NCBI GenBank assembly: GCA_020891255.1
Contig: BQFW01000007.1
Coordinates: forward strand, 1,922,001-1,986,000
DNA: 64,000 bases
DNA from: Entomortierella parvispora E1425
Taxonomy: Eukaryota; Fungi; Mortierellomycota
Direction of reading: 5' to 3'
The notes beneath the pieces are model-generated. The model did no database searches, was not told the origin of the DNA, and saw nothing but the letters and a program-made list of their open reading frames with translations. Positions 1-64,000 of this stretch are shown here, piece after piece. Position 1 is the first letter of the stretch, and the number at the start of each line of letters is the position of its first letter. The position numbers and the translations under genes were made by a program.

Positions 1-1400
1 AGGGCATCCGCGAACGTCTGAGTCGAAGTAAACAATTTCTCATAGGCATGGACCTGTTTATCAAACTGCTGTTGCCTCTCCTCTGACAGTTCACCTCGAG
101 CAAACAAAGAAGATTCGTTCTTGCGTTCCTGCTTTTTCTTTTCCTGTATCAAGAAAAAAAGGGACCCACTGTCAGTGCTGCGGTTGATTCTCCATTTTGT
201 TTCTATTATCCGCAGTTGCTCAAAAGTACCTTATGATCGCGAACGAGATGCGGCTCCAAACTTTTGTAGTATTCCAAGAACATGGACTTGAACAGCTGCT
301 GTTGTACCGGAGAGACATTGGATTCTGTTGATGCTGCCTCTTCTCCAGTTGCAGGCTTGCTGTCTGCCTCTTTGCCTTCTGGGGTCACTTTTGCCTTTCG
401 TGGGGTGATACCAGTCAAGTCCTTGCTATGAATCTTCAGAACTGTCAACAGAATTGGCAAGTTGACATGCTCCTTGTCCCCTGCAAGCTATTCCATTAAA
501 AACGAAGATCGTGATGAGTGCCCTGTTTTCCATCGATCAATCCGTGGGAACACACCACAGCAGCCATAACTTTGCCTCTTTGCCATACCAAATCATGTAG
601 GATAACATAAACAAAGTTGGGAGATGCTTTGGAGCTGTCTCCGGCATTTCTGGGATCCTTGCTACCATTGACAAGTAAAGCGGCGACACTGTCCTTGGCC
701 GCCTGTCCACTCTTGCTCGAGACGCCTGCCGACCCTTCCGCACTCAGGGTGGCGACGCCATCCTCTGCATTCCGTAGGACCCTGGCGAGCCAGAGATCTG
801 TCGCGACACGACAAAGGTTGCGTTGACGAGAAATCCTGGAAGCCTCTTCCTTCTCGCGTTGCTCTGGTGTCGATCCGGCTTGAGCCAGTTGCTGGTGAGT
901 CAATTTGGGCGAAGGGGCCAAGGCTTTGGCCAGGTGGTAGGTGAAGAGGAGGGTGAACGTGTCGGGGAAGCGCTGATGCAATGCTGAAATGACGTCCACA
1001 GCGGCGGCGACATCGACCGCCCGACTGCATCGCAGGAGACCTTCGAGGATGGCAGCCACGATCTCGGAGATGTACTTTTCCAAGCTGAGCTTCTTGATGT
1101 CGTTGAGCAACTGAGGCGCGACATCGGCGGTGAGGCCAGCCTTGCACTTTTTGATGAAGGCCGTGTTCTTTTTGATGTTGGAATCAAGGTTCTTGAGGGC
1201 AGAGGGATCTATGAGGGACATGGATGGAAACAATGCGAGATTTAGCAACCACGACCTGGGCGTGTCATTGGCCATGGCATGGAACGCAATGCTGTCTAAT
1301 GCGATTCAATGCGATTCAATGCGATTCAATGCGAATCCTGACCTGGCTTGGTCAGCCATGCCGCCAAATTGGCCTGTCGAAGGTCTTGTCGGTTCGCCAC
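1..1400 (-). CDS. UPF2: Nonsense-mediated decay factor Upf2/Nmd2, 5' part (MIF4G-1); gene continues past the left edge; true start uncertain
   Basis: ORF 496..1275 contains LDSNIKKNTAFIKKCK...LSLEKYISEIVAAILEGL...ALHQRF, the Upf2 MIF4G-1 signature. Downstream exons give LEYYKSLEPHLVRDHK and LFARGELSEERQQQF, matching Upf2. A GT-AG intron at 1342..1209 joins an upstream exon (VANRQDLRQANLAAWLTKP) in frame to DPSALKNLDS. Confidence 0.93.
1298..1334. repeat. 10-bp tandem repeat (GCGATTCAAT)x3 plus partial copy, inside UPF2 intron 1
   Basis: Exact copies at 1301-1310, 1311-1320 and 1321-1330. Confidence 0.95.
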
Positions 1401-1509
1401 GATTGCAGATTGGAGGATGGAGGAAAGGGAGTGTCCGATTGGTCAGGAGAAATGGAGTAGAAGGAAAGAGGGCGATGGGGGGTTAGCAAAAGAGGAGCAG
1501 GCGATCAAA

Positions 1510-1552
1510 GAAGAAGAAGAAGAAGAAGAAGAAGAAGAAGAAGAAGAAGAAG

Positions 1553-1581
<29 letters not shown>
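1510..1581. repeat. Perfect (GAA)24 trinucleotide microsatellite between UPF2 and SMG1
   Basis: 72 uninterrupted nt of GAA, read directly from the sequence. Confidence 0.97.
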
Positions 1582-1585
<4 letters not shown>

Positions 1586-2177
1586 AAAGAATGACAAGGA
1601 ACGAACACAACACAACACAGCACATGCAGGACAGGGCAGGACAGGACAGGACAATTCGCCCATGGGGATCATTCAATCAATTGTCACATGGCATGATCGC
1701 TTCCTTCCTCCTTTGAGCCGTTTCTTCTTTTTTTTCTTCTCCTTCTTCTCCCTTCCTCTTCTCTCTTTGCTTGCTGAATCCCATTCATCTTTTTTGTCAT
1801 CGTCAAGGCAGATTCGATCTGTCTTTCTTCTTCGTCTTTCTCCTTCAGTCAGCCCTTGGCTCTCCTTCTCTCCACCGTCGCATTCTTCTCCCCGTCCCAT
1901 CCATGACCAGGACGCGCTCGCTGCATCTAATCTCTTTGACAACGACTCCTTCACTAAACAAACCGACATCCCTTCCTAGGGCCCTTTTGAATCCCAAAAC
2001 AATGCAAATGAATACTCGTTCGATCAGATCATCCGCCCTTGCCTGAAATCGACCCTTTCTCCTTTCTCTTTTCACCTGCGCCTCGTCGCCCGTTTCCTCT
2101 GCTTCGCCTCTTTCTTTCCCTTTTTGATCCCACCCTTTCTTCTCTCTCCCCACAAGCCCAGCGCCTTTTAACCCACC

Positions 2178-5100
2178 ATGGTCAGTATCAACGCAAAGTG
2201 CTAAGAAAAAGAAGGAAAAACTCGCTGTTGAAGCTCACCGCAGTCTCTGCAAATGGTTTGCTTCCTCATAGAAGAGCACGCATCGTCGCCCGCAGCCAAA
2301 GAACGCGGCTCTCGTGCCCTCTTACGCACCGACATTTGTGCCCATGCCCAAGCAAGAGCCGGAAGGACTGCGGCCAAACCATGGTATGCGGCCTCGGAGC
2401 AAATCCACAACGACGCGCCAAGGACGCTCTCCACTTCCAGCTGACTGAACGGACTCTCCTCCCCTTTTTTAGGCGTCAAAGTGAAGTACGATCTCCAGAC
2501 TGCCACCATGATGCTGGAAGAGATAGAAGATGCTTTGGATAGGACAGCGGATAGCACCGGTCTGGTTCAGACCTTGGACCAGCTCCTGGTCTTGTCAGGA
2601 CAGCAGCCTATAGCATGGGAACCTAAATTCAGGGTAAACTACCAGGACCTGCGACCACATGCCTGGCCCGACAGTAGAATTTTATCCGCTTGCTAACTCG
2701 ATGACTTCCACTTTTTTAAGGGCATTATTGACTTGCTTGTTGGATGGCATGTTGACCTCGGAACAAATGCAGCAGTGAGGAAGCGTATCAGTGGTAGGCT
2801 CCACCTTTCCTTTTCTTCCCTTGACAACCGCTGCTCTATGCCTCAACTCGAAACCTTACAGATCGACTCGTTCTGGATGCAATAGATGTTCTCTCCTCCT
2901 TTTCGATGCAGTGGACGAGCGCCGCAGACTTTGGTCAAGATCTTTTAGAATTTTTCATCAACGATATCGACTGTATCATTGCGGACTCTGCTACAGCTAC
3001 TGGAGCTCCTTCATCGATGGAGACTGCGGTTTTGCTCATGAGGTACTTTTTGAGTTTCTTAACCTCTGTGAAAAGTCTGGGAGAGAATTTAGGCAGTTGC
3101 TTTTACGGAGAAAAGCATTGTCGCTTACTGTATACATTTTCTTTTATCACAGCTGTTTCAACATCATTGCCAAAGCACTCATTGGTCATGCCTACATGTC
3201 CCTTGACCGCCTTGCCGCTATTCAGGAGAGAACAGTCGGAGTGATTGCAAGAATGGACACCTCCTACAAACCCTGCATAGCCGCCGGTATGAAAAAAGAG
3301 CATCAAATAACGACAAATCCGTTGCTCTCTCATTTCTGACCCTTGGACTTATTTCTAGGCAACGATATCATCTTGACCCTGAGCCAAGGGGATGCGTCCT
3401 CGTTTTATACCCTGCAGCCTAAATCGCTGCATTTTATCATCAAGCAGCTCAACCCTCAGGCGGACAGGGCAACATGGCGAGGCATGGTCAAATACACTAA
3501 AAAGGTTGGCTCTAGCAACGGTTCTGTAGCTTCGCCTTATATATCTACAAGTATTCTAACAATATCTCGTGCGAAAATAGATTCTTGGATACTGGCGACC
3601 GCACATCCACCATGAGGTCATGCACGAACTATTGCATGCAAAGAGTAGATTGATGCAAAGTCGTTGGCGTGTGTCAGGAAACGCGGATCGGGCCCAGGAT
3701 GTACTCGACATTATTCTTTTGGCGCTACCTGCTACACCCCCAGATGAACCGGACATACCGCCCATTGATAAATCTGGCCCACTTGGCGCTGCATGGATCA
3801 GTATCATGGATGAGCTCGAGCAGATCCTTCAACGCCTCTCCGCCAGCAACTTTCTGTCAAATCGGGAAGATTTCAGATCTGCCCTTCAAAACTCAAAACT
3901 GTTACACACAGATGTGCCGTTATCGAAATATGAAAAGCAGGATGTGATTGAACATTCGACAGACAGAGACCTCGTTGTCAATCTCACTATTGATACCATG
4001 CTTCTTGTGGAGATTTCAAAACACACGGAAATCACTTTCACTATGCTTGTGCGCCTATTGGAGCAGCTTTTGGTCGTACCCGAGGAACGTCTGACAGTTG
4101 TCCTCTATGCCCTCAAGGAAATATCTGAAGGGTAAGTATTTCTGTTTGCTCTTCTCCACCTCGGACGAGTCAAGCATCTTTACTCAATTTTTTACTTTTT
4201 GCTTTTAGGCAAGATCATTACGCACCAGGACTGTTTGAGAGCAACCTTTCAGAACATTCGGACTCAATATCAACGACAGCTCTTGGCAAAATACATGGAT
4301 TCGTTCAGGCTCTTGTTTCTCAGTGGCGCTTATTACCAAGTGCTATGAAGATCTGTATTATTGCCTGGGATGCCAGTATAAAGACCACAATTCGTATATT
4401 CCGTCCTGTCGACAATGTGGCCAGAATGTGGAAGGCCCTTAAGAACTGGCACTCGTCATTTCTCCCCAGGCTGATCATCATAGCAGGTACCTTATTTTGG
4501 CTTGTGCCGTAGCATGGTGTTGATGGATTGTGAGTTGTAATTGTTATATTTTTTTGTGGCGATGTAGGCATTGAAGAAGACGAACTTATTCGAAGGCATA
4601 TGGCGATCATGTTCGAGCAGTTCATTCTAACCTATGGATCTATGAGCATCGGTCCAGATCTCCTAGTGAGCATGATCGACAGGTACGTGGTTTTATCTAT
4701 CTCATACATAGACCGCCTATATCAACTTTGAAACTAAGCCCGAACTCCTCCCTTGATATGCAGATCAACAGATGTGTCGTCTCAAGTGGGTGACGCATGG
4801 AGTAAAGTTGTCTTCCAGTCGAATCCGTTCGAGTTTGCGTTCGACTGCTACAATCGCCATGACAAGGATGTACTACAGACGCTAAAAGTAAGAACTACTC
4901 TGCAGATCTTGAAAATAACTCTGACCCATCTGCCCATTAATGCTAACCACGCCTGGGGGATTCTTTTTAGCTTCTGGTACTGAAGACACCAAACTCGGGA
5001 ATATTTCGATACCCGCACTTTTCGATCGTTCTTTCCTCCATGACTCTCTCTGGCGATGAGTCGGTAAGGGGCAGTACCGTCAACTACAGGAATGGTGATA

Positions 5101-8100
5101 TGCTTCAACGACTGTTTCACGCTTGTCAAGGTAGGGAAACCTTGGCAAGGGTGAACGCGGATAGTAGCTCTGGTAAGCGAAGGATTTCCAACAATGCAAT
5201 GATTCGTGAAGTGATACTTCCCAGCACAATAACACCATTTGTTATACGCTGCTGTAGATACGGTGTCGAACGATCAACTAGCGGTCTTCCAACACTCTCA
5301 AAATTTGTTGCGATACTGGGCACTTTGGGAAACAGCTCGTTACTGTGTACTGTCGCGGTTGAGGACGCCATTTGGTGGACCTCAGCAGACTTTGGATGCT
5401 TTAGAGAAGCACTTGAATTCTCTCCTGCGGTCGGATCAAAAAAAGATGGACAGCGATGCAAGGTAAATCGAAGGGCATTGTATTTCCTGTACTGCACCGT
5501 TGTCGTCGGCGCCGCTGATTAACTTGGGCTGTTTCGATAGATTGAACCCCCTGCGAGACTTTTTGAACTTTTTGGATCGCCTTGAACTTCAGTTCTACAA
5601 TGCTGCTCAAGGAACAGCCTTGGGTGTAATTCCGTTGGCTCCAAAGCCTACTATTGTTTTTGCACGGTCTAACAAAAGGATGTGGGATGAATGGTTTGCC
5701 CGTGTGCGGAGACGCACGATTGAAGGTGCCAAAGCTACAGACGAGCACGAGCTAGTGATTCGTCATGGATATATGGTAAGGGGAGGAACCTATGGATCTG
5801 ACAGGTTCCCAGGCCAGAATCTAATGAAAAACTAAATTGTAGCTTCTGTCAGAGTTGTTTGACTCCCTCAGCCGGGGGGCTGTGAGTGACATCATTCCAT
5901 GGATCGATGATTTCGAGCTACTTCTGGTTGATCTGGGTAAGTGTCAATTCCACTGCCAGACCACATTCTGCATCTTTTCTCACACGTGCCGCTAACACAT
6001 CACCTTGGGTGTATTCTAGTCGAAGCTCTCATTGCCACCAATTCCGCAGATGCCATCACGGGGCTCCAAGTATGGTGTCGCCGTGCTATTAAGGACTTGA
6101 CTAAACAGACAGGTGGAAGATCGCGCCATTCGCGGTCTGATAAATCCTCGCAGCGTAAGTTCCCGTGCTCTAGCTGCTCCCAAGGTCAAAGACCAGCCAT
6201 ATGACTGACTGAGCTGTATCATGCTGAAAATGTAGATCTGAGGTTCAAAAATGCATGTCTGAACGAAGTGCAGGCCGCGGCACTCTCTCAGATTTCTTTA
6301 GACTGGATCGCCACAGCAGTTTCACGAGCGCAGGTACGTACGCAGGATTTTTTTTTTTTTTTTTTTTTTTTTTGAAATTTCGGACTACAGGACTTTTCAC
6401 TGACTTTTGCGTCGGTAATCGTTTTAGCATCGATATGAACAGTTTGCAAAGGATGCAGTCCCTCTTGTAGGGTCGTACTCAGAGGGTCAATCTGCCGATG
6501 ATATCACACCGCCTGAAGAATTTCTTTCGCGGCAGATCTCTGCTGGTCTCGGTGATTTGTGCAGCTACAAAGATCTCCAATCGTTCCTAGATTCAATACC
6601 CATTGATGTCCTCTCCGACCAGACCTACCCTTGGAGTGGAGATGCTATGAATCAAAGTCTACGACGGTACTGTGCAGAGGATTCGACTGAAGCTTGGAAA
6701 CACCTCGAGGACTACTACAGTGTGGAAAGCAAAGAGTTACATGAGCTGGAATTGACTCCTCTTGAACAAAGCGCAGTCCATGGAAGGAACTTTCTCTTTG
6801 CCTCCAAGATTTATCAGCAACACAGTGCCAGCACTCTGGACCTGGGTCATCTACGTCAGGAAGCGGCCGCGTTCGCGCGCAAATCGGCTGAATTTTCGTT
6901 TGGAAGTGGTCTGGGCCATGCAAATACAAAGTACATGGATATTATGATGCTCAATACGGCCGAGTCAACAATGCCTATGGCCATGAAGGAGCTTATGGAT
7001 CAACTCGCTCAAATTCCGGACGAGCTGAAGATGAATCTTTTAAACAAGGATCTGAGGAACTGGGTCCGACTCGATACCATGGTCAACCTCGCTAAAAAAC
7101 AAGTTGGAAAAGACGATACATGCTTTGTGAAACAAGCAAACGAGTTCAAATTCTTGCTCTCCAAGATTGCACGAAGGACAGACTGTCACAGCTTCGCGAG
7201 TGACATCCCAAGGACTTGGGAAGGCGCCCTGTCGCCCGAGATTCAGTTTGAGGAGGCCAAAGCGGCGATGGCAAAACACGACTATACAACAGCATTAGAG
7301 TCCTCCAGACGAATATTGGACAGGATGCAGCAAGGGACAGATATGCCAATACAGGCTTGCACGCCGGCAGTTCTACTGGAGAGCAAGATCTATCTAAAAC
7401 TGGCCAAGTGGTCCCGTTCTTCCAAACCTTCTTTCTCAGCAGATCATTTGGAGACATTTGAGAACATTATCGGCTTGGAGCATGACATGGCGGAACAACT
7501 TCCTGCGCGAATTGAGCGGATCACCTCCAGCTGCCTTCAAAAGGCGATCGAAATTGGATCTGACTACCGAAAGTCTTGGTTTGCATTTGGAACTCATCAT
7601 TACAAGCAAGGTTGGGGAATCTTGGATGAGCTTGGATCATTCCGATTCCATCACCCCGTAGCAACAGCTGCCAATGAAACTCTCAAGGGCATACTGGTCG
7701 CGGCGGGCATTGATCACCCAGCCGATCACTCCAAGGTATTTTTTTTTTTTTTTTGAGTGCAGCTACTCGGTAGAATGTTGGGGATACTTATTGTCTAATT
7801 CACTCTGAATGGATCTAGAACATCTTTTCTGTGTTCGTGAGGCATTGCGCTTCCGGTCAACCATTTGACGAGACGTCAGCGTACGAAAGTATTCGAGCCC
7901 ATCTGCTCAAGATTGAGGGACTGTCGGCAGCTGAGAATGTGATTTCAGAAATCATTGGTTCTTTCCAGACTCTGCTCTTGCGCATCTTGGAAACCTATCG
8001 ATTGGCTATTCGGGGTTACTTCAAGTTTCTTCAGTTTGCCTCTCTTGAATTTGATTGCAGGCAGCCTGGGTCAAAGGTACGCTTCCCACCAACACATTTT

Positions 8101-10777
8101 TGCGGCTTACAACACAAAAAACATTGACCCATTTTTTTTTTTTTGACTAATTAGAACGTGTTGGAAGAGGACGACTCAACACAGCAATCTCAGTCAGCAA
8201 TCACGGACGAAATTACAGCCACTCTGCGACTGCTTCGACTGCTGGCAAAACATGGCGCACAACTCTACGACGTGTTTAAAGAGAACCTAGTCGATATCAA
8301 TGTTCGACCTTGGGCGAACATCATTCCACAATTGTTTGCGCGTCTCGATCACCCAGAGCAGCCTGTACAGTCCTTGATTGCAGATCTACTCTGCAAGATT
8401 GGCGATCAAAGCCCTCAGCTGATTGTCTTTCATTGTGTGGTGGGCAGTAACTCTGCACACAACAGTCTGGTACAGCGAAAATTGCTCCGCCATATTGGCG
8501 AGGCCTTGACACGAACCCACCCCGAACTGGTGACACAGGTTCAACATTTGGTTCGAGAACTTGAAAGAGTCACAGTGCTGTGGGAGGAAATCTGGTTCAA
8601 AAAGATTATGTCGGGCGTTCCGGAACTCAAGGCTGCCCTTCAAGATCTGACTGAACAATACCAAGGTCTGGAGGTGATATCTGGACTGGGGCCGGAAGAG
8701 AAACACACGGTCATGTATGACAACTATCAACAGACTGTGATCCCACTCTTGGCGACATTTGAGAGCTTGCAGGATTCGAACGCAAGACCGGAATCGAACC
8801 ATGAACGGTGGTTTATTTCAGCTTTCAGGGATCGAATCCAGGATGCGTTGGAGAGCATGCGCTCCCCGAAATCTTGGAGCAATATGTATGAGGGTCTGGC
8901 GAAACTGAAAGAGGTAAATATTTTCTTTTTTCTTTTTCTTTTTAATATTTTGTTTTGCTGTTTGCCTCTACAAGAAACAAAACTAATGACCGCCAATACA
9001 CTAGATCCACAGCGATCTTGGAAAGGAAGTGATGGGGTCGCGCGTGCTCCAACTCGCAGACCTGAGTCCTGAACTGGCGTCGTTGCAGTCGTCTCTCATT
9101 GAAGTCCCCAACCAATCTACAGGAGTGACCATTCAGTCTTTTGATCAACAAGTTGTTGTGATCCCGACAAAAACCAAGCCAAAGAAACTGAGTTTGATGG
9201 GCTCGGATGGAAAACGATATACGTATTTGTTCAAGGGACTGGAGGATCTTCACCTGGATGAACGTGTGATGCAATTGCTCCGGATCTCGAATGGCATGCT
9301 TGTTCGCGACAAGGAGTCCAATTCAAGACAGCTGAGCGCACGGCACTATGCGGTCGTTCCTCTGAGTGACAACTCGGGCATGATTCAGTGGGTCGAGAAC
9401 ACCGTATCTATCTTTACCATTATTGCAAAATGGCAACACCGAGAGTTGATGTGCAATCGTTGGATGAACGACGATACAGGGACTTCAGCAGGACCGCAAG
9501 TGCTCCAACGCGCCACGGAAGTATATAACGAGAAAGCAGCTGCGGCACTCAAGAAGGCCGGGCTGCCAACAAACCATCCTCGAAAGCTTTGGTCGAAGTC
9601 CATGCTTGTGGATCTTTACCAGGAGATGGCTAGCGAAACCCCGGCGGATCTGCTGGAACGTGAACTTTGGGCATCAAGTCCGACGTTGTCGGAATGGTGG
9701 CGCAAATCAGTTCGATTCTCACGGTCGACGGCCGTCATGTCGATGATTGGATATGTGATTGGGCTCGGCGACCGGCATTTGGATAATATCTTGATTGATT
9801 TCACGACAGGGGATATGGTCCACATTGATTACAACGTCTGCTTTGAGAAGGGTCGTCGACTTCGCATCCCCGAGATTGTGCCCTTCCGACTGACTCGTAA
9901 CATGCTGACAAGTCTGGGCGCGACGGGTGTTGAAGGCAACTTTAGGATCGCGTGCGAACAGACGATGAAGGTCATGCGAAAGAACAAGGAGATCTTGGTG
10001 ACGCTCCTGGAAGCCTTTGTGTACGATCCCCTTGTGGATTGGCAGGTGGATGTGAATGCTGCTCAAGGAGGAGCTGGAGCACCTGGAGCTCCCACTGGAG
10101 TTCATGGAGTGACAGCAGCCGACATGGGAAGCTTGGTATCGACTGGCCCAGGCGCCAACAGCAGCACTACCGACCTTGCGTCTTTGTTGTCTCGAGATGG
10201 ACTCCAGAGTTTGGCGGTAGACAGTGAAAGCGAGAGCGGCAGTGTGGTCTCGAGCTCGACCTATGCATCAAGAAATCGTCAGCGGGACTCGAAGGCATCC
10301 CTTGACAGTAATTCGGCCCGGTCCATGGGCCTTTGGCGGCGGCCCTCGACGGACAGTCTGGTGTCGGTCAGTAGTAGGAGTATCCAGTCAATTTCCACCA
10401 ATGCTACGACGGTAGAATCAAGCTCCAAGAGCATCACCGCCGGAGGCGGTCGCTGGAACACAGGCGCAGGCGATCCATTGGTGGATTCTTCAACGGGACA
10501 TTCAAATGGTGGCGATGGTGGTACGAGTACCATGTCCCTCCAGGCACACCCTCCTCCTCACCAACAGCAACCACAGCAACAACAACAGCCTCCGCTGCAT
10601 CAGAGAAACGCGTACGCGGTCAATATCCTGCGACGGGTACGACACAAGTTGGAGGGACGTGATTTTGATCCAGCCAAGAAGTGCAAAGTAGCGGAGCAGG
10701 TGGATCGGGTGATTCAGGAAGCGACGCAGGTGGAGAACCTGGCCAACATGTATGAAGGGTGGACTCCATGGTTGTAG
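2178..10777 (+). CDS. SMG1: SMG1 PIKK-family serine/threonine kinase (NMD, Upf1 kinase), about 20 exons
   Basis: Exons traced by eye give FRGIIDLLVGWHVD, WALWETARYCVLSRLRTPFGGPQQT, LDRLELQFYNAAQG, WANIIPQLFARL, VLWEEIW, kinase YLFKGLEDLHLDERVMQLL...GLGDRHLDN...HIDYNVCFEKG, and FATC QVDRVIQEATQVENLANMYEGWTPWL*. These fit SMG1 rather than TOR/ATR. Proposed start is ATG 2178-2180 followed directly by a GT-AG intron 2181..2271 (start less certain than identity). Last exon is 9005..10777. Confidence 0.95.
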
Positions 10778-11289
10778 AACAATAAAATAAGTAATATTGG
10801 CAGGTGCATGGGCACAGCAATCATAGAAGGATACAGTACCGACGATGCGGTGTGGCGGTGCTGACTATGCCACAACCTTAATGGCCACAGCATGAGGTCA
10901 TTGCTGGGGAATGGGAGTTTGCAGCTCCGAAGTCGAACGGTCCAGGAGAAAGGGGACCATGCCGCATTGGGCCACAAGGAGAGAGGAGAGACCGAGAGAG
11001 TCGAGAGCATGGCACGAGGTAGCGTGGGTGTGGCTGTTGTCTGTGGAAGGACAAGAAGATGACGAAGGGAGAAACAAATCCTGGGTTGAGCAGGCGTTAG
11101 TCAGCCGCGCTTCTCGTTTCTTCTCTTTCACCATCGCTCCATCCACTCGCTTTTTGGTTTCTTCATTCATTCATTCACTTATTTCAACCATTTCACCCAT
11201 TCACTCGTCTCACTCACCCACGCATTTTACATTTACTCTTGCACGTACAACCCAACACCTACCTGGACAGTTTGTTACCCACACTGACA

Positions 11290-13512
11290 ATGTCCCATCT
11301 GATCGACCCGTGCCTGCGCGCAACAAAGATTGCCCATGGGATTCGACGCGGCATTGACGGCATCTCGCCGTTGAGTGGCCTTGTTCCAGAGCTGCGCATC
11401 CTTATTCAGGAACAAAAGAACGTGCTCACCTCGCTCAAGAGGACCGCCTTTGAGAAAGAAGAAGGTAAGCAATCCACGTTTCTCCTTCTCTGTCTATTTC
11501 CGTCGCTCGAACTTCTCTCTCTAATCCCCTCTGCCTTTCTAATGAACCGAACAACCGTAAAAAATATTCATAGCTGCCAAGCATTTGGCCATCTATGGAA
11601 AAACCGAGGGGCCCGATATCGCCGATAGCCTGTCCAAACTTGCACTGCTTATCCAAAAGGCAGCTGATCTGGAACGGCTGTATGCTGACAGTCTTGCCCA
11701 GAGCCGAGAGCTCTTCAAGGAGATCCGGGTGGCTGAGGATGACAACTACTCGGTTCGGAAACGCAAATTAGACCTGGAACAACGACTCCAACTCGACAAG
11801 ACCCACTCCCACAGCAGCGTTGGCAAAGGGTCGTCTTCGAGGGCGTCGTCCTTCAACGGGTCTCTATCGGGAGAGGTGCATCCAGAGCTGAAGTTGATGC
11901 GACAGGAGACCATGGTGGTCGAGAACGAATTGGAGGACTTGAAAAGAAAAAAGATCAAGAAGGCGACGACTCAACAGCTGGATGCGCTCGAGAAGCTGGG
12001 CAAGGAACTGGTGGTCATTGCATACTATGGCAAGCGCATCGTGAACGGGATCGATGATTCGCCGACCCCAGCGGGAACCCATGCCGATGACCGCTATGCT
12101 GAATACGAAGGTACAGAAAAATCATATATGAAATGATGACGATACTTTTTCGCTGTTATCTGTTTGGATTAGTATGAACTATTACAGCAATGTTAACGCC
12201 AGATACATTACCTCACATAGGCGCAGCAAGGTCTGCGTACTCTGTCAAGGCCTGTCTCGACACCTTCCAGTCATGGTCCGAGTACGCGCCTATTGTTCAA
12301 GTCTCTGATATTGACCTAGGTGATTTTCCAAAGGATAACAAGCAGGCGATGGATGCCATGCTTAAGGACCTCGCTATCAAATCCGACTCTGATTGGTATT
12401 CTCTCCAGTCCCCAAGTTCGCCCTCGTCTTCTCCAGACACAAAACCTCTGCGCGATCGAACGAGCTCCATCTCCTCTTCCACAGGAACCATGTCACCCAG
12501 GACCAGCATGTCTTCCGTCATGACTACAACGACCTATGTTGATGGCAAACCCGTTGTTCAAGTTATTAACGAGATCCCACCAACGCCAGAACTGGAGGAT
12601 GGACCCCTTGAAATTGAAAGCCAGATTAAAGTGCCCGTTGACGAGGCTGGTACAAGAGCCTCTAGTCCTTCGACGCCTGGACCCCCCCTTTCGCCAACTT
12701 CAGAGTCTGCAGAAACCTCACGACCCACAACTCTGGATCCAGTATCGACTACTCCGACAAAAGTGAGTGAATCCTCTCCACTGTCGCCGCCATCTGCAGG
12801 AGCAAATGGAGGTGCGGCTCAGCCAAGCCCGTTTGTGCCACAGTCGACCTATACTCCAGCAACCACCTACCAGCAAAGTGAAGGGCATCGTGAACACAAA
12901 ACGTCGTCTCCTCCAGGACGGAACAGTCGACCAGTTTCGGGCGAATATTCATCGCGCCCGTTTCTGCCACACCCTTTGATGATGCAACGTCAACCATCCT
13001 ATCCTCCTCACCACCACCATCAAGCAGCACAACAACAACCATATCTACCAGGCAATGGAGGTTATCTGCCACCACAAATTCCGATGCCGATGCCGATGCC
13101 GATGCCCATGGCCATGGCTATGCCTGTTCCCATAATTCCAGACCTTGCTCCGGAGGTCGATCAAAGGCGCCACTCCCAGCCCATCACGGTGTCGTTCCCA
13201 GGTACTCCGCCCAACATCAACATCCTTTCCCCAACAGCACCGAGCTCCTCTTCCTCTTCGCTGTCTTCCTCATCGTCACTGCAACACCTGCGTCAACAAG
13301 CAAGAAATCCACAAGCGATCATCTCACCTCCTGAGCCGAACACTCTCGGCAACATCGGTAGTGGGTTTGAAACAGATACCCTGGCGTCTCATCCGTCGTC
13401 AGCTTCGATCCAAAGACGGTATGATGGTCCACCTCCAGACTATGCAGAGGCATCTATGAGTTTACCGGCAGAGTTGAGGGACAAAAAGCGAGACTTGAAA
13501 CAAAAACCATAG
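11290..13512 (+). CDS. Eisosome Pil1/Lsp1-like BAR-domain protein with a long Pro/Ser/Gln-rich tail (3 exons)
   Basis: Spliced reading ELRILIQEQKNVLTSLKRTAFEKEEAAKHLAIYGKTEGPDIADSLSKLALL...ALEKLGKELVVIAYYGKRIVNGIDDSP...YEG resembles the Pil1/Lsp1 pattern. GT-AG introns lie near 11464-11572 and 12111-12220. Confidence 0.75.
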
Positions 13513-13815
13513 TACTATACTTCAATAAATGTAATGTAATTTTCATAATCCACATCAGAGCTGGCGGGCTAAAAAAAAAAAGAGTAACAGACGCGACGCG
13601 TTGACGATGCGTGTTATGTTCACAACATCATAACAGAAAACACGCGAGGATGGTTGTTAGCCAACGAGAGAGTTGTGGAGGAAAAATGCTCGAACTTTTT
13701 TATTATTTGATACAGGGTGCAATATGAAGAAAAAAAAATGACAAAATAGTATTTTCTTTTTTTTTTTTTTTTTTGTACTTTTTTTTTTTTTTTTTTTCCT
13801 TTTCTAGAGTGCCTT

Positions 13816-15222
13816 CTATGCCATCACCATGTTGGAGTGAAGGCGAGGTGGTGACTTGAAGAGATCCGACAACTTGACAAAGCCAGCTTGGGCCATGAGG
13901 GAAGAAGAGTCATCGGAAAATGAAGAGCTGGAGGCAGAAACGGCTGCGGTCGAAAAGTCGACGGGGCTTGAAAAATCCATGTCATCGTCGTCCTCATCGG
14001 CCAATTTAGACCACGACTTGTCAGAGGCGGTCAACTGAGACCAGGTGGCGGTGGCGGGGACGTTACGGGAGGCGTGGTAAAAATCACCCTCCATATGGAA
14101 CATGGAGTCGGCGTCGCCATCGTGGCTTTGGACCTCGTCATCTGAGGACATGATCGAGGAAGAGGCGTTCGAGAGCTGGCGACTGTTGCTGGTCTGGCTC
14201 TCGCAGTCGGACATGGCCTCCTCGGCGTCCCTGCGGACGATCGCGTCCAGACCACGGATCAACTCCAAGGCCTCGGCACAATCGGCGCGTTGGCTGGGGT
14301 CCACACAAAGAACGCGATGCAAGAAATGCAAGGCGGGCGCGGTCAACTCGGGGAACATGCCATCGAGCACGCGGGGATCATGCGCATAGGCCTCAAAAGT
14401 CGCATCACTGTCCAGTCGCGAGACCTTCCAGGGGTTGCGGCCAAAGCGCAAGTTCAAAAAGATGATGCCCAAAGCCCACACGTCCGACTTTGCAGGAACG
14501 TAAGGACGACGGGAGCGCTGACCAGGCAACACCTGGGGCTGTTGCTCGGGTGCCATGTAAAAGGAACTACCGCATCCGAAATCGGACGAGATGCGGTCTT
14601 TGGTGGCCAGACCAAAATCGGCCAACTTGAGGGTACCGTCGCCGGCCATCAAGATGTTCTCGGGCTTGAGATCGCGGTGAAAGACTTGGTGGGCGTGCGA
14701 GTGGGCCAAAGCAGAGATGATCTGGACCATGGCTTGGAGGACGGAACGATCCGAGTGCACGTCGAGGGACTGGCTGCCAGGCATGGAGACAAAGCCCATA
14801 CCAGAATCGTTGGCGGCGGCGTGCTGGGACGTGATGGCATCAAAGAGATCGCCACCAGAGCAGTACTCCATGACGAGGTAGAGCGAATCCTTGGTCTCGA
14901 TGACCGAGGACATATCGACAATGTTGGGGTGCTGACCGTTCTTGGGCGACGAGAGCGACAGGTGGATATCAATCTCTTGGGACTGGATCAGCAATTGGGT
15001 CTTGGAGAGACCGTTCTTGGACAGACACTTGATCGCCCTGTACTCGGTCGAGGAGGACACGGTCGAACGGACCTTGGCGAGGTAGATGCAGCCGTAGGTA
15101 CCGTAACCGAGGACCTCGAGAATCTCGTACGAGATCTCACTCTTGGCACCGTCCTGGAGGACCATGCCAATCTTTTCCAAAGCACCGGAACCGGTGCTGG
15201 ACTCGACAGAAAATGAAGACAT
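13816..15222 (-). CDS. Ran1/Pat1/Sks1-like Ser/Thr protein kinase, single exon
   Basis: GYGTYG, RAIKCL, HPNIV, MEYCSGGDLF, HRDLKPENIL, ADFGLAT and DFGCGSSFYMAPE are typical of the Ran1 subfamily. First ATG is at 15222; the ORF-track start at 15312 is a GTG. Confidence 0.88.
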   Translation of the reverse strand: MSSFSVESSTGSGALEKIGMVLQDGAKSEISYEILEVLGYGTYGCIYLAKVRSTVSSSTEYRAIKCLSKNGLSKTQLLIQSQEIDIHLSLSSPKNGQHPNIVDMSSVIETKDSLYLVMEYCSGGDLFDAITSQHAAANDSGMGFVSMPGSQSLDVHSDRSVLQAMVQIISALAHSHAHQVFHRDLKPENILMAGDGTLKLADFGLATKDRISSDFGCGSSFYMAPEQQPQVLPGQRSRRPYVPAKSDVWALGIIFLNLRFGRNPWKVSRLDSDATFEAYAHDPRVLDGMFPELTAPALHFLHRVLCVDPSQRADCAEALELIRGLDAIVRRDAEEAMSDCESQTSNSRQLSNASSSIMSSDDEVQSHDGDADSMFHMEGDFYHASRNVPATATWSQLTASDKSWSKLADEDDDDMDFSSPVDFSTAAVSASSSSFSDDSSSLMAQAGFVKLSDLFKSPPRLHSNMVMA

Positions 15223-16319
15223 TTTTTTTGGGATATGGGGTTGGCTTGGTAGGGCGGGATGGGTGTGGGTTGGTATTCTTGTATTAAAAGGAAAGGGTGA
15301 AAGACAGAACACTGAAAAAGGTATCGACTGAAGGAAAGATGAAAGGCAGGGGTATGGACGGGATGGGATTAGCCAGCAAAGGGACTAAAAGACGAGGTCG
15401 AGGACGAGAGAGAGGTTGTAGTCCGGGTGGAGGCGGTGGTGCGGTAGCGAAGAGTGCTGGCAGAGGAAGGTTTGACTGGAGGGTTGATCATGGTGGGTTA
15501 TCAGGGTATGTGTGGGTGGGTGCTAGGAGAAAACAAGGTGCAAATGCATGCAGGTCAAGCAAAGGTGGGGTGGATATACGAGGTGGGGGTGCAGAGAGTC
15601 CAGGAAAGGACGGGGGTGCTTAGTGAGAGGTAACCATCTTGGTGGAACAACAATTGAAGGCAGATAGGGTATAGGTGAAAAGGAAAAGGAAAAGAAAAGA
15701 CGGAAAAGAAACAACGAGTGAAGGTGAAGACAGAAAGAAAGAAAGAGAAAGAAAGAAAGAGAAAGAAAGAAAACGAACAAGAAAGAAGATGAAGAAGAAT
15801 GGAAAGTGATGAGGAAAGAGGACAAGAGAGAGACGAGGCAAGTGAGGGTTTTATTCAAGGAAAGAAAGGGAAGAAACGGCAGGCGGCAGAATGACGAAGC
15901 GGACAAGTCAGAAACGACATGAGGACAGAAGAGGCAACTGGCCCGTGATTGGTCAGAGCGTTCTTTTTTTAATCTTGGCCGTATCTGTGCTGGCTGTCTG
16001 GTCTGACTGACTGTCTGACTACAACAGTCTGTCGGGTTCCAATCACACCACGGGGGCACCCCACGAACAAAAACAGGCGTGGCTGACGTGCTGGGTCCAG
16101 TCGAGGTGGGCCACAGCACACAATGCAAATCACCTCGAATCAGAGCACACTCGAGAAAGCCAAAGAAGACTCTGGAACAATGCCACCATCAGCCGTTGGT
16201 CGGATATCATTTGTTTTTTGAATGAGGCAATATTTTTTATCATTTTATGTAGGCATTACTACTTTATTCCAGATTCTGGTTCCAAGGAGAGTCTGTCTGT
16301 CTCCCTCTTTCTTGTCCCG

Positions 16320-16520
16320 TCTGTGTCTGTCTGTCAGTCTGTCTGTCTGTCTGTCGTCACTGACAAGGGTGAAAAAGGGGCCGAATATCCACTTGATCCC
16401 TGACCCACAGCCAACACATTCCAAACCATTGTTCCATCCAACGGTTCTCCTTCTGTTTGTTTGGCCTTTCCTGTCCCGCAAGTGTGTGTGTGTGTGTGTG
16501 TGTCCGTGTGCGTTGTGTTG
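16320..16520. repeat. Microsatellite cluster: (GTCT)n, (GT)n and (CT)n upstream of the kinase
   Basis: gtctgtctgtcagtctgtctgtctgtctgtc at ~16325-16355; gtgtgtgtgtgtgtgtgtgtgt at ~16482-16503. Confidence 0.85.
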
Positions 16521-18726
16521 TGTGTGTTTCTCTCTCTCTCTCGTCAGACTTGACCCTACCCAACCTGATCTCCTGCGAGCCTATTCATGCTTTTGTTGTC
16601 ATCACGCGTGCCTCTTTCTTCTCCCATGTACACCACACGTACGTACCTTTCATTAAAGTCATAGGGGTCAAAAAGCCCTATTGGAAGGAACATCAGAGAA
16701 CAAACTTCAAAAACGACGTGCCAAGAAAACAAACCGTTCACGAATACTGGACAAGAAATGGTGTGTTGTCGTAGATGGATGTAGTCAACATAGGACGGGG
16801 TGTGGTCGGGGACTTTAGGACCGGGAACTGCTGTCTGCCTAGCACATGCTCCCTTGTGCGCATGTAGAGCCGTATTTATGATCACTCCTCTTGCCCATTA
16901 TCTTGTTCACTCATGTGCTTAAAAGCTTGCCAGGCATGCGTCAGACCACTCTGAGATATCTCCGGATCAAGATGAAAAATAAAGATGTAGCCATCCTCAT
17001 CTATCCTACGTGGAGCAACCTGAAGCTGTAGGCCGCTAGAATAGTCACCTGACTGAATGACTGGCTGACTGACTGACGAGACTCTCTCCTAGCTTTTTCA
17101 CCCAATCCTTTTTTTTTCTTTTTTTGTAATGGATGCAGTCACTGACTTCCCTCGGCACCAAGCAAAAAAAAATATCCTGGCGTACGGCAGACGGATGAAT
17201 CAAATGAGGAAAGCAAAACCACGGATGCAGAGAAACCTTTTTTTTCCCTTCGCCTTAGCGTCCCGCGTGAGCGAGAAACTGAACTTTTTTACGGTCGACT
17301 TGACAAAAACAAAAGCGCGGACGAGAAAACCTTATAGCCCGCTTTCGATTGGCTTGGTCATGCACACTTCAGAGATCTTGACCTGATTAAAGCCAGGCTC
17401 ACAGGCCCAACAGAAAGTGGGGTCAGACTAGTCCCTGAAGGACGAAAAGCAAACGCCAGAAAGGAAGATGGGGTGAGGCGATACGGTTGACGGTACGTGT
17501 ATCACGCTCTGTGTATCGATTAGACCGTCTCTGGTCAAGGGAACAATGGGTACCAACTGCAAAGTAAGAGGCCACATGAGGCCAATGAAGAGACAGAAAG
17601 AGGACTAAAGGAAGCGCTGCAGGAAACTGGCTGTTACACAATTGACAATGCAGGCAGATATATCACCAGAGAGGGGCGACCTGGGATCAGGCGAGCAGAA
17701 ATGGCTTCCTCAATGTCAATTGGTTGATCGCGTCCATTGGCGTGCATACAATCTCGCGGGATACAACGGTGGGGTACCTTCTAGGCAAGAGACAGATCTC
17801 CTATCTCAGTGAGACCATCAAAAGTAAAAAGTAGACGCGAATGCTCGCTCCTGCCACTGCTGAACACTCGTCGTTCGCAATTCTCGCAGAAAAAGCATTT
17901 GGACTCTGCTATTGCAGTATACCCTCGGCTCTACTAATTATTGTGCATCAGCCTCCCCGAGATTATTGTCATAGAAGTGTGGAACGAGACCCTTGGTTTC
18001 GTTGAGTCGAATTCTCGGGATGTGCTACGGAACCATCGTTATCTACCATCTTGCATCAACAATCAACATCAACGTTATTGCCACAGAAAACAATAGACCG
18101 AGGCCGTCAGCAGCGGGTCGACACCTGGGTAAGGCTTCAGCAAAACAAACAGCATGCACAACAATCAACCTTCAATAACCCCACCACTATAACAATTAAA
18201 TTACCAAGGGGACCAAACGCCAGAATGGTTGAAAGGACAATGAAGGGGGAATAAAACATGGCCACAGATCCAATAATCTTGATCATAATCGGCAGACAGG
18301 AACCAACTCTATTTGCCCCGTCCATGCTGCACAATGGACCCTTTTGGCCCTGCTGAGGTGAATGCTCTCATCCACCATGGACACTCTGCATCCATTTCCG
18401 TGGACAAGTTACATTTACTTTCAACTCTTCAATAACTGTTCCCCACGGCCTGCGCGAGCTCTTGTTCACATTGTGCTCCTGACCTACAAGGCGCACTACC
18501 GCCCCTGTTCTGATACCTATTGCTTGGCCCGACTGGCTCTGTAATCGGCGTAATCTCTACATTGCTCTTTGAGTTTTGTTGCCATCCCTGTTGCCAATCC
18601 CTTGCTCCTTTGTGTATCGATCAATGACTTCAGTTCACCATGTCTACAATGGAGTGAGGCAACTGTGGTGGCGAGTATTGACTTGCGGTGGCCGTTTTTG
18701 CGATCCAGACAATTCACTTTGTCCCA

Positions 18727-18733
18727 TATAAAA
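18727..18733 (+). promoter_or_regulatory. Candidate TATA box of the chitinase gene
   Basis: TATAAAA ~140 nt upstream of the ATG, followed by a CT-rich leader; function inferred. Confidence 0.5.
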
Positions 18734-18869
18734 ACCCCCTTGTTCAAGTCCCCTTTTCTCTCTCGTTCTCTCCTTTTCACTGACACTCACTCCTCTTCCA
18801 CTCCACGTTCCAAGATCAACTCGTCAGCTTCATTTCACCTCAGCCTTTTTCAAAAAAAAAAAAGTTACG

Positions 18870-21096
18870 ATGCGTATCACAACCACTTTGGTTACCATTG
18901 CCTCCGCATTGGTCCTCGCCTGTACCTTAGCTGCCCAAGCTGCAGACACCCCCATCGTTGCAGGCTATCTTCTCATTAACCCTACGGATGGTCCCTCCAA
19001 GCTCAAGGCCTTGGCCGACAATGCCGCGACCATCCCCGTGAACCGAGTCTTCTTGTCATTCGCCCGCCCTGGTCTGGTTTACGTCCCTGGCTCAAACACC
19101 CTGGAGCACGTTGGACTGAACTACGCCACCTCTGGCGATTTTGGCTTTGCGGACCTGAAGTCGCGTGTCACTGCCCTCCAGGCCGGTGGTGTCGAAGTCT
19201 TCCTGTCGGTCGGAGGATGGAACTATGGATGCTTCCCTTACCTCTACACTTACTACTCTGTCGGTGGCTACGGAACGACCACACCCAACTACTACAAGAT
19301 TCAAGAAAATGGCGGATCGCTCTCTGCCTGCACAGAAGCCAACATGTGGTGCTACACCTGCGAACCCCAAGACCAGAACACGACCTTGGCTGACTTTGAC
19401 ATCTTCCCCGAGCCATCCAACTCGACGACCTGGCAATCGGCCCAACAGTACATTGTTTCCAAGGCTGGAGGTGACACTCCCGTTTTCCACCCTCAGATGG
19501 TTCCTGGTAAGTACAAGTGATGGATTTCTGGCAGAATTGCGCTGCTACCCCTGCCCCCTTGGTTCAGATCAAGTTTTTTCTCTGCTTTTTTTTTTCTAAG
19601 CGATTTTTGTCTTTTCGTCATTCCCAACCATTCCTTCATCCACATTAGGGCACTCCTGGACGGATCCGGTCAACAAGATGACCCAAACTGTTCCTGGAAA
19701 CGACTACTTTGTCCAGCAGAAGCGTGACCCCTACCAAGATCTTGTCTATCTGGCCAAGGACCTTGGTCTTGCTGGTGTTGATATTGGTAACTGGGAAAAT
19801 TGCATGATAGTTTGAATGCAAATGAATGTCAAAAATGCAAAATTAATGGCCGAGGGTGTCGAGGGTGTCCGAGCGCGCGTCCATCCCACACAAAAAGTCC
19901 TAATTGGAATATATCTTTTTTTATTTGCTTTCCGTGCAGATTACGAGGAGATGTGGCATGCCGATTACTACAAGAACGGTACCTCGACTGGACCTTGGAC
20001 TTCCCATCAGACCGTGTACAAGTACGCGACTATCATGCGAGATGTCCAGCTCAACATCCAGTCCATCATGCCCACCTTGAAGCTCGCCACCGCTGCCTCG
20101 GCCGCTGGTGGTCTCTCAACCAGCTGGTGGGGAGGTAACCTCAAGAACATTTGGTACAATGTCTTCAAGTGGTACCCTGATGTGTACAACTTCATTGCCA
20201 CCGGTACCAACGGAGGTGGCGTCAACATCATGACCTACGATCTCTCCGATAACGAGCAGTATTACGAGTGCCCAGATGCCAACACCTGCACCCTCAGCGA
20301 ACAGGTCAACTACTACATGAACTCGTATGCAGCCAACAACATGATTGCACATGTTGGATATGAGATTGGTATTCCCGCCTATCCTGCCTCAGACCATGAC
20401 CCCACCCATCAATTGCCTCTGGTCCAATCTGAGCTCGCAAGCATTTTGGCAGTCCAGGGTGCCAAGGGCGGATTCTTCTGGGAGCTTTACAAGCCCGCTG
20501 GTGCCGCCACCAACCTTGATGTCACCACGGCGGCTCGTCAGATCTGCGCGGCTGCTCTTGGAGCGTCCACCCCTCGCTGCTCAGGCTCCATCCCTGCCCC
20601 TGGCGGCAGTGTTGCGACCCCCTCGGCCTCGTCTCCCGCAACCGTCACCGTCACCAAGACTGTCACCGTCCCAGCCGCGACGACCACGAACGCGCCTCAA
20701 CCTACCACCACCCAAGCACCTGGCTGCTCCGCTGCTGCCTGGACTGCTACTGGCACTTACACTGCCGGCGCTCAGGTCTCGTACAATGGCCACCTTTACA
20801 CTGCCCAGTGGTGGTCTCAGAACAACATCCCTACTGCTGGTGCTCCTTGGACCGACAACGGTGCTTGCATTGGCAATGGAGCGACCGTTTCGCCTGCATC
20901 TGGTGACTGCGGAGGTGTTGCTGCTTACTCTAGCACGACCGCATACAGCAGTGGTGCCAAGGTAACCTATGGTGGTTTCACCTACGCCGCCCAGTGGTGG
21001 ACTCAGGGTGATGTCCCTGGCTCCACCACTGGCTCTGTCTGGACCAAGGGCGCTGCCTGCGGTAGCCAACTTCGTCGTCGCCTTTACAATATTTAA
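18870..21096 (+). CDS. Secreted GH18 chitinase with Thr-rich linker and two C-terminal CBM5/12 (ChtBD3)-type domains
   Basis: Signal peptide MRITTTLVTIASALVLACTLAAQA. Exons 18870..19506, 19649..19786 and 19940..21096 give VFLSVGGW and an intact catalytic GVDIDYEE (DxDxE, split by intron 2). Two repeats, AWTATGTYTAGAQVSYNGHLYTAQWW and AYSSTTAYSSGAKVTYGGFTYAAQWW, match the CBM5/12 pattern. Confidence 0.9.
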
Positions 21097-21303
21097 AGGA
21101 TATGGACCGAGCAGAACCAAAACAAAAAAAGGTACCCAAACGTGTCTCAGCTGTGCTGGACAGCTGGAGATCCAAAAAAACAAAGAGGTTGAACCTCTTG
21201 ATTCCCCCCCCCCCCATCGTCGTCCCCTTCCCCTTTTTCATAGAAGAATAAAACATGTTTGGTTGTTGCCCCTCCATTCATCTCTTTTTATGTTCTATCT
21301 TGT

Positions 21304-23352
21304 TTAAGAAAGTCTAGCTTGATGTTCTGGGTAAAGAGCACGAAGGGCTTTCTCTAACCAGGCTACATACTCTGTCCCGGACTCGATGGACGGAGTAGCT
21401 TTGCCCACCATAACTTCTAAACTTGGGATCAACAAATGATCAGGCAAAGAGGACAAGAACCTTCGCTTCTGGGCCGGCTGCATCGTCGCCGTTGCTACCC
21501 CGACTGCCTGCACTGCTTCCACAGTTTGAACCAAGGTCGAGATGGGCTGGATGGAAGGGACCTCTCCGCGAGCGTCAGTGTCGTCCGCCAAAAATCTCTT
21601 TGTCATGCCCGCAAAGCTGTAATCGATCTTGAGGAAGGAAGGAATATCATTTTGAGTGTACGCAACTGTGGTACCGTATCCGACTCCAGGGGCATTCCCA
21701 ATATAGACCAAGATGCTAGACGTCATGGTCAAATTGACAGTAGCACCAGTCAGGAGCCCCAGATTCTTGGGTAGGAACTGCGTTACCAGAAACAGAGCAA
21801 ACTCGTAACCCTGTGGAAATTGCAGCGCCAGTTGGGGTGAGACGACGGCTGCACCTGTGTTGATGGCAAAGGGGATATGAGCATGGTCAACCCCTCCAAA
21901 ATAATTGCCCTCCCAATACGCCGAAGCCGTCATTGTGTCAATCCAGAGAACGGTTGCTAGCGGGTTCGCGATTGTGACCGTGAAAGGGATGGCACGCGGT
22001 CCCAAGATATTCCCGAGGCTGGGGTTTCCGTTGCCGTTCGTGATTAATCGGGGCCGTGGAGTCATCCCGGGAATGGTGGTGTTCATGGTCAAGGTCTCCA
22101 GGGTTGGGATCATGGATGCCACCTGGCTGGTTTGCGCGTCACCATAGATGGAGCTTTGGATATCCCCCTCTGCCATGAACTTCGATATGAACGCGTCTCT
22201 AAAGGTCGGGTCCTTGGGTGAAAGTCTGATCGAGGCCGGGATTGTATTCAGACCTGGCTTCAGGATCAGGTCCGTCACGGTCACAGATCCCACATAGCCA
22301 TATGTCCCATTGACAGTGCTGTCGACCTGAAGAACAATATAACCCATGTTGACGGAAAAGATGGAGGGGTTCTGCAGCCCTATATTGGCCGTGATGATAA
22401 TCGCCTCCGTAGTCCCGTTAGTGACGAGGATGTCTGTCACAGTCGGCTTTGCGTTGGAGAAATTGATTCCCTGCAGGGGCAATGTCGCTTGGAGAGGAAC
22501 CATCAAATGGACGGTTCCCAGAGATGTGACAGCGACGCCCTGAACAGATCCCGTCACGTTCACGGTTGCGGAAGTCTGCTGGGTGACAGAGGTCATGAAA
22601 TCCGTAAAGGCCAGTTGGTTGTAGATATTCATGGGCGAGACTGGCACGGTAAAGACGACCTTATTATTGCTCATATCAGAGGCCGTTGTGTTCCACACCG
22701 CAGTCGAGATCTGGCTAAAATCGTTGCCCTGGTAGGCCAGCTTGAAGGTGGCGTTGGCCAGTTCTGTGATGTTGATCGAGATGTTGAAAGGGATCTTGAA
22801 GTCGGCAGAGACCGAATTGGAGTTGACCGTGGGTTGCCAGGGGTTATCCACGCTGAAACCCAGGTCCATGTCATTAATTTTGATGTTTTTGACCACTTCC
22901 ATGGGCTGGACGGGCTTCAATGGGACCGTCAAGGTGGTGGCAACAATAGCATTCGTGAGCCATGATACAGCATTCACACCGTCTGGCAGGACCGAAACTC
23001 CTTTTCCTGAAGCCAGCGTTGGAATGTTGGCCAGATAGTTGGAGATGAGCTCAGACAACTCTGCAACATGAACTGGATCGGTCTGCTTGAGCAATTGACC
23101 CTCGAGATTAAGCAGCATGGGCTGGCCTCCAACCAGAACCACATCCTTGGCAAAAACGCGGCCGAGGTATGCCGTCTTGTAAGACATGTCGAAGGTGATG
23201 GTACCAAGCGTCATACCGATCGGTGAAGGGTTGGGGATGGAAGCACTGATCGTCACCAAGGCGCCATTGCCATCCGGTGCATCCGCTGGGAGGTCAAAGC
23301 CAAGAATCTGCACGTTTGCAAAGTTATTCAGACCTGTCCCAAGTGAGTGTTG

Positions 23353-23386
<34 letters not shown>

Positions 23387-24527
23387 GTTAGATACGGGAC
23401 TCGGCTCGTGAATGAACATAACAGAATTAGAGTCTGTACCATGCATGACCAGGTTCTTGTTGATGGATAGATTCTTGATAGTCTGACCCAGCGCCTTGAT
23501 GGTCGCTTTACTGTTCAATGTCCAGGTGAAACCATCGGCCGACAACTATCGTTTTTTAAGGACAAATTGATTAGCGTCGCCCTTGCATGCGCGCTTTCAT
23601 TTTTTTTCCTCCGGCCCTTGTAGACAATAGGTCCCCCATCAGAGGATGGTCTTTACCCATCCATACGGATAGAATCACGATGTCCCCAGTCGAGGATAAT
23701 TGGGTCATTCATGCATAGACGGCAGCAATCGGAGTCATTTTTTGAGTGGGGTTGGCTAGAAACCCCTCCGAGGACGTTAATAGGATTTTGTGGGGCAATT
23801 CGCTCCTTTAGGCAGGCTCGATGTGGAGAAAGAACTCTGTCGATCACGACCCCTCCACAGATGCATGAATGGCCCGCCCCACACCCCCTGTTCACCCTCT
23901 CCTCCACTCAACTGTATCTATCAAGGCCTAACCTACCATGACTTTGGCAAAGTCTCCAAAGGCGGTCGTATTCTTGATCTGGAACTGGGTCGTTTGCACG
24001 ATATCACCCTTTCCCTTTGAGACCTTGACTTCTCCCAGGGTCATGGATCCAATCAATTCGTTCTCCCAAGAGATATCGACTTCTTGCGTAAATTCCAACG
24101 AGGCCGAAAGCAAACTTGGGATCCCTCCCACCGTCGCTAGCACGGAAACTGCCATGGCCATCTCACCCGGCTGGGTCATGTTCAATTGGACCACAGACAT
24201 GGAGGCGTTGTTCATCATCAATTGCGCCACTTTGGGGATAATGACCACGATCAGGAGCGGGATAAAAATGGCCAAAAAGATCACCGTGCCAACTCCACAG
24301 CCGATGAGGACTTTCTTCTGGCGCCAGATAGGTTTTCGATAGGGCTTGTGGTTCGAAAGATAGGCGTACTCCTCAAAAACAAACTCATCATCAGGAGGGT
24401 TGCCCGTTGCATCTTGGTATTCAATTTCCTTTTCGTTATACGGTAGGTCTTGACTGTACTGTGAGGAGGTGGAGGAAGGGGAGGGGGAGGGGGCGAGTTT
24501 TTCGCGCAGAGGGTCGGGACGTGGCAT
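21304..24527 (-). CDS. DUF3712/Tag1-like type II membrane protein, copy A (3 exons)
   Basis: Cytosolic N-terminus, basic stretch and one TM (KPIWRQKKVLIGCGVGTVIFLAIFIPLLIVVIIPKVAQ), then repeated beta-rich LEA_2-like units (ISASIPNPSPIGMTLGTITF; LQNPSIFSVNMGYIVL; IANPLATVLWI) with many NxS/T sequons. Confidence 0.8.
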
Positions 24528-25711
24528 CTTTGACGTAGAGAATGGAGAGGAAGACGTGACGAGAGGCTAAGAAGGAGGGAGAAAAGAAAACGAGGGTGGA
24601 CAGCGGGACGTATGTGAGGAGGGGGATTGTTCCTGGCGAGAAGCAAGAGAGGAAAAAAAAAGAAGAGAGGCTGAACGTGTCGAACTGGTTAACTTGATAA
24701 AGGAAATACACGAGAGAAAACGACCAGAAGGGCAGAGACCAAGAATACCACTGCCATCAATGGTCAGAGCCCAACTACACGATCACGGATATGATCGTTC
24801 CGGCATGTCCATCGCGGCAACTTTGCAGTCCGCACCCGTGTTTGTTATGCAATTTTTTTTTCCACTTTGGAGAAAATGACCGTGGAGAAGGGTCGGCCTC
24901 ACCTTGAGATGGAAAACAAAACACACCACTGGTTCCTCTCCTCCGTCGGCCACATGTCATTTGATTTACGGTGCCATAGTGGAAGCATTGTAGTCTAGAT
25001 CATCATAAAGATTCTTGACTAATACGTCGGAGGACCAAGGTGCGGTCAAAAGTGTAGACTGTTGGATCAAAGCGGCGCCGCATCGCTAGATCGTTATAAC
25101 GCAGCCATCAAATACAGACCCAACCCTTTCTCTCTGACCTCAGTGCTTCCCAGCAAAACAAAAGAAAGAGCTGTGCTTAACGCTTCTCACCCCTGGTCTC
25201 TCGTATTGTGACAGGACGCGATTTCTCTCCAAAACGCGATTTGCATGTTGTGATCGCGTTTTTGTTTGATTCTGATTTTCTTCAAAGGGATGTCGATCTT
25301 TGTTCAAAGAGTGAGTGACGCCAAACGACGTGATAAAGAGACGCCGATCCTGACAACTTATAAGTTGCTGTGATGCTGTGGAATAGTCTGCATGAAATTC
25401 CTCAAAAAAAATGCTTGCGTGCAATCTCTCCCCACGCCCGAGGAAGCACAGACAATCTAGGACAATGCAGTCTCGACTCTCCAGGATTATAAACAGCCCT
25501 TCTCGTTAGCCTTCCTCCCCTTTCTCTCTCGTTCTTCTCCATCTCTCTTCACACATTTTCGCCCATCTCCTTCATTATAAACCGTATGAAAGTATGAAAG
25601 TGGCAGATGATAGATGACTTTCAGACCTTATTCTCTCCAGAAAAAATATAAAAAAAATCCTTCAAACGGCACTGGTGTTTCTTTTTTTCTTTTTTTTTTT
25701 CTTCAGTGCTT

Positions 25712-28700
25712 CTACCTAAATCCTCGTGCTGCCTCGGCTTCTTCTGGGAAAGTCAAGTCGACTGCCTTTTGCAACCAAGCGAGATATTCTGGGCCATTGG
25801 CCTTGTGCGGCTCTGGTCCCAACAGAAGATCTTCCTGAGAGTCCAGCGTCTCATTTTCTGCCTCCATGAGTATATGATCCACGCTGCGTTTCTTCAGACC
25901 AACGCCAAGGCCCGTGAGACTAAACTCAATCTTCAAGAAGACGCCCACATTGTCCTGGCCATACTTGATCCCGGCCGGATACCCTGCTCCGACATTGCCG
26001 CCCACCGTCGCCTGGATATCCGCCTCCAGGTCCACATAGACCATCGCACCCGTCAACACCCCCAAGTTTTGAGGCAAGAACGACGTGATCATGAACGTCC
26101 AGAACTGATACGAACTTGGAATTTGAATAGCCAGGTACGGGGTCGAGCTCACCACACTGGCCGCCAACGAAAACTGTTGGTCAATACTGATGTCCCCAAA
26201 TGGAAAGCCCTTCCAAGACACATTGGCTGAAAACTTTTGAACCCAGAGCACAGTCGCCAAGGGGTTCTGGATCTGGACCTGGAGCATGATCTGGTGGTCC
26301 GTCATGAATTGACCCACCGTCGTGTTGCCATTGCCCCCCACCACCATCCTGGCGGGCGGGTTCATGCCAGGCACTGTCGACACCATCTTGAGCGATTCCA
26401 TGATGGGTGCGAGCGAGACGATTGAACTGGACGTGTCATCGCCATAGATGGTCGCTGCGAAATCCGTTCCGACAATGTACTGAGTGAAAAACGCGTCCCG
26501 GAAGGTCGAATTCGAAGGAAAGAATCGAACTTGGGCGCTGAGAGGGTTGGGACCGGGGACTAGTTTCAAGTCTGATATCAAGACATCGCCCATGTTTTCC
26601 GTTTGGCCATCAATCGTGCATTGAATGTGCAATGTTGCTGGTCCAGCCTCGACCGCAAAGATGGAAGGGTTGTCGATCATGACTGTAGCATTGATGGTGA
26701 CGTAATTAACATTGCCATCCACGACCACGATGTTGCCCAGTGTCGGTCTCATGGCCTTAAAGTTGATCCCCGGGAGACTTAGTGAGGTGTTGAATGGGAC
26801 CGTGATATTGACCTGACCCAGGGACGTCACTGCTGTGCTCTGTGCGCTTCCTAGAATCCCAAAAGTGGCGGTCACCTGCTGAGCAACAGCAATCAAAAAC
26901 TCGCCAAACATGTCATGGGCATTGGCGCGGATGGGTAGAGGTGAGGTGGGCAAGGTGAAAGAGATGTTGTTGTGGGCCATGTCAGAGTTGGTCCTGTTCC
27001 AGACGGCAGTAGTGATGTCAGCTAATGGCACATTCTCGTAGGCCAGAGTCAAAATCGTGTTGTCGAGCTCCGTGATGTTCATCGAAATGTTGAATGGCAA
27101 CTGAAAGACTGCGGCGATAGAGGATGAGGAAGCCGTGGGTGTCCAGGGTTGATCGGGCGTCATGACCAAGTTCAGGTTTGCGATATCAATCTCTTTGATA
27201 AAGTTCAAGGGCGTAGGAGGCAAAAGAGGGATCGACATCTTTGTCGAGACAATCGCCGCCGTCATCCACGAGACTGCATGGACGCCATCGGGGAGGACAG
27301 AAACTCCCTGTCCGTAGGCTGTGCTGGGAATATTGGCGAGATAGTTTGAAATCATACTAGACAACTCCTGCAAGGACTCTGGAGTGGTTTGTCGAAGGAT
27401 TGTCCCCTCGAGATCCAAAATAGTGGGCTGGCCTCCGATCAGGGTTGCGTTCTTGGCAACAATACGACCGAGGTAAGCTGTCTTGAGATACATGTCGATG
27501 GTCAGAGTCCCTAGGGACATGCCAATGGGTGATGGGTTGGGGATAGAGACCTGGATGGAGGCCAAGGCGCCTGTCCCGTCTGGAGCATCTGATGGGATAT
27601 TGAATGCGAGAATCTTCAAATCTGCAAAGTTGTTCAAGCCTAAAAAGTCATGATAGCGGGTTAAGAGAGGGGGAAGAAGCAAGGCCAGACAAAGCAAGCA
27701 GGAAATGAAAGAACAAGGGTATTGAAATGGATTGCGTGCACGTACCATCGAGATTTAGCGACTTGTCCAAACTCAGGCCCTTGATTTTCCGGCCAATGAC
27801 CGTTACATCGATGTCAGCGGTGATTCTCCAGAGAAAGCTCTCCGAGGCCATCTATGGGGAAAATCAAGAGTTTTTTTTGCAAGTGTAACCAAATGAGCAA
27901 TCTCTCCCTCTCTGTGTTTCGTTCTTCTTCATTAGCCCCAAAGTGAAATGAATGACCGTTGGAATGGGGAAACAAAGTGTCGGGTAGAGAGCCAGAGTAC
28001 AAGAGAGAAATAGTTGCTGCAGAGAGTCCATCACTTATGAATCGTGGGTTTTTTTCCCATCGAGATCGCTGATTGTTGGAGCAGTCTTCTTACCATGACT
28101 TTGGCAAACTCTCCAAAGAGGGTTGGGTCCTCAATCTGAAAGGTCGTTTGCTGGGTGAACTCGGCCTTGGCAAAGGCCTTCTTTATGATTGTGCCCAACT
28201 GCATTGTGCCCACCTGTGGCTCTGAGGTCCCTGATTGAACCCAAAAGACCTTGACCGGTGCTTGGAACTCGACCGTTGCAGAAAAGATCGAGGGGATGCC
28301 CACAATAGCTGCATCAACCGAGACCTCGATACTCTGTTCTTGAGGATTGGTCATGTTCATTTGTAAAATCTGCATCGTGCTCGAATTCATCACGAGCTGG
28401 GCCACTTTGGGGATGATCACAATCAACAGCAAAGGAATGAAGGCTGCAAGAAAGACGATGGTCGAAAGAACACAGATCCCCCAGAACTTTTTACGCTTGT
28501 AAAACGGTTTTGGGTAAGGGCGCTTGGCCGTCTCGTATTCATGTTCGTACTCCTCAAAGGAATCACTCTGGTCATCCTGGATAAAGAAGATATCGAGAGA
28601 GTTCCCTGATTTCTCGTCGTTGGTTTTGGATTTTGAAGATTGCTCATGAGATTGATTCGATTGCTTTTTTTTCTCGGAAAGATCGCTGAAGGCGGAGGAT

Positions 28701-28846
28701 GACTTTGTGGAGAGAATGGAGAAAAAGGAGGAGGGTCTACTAGATGTCGCTGGCTGACTACTGTTATGGTCCTGATATTCGGTTTCGCTGGGATGGTAGG
28801 GTAGCGTGAGATTTGAAGGATCGTGCGTCGGTATTGGTGCGGGCAT
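25712..28846 (-). CDS. DUF3712/Tag1-like type II membrane protein, copy B (3 exons), tandem paralog of copy A
   Basis: Same architecture and intron positions as copy A (FAKVM|intron, then G|LNNFA). TM is FWGICVLSTIVFLAAFIPLLLIVIIPKVAQ; also VSIPNPSPIGMSLGTLTI. ATG at 28846. Confidence 0.8.
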
Positions 28847-29766
28847 TATTATAGGAGGGTGGGCGTGATGCTGGGTATCAACTGCAGAGCAAGGAAAGGA
28901 AAGGAAAGGAAGGAAGAAGTAATTGTACAAAAGTACTTTGCGAAAGAAAAAAGACGGTGGGCAAGAAGAATGAGCATCGACGGAACAAATCAAGAACACA
29001 AATAGAAAAAGAACTCGTTCGCGGGACCATGGCCTCGGCGTCAGTCTTTTATGTGGGAGTGAGCAGACGTTGATTGAGATCTCCGGACAGGCCGCGCTCA
29101 CAGGCGAACGGGACACTCTTTGTTCACAGGAAGGCTTTTCCTCTACAAGGAAGCACGCTAATGGTAATGCTTTTGTAAGATAACATACGGCAGTGGAGGG
29201 ACCCACATGCCTGCTCTTGCGTTCAGGAAAAAGAAAAAGATCATACGATGTCCAGAAAAATGATACCGTGCGGCGCCTAAATGGTTTGCATTTTCGTATA
29301 AATGTGGAGAGAGCGGAGACCAGGTCGTGGAGGTATTGTGTTCGAAGGAGAATCACGGTGTCAGCGTCGATTGCACTCCATACGAAGTCATGGGTACATT
29401 TTTCGTAATTTTTTTCCCTCTCCGTGCGTGCAGGTGGAACAGAGTTGTGGGCGTGAATGACATGCGCACACAAGGCTTTGGCTTCAGATCGAGAGGGAAG
29501 GACGAGAAACATGCCTGCAGTCGCTGTCCACAATGAGAGTGTATCTTCCGCACTAAAGCCGTGCATGTGCTTCTTAAATGCGTTGGTGGCAGATTTTTGG
29601 TTAGCAGCAAGATGGCTCTCAACAGGAACGATGAGAGCACACGGAAAACAAGAGAGGTGACAATAGTCAGCATGAGAGTGATCGTGAACAATAGAGGCCC
29701 ATACTCTTGAAAACATGGAGGCAGTATAGGACTTTACAGGTGAGGGTGAACTCGTTAGTTTATTTT

Positions 29767-31402
29767 CTATTGGAAGGCCTTGTTGTGCTGAGACGCGCTT
29801 TTCAGTCCGTAGATCACAGCCCCCCGGGCCACCGCCAGCTCGGCTTTTTGGACCATTATGACATTCTTAACAAGCATATCTGGCGATCCTCCAGCAGTTG
29901 AGATTGAATGGCGGCCGTTCATGGACGGAGGTCGAGAATTATCTGCCGCCGTGGGTAACAATATCTTCAGTTTGTGCGACAGATACTTGCTCGAGCCAAA
30001 CCCACCAACAAGAAATAGACCAGCACACACAGGATGCAACTTGAGTTGCTCCTCAATCAGCCCTTGGACCTTGGCGACCACTGGGTCAAACACCTTGTCG
30101 CACAGCTCCTGACCACTGATAGACATGTACTCGTCCTCCAACCAAGCAGGCGTTGGGTCCAGCTCCTTGACATCCAAGCCCAGCGGAATGGCCACATGCT
30201 TGATTTCATCCACTGAACTAGCATCAAATTGGTACTTGATATCCGTAAAGCCCTCCAAAAGAGTTTCCAGCGCCTTTTGTCGTTGTGGTCGAGCATCGAT
30301 GTCAAGCCCTGTCAATCTCTGGAGAACCAACTCTTTGAAATTCCGATCCAGGATTACAGCGCCACAATTTTCTGCATGAGAGCTGGAGAGTCGCATGAAC
30401 TGCCGAACGCCCAGGGAATCATCCACTTGAAAGACCGTAACGTGGGTTGTCAAACCGCCAGCATCACAGACCATAAAAGTATCCTTGTCCTCGAGCGTCT
30501 CAAACTCTGCACAGTGTTCACGACAATAGGTAGCTGCTGCCTCGGCCTCTGTTATCACAGTCATGTTGACTGCTGGTGTTTGAATGATGATTCCAGCTTC
30601 GACATAGCATCGAAGAATCAACTCTCTGGTCGGAAGGGTCCATGACTGAGGGATAGTGATACAGTAATGAATTGGGACTGACTCTGCCGCTACATTCTGA
30701 CTCTTGCTGATTTCTTCCAGAAGGTGGCGGTGAATACTTCGAAGATAGTGGGTGAAAACATCCGTTAAATGCAGTCCATGCTGAAGCTGGCCTCTTGCGC
30801 CTTGATCAAAAAGCAAAATCTTGTAGTCCTGTACCAGATGCCGGTCAGATTTGGAGCGCTTGTAGGTCGCCAGAGCGGACGCTCCCCAGTCTTCAAATGT
30901 CCTCTCCTTGTCAGTCTTGTATAAACTCGCTGTGGGAACCTTGGAATACGCGTTGAGGTGCTTGGGCCTGGAAAGGGGGATTGAAGGTCGATATTTTCGA
31001 CAGGTTAGACATTCACGCAGTGAAGGATGAAAATAAGCGAAATTGACATGAAATGCTTTGCCTGTGGTCAACTTGCCATTTAACTATATCGATCATCTCT
31101 CCATCGTTCTGGTGTGCGTATGAGATGGCAGTGAAAGTGTTTCCAAAGTCGATTCCTACTACGATCCCGTTCTTCTTTGCCCTTCTCCTCCGACCTACAT
31201 CGCTATTGCGCTGGGCCGCCAAGGTCCTGTCATAAACTCTGCCCTCCTTGTCTGTATCCGTGTCGTCGCTCCAGAAATTGGATAGCAGAGTGTTGTGACG
31301 CTGCTTGATCTTTAGTTTTGGCAAAGGACGACGGCAAAGAAAAGATGTAAAGATGTGAATAAAGCATCTGAGGAAATGGGTCTAATCGCGTAGAGTGGCC
31401 AC

Positions 31403-31436
<34 letters not shown>

Positions 31437-32143
31437 AAAAATTATTAAGCTTACTTCGATGCGCGGCACAGGTCGTTCGAGAAGAAGCTTGGTTCTCATG
31501 GGGTTCTTGATGATACTAGGAGGACCAGCGGCTAAGATAGGTCATTGGGCATCGAAGAAAGAGGACCATTACGGTGAGAAAGCAAATTAAGAAGTATTTG
31601 ATTTCAAACGTGCCTGTCGTTCTTTAAAAGTGTACCTATGAAGACGGGCCGGATTCGAGCCTGGCCAGGCGAGGATATCAAGGTGATTGGTCCTGCAGGA
31701 ATCGACCCTGCAGGGAGGATCATGATGGGGCGATTGGGCTGTGAGCGCAGAGGTGTCCCTGGCACAAGCTGTGGGTATGTCTGCGTCCTGTAGATGGGTC
31801 GGGGCGCATTGACCGAAACAGGCTGAAGGGTATAGTTTGGCTGCTGTTGCTGCTGAAGCTGCTGCTGGTTATAGAGTTGCTGGAGCTGGTGTTGCTGCAG
31901 CTGGTGGTGCTGGATGATCTGCCGAGCCTGCTGAATCGAAGGATCGACAGGATAAAGTTGAGTATGCGACTGGGATCGTTGGTGGGCAGGATGGGCACTA
32001 GCCGCAGAGATAGCGCCTTTGGGCTGAGCCATGGCAACTACGGCAGGCTGGACCTGGGCCAGGGTCAGGGGTCTGACAGGCTGTTGCTGTGGTTGTTGCT
32101 GTGGCTGCTGCGGGTAGTAGTGAGTGGGCAGAGGGTGGGCCAT
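29767..32143 (-). CDS. Hsp70/HSPA12-like actin-fold ATPase-domain protein with Gln-rich N-terminus (4 exons)
   Basis: VVGIDFGNTFTAISYA, IVKW|PKHLNAYSKVPT (across a GC-AG intron), YCITIPQSW, ITEAEAAA, VCDAGG, FLVGGFGSSKYL and AVARGAVIYGL follow the fungal HSPA12-like pattern. Confidence 0.82.
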
Positions 32144-32802
32144 GAGGGCAGATGATGATGGCGATGATGTTCAGGGAAGGGACGGACAGGGCGGGCGGGA
32201 ATGGACATGGACCGAGGAAGGAAAAGAGAAGAAAGAGAAAAAGAGAGAGAGGGAGGGAGGGGAGAGAGAGTCGAACGGCAACAGCGAAGAGAGCGAAGAA
32301 GAGAGAAGAAGAGAGCCGCGGACAAAAGGAGAAAGAGTGTGTGAACACTAACACTGAATGAATGAAAGGTGGGAGAAAGAAGGAAAGCACACTTGCCCAG
32401 ACTGTGTTCTTTTTTACTGTTCACTTGTTCACTTGTTCACTTTTCGCCTCTCTTTTCGTTTTCGCGCGCGCGCGCTCTTTTCTGGTTCGTCCCCCTTTTT
32501 CTCGCTCACTCTCTTTCTCTCTATCTCTCTCTCTCTCTCTCCTCGGCCACGTTCCTTTCATTCTGGGTCTTCTGCTCGTCCTTTGTCCTTCTCTTCCTTC
32601 CTCCGTCTCTTTCTTCTTTGCTTTCGCACACAGGACTCGCTCTTTCTTGCACACGGCCCTTTCTTTCCCTCTTCTTCCCTTCTCCCTCTCCCTCTCCCTC
32701 TGCCTTTGCCTTCCAGCCAGCCAGACTCAGCCCGCCCTCTTTCTCTTCCCATCCTCCCAGTCTCCCATGATTGGCATCCAGCGCAAGGAGACCTGTACTG
32801 AC

Positions 32803-35800
32803 ATGGACCCTCAGACTTCTCCATCCTCCGCGCCAATCGACCCCAAAGCCGCCGCTGCCGCCATAGTCGCTGCATCTGTTGCTGCCGATGCTAATGCTAT
32901 TGCTATTGCCAATGCTAATGCTTCAATGACCAATGGAGACAAAGCCCTTGATGATGAACAAGACACCGACAAGGACTCTGAGGAACTGGAACACGACCCT
33001 TCGTCACCAACAGAACCCCCCATGCCGTCCCTCGACCCCATCCATTCATCAACCGCGACGGACCCATTGGATGACTCAAAGGAGAGAGCTCCTGCAGATG
33101 CCCTCAAGACCTCGGCAACGTTGCCATCTGCATCAGACCGGGATCAGCCCCCACCTGCCACTGGCAGTGAAGACCACCCTCAACATCCCGAAAGTAAGTC
33201 TATGCTCTCGACCTTCCCAATATCTTGTTTGGTGCCACATAACCACGCCAGACCACAACAACATGGCAAGAGCCCTGGTTTACGCTTTCACACTGCATCT
33301 CACTGACCAACTCGTCTTTGCCTCCATAGTGATCATCATCGGCACAAAGACCAAGCTCAAGCGGCCTTCACTTCGCCCGATTGACCTCGGCAGCACCCCC
33401 TCAAAGTCCATCCTCAGGAAGGAGAGCTCGTATCCGTTTATTGAGCAGCCAGTCAGGAACCCCATCTTCAAATCCCAGTGGCTCCAGAGCACCGTGAGCA
33501 AACTTGCAGTCATCAGTGGACCAGCAGTACCCACAGCATATACCGCAGACCAGCCCTCCATGTTCCGGAAGTTGGTCGCCCAGGCAACAGCCGCCACCCA
33601 GGCCACGCCAGGATCACCCTCCACCAACCCCGGATCGTCTCCACAACAACGGCTTCAGCAGACAAACCCTGGACCCCCTGTCTTTGCCAACAACGAAAGA
33701 CGCCCTTTGCTGGAATCACATGATAGTTCGTCATCCATCCTCTCAACAAAAGCACTAAAGCGCGTGAGATTCTCTGTAGGACAATTGACAACAGAACATG
33801 TATTTTACCACGACGACGCCTACGAGTCTGCTGAGGAAACCGAGCCTCGCCCTGTCCAGATTAACACTGTGGTTCAGCCCAAGGAGGTCATGACAACATC
33901 CGATGGCGTCGTGGTTGACGACAATATTTATACTGCCAAAGAGATCATGAACTACTACCTCGCCGCCTGCAACAACCGTGAAGAGTTTCCTGTGGATCGC
34001 CTCGTCTCCGAGATGCGCTCTGCCTCGAATAGACAGTCGAACCCTCTGCTGACCACTATCGACTTGACTGGTACGACCACAAAAGCAACCCATGATGCAA
34101 AACATAGCGCAGACCGGAATGTGATCGACGGTGTACTGACAACCATTGTGTCTGCTCATAGGCGAATTACTCTTGCGAAAGACCCTTGATCCCATTTCGG
34201 ATGTTTTAACTCTTGAGTTTGGACTGAGCCATCTTGTTTTGGACAATTGTGGTCTTGAAGACGATGTATGTGCTTTGAAAGAGCTAGCGTCCGTTTGCTG
34301 CCCAGAAAGGATTTCCAAACTGACACTTTTGACCCTATCCCTGAATAGACTTTGAAAATGCTCTTGTACAGTCTATTACTTACGGATACATTGACTACGC
34401 TCAGCATTCAGGACAACAAAAAGATAAAGTCGATAGGATTCAAGTACATCTCTGTGTTTGTCAAGAAGACAAAGTCACTCAAAAGCTTGAACGTCTCTGG
34501 GATTAACATGGACAAAAAGGCGATCGAGTTTTTGGCTCATGCCCTCAAGGTTGGTCGGCTCGGCTTTGGCTCCCGTTTGGAGGATCTGCGCGTAGATCGT
34601 TGCGGACTACGTGGAAACTTGTTGGAGACTTTGGGTACGTGAACAACTGTAATGCTCCTTTGGCCCAGTGAATCAGATCCGACAATTCTAACCTGCTGTC
34701 CCTTGAAATTTCTACCATGAACCTAGCTCCTGCCATCCGAGAATCCAACCTACGACAAGTGTCGATGAGATCAAACAGGATTGGTACGACTGGAGGTGTA
34801 TGGATCGGCGTTCTGATGCGCGACTATGATGACTTGCCAAACAAACCGATACCCAACAACAACGAGGAGCAAGGGTTCAGAAGGGTTTTCCCTGGCGTTG
34901 CCAACCCAGAGCTTTTGAAGCGAACTAGGGGGGTGGAGGTTCTTGATATCTCGGATAATGACTTGCGTGTAGGTGAATGCGAACGCACTCTTGGTAATAG
35001 ATTCAAGGCAGATCTTACCCATGCATCTGACACGGATTCTATTTTTACATGCTCATAGCAAGGAGCAGACTATGTTGCTCAGACTCTGCGTCGAAACATG
35101 TCTCTGAAGCACTTGATCATGGCTAACAACAACCTGGACCCCGCCCGGCTTGTCGTTATTGCAGATGCACTGGTAAGAACTCAACCTTGACTCGCTGGAT
35201 AGTGTCGTATGTTCCTTACAAAGTAGAAATACCTAACTCGTGATGAGTGATTTTAGAAACTCAACATTGGACTGGAAACACTGGATTTGAGCTACAACCG
35301 TATGTGTGGGCCAGTCGTTACGGGCATCAATGCTCTGACATCAAAGCTGGCCTACAACAAGACTCTCACTAAGCTGAGCCTTTCCAACACTGGTCTCCAA
35401 TCGGAGGGAGCCATCGCTCTGGCAGAGTTCCTGCCCGAGACCCGTTCTTTGACTCAGCTGGATCTGACAGGGAACGATCTTGTGGACATTGCCGGCGTTA
35501 TGGCCCTGTCTGTCAGCATCCGGATGAACAAGAGTTTGACGTGTCTAGATATGAATGTACCCCCCAATGATGCAGAGTTTGCTAGACTTTCGCGTGATAT
35601 TTTGCGTGCATGTATCCGCAACATGGAGGAGAAGACTGGGTCGAACGCAGGGATGCCATCGCCGGACGATTTGCCCACCAATACCATCTTTCGCCAGCCC
35701 TCGCCTACCCTTATACCCGAGCCTAGAGCTCCCGCTAACCAGGACAACCAATGGTCTCTTCTTGAGACTGTTGCCGTAGAGCTGTACAGAACACGCGAGA

Positions 35801-37036
35801 CCTTGAGCGGCTTGGCAAAGGCGCTCAATCACGAGAGACTCATGAGAGAGCAGTGGCAAATGGAGCACTACCACCGAACCATGGATGCCCACGTAAGTCG
35901 CGTCATTGTCCCAGATGAACTGGCTGAGGACTCTGAAGCACACTCTGAAGCACCTGTAGCGCCCGTTGCTCCCATCGAGGCTATCATCCAAAGTCCCAGG
36001 GATGTTAGAATGCTTAACAGCATGAAAGGAATTCTATCACGCGGACCTCCACAGATGGAGGTAAGTACTTGGTTTTGAGGCTTGGTTTTTCTTTCTTTTT
36101 ATCATTAATTGATGCGAGTCTCCAACTGACATTCTCTTCCCTCTCTCTATAACAGGCACTCTACCACCAGTGCAAAAGACATGAAGCCAACATCAAGAGT
36201 TTGATGCCAAAGATTAGCAATGACAAAGCTCTGAACGAGCTTCAATCGATGACCGATGTTCTTTTCGACTATACTCAATCCTACCGCAACCTGTTTGCGT
36301 TGCCTGAGATGCCACCCAGCGTCACCGTGGGCAAGAGAACGAACTCCCTTCCTCCCGCTACTCCGACTGGTCAGCAATCCTCTGATGCCTCCACCACAGT
36401 GCCCAATGGAATGAGCGTCTCCTCAACATCGGAACAGGACCTTGCTGCAGTGGATCATACATCTCCAGAAGCGCTTCTGGAGGAGCCAACTACGGACATA
36501 GCATCGTCCTTCTTGCTGGAGGATGATGATGATTTGGATGAAGAGGTCTACACCAACGATGCTTTGATTGATGTGCGAAGGAGCTCGCTCTTGGCCGAAC
36601 ATCGAACAGTGGCCAGCAGCGAGGACGACCTCACGACATCGTCGAGTCTCTCCAGTTCTGGACCTCTCAAGGGACGAGGCCACAAACCCAGCCCATTGTC
36701 GACAGCGGGAATTGCAGGCATGGAGGGCGGTGAACGCTCTCCTTCTTCGTTGGCTAGTCCCCTGGAAAAACTCCGGAAAGCGGCCGAGGAAGAGGAGGGC
36801 GAGGTCCTTCGTCGTGGAAAGGATTTGCTAGAGAACGGACTAGAGAATGGGGTTATTGAGGAAACCTTGACTGGTGAAGAGCTAAAGAGTCAGGTAGGTC
36901 TTGTTTCCTTGTTGTGAAGACTCGCCGTTACTCTTTTTTTTCCCCTTTGTCGTTGTCTGGGACCTGCAGATGGCTAATAGTATGTTTTCTTGTTGTTTGA
37001 CCCCTATAGATCCTCGGAAGCGACAATAAGACATAG
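32803..37036 (+). CDS. RNI-like leucine-rich-repeat protein, Mhp1/Gip3-like (candidate PP1 interactor), about 9-10 exons; alternative in-frame ATG at 32767
   Basis: KRVRFSV (RVxF), then YTAKEIMNYYLAACNNREEFPVDRLV, LVLDNCGLEDD, LKSLNVSG, LSLSNTGLQSEGAIALAEFLPETRSLTQLDLTGN and LTCLDMNVPPND. This recalls fungal Mhp1-type proteins. Confidence 0.72.
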
Positions 37037-37418
37037 TAGATATACAGCATCGCAAGATAAACCCTGATTTTGTGCGCAAAGTTTAATGGTCTCAGATGAT
37101 TGCTCATCAGCGTTGTTGTTACATGGATGAAGAGCGGCGACCATCAAAAGTCAATGGATCATAGAGTCATTCAACCAAAAAGCCGTGGAGCCAGCCATCG
37201 ATGTTGCTCGCTAGAGTTGGTGTTGACTTGGACCATTGAATGAAGGGCGAAAACAAAAAGATGATCTATTAACTATGGTAATGTGGGGGTTGGATATTGG
37301 ATTTGTTTGTACATTTCGTTGGCGGGTCTACTCTTCGTCCTTTTTTTTGGTTTGTTTGGTTGTGTGGTTTGTTTTCTTTTTCTTTTTTTTTTTTTTCTTT
37401 TCTTTTCTTTCAGAGCGT

Positions 37419-40400
37419 CTAAATGACTTTCCAGCCTAGGTCGTAGATCACGAATGGATATCGTTCATCCCGGGTACTGACCAACCGCATGAACCGGAAA
37501 CCCGAGGTTTCATGGACCACAAACTTGCACTGAGTCTTCCATCCGTAATCCTCGTAATACGACAGATCTGGCTTTTTGGGCCCTTCACTCGAGCGCTCGT
37601 AGACCCTGGCCAATTCCGATTCGTCAAAGATCTGGTTGTCCTTTTCCTGGTTCAAAAATGCATATTCCACATCGATAGGCACCTTGCCCTTGTAATTGCT
37701 GTTCCTGATTGCTTTGCAAGAGAGAGTGAGTGGGATAGTTTTCTAGAGTCAAGAAAAGAAAAGCATGCAAAAGTGTTAGACGGTATTGCGGAGGGAGGGG
37801 AAACATCGAAAAGAAAAGGTCCTCGTTTTTTTTTTTTCTTCCTTACGTAGACTGCGTCGCTTCCAGCCACCTCCAGACGGGCATTGTGGATCCATTGGTC
37901 GCCCATTTGATACAGCACTCTGAATTCGATTTTCCTGTCTACTTGCAACAACATGTCGATACCAATGTAGTCGCCCTTGGCAATCGGTTGCGTGCTCTTG
38001 TAGGCCGTGTCATCCAAGCCATCGACTGCTTTACTGAATGGATGACGGATATAAGGTGTTGGATCCATGTAATGGTAATGCAATTTCTCGCTCTCCTCAA
38101 TATCGATATAGGGCCGGTACTTGAACATGCTCACATCCGGGAACGGATGCTTGTTGGAGATGATCAAACAACGATCGTCCGCACAAGGTGAACGCACATC
38201 TCTTTCCAGATACGTTGGGTGCAATTCTTCCCGCTCAAAGGCTGGATCCTTTCTGGCAAGAGCGTCCCACAGTTTTTGCGCTGCTTTGTGCTATTCAGAA
38301 ATATCATTTGAATACGGGAGAAAGTCAGTCTCGGTCAGAGTTTCTGACACGGCTTCCGCTTGGACTCCTCAACCAAGTAATGGGACACAAAACCCTCTGG
38401 ACCTACCATGTAAAGTTTGTTTCTCGTCTTTCCTTCAGAGCCCTTACTGAAGGCCACTGCATCCTCTGCCGGGTCGACCAACTCGAGGAGGTAGTTTTCA
38501 AGTTGGTATGGTACTTGGTTCAAGTAGGTTGAAAAGTACATATCTCCATATGCAAACTCCAGAGGATCCATATCCGTGACAGAAGCTTGTTTCAAAAAGT
38601 TGACAACGCTCTCCCGAGTAGCCATGGCGCCCGTTCCTAGCCACGAAAAGCATGCGTGAATGTCCACCTCTACAATATAGTGTTAAAAAGGTACCATAAT
38701 TGAGAGTAAGTTTTGATTTGCTCAATTGCTTCAAAAAAAAAAAAAAAAAAAAGAGCAAAATAGACAACAAACAACTTACCTGCTTCAAAGAAGCACCATC
38801 GCCAATTGGTGAGGGCCCACACGTCCGAGTTGGTATCTGTGTGCAGGAACTGGGGAAACCGCAAAAAGTTGGCGTACATGGATCGAAGGTAAAAGATCTT
38901 CCAGTCGTCGTCCTGGAAGTAGCAGTAAGGTGCCGAGGCCATGGCACAGGCCATGTAGCGCGCCACAAAGAACATGTTGGAAGGCGAGTTGAAGACGCGG
39001 ACCTTTGGACAGGCGAACATCTACGAGTGGGACATACGACCAGCAGGATAGACGGGTGAGATGACAATTCTTTTTTTTTTTTTTTTTTCTGCTGGCCTGA
39101 ACCCCTGTCTTTCCTGCAGTCTCATCCCTGGATGCTCTCCTGTTTCTCCGCTCTCCGCACTAGCGTCGTTTTTACGTGGCCTTAAATGCTTCCGCTCACT
39201 GTCGTTGGTCCATGTTTGGGTGCCCCCTGTCCCTGAAGCTCAATGGCCCGTCCTCGTGGACAAGGTCCTTTTTTCTTTTTTTGTCGTCTTTTGTCGCGTC
39301 CGTGTCCTTTGTCCCCCAAAGAGCTATGCTTTTTTTTTTGAAAAAAAAACATGTTTCCCTGTAGCTTCCCTGTCCTGGACAAAGAAGAGGGGAGTGGGCC
39401 CGTCCTCAACTGTCTGTGTGACAATGGCCTTTCAACTCGTTGAAAACACACTGAAGAAGAAGAAAAAAAACTCTCCATGGGTCAAAGAGATGATGTGCCT
39501 TAGTTTACCTTTTCTTCAATGTGGACGTCCACTTTGTTGTTCCAGATCATAATCTCCTTGAACATGATGTGGGGGCAGAGATGCTCCACAATGTCCTTTA
39601 ATGAATCCAGTCTGGACCAATTCAGCAAGACCGCCGTCATCATGTTGGCACCCTCGGTAGGACGCAAGTCCAGATCCGTAATGTCGCCTCGATCGACCCA
39701 TGTTGGGGGTTGAATCGGCTGATTGGCAAAGTACCGATGGTCCTTTGATCCAAACGCCAGACGGAACACGGACGCAATGACAACATACACCAGCCAGAGC
39801 GCCAGGACCGCCACAGGAATGACGACTCTCAGCCGGATCCGCCGGGCCGTCGTAAATGAACCCAGCAAGGTCGAGGACGTGGTCGAGATGTTGTTGTGGC
39901 CTGTTGTAGTGCTGCTAAAGTAGGTCCGGAAGAAACGGCGAGCCCGGGCCGTGATGGACCGCGAAAACTGATCAAGATGATGACTGTGTTGATGCATGTT
40001 GATCTTGAGTGAAGGCATGGAGCGTGAACCCACAGCGGCCGAGACAGCGGCGGTGGCTGATCCAAGGAGACCCGATGAAGCTGATCCCGATGCTCCTAAT
40101 CCTCCTGTGATTCCTGTTGATGATGTCTGGGATAGAGATGAAGCCGCGGATATTGGGATGGAGCCGTGGTGATTACTGTTCTTGCTGTTGTTGACAATGT
40201 GAGCGGTGTTATTATTATTCTGATGGAATGAATGAGAGTGGGATCTTGCACGGGAGTGATGGGTTGTGTCGGAGGCAGAGGTGGAAGAAGTGGTGGTGGT
40301 GATGGAGGCGTGATGATGCTGGTTGGAGGATGCAAAGGAGGACGACGACGGCGTGATGGGAGGAGATGCAGCGGATTTGTTAGCGTGCTGATGCGAGTAG

Positions 40401-40447
40401 TGGTGATGGTGCGATGATGTGCCAGCGTTGGCCCGTTCCGGATCCAT
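37419..40447 (-). CDS. Uncharacterised type II membrane protein with GT-A-like glycosyltransferase domain (5 exons)
   Basis: His/Ser-rich N-terminus, one TM (RLRVVIPVAVLALWLVYVVIASVF), TAVLLNWSRL...EIMIWNN, CYFQDDD (DxD-like) and FSWLGTG. Spliced frame continues to FVIYDLGWKVI*. Confidence 0.62.
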
Positions 40448-40889
40448 CGTTGGTCAGAATATCAAGAGAGGAGAAAGACGGAAAGACGGAGAGAGAGAGA
40501 GGGAGAGACTATATGTTGATGGAGGACGGGAAGGAAGAAGCGTGAAAGAGGGAAGAACCAAAGGGAAAAGAACAAGAACCCAGAACCGGCCACGAGCAGG
40601 ACAAGGACACGATACCCAGATACTCAGGGCCATGGTGTGTCCAGCCAATTTGGACCCAGGAAAGGGCACAGGCAAAAATGGACGTTGATCGATCCATCCA
40701 ATCAAGGTCGGCCTTTGTGCGTCAGGGTCGCACGTTGGCACGTTCCAATTTTTTTTGTTCAATTGCTTTGTATTCACGCGAAAGGGATGCCGTCGTCAAC
40801 ACTCTCTTTTGCCTCTAAATGCTATGGTAAGTTATTATATATGCCTCTGGTATACTTGAGTCTTCTGTCCCCTATCGAGTGTCGAGTCT

Positions 40890-42696
40890 TTACACGCTCA
40901 AGGTCGAGTCGATCTCCTGCTTCTGCTGCTGGCCCTGTTGCAGGCTTTTCTCTGCCTGGATCCGGTTCAGCACCTCGTTCTGCTCCTCCATGTCTTGCTC
41001 ATACCGCGCCTGATCCTTCATCTTTTGCTTCTTGCCGCCCATGAACAAGAAAACCATTGGCAGCAACAGGACCGTCACCACTCCGATCAACACGCAAGTC
41101 CACAAGAAAGTCGTCTCCTGGTAAATCAACGTGCCCAACAATGGACCCGCGACCATACCCAAACTGAAGGTCATATTGAACAGTGCAAACGCTCTCGCGA
41201 ACCCATCGCCGTCACCTGTCACGCGGACCACAGCCGAGATCTCGCCCAACACAGGCGTGATATAGGTCGCGCAGGTGGCACCAATTCCGACCAAGAACAC
41301 AATCATGGCCCACAAAGGCACTCCAGGAATTCCGAGCACAATCACCAAAACAGCGCAGACCGCAATGGCAATGCCAGACATCCACTTGGCGCCGTGCTTG
41401 TCCGAGAACCAACCGGCAATCGGTGACACGAATGAAGGGATACTGATGGCCAAAAAGATGACACCGATCTGGGTCTTGGAGAGGTTGAACCGGTCAGCCA
41501 AGACCAACGGAAGCACTGGCTCCAAAGCTATGTTTTTACAACGAGATTCAAATCGGAAGTGAGTATCTGGCTCTCTTTTTTTTTTTTTGAATTCTTGGAA
41601 AGCTGCACCAAGTAAAACGAAATGAGCACGATAGTAGACAACATGGGACGTACCAGCGATAAGGAAGGCTTGAATGAAACTGACAACCAAGGCCGTGATC
41701 AAACGTTTGTTGGTCAGCAATCCACGCATCGTTGTCGTCTTGGCAGCTGCGGCTGGCTGCGTCGATGGGGACGCCGCAATCTCTGCCTTCAGGTTCTCGT
41801 CCGATGATCGTGGCTGCTCCATTTCCGCCATCTGGCTCTCCTGTTGCTTCTGGTAAGCTCGGATGGCCAAGATCTTGGCACTGCGAGGCTCAATAATGAG
41901 GAGACGCGCCGTGAGGTCGATGGCAATCAAGATGATACAAAACACATAGGGTGCTTTCTCTCCAACATGGTCCTGCAACAATCCGCCGAGAGGAGGGCCG
42001 ACCATCAATCCCAAGGTCTGTCCAATCATGACTTTGCCCATTTCAGCGCCGAGCTGGTTTGCTGGGTACGTATCTGAAAGCAAAGCAAAACCCAAAGTCA
42101 TCATCGTACCGCCTGCCAATCCAGCTGCAAAACGTGCCACCAACAGGAGCTAGTCCGCAGAAATGCAGAAAATGAACGGTTAGGAAGGGTCAATGGATCA
42201 ATGCTAAACAGAGACTCCTGAGGGCAATGACATGCAGGTACACAAAAGAAATGCATCTTACCCAAAAGTACTTCATTGCTTCCATGAAGCAAACGGTCGA
42301 GAGCAACAAACAGGCCAAACCGACGACCATGGGGACACGACGGTTGGCCATTTTATCAGAGATGATACCGGCGACAGGGGAGGAGACCAACAGACCAATG
42401 GCGTAGCAGGCAATCAAGGCACCGTTGGCCGTAGACTTGAGACCCAAGTCCTCGATAATGAACGGTGTGAGAGGCATGATGATACCATAACAGAGCAGAT
42501 CGACAAAAACGGCCAGACCGACGGTGAAGGACAAGAATGTTCGGGAACTTCTGAGTTGGGTGGACCGACTTGTGGGTGCAGCATCATCTTCTTCCGCAGC
42601 AGAGGCATTAGGTTCACTCAGGGTCGCACATCGGTCCATGTCAATGTCTGCATCGATAGGCTGCTTTTGATCATGGACGGGTGGCTGTATTGACAT
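40890..42696 (-). CDS. MFS transporter, SLC18/vesicular amine transporter-like (3 exons)
   Basis: AVFVDLLCYGIIMP, SPVAGIISDKMANRRVPM, ARFAAG, LLSDTYPANQLG, GPPLGG, LEPVLP, GWFSDKHG and FSLGMVAGPLLG; about 12 hydrophobic segments. Confidence 0.85.
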
Positions 42697-43846
42697 TGCC
42701 TCTCCTTTGGGCTAAGCAGTCATGGAGGAGGAAGATCACGATTTGAAAAAAAAAGAAAAAAAAATTAGTCGCGTGTGGATCGTTGCAACTCGTCCCTCCT
42801 GAAATATCGAATCGAAGACCCCAACACAGCCACAGCTTTCTATGTAATTGTCGTACGTTGTGAGAAGAGGTGGACATGGCGGCAAGATGAGAATCTAGGC
42901 GATCTCGAATCTGAATGAAGGAACCAATGGATGAATGTTTGGAATGAAAGAGATGAGATGAGAGCGACAGATGTGGAGTGGACAAACAAACAGCCGAAGA
43001 ATTCAAAAAACAAGCGTTGTATTTATCGTTTCTTTTCCTAGTCTCCTTTGACCTTCAGCGAAACAAACAATACCATACAAATCAACGACTACAGCAGGCC
43101 ACTTTTACTTCCTCTTCTGGGTTATTGCTGTGTAGTCTTGACGATGCTTATCCCCGGGTTGACTTTGTTCCTCCAAAGGCGCGCCGCTCCGCCCTCCTTG
43201 ACACTTTCTCCACCCCAACCCCCATTTCCAACTCTCCAATCGATGCAGAAGTCGCTGCGGTACTCCAACGGACCTTCAGCCTTCAGGACACCAACAACAC
43301 CTACAATCGCTCCGCGAAACATTGCAGCTTTCTTGAACCTCCCCCCCCTTTCTGTGAGCACACAGGTCCCTCATTTGCCCCCCTGAGACGCTGGCAAACT
43401 CCAACAAGGACAAAGTGTCCTTGCGGAGAAATTCTTTAAAAAGTTCCCTAGCGTTGCAAAGTGGAATTCTCAGAAGAAATCGTCACTTTTTTTGGTGTCG
43501 ATCACTGTCTCGATCGGCGGGTCAAGATCTGAGCTTCATTTGGGCGAAATCACCGCGCTTCCTCGTTTCGAGCCATTGGAGATTATTTAGACGCGTTTGC
43601 TGCACAATGGCTGTGGGACGACTGAGCTAAAGAAGTAGCTGCTGCTGCCAAGGCCGATACAGCACTTCTGTGAGAGTCTTTCGAGCTCGAGAAGTTTCGA
43701 TGCCAATTTCAGGGCGGGCGGAGCAAAGGGATTTGACTGAAACGAAGAATTAAGGGTATATTTACCTAAGGGTTAACTTTGGTCACGTGATTCATTCAAA
43801 CTCTGTCAATAAATAGGACAATAGAAACTTCGATGACATGAAGCAT

Positions 43847-43929
43847 CCGAAAATAGCTCAGTTGGTAGAGCGGGAGACTGTAGTTTGTCTGTCATCTCTA
43901 GGTCCCTGGTTCAAATCCGGGTTTTCGGA
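43847..43929 (+). tRNA. tRNA-Tyr(GTA) with 10-nt intron (43884..43893)
   Basis: Acceptor stem CCGAAAA/TTTTCGG with C1:G72 and discriminator A73; D-arm GCTC-AGTTGGTA-GAGC; anticodon stem GGAGA/TCTCT with CT-GTA-G|A; T-arm CCTGG-TTCAAAT-CCGGG; T5 Pol III terminator at 43934-43938. Confidence 0.95.
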
Positions 43930-44363
43930 TTACTTTTTGTCTTTTGCTGTCGCGACTCGCAGTTGTTTGATTTGACGCGTCCATGCAACTTCTTTTTTTT
44001 TTCTCCCTTTCTTCTCGCAAGGACTCAAAGTCCAAACGACCGAACACCGTGAGAAACACTTTAACCTCTTGAGAGAAAGCAGTTGACGTTCACCCACCAA
44101 ACAAACTCTTCCTTTAGTGCCTTGCATTTCATTTGTATAGCCGTAAAAGAGTCCATCGATTGAAAGCAATATTTTTTATAACAGCTCGTACTTCTGGGAT
44201 GGTTGGGATAGACGCAAAGAGATTTTTATTCAGTTATAAAAGGATAAATGACAACTGTGGGTAGGAAAGAGTATTCCAGAGGCAACAAGGGGGGGAAGCC
44301 TTTCCTTTTTTTTCATTCTCTATGCCTATCCGAGCAAAAGCTGACAAGATGTCTCTTTTTTCT

Positions 44364-44624
44364 CTAGCAATCAGCGGGCTTGTTGTGCTGGTCCCAGCAG
44401 CGAGTGGATCGGCCGCTGGAGCGGCAGTCCGAGGCAAATTCCTTGCATTGACCTTCGGTGGTAAGGCCGCAGGAACCGTTGTCGAAGTTTCCACCGGCGC
44501 GATGGCAGGGGTCCGCGGAGAGCTGGGCGGTTTGGCAAACGCACCAGATGGGGATGGTGGCCGAGACGGTCAACGAGACGACCGAGAGGAGGACAAAGGC
44601 AGCGGCGGCGCGGATGGCAATCAT
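44364..44624 (-). CDS. Small secreted cysteine-rich protein, 86 aa, 8 Cys, single exon
   Basis: Hydrophobic signal peptide MIAIRAAAAFVLLSVVSLTVSA; mature part has 8 Cys (WCVC...PC...GSCG...QC...DC...RCW...DC*). Good start context (caaaATG) and an upstream TATA. Confidence 0.8.
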   Translation of the reverse strand: MIAIRAAAAFVLLSVVSLTVSATIPIWCVCQTAQLSADPCHRAGGNFDNGSCGLTTEGQCKEFASDCRSSGRSTRCWDQHNKPADC

Positions 44625-44828
44625 TTTGCTTGTCTAGCAGATTAAAATGTAAGAAAAGAAAGAGTGCCTCCTCTTGATTAGTCCACTAGGAGCAGAGAGA
44701 ACAGAGAGTGCGGGTGAGTGGAAGTAGTGCTTACTGGGTGGAGGTGGGTTTGAGTGGTTGAGAGAGTGGGTTGGTTGAGAAGATGATGTTGCTTGATAAT
44801 GATATTTTTGCGTGGACGAGGTCAGTCC

Positions 44829-44835
44829 TTTTATA
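44829..44835 (-). promoter_or_regulatory. Candidate TATA box of the small secreted protein
   Basis: Minus strand reads GGTATAAAAGG ~205 nt upstream of the ATG, followed by a pyrimidine-rich leader. Confidence 0.5.
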
Positions 44836-45824
44836 CCTCTTGACCGAACAAAACGTTCGCTCTTGAGTGGGGTGGTTCTCTGTAAGTGATCCTTCAGGAT
44901 ATCCTATGAATTCTCACGCGCTCGCATCATTCACACCAACTCTCAACGCGAATACATTTCATGCACTAGATTTATCCAGGCCAACATTCTTGAGGAAGGT
45001 ACGTTATTGATAAGTGCTTCAATCCTACGTGAGTGGCTAGAGTCCATTTCCTTAACGATCGGCTGAGATGACGGGAAGAAGAAGAGGGCACAGTTCATCC
45101 GGATTCTCCCATCTTCAAGACGTTCTACCCCTGAGAGTGCATAGAAGAAGGGAAGGGGGGGATCGAGCGAGACATGGCCCCTGTTTCTTGGCTGCATGGT
45201 GTCTGTGCTGTGCATGATATCCGTTGAGCACAACGGACGAGTACAGAATAAATAAATAAAAAAAGACTGAGAGAGGCGGTTCGAGACACTCATGTTCTTG
45301 AACGGTGCGAATCCCTGTCTTGAACCAGAGCATGTGCTTTACCTTTCCAAACAGTAGCTGAGATCGAAACCCGCGCTTCGGGAGAACCGCAAAGGGATGA
45401 AAGCATCTCTCATGCATTAAATTCTTTTCTTTTTCTTTTTGTGGATTTGAAGCGTGCACAGCAGAGGGATAGGGCTTGGACACAACGGTTGTGGCCTGCA
45501 TCAGGGAGATAAAAAAGTATGCAGCACGCACCCTGCAGAACCAGGACGTTCCGCCGGCAGAACAGTATTCAATTGGCTGGCATCATTTGACGTCTTGTCG
45601 CGAGTACAATATCTGCACGGATGGAAAAATAATGAACTGAAGGAAAGGAACGCTCATACACGGGAGACGCACACGCGGGATCAGAGAGCGCAAGATTGCG
45701 GTCTAGAACCCTATGTGTCTACGGTGCCATGATTAACGTCCAACCGTGGGAAGTGAGTGCAATCAAGGTACTCGTATATGAGCACTCAATACATCTAAAA
45801 TGTACAATGGCAGATGTGCCCAGT

Positions 45825-48800
45825 TTATTGTCCTTGAACCATGGTGCTTTCGGATGTGTAAAAGATAGGCTCAAAATCTTGCTGTTCGGTGATGAGAATA
45901 TTGTCCATACTCTCTTTCGAACGTTTTGGGCTAGGCGGTTGGTCATCCTCTTCCCTGTCGTGCTTCTGTGATGTTGGGAAATCTACAATCAGGGGAGGGA
46001 GTGCAAGAGGGGGTTGGGGAGCGGATGGTGGAATTGGTGGGAGAGGAGTCATGTCAAACTGAGGAGTAAATGTCGACTTGTTCTCTAATGTTTCCCACTT
46101 GATAGGTCCTTTACCACCATCTCCATTTGAATCAATTCCTCGCATTGGACCCCCTCCAAAGCCGATTGATCTCCTAGGCGCCCCCATGGATAGTCTCCTA
46201 CTGCCAAGGTGTTGTTGCATCCGTGAAGTAGGCTGCATGGATGGTCCAGAGGTTGAGGTTGAGCTGTTTCCGCTTCCAGACTGTGGCGGACCTGGTTCAT
46301 TCAGCAGGCTGTTCTTGGTAATAGAGGGAGGCGAGTCGCTGGCACTCCTAACATGCCGAGACGGTCCGCTCTTGCCTAGGGGTTCCCATCTAATGGGTCC
46401 TTTGCTCCCTTCCCCAGCTGGATTAACTCCCCTCATAGGTCCTCCACCAAAACTGATGGAATTTATCCTGGCACCTGCTAGCTGCCCCTGTTGTTGCTTT
46501 GGTGAGGGTGCCGAGATAGCAGGACTTGGTCTAGGGACATCTGGAATAGCGAATGCGTTGCGCTGTTCGTCTTTCATAATCACATCTAGCGAAAAAGTGA
46601 CCCTGCGCTTTGTCGGGATGGTCACCCTTTGAGGATTCTTCAGTACGCCTCGTTTCTTCATCTTGGACGGGGAGAATATGATTCCGCTCGGCCTGGTTGT
46701 CTTTCTCGGCGAACCAGAAATTCTCTGCACCTCAGGCGATGCTGGCCAGGCGACACTGACGCCCGACTGTCTCTTTGGAGAGAGGGGTATTTTTCGGAGT
46801 ACAGGTATCCTGGGTTGCAAAGACAGTTTGCGGGCTGCTGCTTTCTCTGGATGGGGCGTTGTTCGCGATACATTGGGGGTGGCAGGGCTCGGTCTGTAAG
46901 CAGAAGTCTTTGAGCTGATCATTGGACTTGAGATCACAGGCTTTCCTTGTTCCTGTAATTGTTTTGTCAGGAGCTCTGTCCACTCGCCCAGATCGTTGAT
47001 AAGTCGATCGACGACGGTAACGTCGTTCAATGACGTCTCAGGTGACTTTAATTGGAGATCCAGCGACTTTGGAGGTTCTCCAAAAAGCTTTCTCCACCGA
47101 TGAAGCGCTTTCAGTTCTTCAGAGGCGATAAGCAGCTGGTCCTGAAGTTGTTCGTGCTTGGATTCGACAGGTTTCTTCCTTTGCATCGTATCTGATGCTT
47201 TCCGTGCAGCAATGTTGGGGTTCTGGGGAGCCATGGCATGGATGGTGGCAGTCTTGCCTTGTCCACGCAGTTTACTCTTGAGTTCTGCGACCTCCTGTCG
47301 AAGTTCATAAATGACCTGGACGTATTCGGAAACATGGCGATCAATGTTGAGCGTGTTCTTGGAGACCTTGGTTTTGATGTTTTTGGCGCGGTTGGCGTAC
47401 TTGAGGGTATTCTGAGTCTCTTCGTAGTGCTGACTTGAAGGGCTGACACAGGCGATCATGACCGTCTTGCAATTGCCTCCCAAGGAAAACTTGAGCAGGC
47501 GTGTCAGTTTGCTATCCCGGTAAGGGATGTGTGCCTTTGCCCTGTTCTCACAAAGTGCATTGATACAGTTGCCGAGTGACAGTAGCGACTTGTTGATGTT
47601 GGCACCTATTTTTCATTATGGAGACCGTCATGTCAGCGGAAAGTTCCTCCTGAAATAACAACAGTAAACATTATTTTCAGCCATCGATATCTCTTACCTT
47701 CTGTCAGTCGCCTTCCTTGATTCTTTGTAACTGACGCCCTTTCGCTTCCGGCCAAGTCGATCAAAGACAAGGTCGCCATAGTAAAGTCCTCTGATACATC
47801 AGCTGTTTTCGACCGCTGACAAACGTTGATTTGAAGGACGGCATGGGAGCGAGAAGATGCGGCATTCGCCTCTGTAGGAGAAACTGTTCTCTGTTCATTT
47901 CCTTTGAAGACCAGCTCCATGAGTTCATCAATCTATTAATGAAAAAGTTTTCCTGTCAGCAAACATGAAGGCGATCGATCTTTAAATAAAAGTCCATGAG
48001 CCATATTGCATACCCCTGCTGGGTGGTGTTCCGAGAGTCCTGAAATTATAATCTTCTTGGCAGAGTCCTCTCTCATATGCAAAGAGGTCGGTTTGGCTGT
48101 AGGGTCCGGCGTAACTAGCAGGTCTCGAATGGTTTCATTGTAAACCTCCAGGTATGACACTGATATCTCCACCGTTTTTTCGTCCTCTCGCTCCTTCATC
48201 CTCTCGTAGAGTTCTTGCATGGTCAAAAAGATAATTCCTGGTTTTTCTGGCGTTCCGCTGATTGTGTGCGTCTTTCCACAGCCCGTAGCTCCGTATGCGA
48301 ACAAGGTGCCGTTGTATCCATCTAGAACGCCATCGATTAAATGCCTTGTAGTACTTTCAAACACCTAGAGAGTAGAATGAAGTACAATTAGTTTTTTCCT
48401 TCTCCTTTATAACGAGCATGTCAGTCGTTGTCCTGCAGGAGGCATTCGACCTACCTCTTCCTGTTGTGCATCCTCGTTAAAAACTCTGTCAAAAGCAAAG
48501 CGCATGTCCTTAAATTTCCTGTATGCCTGGACAGGCAACAGAGACCGCTGGAACTTTGAAAGACTCTCTGGGTCTGGTGGATCAAAGATGAGGACACGAT
48601 CATCGAGTGCATCCACGACTTTCCGGATCTTTGTCGTGGTCCCTTTGTTAGTGTTCGAATCCTGTTCGGATGTAGAGAGAGAGGCGTCGGCCGAAAAGTT
48701 AAACTTGCTAGTAGGTGCAGGTGGCAGACGTGATTCTTCCTCAGCACTGAAGGGTCTGACTCGCACTATTCACAAACGAGTTGTTTTTTTTTGATTGTTT

Positions 48801-49028
48801 TTTGTTAGCAAACGCGACCTTTTTTTGTTCCTGGCGCGTGATTGAAAGGCTTGATTAAGAGACAGTGAAGGTTAGGAATGGGTTCGTACCAGCAACAAGA
48901 ATAGCGGATTCAGAAGGCCAGGGTGTTGTCTCGTGTTTCTTTGTCATCTTTGGCGAGTCAGAGTCTCCGACACGGAAGGGATTAGGGAGCTCAGTGCATG
49001 GGATGGGGGCAGCGAGGGCGGATGCCAT
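45825..49028 (-). CDS. Kinesin-8 (Kip3/Klp5/Klp6-like), 5 exons
   Basis: [80 protein letters not shown] and [30 protein letters not shown]. The N-terminal motor and neck are of kinesin-8 type. Confidence 0.92.
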
Positions 49029-49894
49029 TCTATGCAGGAGCCGTGATTAGTCGCAGCCAAAGGGACCGTCAGCTAGGCGAGTGGGTGTGAGTGGAGAGTG
49101 GGGAGGAGAGTATGTACAGTTCAGGCGAAGGCAGAAAGAAGGAGTGATGACAAGGGAGGAGAAGGAATGGCTGATGTTGTTGTGTGATTAATTGCCTCGT
49201 TGTGGTTTGCATGGGCACACATGCAGCAAAAAAAAGCGTGACTGTGGACCAAGATCAATTTTAGGTTGGTGTTTTTGTGCTGGACGGACGGACGCGTTCT
49301 CTTTCGTTTCTCTCTGCTTTCGTTCCGCACCCCCAGTTTCGATCTTGCGTGCTTGCAGATGACAAGAGGGATAGAGAGAGAGAATGAAGAGATGAGGACG
49401 TAGGAGAGAGAGCATGAATGAAAAAGGCCTTTCTCAGACGAACCCATCTATTGCTAATCCGAATAATGACGGTTGACTGGTTATCGATACGGAGAACGGA
49501 CGTCTTGAGTGGTGGGAAGAGAGAGAGACACCCTAGATGAGGTTCTCGTACTAGCCATCCCGGGAGCTGCAACACTTTCTCACTGACATGACAGAAAAGG
49601 TGGCCGCATTGTGGGCAAAGTGCTGCCAGGAAGCGCGAAACATCCACGTTCTCCCAAAGAGGAGATCCGTGTCCGTCGTCACAGCCCTCAGTTGTCGTCA
49701 TAGCTCGATGTGAGTGAGACACCGCGCAGAAGAGACTCGAAGGATTTTTCTTTCTTTGGGTCATGGTTCACTTGTTTAAAAAGCCCTTGTTTCTTTCTTT
49801 TACTCTTCACCCACACACACACCTCTACCTTGTTACATTATCTTACCCCACAACCCTTGTTCGCATTACGCTTTCTTATTAAACCCTCGCCACA

Positions 49895-50212
49895 ATGTCG
49901 TCCAACAACAAGACCGCAAGCAACGAATACGAATTCCATCCTCAAGTCAACAGAGTGCACGCGAACCATGGCTCTCACGGCCACAGCCCTCTTGGAACAT
50001 CCCCTTTAGCAACCACAACCAGCAGCAGCAGCACCGGAAGCACAGCCAAGTCCAATGTCAATGCTGGATCGGCTACCTGTCATTGTGGAAAGAACGAGTG
50101 GGACCTGCACCCTGGCTGCATCCGAGAGATTGAGAACCACGGATCGGCCAAGGACGTCAAGGATCTCCACGACCTGGAGCGCCATTGCCAACGGTCAGAA
50201 CACAAGCACTAG
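49895..50212 (+). CDS. Small (105 aa) His/Cys-rich protein of unknown function
   Basis: CT-rich leader, strong context (cacaATGt), biased codon use and AATAAA at ~50255. Not a shadow of a neighbouring CDS. No family recognised. Confidence 0.62.
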   Translation: MSSNNKTASNEYEFHPQVNRVHANHGSHGHSPLGTSPLATTTSSSSTGSTAKSNVNAGSATCHCGKNEWDLHPGCIREIENHGSAKDVKDLHDLERHCQRSEHKH

Positions 50213-50638
50213 GGAGGACATCTCTTTGGCCAACCCTATCGTTTGTAACAACAAATAAACCCTCCCCGGGACCATGTATATATCTATGTTTTATCTTATC
50301 ACGAGCAAAGAAGGACAAAGGACTGCTACATAGAGTTCCGTAGAAAAGAAACTTGAAGCTGTGTGACAAGAGCGTGGGACAAGTCTGAAAGGGTGTCCCA
50401 CGCTTCAGAGCAACCTTCCTTCTCATCAACTCACTCCAATGCGATCGCAGGGGCGGTCCGCTCGGCGCGTGCTCTGAGTGGGGAAATCCTCGGCAGGGAG
50501 TTGTGCCGGGGTGGAGGCTGACAAGACGAGTCGCCTCTCTTTCAGTCTTCTCTCCTCCATTGTTCTCTCTTTATCTCTTGCTTCGCTGTTCTCTTCTTGC
50601 ACACTCTCTGTCCATCCTACTCTTACAATTGAAAAATC

Positions 50639-52639
50639 ATGGCTCCCGGTCAAAAAATCCAAGGTGCGGGTCGAAAGCAATAGTTGCGTCTCTACTTTGA
50701 GTGGTGGTGTCATTGCATGCAGGACTCTAACTGTCCATGGTTCCATTGGGTGTCTTCATTTACCCCCTCAATAGGTGGCACTGTCGTCGAGATGCAGGCA
50801 AGGACCTTTCTGATGAATGGGTCCAACCCACTCAAACATCAATGACCTAACCAACTCTGGCCATTGTTCTTTCTATTTTTTTTTTTTTTTTTTTTTTTAC
50901 TTTCTCAGGGGGACGAAATGACGCGCATCATTTGGGACGGCATCAGAGAGAAGGTAATGACCATATTCACTTTCCTAACTTCAAACAACCATACTGAAGA
51001 AGGACAAGGTACAAGACAAAGTAGGACAGGGATTGGATCACTCACCGTGCCCGCACTTTTTCGCACTTTTGTTTGATCTTTTCGGTCATAGCTCATCTTG
51101 CCCTATGTGGATCTCGACATCAAGTTCTTTGATCTCGGCATGGAGTATCGCGACAAGACCAATGACCAAGGTAACGGTTCAGAAAAAGGAAGACTGTGTG
51201 TATCGTCGTTGACATCCTCAATTGGACGTCCGGGAAAAGACCTTCCGTCGGTCGGTCAGTCGGTCGGTCTGTCCACCCTTCCCCGATCGCGCGGTGCGCT
51301 CTCCACACAAAAACCCGATCACATTTGGGACCAAACCCTAACTCCGCCCTATTTGATTTCCATGCTTTCAGTCACCATCGACGCTGCAGAGGCCATCAAG
51401 AAGTATAGAGTCGGCATCAAGTGTGCCACCATCACCCCAGATGAGGCCCGTGTCGAGGAGTTCAAGCTCAAGCAGATGTGGAAATCCCCCAATGTAATGA
51501 ATGGCCAACAGTAACGGCACTTTTTTCTTCCGCCCTACCGATCATTCGCCCTATTTTCTTACCTTTTTTTCCTTTTTCTTCTTCGAAATGTTCACGGTAG
51601 GGCACTATCCGCAACATTCTGGGAGGTACCGTCTTCAGGGAGCCTATCCTTTGCAAAAACATCCCCCGCCTTGTTCCAGGATGGACCGAGCCCATTATCC
51701 TGGGCCGCCACGCCTTTGGAGATCAATACAAGGCCACCGATCTGGTCGTAGAGGGTCCCGGTCGTCTCGAACTTGTGTTCACCCCAAAGGATGGCTCGGA
51801 AAAGAAGAGCTTTGTCGTCTATGACTTTGAAGGCCCTGGTGTGGCCATGGGCATGTACAACCATGACGAGGTAAAGCCGAGCTGATAGAAGGACACACAA
51901 CCTCTGACAAGAATGATGTTCAAGCTCCTAATCTTTTTCTTTCTTGCTGTTCTAGTCCATTACAGGCTTTGCTCATTCTTGCTTCAAGGTTGCCCTGGAC
52001 AAGAACTATCCTCTCTACATGTCGACCAAGAACACCATCTTGAAGCGATACGACGGACGGTTCAAGGATATCTTCCAGGAGATCTACGAGCGCGATTACA
52101 GATCTCAATTCGAGGCGAAAAAGATCTGGTACGAACATCGCTTGATCGACGACATGGTTGCCCAGATGCTCAAGTCTTCCGGCGGCTTTGTCTGGGCCTG
52201 CAAGAACTATGATGGAGATGTTCAATCGGATATCGTGGCTCAGGGGTATGGCTCCCTGGGTCTCATGACCTCTGTCCTCTTGACCCCCGATGGCCATTGC
52301 TGTGAGGCCGAGGCTGCTCACGGAACTGTCACCCGCCATTACCGTGAGCATCAAAAGGGCCGCGAAACCTCTACAAACCCCATCGCTTCCATCTTTGCCT
52401 GGACCCGAGGACTCGAGTTCCGGGCCAAGATTGATCAGAACGAACCCCTTCGGATTTTTGCTCATCAGCTCGAGCGCGTCTGCATCGAGACCATCGAGGC
52501 CGGGGACATGACCAAGGATTTGGCCCTCATCATCCATGGCAAGAACATGAAGCGTGAGCACTACCTCAATACCTTTGAGTTCTTGGATCGTTTGGCCGAG
52601 AACCTTCACCGCAAGCGAAACTTGAAGTCTGCTCTCTGA
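50639..52639 (+). CDS. NADP-dependent isocitrate dehydrogenase, cytosolic type (7 exons)
   Basis: MAPGQKIQG|GTVVEMQ|[26 protein letters not shown]|[42 protein letters not shown] and [13 protein letters not shown]. Micro-exons at 50639..50663 and 50775..50797. Confidence 0.97.
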
Positions 52640-52861
52640 AGACTGAAATAAAAGAAAAATGATATTTCATGCCGAAAAAAAGACAACCGGACTTTATTAT
52701 TGTTGGGATGGTACGGACGATAAAATGAAAATAACAGCGAGGAATAAACAAAGTGAAAGGCGAAAACAAGAAAGAGACATAGAAGAGAGAGAGAGAGAGT
52801 ACAGGACTTCTTGCGAATCCAGGGGTATGATTGATGGTACAATTGTGTACAGGTTCTAATA

Positions 52862-55800
52862 TTATAAGTGTAGTGCGGTGTTGTACATGATGGCGTCGTC
52901 AGCCCTCATCGTCATCTCAAATGTGTCCTCCAGGTAAAAATCCTCATCGAACGACGCAGGCATGTTGACTAAGGCCTTGAAACGGTAGGTAGGCGCTACT
53001 TCTAGCACGGGAGCGTCGATGAGTTCCTTGATTCCAGTAGGCATACTTCGAGGTTTGAAGTAGAACAGCTCCTTTTCTTTTCTCCGCTTTGCACTATGAG
53101 CTTCGCCTGTCGTATCCAAGGTTGCTGGTTCTGATGATATCTCCGCAGGAGTGGTAAAGTCGGATGAAAGTTTTGACCGCTTGCTTGGGCGTTCACTGAA
53201 GTCTTCCAATGCCGAAGGTTTTGAGGATGCAGGCTGGCGGACTCTTTTGTTAGCGGAGGCCTTGGGTTCCCCCTTCGTCTTCGGTGCTGCCAATGAACCC
53301 GATTGTATCGAGGGCGCTTCCACAGTGTCAGGTTCAAGCGACAACGAATTCGCGCGTGCACGTGTACGCGTACGGGGCCCTGTCAAAAGAGCTGCTTGAT
53401 CGAGAGTCGTAGCCCCTTCAGTTGACGTTGTCTTATTTGTCGCCATCCTGCGCGAGCCGGTATCCTGGTCATGGGAGGCGGCAGCTCGAGACCCAGATCG
53501 TCTTTGAGAGAACGATGTCGACTCAGAGTCTACATCAGCTAGTTGCTCCAGTCGATCCTTTTGGAGTAAAGGCCTGCTCCTAGAACGTGATTCGGATCGA
53601 GATCCCTCCCGCTGAAAGTTGGAGCCAGAAACAAATTTTCCTTTGCCGTTTTTTTGTCTAGAAGAGTGAGTCCGCGTGGTCCCACTTGCTTCTGCATGAG
53701 CAGCTGCTTCCGCCCTGGCGAGCGCTTCGGCTGCTCTTTTCTCTCTTCTCACTCTGTTCCTGCGCTCAGCCTTTTCTGCAGAGGTGAGATTCGCGTTAAC
53801 AGGACCAGACTGCTCCAACGCAGACAACCCATCAAGGCTAACAGGGAGAGGGACTATGGCCTCAGGGAGGATCGAGAACATCTCTGATTTTTTGCTTCTT
53901 GAAAGGGCGGCCAAGGAGATACTTTGAAAACATGCTTCAAAATAGGCTTGACGCTGGCGAAGTTGTTGGATCCGTGTTTTGTCCCATTCGGAGTGGTGCA
54001 GTATGGCGGTTATCACATCGGTCAGCGGTTGCTGCCCAGAGAAGTCCAAATGTTGCCACTTCAGTTCAGATGGAAACTCAAATTGCTCCACAAAGGCTAT
54101 GGCTCGTTGGACACCGATGTTGTTGCATAGATCCTTGCCTTGATCGAGGAAGTCGCGATAAACGCCCATCCCTTGAACAAAGAGGTGCAGATGTTCAAGA
54201 CGATGAATTCCGTAGTCTCCTGTCTCAAGGTATCTAACAACGACCACATTTGGATCCGGCTGGCCGTCGCCGTCCAAGTCGATCTGGGGCATTGAAGGGT
54301 CCATCTGACGCCTTGGAACAGATATTGCAACTGGCCAGGGTTTCTCTGTTTCATCACTACTATCCATGGGTTCTACAAAGACGACATAGGGAGCGAGCTG
54401 GAAAGGATGCTGCATCTCATCGGCGGCTTGTGACGCTCGCTGGTCGCCATAGTGATGGATCAGCGGAAATTGGGAGAGCGATCCGTTCAGGTCTGGAATC
54501 ACCAGCCCTTTACCATCCGGTGTAAGCTGAACAGGTGACACTGAGACCACGCGTTGACCGGAAGACCTTTGCATCGCTTGGTCTATATAAACAGAAGATT
54601 TCTCCATTGCACTCTCCACATGGACAGTCGGATCAAATGAGAGTCCATGAGAAGCTTGCCACAGATGCGATAACGTGTACCTCGCAATACGCTCATCAGT
54701 CATTTCGCTATCAATAGCTGACAGTGTCGATGATGTAAGGGTGATTCCTTCTGCATCTGTGTTGAGCAAAGCATCCCGTCGATCTAGTTCTGCAGCAACA
54801 AGCCTGTGGTCCCTTGACGGCCAAGGGATGCAGTAGATCATAAAATGTCGGTGGCATCTTCGACAGTCGCTCGTGGGGCTTCTCTGATGGGGGGGAATCA
54901 AATCTGAGCATGTGGGGCATTCACTGACACTGCCCGTCGCACCATTTTGATCCCCGTTGCTGCTCTCGGCGGCTGTTGGCTCGACAGTCGAGGGTGGGGT
55001 TGCTAGGAGCTGACTGGAGGGCGTCGATTTCTCAGGGGATTCCGTGGAAGGCTGCTCCGTAGATCCATCCGAACTGGAGTTTTCTCCCAGTTGCGAGACG
55101 CCATTGTCCTGAGTCGTGCTTGGTGAGGTAGATGTAGACTCCAATTGATCGTTGCATAGGAAGTTGATAGACATGAGGTGATATGAAGATCGATCCTTTT
55201 CCAAATGGTCCAGATCTACATTCTTAGCCGCAGGATCTCTATTGACTCCTTCGATGTGAAGATCCTCAAGCGCAGTAGAAAGGTCTTCTTGCTGTTTCTC
55301 CAGCTCACTGTCAACTGTCTTGGGCGACGGGGTCGGTGCTGGCGAGCTAGGGGTGTGAACTTCAAATGCAGAACGGGTCGAGGTCGACCTGGCGATGGGC
55401 GAGGGCGATGTCGACATTGATGGCGAGGGACTTGCTACTGGAGACACTAGAGGAGACCGTGGGGTGGACATTGTCATCGATGAAGTAGTTGAGTTCGGCT
55501 GCAAGAGCTGTGCGGAGCTCGACAAACATGAAGATGAGCTGGAGCCAGGGGGGCCAGAATTTGATTCGGACACTGGCGGTGATGATGACGAGGATAACAG
55601 CGAGGTATCTCGCTCTTCATTTAGCAAGCTAGATCGAGATATCCTTGTCTTTCCGGACTGTGATGACGGCGTCTCAGGAGTTGATGATCTTCCTTTTCGG
55701 ATGGACTTCTTATTCAGATGCGGGAAATAATTGACTAGGCAGAAGATTGAAATTATAGTATGTTAGGCCATAATATCAAAACGCAGAAGACTTGGATGCA

Positions 55801-56943
55801 ACAGGCAAATAGAAGCAAAACTTACCCACTTTGGTCAAACGTTTCCGCAAGTTTTGACTTGGTGAGCGCTCATCGTTGGTGGACTCCTCCTCTGAAGCAA
55901 TGCTATCTGTCGCTATGTTGTCCTGACTCTTGTTGAATGCGCCTTTTTCGAGTCTATGAGAATGCAACGAGGGGGGGGGGGGGTTAATGGGAATGGCCAT
56001 GCCTATTAAAAATGCTTAACAGGAGTAAAGTTTACCTCTCACAGGTCGCACATAGACAGTCGCAGTTATTCTCGCCAAAGTAGTTGTCGTCATAGTACAC
56101 TGTCAGTTCCTCATTTGGGACGATGTTCTTGGTTGCCTTCAAGTATACTGTATGTGCGCCTCGGGAGACAAAGGCACAGTTTGGGTCGCAGTCGTGCTAA
56201 AATTGAATACACTGTAAATAAAACGCATGCTACAAAAGAAAACGCAGATAGGGTAGAGAGGGGTAGAGTTCTTACATTAACAAAGCGAGCAGGTCCGAGA
56301 AAGATGTTTGTGCCTCGCCGACTGGTCTTGATGACACTGAAGTCTCGCGTGAGGTTCTGGTCCTCTTCCGGTGTCAAGATCGAAATTGAGCCGGAGCATG
56401 CCTCAATCTCGTGGCCTGAAGAAATGTCACGTCGTGCGATCACACACGCCTCGGATTTTTTGGTGACAGCGGTGTATCGATCCGTTTGAGAAATCTCATA
56501 TCCAGCGCTTGGAAGGTACATGCCTAGGTATCTTCGGGCATGGCTACACGAAGAAAAGTCATTAGTATGAAGCACTATTGGGCCGTTAGAGCGGGAAAGA
56601 GGGTACTGCATACCTTTTAAATGCCTTCAGCACATAGGGGCCGGTGAATCGGGCCTTGATTACATCGAGTCTAAGCAGCAGATGCATAGCGCATTAAATA
56701 ACTGTTTGCATCTTTTTGGCACCTTCAAAGTTATAGTACTTACTCTAACAATCGCTGCAGGGCGTCTCCAGGGCGGCGATTGACGACGACATCGCGCTGA
56801 ATAATGTCCATCACCACTTGTTCAGGGACATCAACTGGGGTATATTTTTCGTCCATCTTGTGGGTGATGAACCATAGATGTAGCTTGTCCACCAGCAGGT
56901 CTGACAACACGTCGTCGACCGAGGATAGGGTCGCCAAGTCCAT
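52862..56943 (-). CDS. SET9: Set9/KMT5-type histone H4K20 methyltransferase with long C-terminal extension (6 exons)
   Basis: LSSVDDVLSDLLVDKLHLWFITHKM, HARRYLGMYLPSAGYEISQTDRY, RDFSVIKTSRR...IFLGPARFVN|HDCDPNCAF and ELTVYYDDNYFGENNCDCLCATCE are Suv4-20/Set9 signatures. Confidence 0.9.
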
Positions 56944-58398
56944 GCTGACGCTGATCGGAGGTTACTGAGCAATCTTCAGGCTTTCTAGGTGCGTACCGGA
57001 ACGTTCAATCGGTGAGGCGTTGAGTTGACAGAGAGGTGAGGGCAGAAAAGTAAAACGTAAAGCGAAGAGCGTAGAATGACAAAATGACAAATGGATTAGA
57101 GTCCTCTTCCTCGGCCATACATCAACATGGCAATAGGCGAGTTTCGAGAGGGTAGTGGGGTGGGGGCAGAAACGCGTAAAAACATGCCGGAGAGTCGAAT
57201 AAATGCAGGCAGATAGGCAGACAGAGACCCTTTCCAAACTGGCATGTCCATGGGGATCGTATTACCTTGAATCTTTGAAGGAAGATCGTGTGATGGATGA
57301 GTACTGCAGCTGAGATTTAAAGAGGAAAACGCGTTGGGTAAGAGAGGAGAAGTCAGACAGATGGAGCTGAGAGAGGTGGGAGGAAGGATGGGATGTAGAG
57401 AGGGAGAAGGAAAGAGGATAACAATGACCAGGATGGTTGATGTATGAAAAGAGAGAGAGCCATTGTGTGCATGTGGGAGGCAAAACTCGATTTTTTGTGA
57501 CTGCACTTTTTTTATATTTTATTGTTCGTTCTTGACCACCTTGAGACCAGTTGGACCTCACCACACCACCATTTTTTTTTTTGTTACGCTTGGATTGTAA
57601 AAGAGGGGAGGCATGCCGAGGTAGGCCAATAATCCGCATTGAGTTTCAGCGCCGCCTGCAAGCAGACGACACCTACAGCGTATTGGACTTACAGAAGCTG
57701 TGTGCTGGAGACCGATTTCAATCTTTTTGGGAGAAAGAGATTTACTGGTAGCCATTCCCGCCCGCCATTGCTAACGAACGTCCCCACTTGGGAGAAAGCG
57801 CACCTACGCGGACTTTACCCGCTTGCAGAATGGTTCTAAACACCGGATCACCTTTGGGAGGAAGATGTCCAGTCGCTAGTTTCCAAGCAAACGCTATTCA
57901 GCCCTCCGCGGCAGCCTGGAGAGGAAAACAGGCGCACGAGACGAGTCTCGGCCAATTTATATGAGACTGTTGTCTCGTGGACAGTCCCTGTGGGCGCTCC
58001 TTGTTGTCGTCGGGGTGGTTCTGTGGGCCAATTGCTGAACTGGATTGAGCAATTGGACGGACCCTTGGAGGCTCGTTTGAGAGGCTTGATTTCAATCCAG
58101 GCAGCTCGCTGGGCACGCGCAGAGGGGCACAGTCAGCCAAGGAAGGGTCCATGAAACACAAGCAATGCATGCAGCAGACCCAAGGTCATTGCATTTCACG
58201 CACACAGCCATACATACATTCAGCTTCTCTTGTTCCCCCCTCCCCTTTTATCCCCCGCACAGCTTCCATTTCTCTCACACCTCTCCTTACCTCGCTCGGA
58301 CACGTACGCACTCACGCGCACTCACACGCCGCAAACAAGACAGAACATAGGGTGGAATACCTCGCCTCCTTGTTTGAAGCGCATGTCTTGTCTCTCCA

Positions 58399-61300
58399 AT
58401 GCAACGACACCAACAACCACACTTCATGGACGAGACTTTAGACGAGGCGACATCACGCGGCACGCATGCTGCAGACTCGCAAGGACATTCCCCTACGGCA
58501 GCACCAGTCTCCGCCCCAGCTGCCTCGAGCTCAACCACGCCCCCCACCTCAAACTTTCATCACCACACCGGCTCCCTCGGAAGGTCCGCCCTGGGACTAT
58601 CACAATCACATATCCCCACGACGACAGCTCGCAATACCCCCCCACCCTTGATGCCTCTTTTCACGCCTGTCCTACAGGACTTTGAGAATCGATATCCAGG
58701 CTCAAGTATCCTCCATCAGCTTCCAGAGAGCCATCAAATCGGACTTGATGACGATGACGACAGACAGGGAGAACTCACAGATAGTGACGACGCCAGAGCC
58801 CCACCCGACTTTCTGGAGCATGACCCACAATACCAGGATGAGGAAGACGAGGACGAGGATGAACATGAAGATGACGATCGAAGGAATCTGTTGTTTTCAG
58901 GCGTCGGGGCATCCAGCAGCGGTAGCGGTGGCAATCGGACATTCTTTTCGAGTCCGAGGCAAGGCGCCTCTGGCCCGTTCGCTCTCGATCCATTTGGAGC
59001 TGAAGGGGCAGGCAATATCCGTGGCGGAGGGGCAGGAGTTGGTACCTCAAGAGTTAGACCCCACTTGGATGTTGGCACAGACCATGAGGCACCTGCGTCA
59101 TTGATGATCGAGATGAACCACCAAGAGCAGGACGAAGACGACTCTACAGGATACTGGAACTTTGGTGACAGAGCCCGCCGCCGGTTCCAGTACAAGAGGC
59201 CAGGAATGAATGCAGCGGAATTAGCCATGTGGAAATGGGTCAATGTTGAGAATCTGGACATCTTCTTGGCCAAGGTCAGGCGCAGTCGAAGGATGAGTTA
59301 CAGCAAGTCGGTGGCTTTTTTTTGACAATAGACACAGCCCAAGCTCACTCTTCATTTGTATTCTTGCTGTGTTGCCACGTTAGGTCTACGACTATTATAT
59401 CGGGAAGGGCATGCAAACCATCCTGCTGGAAAGATGTCTGAATCTCTTGTACATCAAAAATCACCGCTGAGTCCAGGGTACCCTGAAACGAGCTCACAAG
59501 TACTGATGCACGCCTATTGCTATGATATCTTAGGACATTCGCCTTTGTCATTGGATTCTCAACATTCTTGATTGGCTGCGTGGACTATCCTCGGCTTCGT
59601 CACTCCAAACACATGAACGAAGTGCTCGTGCCGCAATGCCTTCACCAGTAAGACGTTGATTCGTGTGCAGTCACGCGGACCGAACGCGTTCTCGTGAAGA
59701 GGCTCTCGCTTAACTCCTCCTTTTATATCTCTTTAAGACTCTCCACAGGTACCCTCTTACTGCTCCTTCTGTTTGCCGCGTTCTGGGTTGGTCAGTTGAC
59801 GCGTCTGATTTATGAGATCCCGGAGATGTCGGATATGTGCAACTTTTACACGCACCTGCTGCAGATCCCTGATGTAAGATGATTTTTTTTCTTTTTTTTT
59901 CTTGGTAAATGGGAGTGACGAGAGCCTGCGCTGATACACACTTTTTTTCTTTCCTTTTCTTTTCTTCATCCTAGGAAGACATCCAGACAGTTTCCTGGCA
60001 CGAAGTCGTGGCGAGGATAATCAAAGTTCGGGACAACAATCCAAACACAACCACCACTGCTGCTATTCAGACTACAGACACCCAGCGACTCAATGCACAC
60101 GACATTACCAACAGGATCATGCGGAAGGAAAACTTTATGATTGCCATGTTTAACAAAGAACTTCTAGATCTGACTATCCCGCTTCCCATGGTGCGAAACC
60201 GATCCATATTGACTCGAATTCTGGAATGGAGTCTGGGATTCTGTATCCTAGGATATGTATTTGACGAGAGAGGTCAAGTCCGCAAAAGGTTTTTGAAGGA
60301 TAATCGGCGTGCAGAGCTCGTAGAAGGGTAAGCAGGATAGTTTCAGCCCAATTGTCTTTATTAACGTGCGAATGGCTTCGTAGTTAACCAAGCCCATTTG
60401 AATGAAATAGGTTGCGACGGCGCTTTCAGTTCATGGGACTCGCCACGCTGTTGTTTTCTCCCTTCATCTCTATCTACCTGGTTTTGTACTTTTTCTTCCG
60501 GTATTTCGAGGCAAGTGAAATGTGTTGCCACTGACAGTCGGACGCTGTTATTCATATACGGTATACGGAGCCTATGTACTTACAGCCTTTCTACACTATT
60601 CAACAGGAGTACCACAAAAACCCAAGTTCAATTGGCACTCGACAATACACACCAGTGGCAAAATGGAAGTTCAAGGAGTTCAATGAGCTGCCTCACTTGT
60701 TTGAAACAAGGATCAATGCAAGCTATCCTCTGGCCATGAAGTACATCAACCAGTTCCCCAAAGAGAAGACAATTCTTGTTTGCAGGTGCGTACATAATGA
60801 TTGTATATGATGTCGTAGGGTTCATTCTTTCATCGTAGTCGTACTGGTCTGGGAAGGTACTCTCCTAACTGATATAGTCTACTCTAATAGATTCGTAGCT
60901 TTTATTTCTGGATCCTTTGCGGCTGTGTTGGCCTTGATGACTCTTTTCGATCAGGAGCTGCTGCTAGGACTGGAGATCACTCCAGAAAAAACAGTTTTCT
61001 TTTACCTCGGTGTCTTTGGAACGATCATGGCGGTCAGTCGAAGCATGATTCCAGATCTGACAGAAAGCTTTGACCCTGAGCTTTTACTTCGAGGTGTGGT
61101 TGAATACACACATTACATGCCAAATGAATGGCGGGATAAGCTTCACACGGATGAGGTATGCAGAAGAGTGAAGGACAGAAAAAAAAGCACTCCCTATTCT
61201 GATTGCCACCATATTTTATTTTATTTTCTCAATGTTATCCACCCGGGGAATTAGGTCCGCAAGCAGTTTGCCCTGTTGTTCGAGTACAATGTGGTGTTGT

Positions 61301-62488
61301 TCTTGCTAGAGTTTATGAGTCTGGTCCTGACTCCGTTGATCCTCTGCCTGAGTCTTGCAAATTCAAGTGAGAAAATCATTGATTTCTTCCGGGAATTTAC
61401 CGTCCATGTAGATGGCGTGGGCTATGTTTGCAGTTTTGCCGTGTTTGACTTCAAGCGTCACGGAAACGTCAAGGTAAGAGACCTAACCCTCCCCCTGCCT
61501 CCCTTGACACCTGTGTTTGTCGGACGCGATTTAAGATGCTGATGGTTTTTGTTTCGGCTATGGTCACGATATGTTAGTATGGCGCCCCTGCCGCTACAGA
61601 CATGGATGAACGATTTATGTCAAACGAAGGCAAGATGGAAAAGTCATTTATTAACTTCAAGGTATGTTTCGTGAGAGGTGTATAATGGGTGAACCAACAG
61701 TAGACGAATTGGTGTAGCTAAATCATCCACCTCTCTTTTCTCAGCAAAATAACCCAGATTGGGAACCAAACGATCCCGCCAGTTCTATGTATCTCTCCAA
61801 GATCATGGAGGTTGATGGTAGCAATGCTCTTGGACTGGGGCGTTCTTATTATGGTGGAGCAGATCCAAATCAGCCACCATTGCCCTGGGGTCAGAGCTCA
61901 GCGTACATGCGACCACGAGGTGCTGGAGGACTGGGTAATAGTCAGTATTACAATTACCAGGATCGGAGTCTTTTACATGGAAAGAGCAAGCTGGGTCGGG
62001 ATGTCTTCAACCGACGAGTGCTGAATCACCAAGATAGCGAGGAAGAAGGTGAACAGGACATAGGACGGTACCGGAATGGAGGACAAGTCAAGTTTCAACA
62101 GACAGCATCCCCCAAATCTTCCAACCCACGATCTGCTGCTGGTGGAGGCAGTCGAGACCATTGGCGGCATGGTCGTCACAGCACAGAGTCCGAGTCGAGC
62201 GAATACGACCAAGAGGAGGAGGACACTCACGGCAACCCCCGATCTCATTCCCAAATACCGTTCAAGAGCAGTCTTGGGGATTCATTTGTTTCCGAGATTG
62301 GACAGTCTTCTGGCAATCGTTCAGGGTCGGGCGGAAGGCGAGGAGGAGCTGGGTCTGGAAACGCAGGAGGATCAAAGGCTAGTGGTGATGACATGGCGGA
62401 TTCGTTCGAGAATGAACGGGACTCTCAAAAGAAGGGCGTCTTTGGTCTCTTGAATCAGATCTACGAGATGAACAATGTCACCAAGTAA
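58399..62488 (+). CDS. ATG9: Autophagy protein Atg9 (lipid scramblase), about 10 exons; start may be ATG 58399 or 58426
   Basis: [18 protein letters not shown]|[35 protein letters not shown]|[59 protein letters not shown] and [11 protein letters not shown]. Confidence 0.96.
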
Positions 62489-62840
62489 AACCAACACCCC
62501 TCCTTTTCTCAATACGTAAAAAAAAAAGCCCCCCCCCCCCTCGCTCAAACAGCTCAAACGTGCATGTCCCACCAGCTCTTTTTTCAATTGTTATCAGATC
62601 AAATCGTCTGTGCGTCTTCTTGCGCGTTCCTTGACCCCCACACGATCATCCAGAAAGCTAAAACAAATGCAACCATGTCGCACAGGTGTACAAAAAAAAC
62701 AAACACAAAGCTTCCTGGGGGCTGTTTTTGTTTTTTGTTTGTCTATGGTACAATATATTGGACAGGAAAAAGAAGCGATTACTCTAAACGCTATGAAACT
62801 ATCCTGTGTCTCTGTGTCTGTGTGGTGTTTTTTCACTGAT

Positions 62841-64000
62841 TCACCACTCACATACGCCGCCTCCGAGGCATCCGCCAGAGCAAACACCAGTCTCGCGGTC
62901 GGTTTGTACATTGGTGGGTGTGAGCGTTCCAGAAGCATCCATGGTGTGTTGGCGCGTTCCCTGGGTCGTTGTTTCTGGGAGAGGAAGAGAGGCAGAGCTT
63001 GCGCCCGAGCTTGAGGCAGGAGCAGACGATGAGGACCATGAGCGAGGACGTCGGCCAATTACGGGCCAGTAAGTTTGACCTCCTTTGCACGTTCGCATGC
63101 CATGGCTCGCTGCCGATCGCCTTGGACTCGTCGGTACCGATCCTGGTGGAGAGCCATCCAAGAAATCATCCTCCTCTGGAACACCCCCTTTACAGCTCTC
63201 TCCATCTTCATTACATCCCCGTGAGGTCGCGATGACCGGCGGGAGATGACCCGTCAAAGGGCCTGGGAAAGCAGAGCTTGATGAAGGTGTCGAAGGGCCT
63301 CCAGCTTCTTCCGCCTCCAGCTGCTCGCTGGCTTTGCGCCAGCAAGAAGAGGAGCAGAAACGAACTCGTCGAGCCACAGCAGGGTGGCCCAAGTATGACT
63401 TGACACGTACAGAGCTGACCCATTCCTTCACATAGGGTCTCCGACAGAATCCGCAAGGCCTCGCTCCAGGCTCCAGGTAGTCAATGACCTGTTCAGGGAT
63501 ATACTCCAGAGGAAGAGGCTGACCTCTGTGAAGAACAGCTCTAGCAGCCAATTCTCGAAGGGTCGGGAAGAATGTCGGGGTTGTCGTAGTGGCCGGCAAA
63601 GAGCCAAGCAAGGGCGACACCGATGTACTTGAGCTAGCTGGTGGTTCCTGAAGACTCAACTGCTCCATGGCCGAGCTGAATGACTGTCCCTGTCCCTGAG
63701 AAGAGACGGGTGATGCTACGAGAGGGGTGGCGATGGCTGTGGGTGACGTCTGAATGGGCTGAGGAAGTAGTAAAGCCGTAGGAGTCGAGAATCCGGCGCC
63801 ATCGAAAATGGTGGGCTCTGCAGCGGCCACACCGGGTGAGATGGCAGCTGTGGTGATGTTCGTTGAAGAGCTGGCCAGCGAAGGAATATAGTCAAAGAAA
63901 GAGTCAATATCCGAGATCACAGCCTCAGCATGGACACGCGGTGTAGATGGCCTAGACTGGTCCATCCACGAACCACTATAATCACTGCTGTAGCCCTCGT
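62841..64000 (-). CDS. 3' part of a gene (frame open to the window edge) with an LRRC58/LRRC28-like C-terminus (BC-box-like helix plus Cys motif)
   Basis: FPTLRELAARAVL...PLEYIPEQVIDYL...PCGFCRRPYVKEWVSSVRVKSYLGHPAVARRVRFCSSSCW. LRRs are not visible here and are only inferred to lie upstream. Confidence 0.55.
   Translation of the reverse strand, partial: EGYSSDYSGSWMDQSRPSTPRVHAEAVISDIDSFFDYIPSLASSSTNITTAAISPGVAAAEPTIFDGAGFSTPTALLLPQPIQTSPTAIATPLVASPVSSQGQGQSFSSAMEQLSLQEPPASSSTSVSPLLGSLPATTTTPTFFPTLRELAARAVLHRGQPLPLEYIPEQVIDYLEPGARPCGFCRRPYVKEWVSSVRVKSYLGHPAVARRVRFCSSSCWRKASEQLEAEEAGGPSTPSSSSAFPGPLTGHLPPVIATSRGCNEDGESCKGGVPEEDDFLDGSPPGSVPTSPRRSAASHGMRTCKGGQTYWPVIGRRPRSWSSSSAPASSSGASSASLPLPETTTQGTRQHTMDASGTLTPTNVQTDRETGVCSGGCLGGGVCEW

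Follow-up and report, generated by a model that had tools for sequence, protein, structure and literature searches.

A conserved head-to-head UPF2-SMG1 gene pair in Mortierellaceae, with putative regulatory features in both leaders

Two divergent NMD genes at one locus

The window analysed here, the whole stretch of 64,000 nucleotides from Entomortierella parvispora contig BQFW01000007.1, opens with two genes that point away from each other: the N-terminal part of UPF2 on the minus strand (1-1400) and SMG1 on the plus strand (2178-10777; Table 1). A minus-strand ORF (496-1275) matched the MIF4G domain in a Pfam domain search, and its only PDB matches were yeast Nmd2 (4LUN, 1.7e-20, the best) and human UPF2 (4CEM, 4e-11). 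The full GenBank model of UPF2 at this locus (1247 aa) combines MIF4G with the C-terminal UPF1-binding Upf2 domain (PF04050). On the other strand, exon 9029-10777 encodes a PI3_PI4_kinase domain (PF00454, 1.1e-61) and, after it, a FATC domain (PF02260, 1.1e-13) at the extreme C-terminus of the protein, which ends in YEGWTPWL-stop. When compared with human PIKKs, this exon scored 445 bits against SMG1 and 251, 217, 193 and 132 bits against mTOR, ATR, ATM and DNA-PKcs, respectively. A tblastn search with Dissophora SMG1 as query returned 12 collinear segments running from window position 2478 to 10774, the SMG1-specific N-terminal domain PF15785 is present on the GenBank model P0160 (a precomputed Pfam match) along with the PI3_PI4_kinase and FATC domains, and the window SMG1 protein clusters with named fungal SMG1 proteins.

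These domains, PDB and human matches and GenBank models bear out the identities proposed for the two genes in a first-pass annotation: they are true UPF2/Nmd2 and SMG1 orthologues, placed head to head. The notion that they are other MIF4G or PIKK proteins, or neighbours only through a mis-joined assembly, is already refuted and retains a negligible probability: the kinase scores were far above those for TOR, ATR and ATM when matched to SMG1, PF15785 and PF04050 both occur in the full gene models, and the same UPF2-SMG1 junction was found in four other independent assemblies. The GenBank locus of E. parvispora itself (L003) was excluded from the count of independent cases because it is 100% identical to the window.

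In the window, 777 bases separate the first conserved UPF2 codon, a GTG at 1400, from the SMG1 ATG at 2178. The earlier estimate of a gap of about 778 bp was right in its distance and its SMG1 start, but the UPF2 end of the gap is this GTG, with no in-frame ATG. In three other genera the genes likewise diverge with their first codons less than 1 kb apart (291, 317 and 531 bp). The comparison to an operon made in the first-pass annotation overstates the arrangement, as genes on opposite strands that point apart are two divergent monocistronic genes.

Table 1 Features of the UPF2-SMG1 locus in window coordinates
Feature	Position	Strand	Basis and remarks
UPF2/Nmd2 coding sequence from the second coding exon on, with first MIF4G domain	1..1208	-	Pfam and PDB matches; gene runs past the left window edge
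UPF2 intron, GTCAGG...CATAG	1209..1342	-	Alignment of relatives; holds a 10-bp tandem repeat (1298-1334) and ATG 1221
First conserved UPF2 coding segment, V-A-N-R-Q-D-L-R-Q-A-N-L-A-A-W-L-T-K-P	1343..1400	-	Alignment A2
Putative UPF2 leader, pyrimidine-rich and ATG-free on the sense strand	1401..1624	-	Composition, ATG map; includes (TTC)n microsatellite 1508-1591
Strand-asymmetry switch point, putative promoter core	1625..1695	.	Composition profile, ATG maps
Putative SMG1 leader, pyrimidine-rich	1696..2177	+	Pyrimidine fraction 0.72-0.92 at 1701-1900 and 0.84-0.90 at 2051-2150
Putative SMG1-leader uORF, encoding MNTRSIRSSALA	2002..2046	+	Cross-species conservation (alignment A1); stop TGA 2044-2046
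SMG1 start codon, the final three bases of exon 1, ATG/GTCAGT	2178..2180	+	Same layout in relatives; N-terminus of P0160
SMG1 intron 1, phase 0, 91 nt	2181..2271	+	Splice comparison with relatives and P0160
Rest of SMG1, many exons, stop 10775-10777	2272..10777	+	tblastn, Pfam, PDB; kinase and FATC in exon 9029-10777

Leaders and start codons

The mirror-image, pyrimidine-rich leaders described in the first-pass annotation proved real in the strand composition profile. Each leader is pyrimidine-rich on its own sense strand, with the plus-strand pyrimidine fraction at 0.06-0.30 across 1401-1650, ahead of the high values of the SMG1 leader (Table 1), and with a mirror axis at about 1690. The mirrored skew was present in all species compared. 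Part of it is a (GAA)~28 microsatellite at 1508-1591, and tracts of equal skew lie in other parts of the window (15601-15800 and 32151-32700), indicating that a pyrimidine-rich leader is general in this genome and not specific to the pair. Within the spacer, only 1625..1695 has ATGs on both strands.

Plus-strand ATGs in the SMG1 leader occur only at 1903, 2002 and 2008, all in the frame of a uORF that has 14 codons if read from ATG 2002 or 12 codons if read from ATG 2008. In five of six species the uORF comprises 12 codons and ends in [T/A]-L-A-stop; the differences among species include synonymous changes, indels of 3 nt and a switch of the stop between TGA and TAA, and the alignment (A1) has 17/22 invariant columns within the uORF block. 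The 12-codon uORF lies 161-170 nt before the main SMG1 ATG in four species. In Podila the distance is 261 nt, and in M. polycephala the uORF was not recognisable. This pattern marks the SMG1 leader as the site of a putative uORF with a conserved peptide. The first SMG1 exon ends with the start codon itself (ATG/GT, the slash marking the exon boundary), a layout also found in Gamsiella, M. polycephala, Dissophora ornata and D. globulifera, and the N-terminus of the GenBank protein P0160 (MKSTHRRPQPK) fits this splice. About 130 nt separate the uORF stop from the downstream exon junction made by the ATG/GT intron. For D. globulifera (L001), whose contig extends only about 200 bp upstream of the SMG1 ATG, we used the uORF and the ATG/GT exon and not adjacency.

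On the UPF2 side, the GTG at 1400-1398 is invariant, with the context A-N-N-GTG-G, and conservation in alignment A2 begins abruptly at A(-3) and GTGGC in six sequences; the sixth example of this start came from a metagenome contig (L014). No in-frame ATG was found between the upstream stop (TGA, 1445) and the GTG. The ATG-free sense-strand leader measures 224 nt in the window and 138-176 nt in three other species, with 0 ATGs observed in the leaders against about 5.4 expected. The GenBank model of UPF2 starts instead at ATG 1221, inside the intron at 1209..1342. This intron occupies the same place in Gamsiella, Podila, D. ornata and one soil contig, and M. polycephala reads through the site ('...HEKPDPSALKNL'). 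The ATGs at 1359 and 1275 were discarded as UPF2 starts, being out of frame or inside the intron. A split start, A/TG, would be possible in three species that have AAAG/TG, but the AG is missing from the window and from D. ornata, which makes a GUG start the preferred reading. UPF2 translation thus seems to begin, after a leader devoid of AUGs, at a conserved GUG whose context is good, and current UPF2 gene models in these genomes would then start at the wrong place.

Conservation of the pair across fungi

Yeasts are without the SMG1 kinase. The kinase is retained outside Dikarya, including in Mucoromycota in the broad sense (Causier et al. 2017, PMC5709506), in a study that relied on presence/absence profiling, examined synteny in plants only and did not report the neighbours of fungal SMG1. 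We found no earlier description of a UPF2-SMG1 pair in the literature.

A synteny survey of the kind proposed in the first-pass annotation recovered the pair in five Mortierellaceae genera, one of them with an insert, but not in six other SMG1-bearing lineages sampled: UPF2 did not adjoin SMG1 in Calcarisporiella, two Mucorales, Ambispora, a chytrid or a blastoclad. The adjacency therefore extends beyond this assembly and genus. In Gamsiella, Mortierella polycephala and Dissophora ornata, UPF2 and SMG1 are immediate head-to-head neighbours, 291-531 bp apart, and in the fifth genus, Podila horticola keeps order and orientation with a gene of 439 aa inserted between UPF2 and SMG1, having retained both genes and the uORF despite the insertion. 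Across these taxa the spacer ranges from 291 to 2757 bp.

In the SMG1 gene tree, Mortierellaceae were monophyletic and the pair occurred on both sides of the split between Podila and the rest. UPF2-SMG1 was the only link retained in all five taxa; the gene downstream of SMG1 varies, and the link between ATG9 and UPF2 is kept in three of the five. A metagenome scan with the UPF2 N-terminus found SMG1 nearby in none of 17 loci, two Mortierellaceae-like contigs among them being too short upstream. The UPF2-SMG1 pair is thus a feature of the family Mortierellaceae, neither limited to one genus nor pan-fungal. From this distribution, we infer that the arrangement arose in, or survived only in, the Mortierellaceae lineage and was kept in at least five genera.

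A shared spacer and what may hold the pair together

UPF2 and SMG1 act in the same step of NMD, and classic head-to-head pairs of fungi include GAL1-GAL10 and the H2A-H2B histone pairs. In general, such pairs tend towards conservation, co-expression and functional relatedness (Li et al. 2006, PMC1487180). UPF2-SMG1 resembles the conserved pairs of that survey in its divergence, its spacer of less than 1 kb, its conserved linkage and its products in one pathway. The GAL1-GAL10, histone and surveyed pairs have demonstrated co-expression and shared regulatory sites, whereas UPF2-SMG1 is known from sequence and from one fungal family.

Comparison of the spacers between the UPF2 GTG and the SMG1 uORF found no k-mers of at least 8 bases common across species, and just two 7-mers in the spacer core occur in four of five species. 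A loose ACTGCGTSAC spotted by eye in three species is missing from the window. An Rfam search of 1200-2500 gave sub-threshold microRNA and snoRNA matches only, which arise because the GAA tract is complementary to the TTC-rich tract.

Start codons 291-777 bp apart are most simply explained by one divergent promoter region, and we regard a shared promoter as plausible. The first-pass interpretation is supported in part. The best explanation overall, which we place just on the probable side, is a compact divergent promoter with post-transcriptional tuning through the leaders and a linkage kept by the shortness of the spacer. The spacer of 0.3-0.8 kb would form one stretch of open chromatin with two outward transcription starts, and this shared region would set a similar basal level of transcription for UPF2 and SMG1. 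Gene-specific tuning would probably be post-transcriptional: the SMG1 mRNA, with its conserved 12-codon uORF ahead of an exon junction, should be a substrate of its own decay pathway, and UPF2 would start at its GUG. The linkage would probably persist above all because a break within so short a divergent spacer would tend to damage a promoter, and probably not through any need for co-regulation. Counting against this explanation, the 777 bp of E. parvispora leave room for two separate promoters, the spacers have no shared motif, Podila carries an insert and SMG1 is unlinked from UPF2 in the six other lineages. Also counting against it are the M. polycephala leader, in which the uORF is unrecognisable, and the generic nature of pyrimidine-rich leaders in this genome.

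The pair could instead be a historical accident, in which the genes became neighbours once in the ancestor of Mortierellaceae and persist through ordinary synteny, with two independent promoters and no meaningful coupling. The gene inserted in Podila horticola, the lack of a motif common to the spacers and their wide range of lengths are as expected under such a history, as are the absence of linkage in all non-Mortierellaceae lineages sampled and the retention of ATG9-UPF2 in three of five taxa, which indicates that local synteny is fairly high anyway. However, the start codons are only about 300 bp apart in Gamsiella and M. polycephala, and in Gamsiella about 130 bp lie between the two leaders (130 bp from the UPF2 GTG at 9709 to the SMG1 uORF ATG at 9840), leaving little room for two promoters; across the five taxa compared, moreover, the UPF2-SMG1 link proved more durable than either flanking link. 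We consider this accident possible, if on the unlikely side.

More doubtful still is the strong form of the first-pass reading, an adaptive module in which selection holds the SMG1 kinase and its activator UPF2 on one bidirectional promoter, so that they are made in a fixed ratio and form a small regulon of the decay pathway. Their common pathway step and the persistence of the link, amid changing flanks, throughout the five Mortierellaceae genera examined are in its favour, and functionally related head-to-head pairs in vertebrates are more strongly correlated in expression (PMC1487180). Yet Podila splits the shared spacer and loses neither gene, no regulatory motif is conserved, no other SMG1-bearing lineage sampled has the link, other genes of the pathway were not seen nearby, and, among thousands of junctions, one functionally related neighbour pair per genome would be expected by chance. 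About equally doubtful is a self-adjusting NMD unit, in which a common promoter level would be combined with pathway-sensitive mRNAs of both genes (SMG1 through its uORF and the intron after its start codon; UPF2 through an obligatory GUG followed by a strong out-of-frame AUG leading to early termination) and the linkage would be under selection.

Returning to the compact divergent promoter with leader-based tuning, its leader features have several precedents. The arginine attenuator peptide of CPA1/arg-2 is a fungal regulatory uORF coupled to NMD. The SMG1 uORF has no sequence similarity to that peptide; it has 12 codons, and its conservation lies mostly in the last three residues and the stop. 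Strong-context uORFs promote NMD in fungi, as seen in Cryptococcus, and non-AUG starts are known (PMC7049704). As in CPA1/arg-2 and the Cryptococcus cases, the SMG1 uORF is short, begins with AUG, has a purine at -3 and is conserved among relatives. The mRNAs of decay-pathway factors are subject to negative feedback that acts via uORFs or long 3' UTRs (PMC3783168, which cites Huang 2011 and Yepiskoposyan 2011 for NMD feedback on its own factors), and depletion of smg-2 in C. elegans raises smg-1 mRNA (PMC3783168). The SMG1 leader resembles these animal cases in carrying a putative decay-inducing feature, a uORF ahead of an exon junction, and the unusual start of UPF2 could turn some of its mRNA into a substrate of decay; the Mortierellomycota case rests on sequence conservation, and both the uORF peptide and the GUG start are newly described. 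The two features together fit the known self-regulation of decay-pathway genes.

Collectively, our results extend knowledge of NMD gene organisation by a conserved, lineage-specific pair of neighbours, in fungi that still have SMG1. Should the spacer prove to be a true bidirectional promoter of about 300 bp, it could be developed into a compact tool for expressing two genes in Mortierella, an industrial fungus that produces oil. The practical value lies more in the two conserved leader features than in the adjacency, as they provide simple, testable handles on possible animal-like negative feedback of NMD on its own genes in early-diverging fungi.

Gene identities and phylogenetic distribution of the pair

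The identities of UPF2 and SMG1 at this locus are secure, on the combined basis of domains, structure and protein matches, and annotated models. The minus-strand ORF 496-1275 carries a MIF4G domain, and its only solved-structure matches were yeast Nmd2 (4LUN, 1.7e-20) and human UPF2 (4CEM). The kinase and FATC domains both lie in the final SMG1 exon (9029-10777), which among human PIKKs scored highest against SMG1 (445 bits; mTOR, 251; ATR, 217; ATM, 193), and 12 collinear segments from 2478 to 10774 aligned with the Dissophora SMG1 protein. The locus reached through the annotated SMG1 protein was 100% identical to the window (E. parvispora GCA_020891255.1, BQFW01000007.1), with one gene model containing MIF4G and Upf2 and the other SMG1, PI3_PI4_kinase and FATC. 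In SMG1 the start codon is followed at once by intron 1, whose splicing yields a product that agrees with the GenBank protein (MKSTHRRPQPK...). This 'ATG/GT' layout is common to five species (E. parvispora, Gamsiella, M. polycephala, D. ornata and D. globulifera). Podila horticola differs in that its ATG is shifted into the following exon. Two annotated 'SMG1' models, P0165 (Podila humilis) and P0163 (Lunasporangiospora selenospora), resemble fusions with adjacent genes, with an extra Pil1 domain in one and glycosyl-hydrolase 31 in the other, and are probably gene-model merges.

Fungal SMG1 genes were collected by exhaustive search with the kinase exon, after which hits were named and loci inspected. 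The head-to-head arrangement described in the first-pass annotation was confirmed and is conserved within one family. In Gamsiella multidivaricata, Mortierella polycephala and Dissophora ornata, the immediate upstream neighbour of SMG1 is UPF2, encoded on the other strand (291, 317 and 531 bp from UPF2 GTG to SMG1 ATG, respectively). Podila horticola has the same order and orientation as the window, with one gene inserted between the two. In Calcarisporiella thermophila, Dichotomocladium, Phycomyces, the chytrid Gaertneriomyces and the blastoclad Paraphysoderma, no UPF2 lies within 10 kb of SMG1, and none occurs in the 3.7 kb available upstream of SMG1 in the glomeromycete Ambispora; a tblastn search with fragments of the complete UPF2 gene confirmed these absences independently of gene calls. 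Outside Mortierellaceae the survey covered Calcarisporiella, two Mucorales, and one representative each of Glomeromycota, chytrids and blastoclads. The two Mucorales, Dichotomocladium and Phycomyces, have a different SMG1 context, DerP2-like/Phosducin/SMG1 (L006:7918-10000 and L008:734-10000, respectively).

In the SMG1 gene tree, Mortierellaceae form one clade, and the pair occurs on both sides of the split between Podila and the rest, suggesting that the arrangement probably dates to the common ancestor of the family. UPF2-SMG1 is the only link always kept among five taxa; ATG9-UPF2 is present in three of the five, and the downstream neighbour of SMG1 varies by genus (Pil1, Perilipin or a WH2 gene).

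Features of the UPF2-SMG1 locus (window positions unless a locus is named)
Feature	Coordinates	Strand	Remarks
UPF2/Nmd2, N-terminal part	left edge to ~1400	-	MIF4G and structure matches
First conserved UPF2 coding segment	1400-1343	-	V-A-N-R-Q-D-L-R-Q-A-N-L-A-A-W-L-T-K-P
UPF2 intron	1342-1209	-	joins first segment to D-P-S-A-L-K-N-L-D-S
UPF2 start regions compared	1343-1445	-	also L004:9652-9749 (Gamsiella), L005:9320-9417 (M. polycephala), L010:7141-7238 (Podila), L011:8534-8631 (D. ornata), L014:58-155 (soil metagenome)
10-bp tandem repeat	1298-1334		AATGCGATTC x3.7, in UPF2 intron
(GAA)~28 microsatellite	1508-1591		~84 bp, UPF2 side of spacer
uORF	2002/2008-2046	+	sole strongly conserved block of spacer
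uORF homologues	L004:9840-9878, L011:8961-8999, L001:48-86, L010:9695-9733		Gamsiella, D. ornata, D. globulifera, Podila
SMG1	2178-10777	+	large PI3K-related kinase, many introns; domains and similarity
SMG1 start codon	2178	+	ATG, last three bases of exon 1
SMG1 intron 1	2181-2271	+	phase 0, ATG/GTCAGT...CATAG/AAGAGC
Inserted gene, Podila horticola	L010:7653-9064		439 aa, coiled-coil, no Pfam domain

UPF2 start and SMG1 leader

No in-frame ATG was found upstream of the conserved UPF2 segment, and an in-frame TGA is present at 1445. In an alignment of six Mortierellaceae sequences, similarity sets in abruptly at A-N-N-GTG-GC, which is invariant, and the sense-strand leader (138-224 nt, four species) contains no ATG, compared with ~5.4 expected from composition. 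A split A/TG start would need an AG that is found in some sequences only and is missing in the window and D. ornata. Initiation at GUG is therefore the most economical reading of these sequences and likely the correct one, in which case UPF2 production would depend on it. The GenBank start for E. parvispora UPF2 (ATG 1221) falls inside the intron, as does that of the Gamsiella model. M. polycephala has no intron at the equivalent position and its reading frame is continuous there; its model includes a spurious upstream exon that would fall within SMG1 intron 1.

The SMG1 leader holds a uORF of 12 codons in five species (MNTRSIRSSALA, MLHLLLIEPALA, MLYLLSIGSTLA, MLNILASRSTLA and MSFLLSNSITLA), located 161-170 nt upstream of the main ATG in four species and 261 nt upstream in Podila. 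Its block accounts for 17 of the 22 invariant columns of the leader alignment. The ATG and stop are retained (TAA in Gamsiella, TGA in the others), as is the peptide end [T/A]-L-A before the stop, where the nucleotide changes are synonymous. E. parvispora shows two length differences, each of three bases. In Podila the uORF lies with SMG1, beyond the inserted gene, indicating that it is part of the SMG1 leader. It was not recognisable in M. polycephala, where an overlapping uORF is found instead (L005:9661). With its stop ~130 nt before the first exon junction, the uORF would target SMG1 mRNA for nonsense-mediated decay.

Spacer composition and possible promoter sharing

The ~778 bp originally given between the starts matches the distance from UPF2 GTG to SMG1 ATG (777 bases between). 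The mirrored pyrimidine-rich leaders are indeed symmetric, around 1690, but are not peculiar to the pair: equally extreme skew at 15601-15800 and 32151-32700 shows it to be the general look of leaders in this genome rather than a mark of the pair. Leaders in other species are skewed in the same way, more weakly. The tract at 32151-32700 has a mirror pattern like that of the spacer, and is thus probably another divergent promoter. Neither the microsatellite nor the intron repeat was seen at the homologous place in other species, an Rfam search of the spacer gave no match above threshold, and no motif of at least 8 bases was common to the spacer core across species besides the uORF block.

The spacer would act as a single divergent promoter region; Gamsiella offers the strongest case, with only ~130 bp between its UPF2 GTG and its uORF ATG. 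Two observations speak against any strict need for co-regulation from one promoter: the gene inserted in Podila, and the lack of the pair in every other lineage sampled. The divergent-promoter, uORF-decay and GUG readings fit published work: head-to-head gene pairs tend towards conservation, co-expression and related function (PMC1487180), and, in fungi, strong-context uORFs promote nonsense-mediated decay and initiation at non-AUG codons is known (PMC7049704).

SMG1 was already known from early-diverging fungi, in a study whose scope did not extend to fungal gene neighbours (PMC5709506), and no account of a UPF2-SMG1 pair turned up in our literature search, in line with the first-pass annotation. 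Its interpretation finds partial support; the 'operon-like' label is not appropriate for what is a conserved head-to-head pair. The uORF and the likely GUG start are new details within the familiar theme of a decay pathway that regulates itself. Rather than a new type of system, the arrangement is a new example of the well-known conserved head-to-head pairs of functionally related genes, and a very short divergent spacer that is hard to break may be a simple reason for the persistence of the link.

Follow-up and report, generated by a model that had tools for sequence, protein, structure and literature searches.

How is translation begun on the mRNA of a core mRNA surveillance factor when the coding frame offers no AUG at the place where the protein should start? 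This question is raised by the 5' part of a UPF2/NMD2 gene that sits on the minus strand of the 64,000-nucleotide stretch of DNA analysed here (the window) and that exits the window at base 1. The frame which encodes the first conserved helix of the protein is closed upstream by an in-frame TGA (1443..1445, minus strand) and reads stop-PIGHSLSSILQSAI-V-ANRQDLRQANLAAWLTKP, with no ATG inside. The valine in this formula is encoded by a GTG (1398..1400) that is separated from the TGA, 15 codons upstream, by fourteen non-Met codons, and its context, gcaatcGTGg, has A at -3 and G at +4. An earlier note on this DNA had proposed this GTG as a near-cognate start of UPF2 and an out-of-frame ATG shortly after it as a possible route to autoregulation; every coordinate it gave (the TGA at 1445-1443, the ATG-free frame, the GTG at 1400-1398 with its context, the splice from 1342 to 1209, and the ATG at 1359 with its stop at 1186-1184) proved correct.

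The second exon of the gene matches the Pfam MIF4G domain (1.7e-9) and contains the conserved LDSxIKKNTAFIKK block of the N-terminal MIF4G domain. It is 58-95% identical to proteins and fragments annotated as regulator of nonsense transcripts 2, and its identity to a complete UPF2 of 1240 amino acids is 74%. The best full-length protein matches to UPF2 are all from Mortierellaceae, which supports the assignment of the DNA to this family. The C-terminal, UPF1-binding Upf2 domain (PF04050) was found downstream in four syntenic relatives (the loci L001, L003, L004 and L033 described below). Ahead of MIF4G-1 lies a helix of the form R-x-x-L-R-x-x-N-x-x-A-W, to which exon 1 aligns in 11 relatives, and from this helix onward the Actinomortierella wolfii orthologue can be aligned to yeast Nmd2 (4LUN) and human UPF2 (4CEM). 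Since the solved MIF4G-1 constructs of both proteins include the helix, it is expected to be translated. The rule given in the earlier note, that fungal Upf2 proteins begin a few residues before this helix, was verified.

Counted from the GTG, the first coding exon (1343..1400, on the minus strand like the other features of the gene) has 19 codons plus one base, ends in phase 1 and supplies (V/M)ANRQDLRQANLAAWLTKP, the helix with which the MIF4G-1 module begins. It is followed by a phase-1 intron of 134 nt (1209..1342, GTCAGG...TAG) whose donor, CCAG/GTCAGG, starts at 1342 and whose acceptor, cctcatAG/AT, ends at 1209, and which contains a 10-nt tandem repeat at 1298-1334. Exon 2 (589..1208), the first MIF4G domain, continues the frame as D-PSALKNLDS through 206 complete codons, none of which encodes methionine. 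Along the conserved UPF2 frame the first ATG (281..283) is not met until about codon 295, in exon 3, past most of MIF4G-1; the start of exon 3 (487) was placed by homology, through an alignment to P0033. Upstream of the GTG is a candidate 5' leader (1401..1507) that is rich in pyrimidines (C+T 77% in its last 108 nt) and has neither an ATG in any frame nor an AG; just its last 21 nt or so are conserved with the close relative L001. Further upstream still is a (CTT)28 microsatellite (1508..1591, AAG on the plus strand), whose counterpart in L001 is a CT-rich, imperfect repeat and which is possibly a CT-box-like promoter element. If transcription started upstream of about 1625, the leader would hold up to five AUGs.

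For comparison at the DNA level we used seven further loci with a homologous exon which, together with the window, make up eight loci from about five lineages; other Mortierellaceae are represented through their gene models. The seven are L001, which is 95% identical to the window at the amino-acid level in exon 2, the Podila-like L003 and L004 (the translation of the L004 intron matches a GenBank Podila minutissima model exactly), the Linnemannia-like L005, the metagenome contigs L007 and L028, and A. wolfii (L033, GCA_016098105.1). Four Mucorales-like loci (L029-L032) and Calcarisporiella (L002) served as outgroups; an additional metagenome locus, L006, was without exon 1. The position and the phase of intron 1 are the same in all 11 loci examined for this feature, the Mucorales-like ones included.

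The codon homologous to 1400-1398 is GTG in six of the eight loci (the window, L001, L003, L004, L007 and L028) and CTG in the other two (L005 and L033), and in all eight it is flanked by A at -3 and G at +4. The same codon aligns with the ATG start, Met-1, of the Mucorales-like relatives; the four outgroups that start with ATG have T, T, G and A at -3. From this codon onward the sequence behaves as protein-coding DNA. Across the lineages, codons 2-5 undergo synonymous or conservative changes only: the alanine of codon 2 is encoded with all four third bases (GCG, GCA, GCT and GCC), the arginine alternates between CGA and AGA, and the glutamine between CAA and CAG. For codons 2-19 taken together, comparisons between lineages give a pS of 0.5-0.8 against a pN of 0.11-0.25, a pN/pS of about 0.2-0.4. 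Upstream of the codon the lineages are either unalignable or separated by frame-breaking indels. By this comparison of sequences, coding-type constraint begins exactly at the GTG/CTG codon.

An upstream in-frame stop with no ATG between it and the codon was present in all six of the loci for which there is enough upstream sequence (the window, L001, L003, L004, L028 and L033). The stretch directly upstream of the GTG is free of AG dinucleotides over 301 nt in the window and over 189 nt in L001, so that these two loci have no canonical acceptor by which an upstream coding exon could be grafted ahead of the codon. In the other lineages an AG occurs 7-19 nt upstream of it, and an upstream exon is compatible with the sequence there. 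Judged against shuffled sequences, the lack of ATG in the leader is not significant (P about 0.28) and the AG-free zone reaches only mild significance (P about 0.01); both zones are largely an effect of composition. A search for a conserved hairpin after the GUG, of the kind that might promote its use, gave no candidate: the consensus fold consisted of weak, invariant and non-covarying pairs, none of them near +14.

The wider family was sampled by means of a region-restricted search with the A. wolfii protein, which yielded about 30 GenBank models of UPF2 from Mortierellaceae, from genera that include Actinomortierella, Mortierella, Linnemannia, Podila, Dissophora, Haplosporangium, Gamsiella, Gryganskiella, Modicella and Entomortierella. 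The N-termini of these models are mutually unrelated. Some begin with first exons of 7 nt, some with ad hoc exons, and others carry dissimilar extensions of 20-40 residues, start inside intron 1 or skip the helix exon altogether; for two strains of A. wolfii, different models have been drawn on the same DNA. Such scatter is the pattern to be expected from predictors that demand an ATG when they are applied to a gene without one. The models from Glomeromycotina, Mucorales and Umbelopsis, by comparison, consistently place a Met a few residues ahead of the helix. Several Mortierellaceae models happen to read through the region (Mortierella alpina, M. claussenii, Dissophora ornata and Modicella), and in these the residue at the position in question is V and the codon preceding it encodes K or T. 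Wherever the region is read through, the residue is V or L and is preceded by K, T, N or I, whose codons here are all A-initial. When the four species implied by these read-through models are added to the eight DNA loci, A at -3 is found in 12 of 12 taxa.

We consider it probable, from this combination of alignment and codon-level constraint, that UPF2 of the Mortierellaceae is initiated throughout the family at a near-cognate GUG or CUG. The alignment of orthologues thus favours the start proposed for the window, with a GTG or CTG in eight of eight loci, A at -3 and G at +4, an ATG at the homologous position of the outgroups and protein-level constraint from this codon on. UPF2 would then have lost its AUG start, apparently across the whole family. 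A practical corollary concerns the databases: the roughly 30 deposited models of Mortierellaceae UPF2 appear to be wrong at the N-terminus because the predictors insist on an AUG, and in many of them the first helix of MIF4G-1 has been cut off or replaced.

What happens to the ribosomes that fail to initiate at such a codon depends on the next AUG. In the window the first ATG past the GTG (1357..1359) lies at +41 nt and is out of frame; it is formed by the Ala-Trp codons GCA-TGG and stands in the context ggcggcATGg. When its frame is read across the splice from 1342 to 1209, it has 13 codons and ends at a TGA (1184..1186). The same GCA-TGG AUG is present in all eight non-AUG loci, and the codon that precedes it always ends in a purine, which gives it a purine at -3 and a G at +4. 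The stop of this frame lies far upstream of the main stop and of the later introns.

These features can be assembled into a mechanism. At the place of the ancestral start there would be a near-cognate codon (the GUG at 1400-1398, or CUG in two other lineages) whose context is the most favourable one. Only a minority of the 43S complexes that scan the mRNA with initiator Met-tRNA would stop at it, and these would make a protein beginning M-A-N-R-Q-D-L-R. The complexes that pass the GUG would reach the first AUG, 41 nt further on at 1359 and in a strong context, and would there translate a short dead-end peptide. Termination upstream of the later introns, some 3.5 kb before the normal stop, would both lower the output of UPF2 and expose its mRNA to nonsense-mediated decay (NMD); early termination of this kind after leaky scanning, upstream of later introns, is an NMD-triggering configuration in yeast. 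Such exposure would close a feedback loop on an NMD factor. We infer, then, that initiation takes place at the GUG, that the majority of ribosomes go on to the AUG, and that their early termination lowers UPF2 and renders its mRNA vulnerable to NMD. That this leaky scanning serves to couple UPF2 to NMD, as autoregulation, we regard as plausible but less likely than not.

The reason for this caution is the strongest of the rival explanations, in which the GUG start is real and the AUG after it is incidental to the coding of Ala-Trp, so that the arrangement results in a low level of UPF2 translation and has no selected feedback through NMD. The codon TGG fixes three of the four bases involved, the AUG being partly forced by the protein sequence, and the same AUG is found in one of the four outgroups that start with ATG (L029). 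The frame that it opens has no more regularity than chance would give: beside the 13 codons of the window its length in the relatives is 33, 17, 6, 24, 6, 6 and 10 codons, a range of 6-33 that equals the chance expectation, and its stop is not conserved; in three loci it is formed at the splice junction itself. Against this, GCA is retained in eight of eight loci although among the alanines of the first 66 exon 2 codons of these loci it is used for just 16%, the purine that precedes it and confers the strong context is invariably present, and GCT or GCG takes its place in the other three outgroups that start with ATG. The retention of GCA hints at selection for the AUG. The probability of its retention by chance lies between about 1e-4 and about 0.06, the loci representing only some five lineages in which synonymous sites are incompletely saturated, and at the upper end of this range it is compatible with an incidental AUG. 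All in all, an incidental AUG is a serious contender that falls just short of an even chance.

The three remaining explanations dispute the GUG start itself. In the first, which the earlier note had listed as an upstream exon spliced to the AAG at 1385, the AUG is provided by a very short upstream exon: an ATG-CCA-T at 1694-1688, followed by a GT at 1687, would be joined to the AAG at 1387-1385 to give M-P-Y-L-R-Q-A-N-L-A-A-W, and GTG-GCG-AAC-CGA-CAA would become intronic. The first exon of yeast NMD2 has few coding bases, and a 7-nt first exon is also the choice of the GenBank predictors for A. wolfii. The join is in frame both in the window (ATG CCA T/GTGACA) and in L001 (ATG CCA G/GTGCAT), and the 313 nt between the two parts contain no AG on the minus strand and have a branch-like GCTAAC at about 1487. 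Nonetheless, codons 2-5, which lie upstream of the supposed acceptor and would be removed with the intron, are conserved as codons, with the four-fold turnover of Ala and the synonymous changes of Arg and Gln described above. The AG in question is a by-product of Gln-Asp/Glu coding, and in three loci, L005 and L007 among them, it is displaced by one base. Moreover, AAG is the poorest type of acceptor, conservation does not extend to the donors, GTGACA and GTGCAT, L001 has lost the GCTAAC through a deletion, and L003 has no equivalent in-frame ATG with a donor. Of the two A. wolfii models, one has the 7-nt exon and the other disagrees with it. We therefore consider a start in such a micro-exon improbable.

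According to the second of these explanations the helix exon is not translated at all and the protein begins further downstream, at ATG 1275 inside intron 1 (if the intron is retained or an internal promoter is used), at ATG 1359 with an alternative acceptor at 1256, or at the first in-frame ATG, at 283. ATG 1275 shares the frame of exon 2, and no stop separates the two (ORF 496..1275); L003 and L004 likewise have in-frame intronic ATGs, and starts of this kind are used in many GenBank models. The intronic in-frame ATGs are restricted to the window and those two loci, however; L001, L005, L007 and L028 have none, and in L005 and L007 there is a stop just before the acceptor. The segment that holds the 1256 acceptor is deleted in L001, and a start at 283 would remove most of MIF4G-1. 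Exon 1 is also under purifying selection at the level of the protein, and the helix that it encodes belongs to the conserved, crystallised MIF4G-1 module. A start downstream of the helix is therefore very unlikely indeed, and the two variants of it that the earlier note had offered, those at 1275 and 1359, do not survive the comparison with the relatives.

Finally, an assembly or sequencing error in which ATG was read as GTG, or a decaying pseudogene, has nothing in its favour beyond the prior rarity of non-AUG starts and is scarcely credible: the same arrangement recurs in seven other loci, the codon being of the same class in eight independent assemblies and metagenome contigs, which makes it more than chance or an assembly slip, and the gene is intact, with a low pN/pS and with MIF4G and Upf2 domains downstream in L001, L003, L004 and L033.

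With near-cognate initiation as the preferred reading, a broader proposal can be formulated, although as a whole it is speculative and on balance rather unlikely. The Mortierellaceae might have wired the dosage of UPF2 both to the fidelity of start-codon selection and to NMD itself. Every UPF2 mRNA would be a built-in substrate of NMD, stabilised whenever the capacity of the pathway drops, and synthesis of the protein would rise when near-cognate initiation is relaxed, through the eIF1/eIF5 balance or under stress. The promoter of UPF2 may serve the head-to-head SMG1 gene as well, in which case the two genes would form a compact, self-tuning module. A tblastx comparison of the regions upstream of L003 and L004 with the SMG1 side of the window gave no match.

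Cellular genes that depend fully on a non-AUG start are few, and each conserved case is a handle on the relation between start-codon stringency and protein dosage. In the present case the gene specifies a central factor of mRNA surveillance, and ribosomes that pass the putative weak start would next meet an AUG with a dead-end frame. The elements involved (the GUG, its context and the GCA-TGG AUG) form a small block that can readily be mutated, and this makes the tuning of NMD capacity by leaky scanning a testable proposition. We found no paper that pairs UPF2 or Mortierella with non-AUG initiation, nor one that describes autoregulation of UPF2 through NMD by this route.

One comparison is with the sister lineages. 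UPF2/Nmd2 of Mucorales, Umbelopsis and Glomeromycotina shares with that of the Mortierellaceae the helix, the phase-1 intron after it and the sequence of MIF4G-1. These lineages differ in starting with an AUG that coincides with the Mortierellaceae GUG/CUG or lies no more than a few codons from it, in the unremarkable contexts (T, T, G and A at -3) given above, and in having a gene other than SMG1 as upstream neighbour. Among the known cases of obligatory non-AUG initiation, the vertebrate EIF4G2 (DAP5/NAT1), itself a protein with a MIF4G domain, starts at a GUG. Like this class, Mortierellaceae UPF2 appears to have no AUG alternative, its conserved frame is headed by a conserved NUG in the optimal context of a purine at -3 and a G at +4, and its expression is presumed to be low and regulatable. 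It differs from the class in that it is a core NMD factor of the Mortierellaceae, that GUG and CUG have been exchanged within the family, and that the AUG which follows, after just 41 nt, lies in another frame. In a survey of non-AUG initiation in fungi most of the cases concerned proteins extended at the N-terminus from a site ahead of a usable AUG (Ivanov et al. 2017, PMC5487733); that paper mentions neither the UPF genes nor NMD.

With regard to the out-of-frame AUG, the nearest parallel is the eIF1 gene of Cryptococcus, in which an AUG start in a poor context is followed by a strong out-of-frame AUG that is used after leaky scanning, and for which a link to NMD sensitivity has been suggested (Wallace et al. 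2020, PMC7049704). UPF2 resembles it in having a putative weak start closely followed by an AUG of strong context in another frame. In Cryptococcus, however, the weak start is itself an AUG, the model is supported by ribosome profiling, and the feedback operates through the effect of eIF1 on start-codon stringency (PMC7049704), whereas in UPF2 the proposed start is a non-AUG codon and the feedback would act through decay of the mRNA. Feedback of NMD on the mRNAs of its own factors is documented in human, zebrafish and Caenorhabditis elegans (Longman et al. 2013, PMC3783168), where the UPF2 mRNA of human cells increases when NMD is impaired (PMC3783168), and plant UPF3 is likewise under NMD feedback (Degtiar et al. 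2015, PMC4417159). The features responsible in animals and plants are long 3'UTRs, uORFs or introns in the 3'UTR, and an obligatory leaky scanning past a non-AUG start to an out-of-frame AUG inside the coding sequence is not among them. Should the out-of-frame AUG of the Mortierellaceae be used, their UPF2 would nevertheless share with these systems the essential property that the mRNA of an NMD factor carries an NMD-inducing feature which limits its own pathway.

The N-termini of about 30 UPF2 protein models deposited in GenBank for the Mortierellaceae (P0033, P0169, P0173-P0199 and P0235) are discordant with one another, and are probably wrong. Many of these models are missing the helix, encoded by exon 1, that comes first in MIF4G-1 (the first MIF4G domain of UPF2); in the Podila minutissima model the start has been placed within intron 1.

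In the Podila-like locus L004 the 114 nt of this intron (1871-1984) keep the reading frame and contain no stop, so that its retention would add 38 residues to the protein rather than truncate it. In the second Podila-like locus, L003 (112 nt), and in the metagenome contig L028 (85 nt), intron 1 likewise has no stop in the frame that runs on into exon 2; the lengths of these two introns are not multiples of three, and hence their retention would still break the frame. Intron 2 of the window gene lies in the stretch 481-588 (minus strand), where homology with the Actinomortierella wolfii protein (HDL-LSH-DKEH against HDL-LAG-DKEH) places its end at TAG 490-488 and therefore the start of exon 3 at 487; a start after CAG 483-481 was rejected on the same homology.

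Two repeats lie near the proposed GTG start. Upstream of it, at a distance of about 110 nt, is a perfect (AAG)28 microsatellite (1508-1591), whose unit is CTT in the UPF2 sense; within intron 1, a 10-nt unit is present in 3.7 copies (1298-1334). Neither is kept as a repeat in the close relative L001. Several lineages have in common an ATGTGAC(A/G) motif, 130-290 nt upstream of the UPF2 start codon (1681-1697 of the window, minus strand; about 3610-3630 in L001; about 45-60 in L028; about -130 from the start codon in L003 and L004, where its form is GTGACGTGG). Two possible roles for this motif are a promoter element of the bZIP/CRE-like type and a minimal uORF made up of a start and a stop codon (ATG-TGA).

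Elsewhere in the window, two adjacent long minus-strand ORFs (21307-23442 and 25715-27748), apparently tandem paralogues, both contain DUF3712 (Tag1-like) domains.

SMG1 (2200-10777, plus strand) is the divergent neighbour of UPF2. The ORF at 9029-10774 (plus strand) contains a PI3_PI4_kinase and a FATC domain, and among PDB entries it matches SMG1 best (3.5e-132, versus 1.8e-73 for mTOR). The same head-to-head order of UPF2 and SMG1 is found in L001 (1-3700) and in the A. wolfii locus L033 (1-866); L029 and L032, which are Mucorales-like, instead have an adaptor-complex mu subunit upstream of UPF2.
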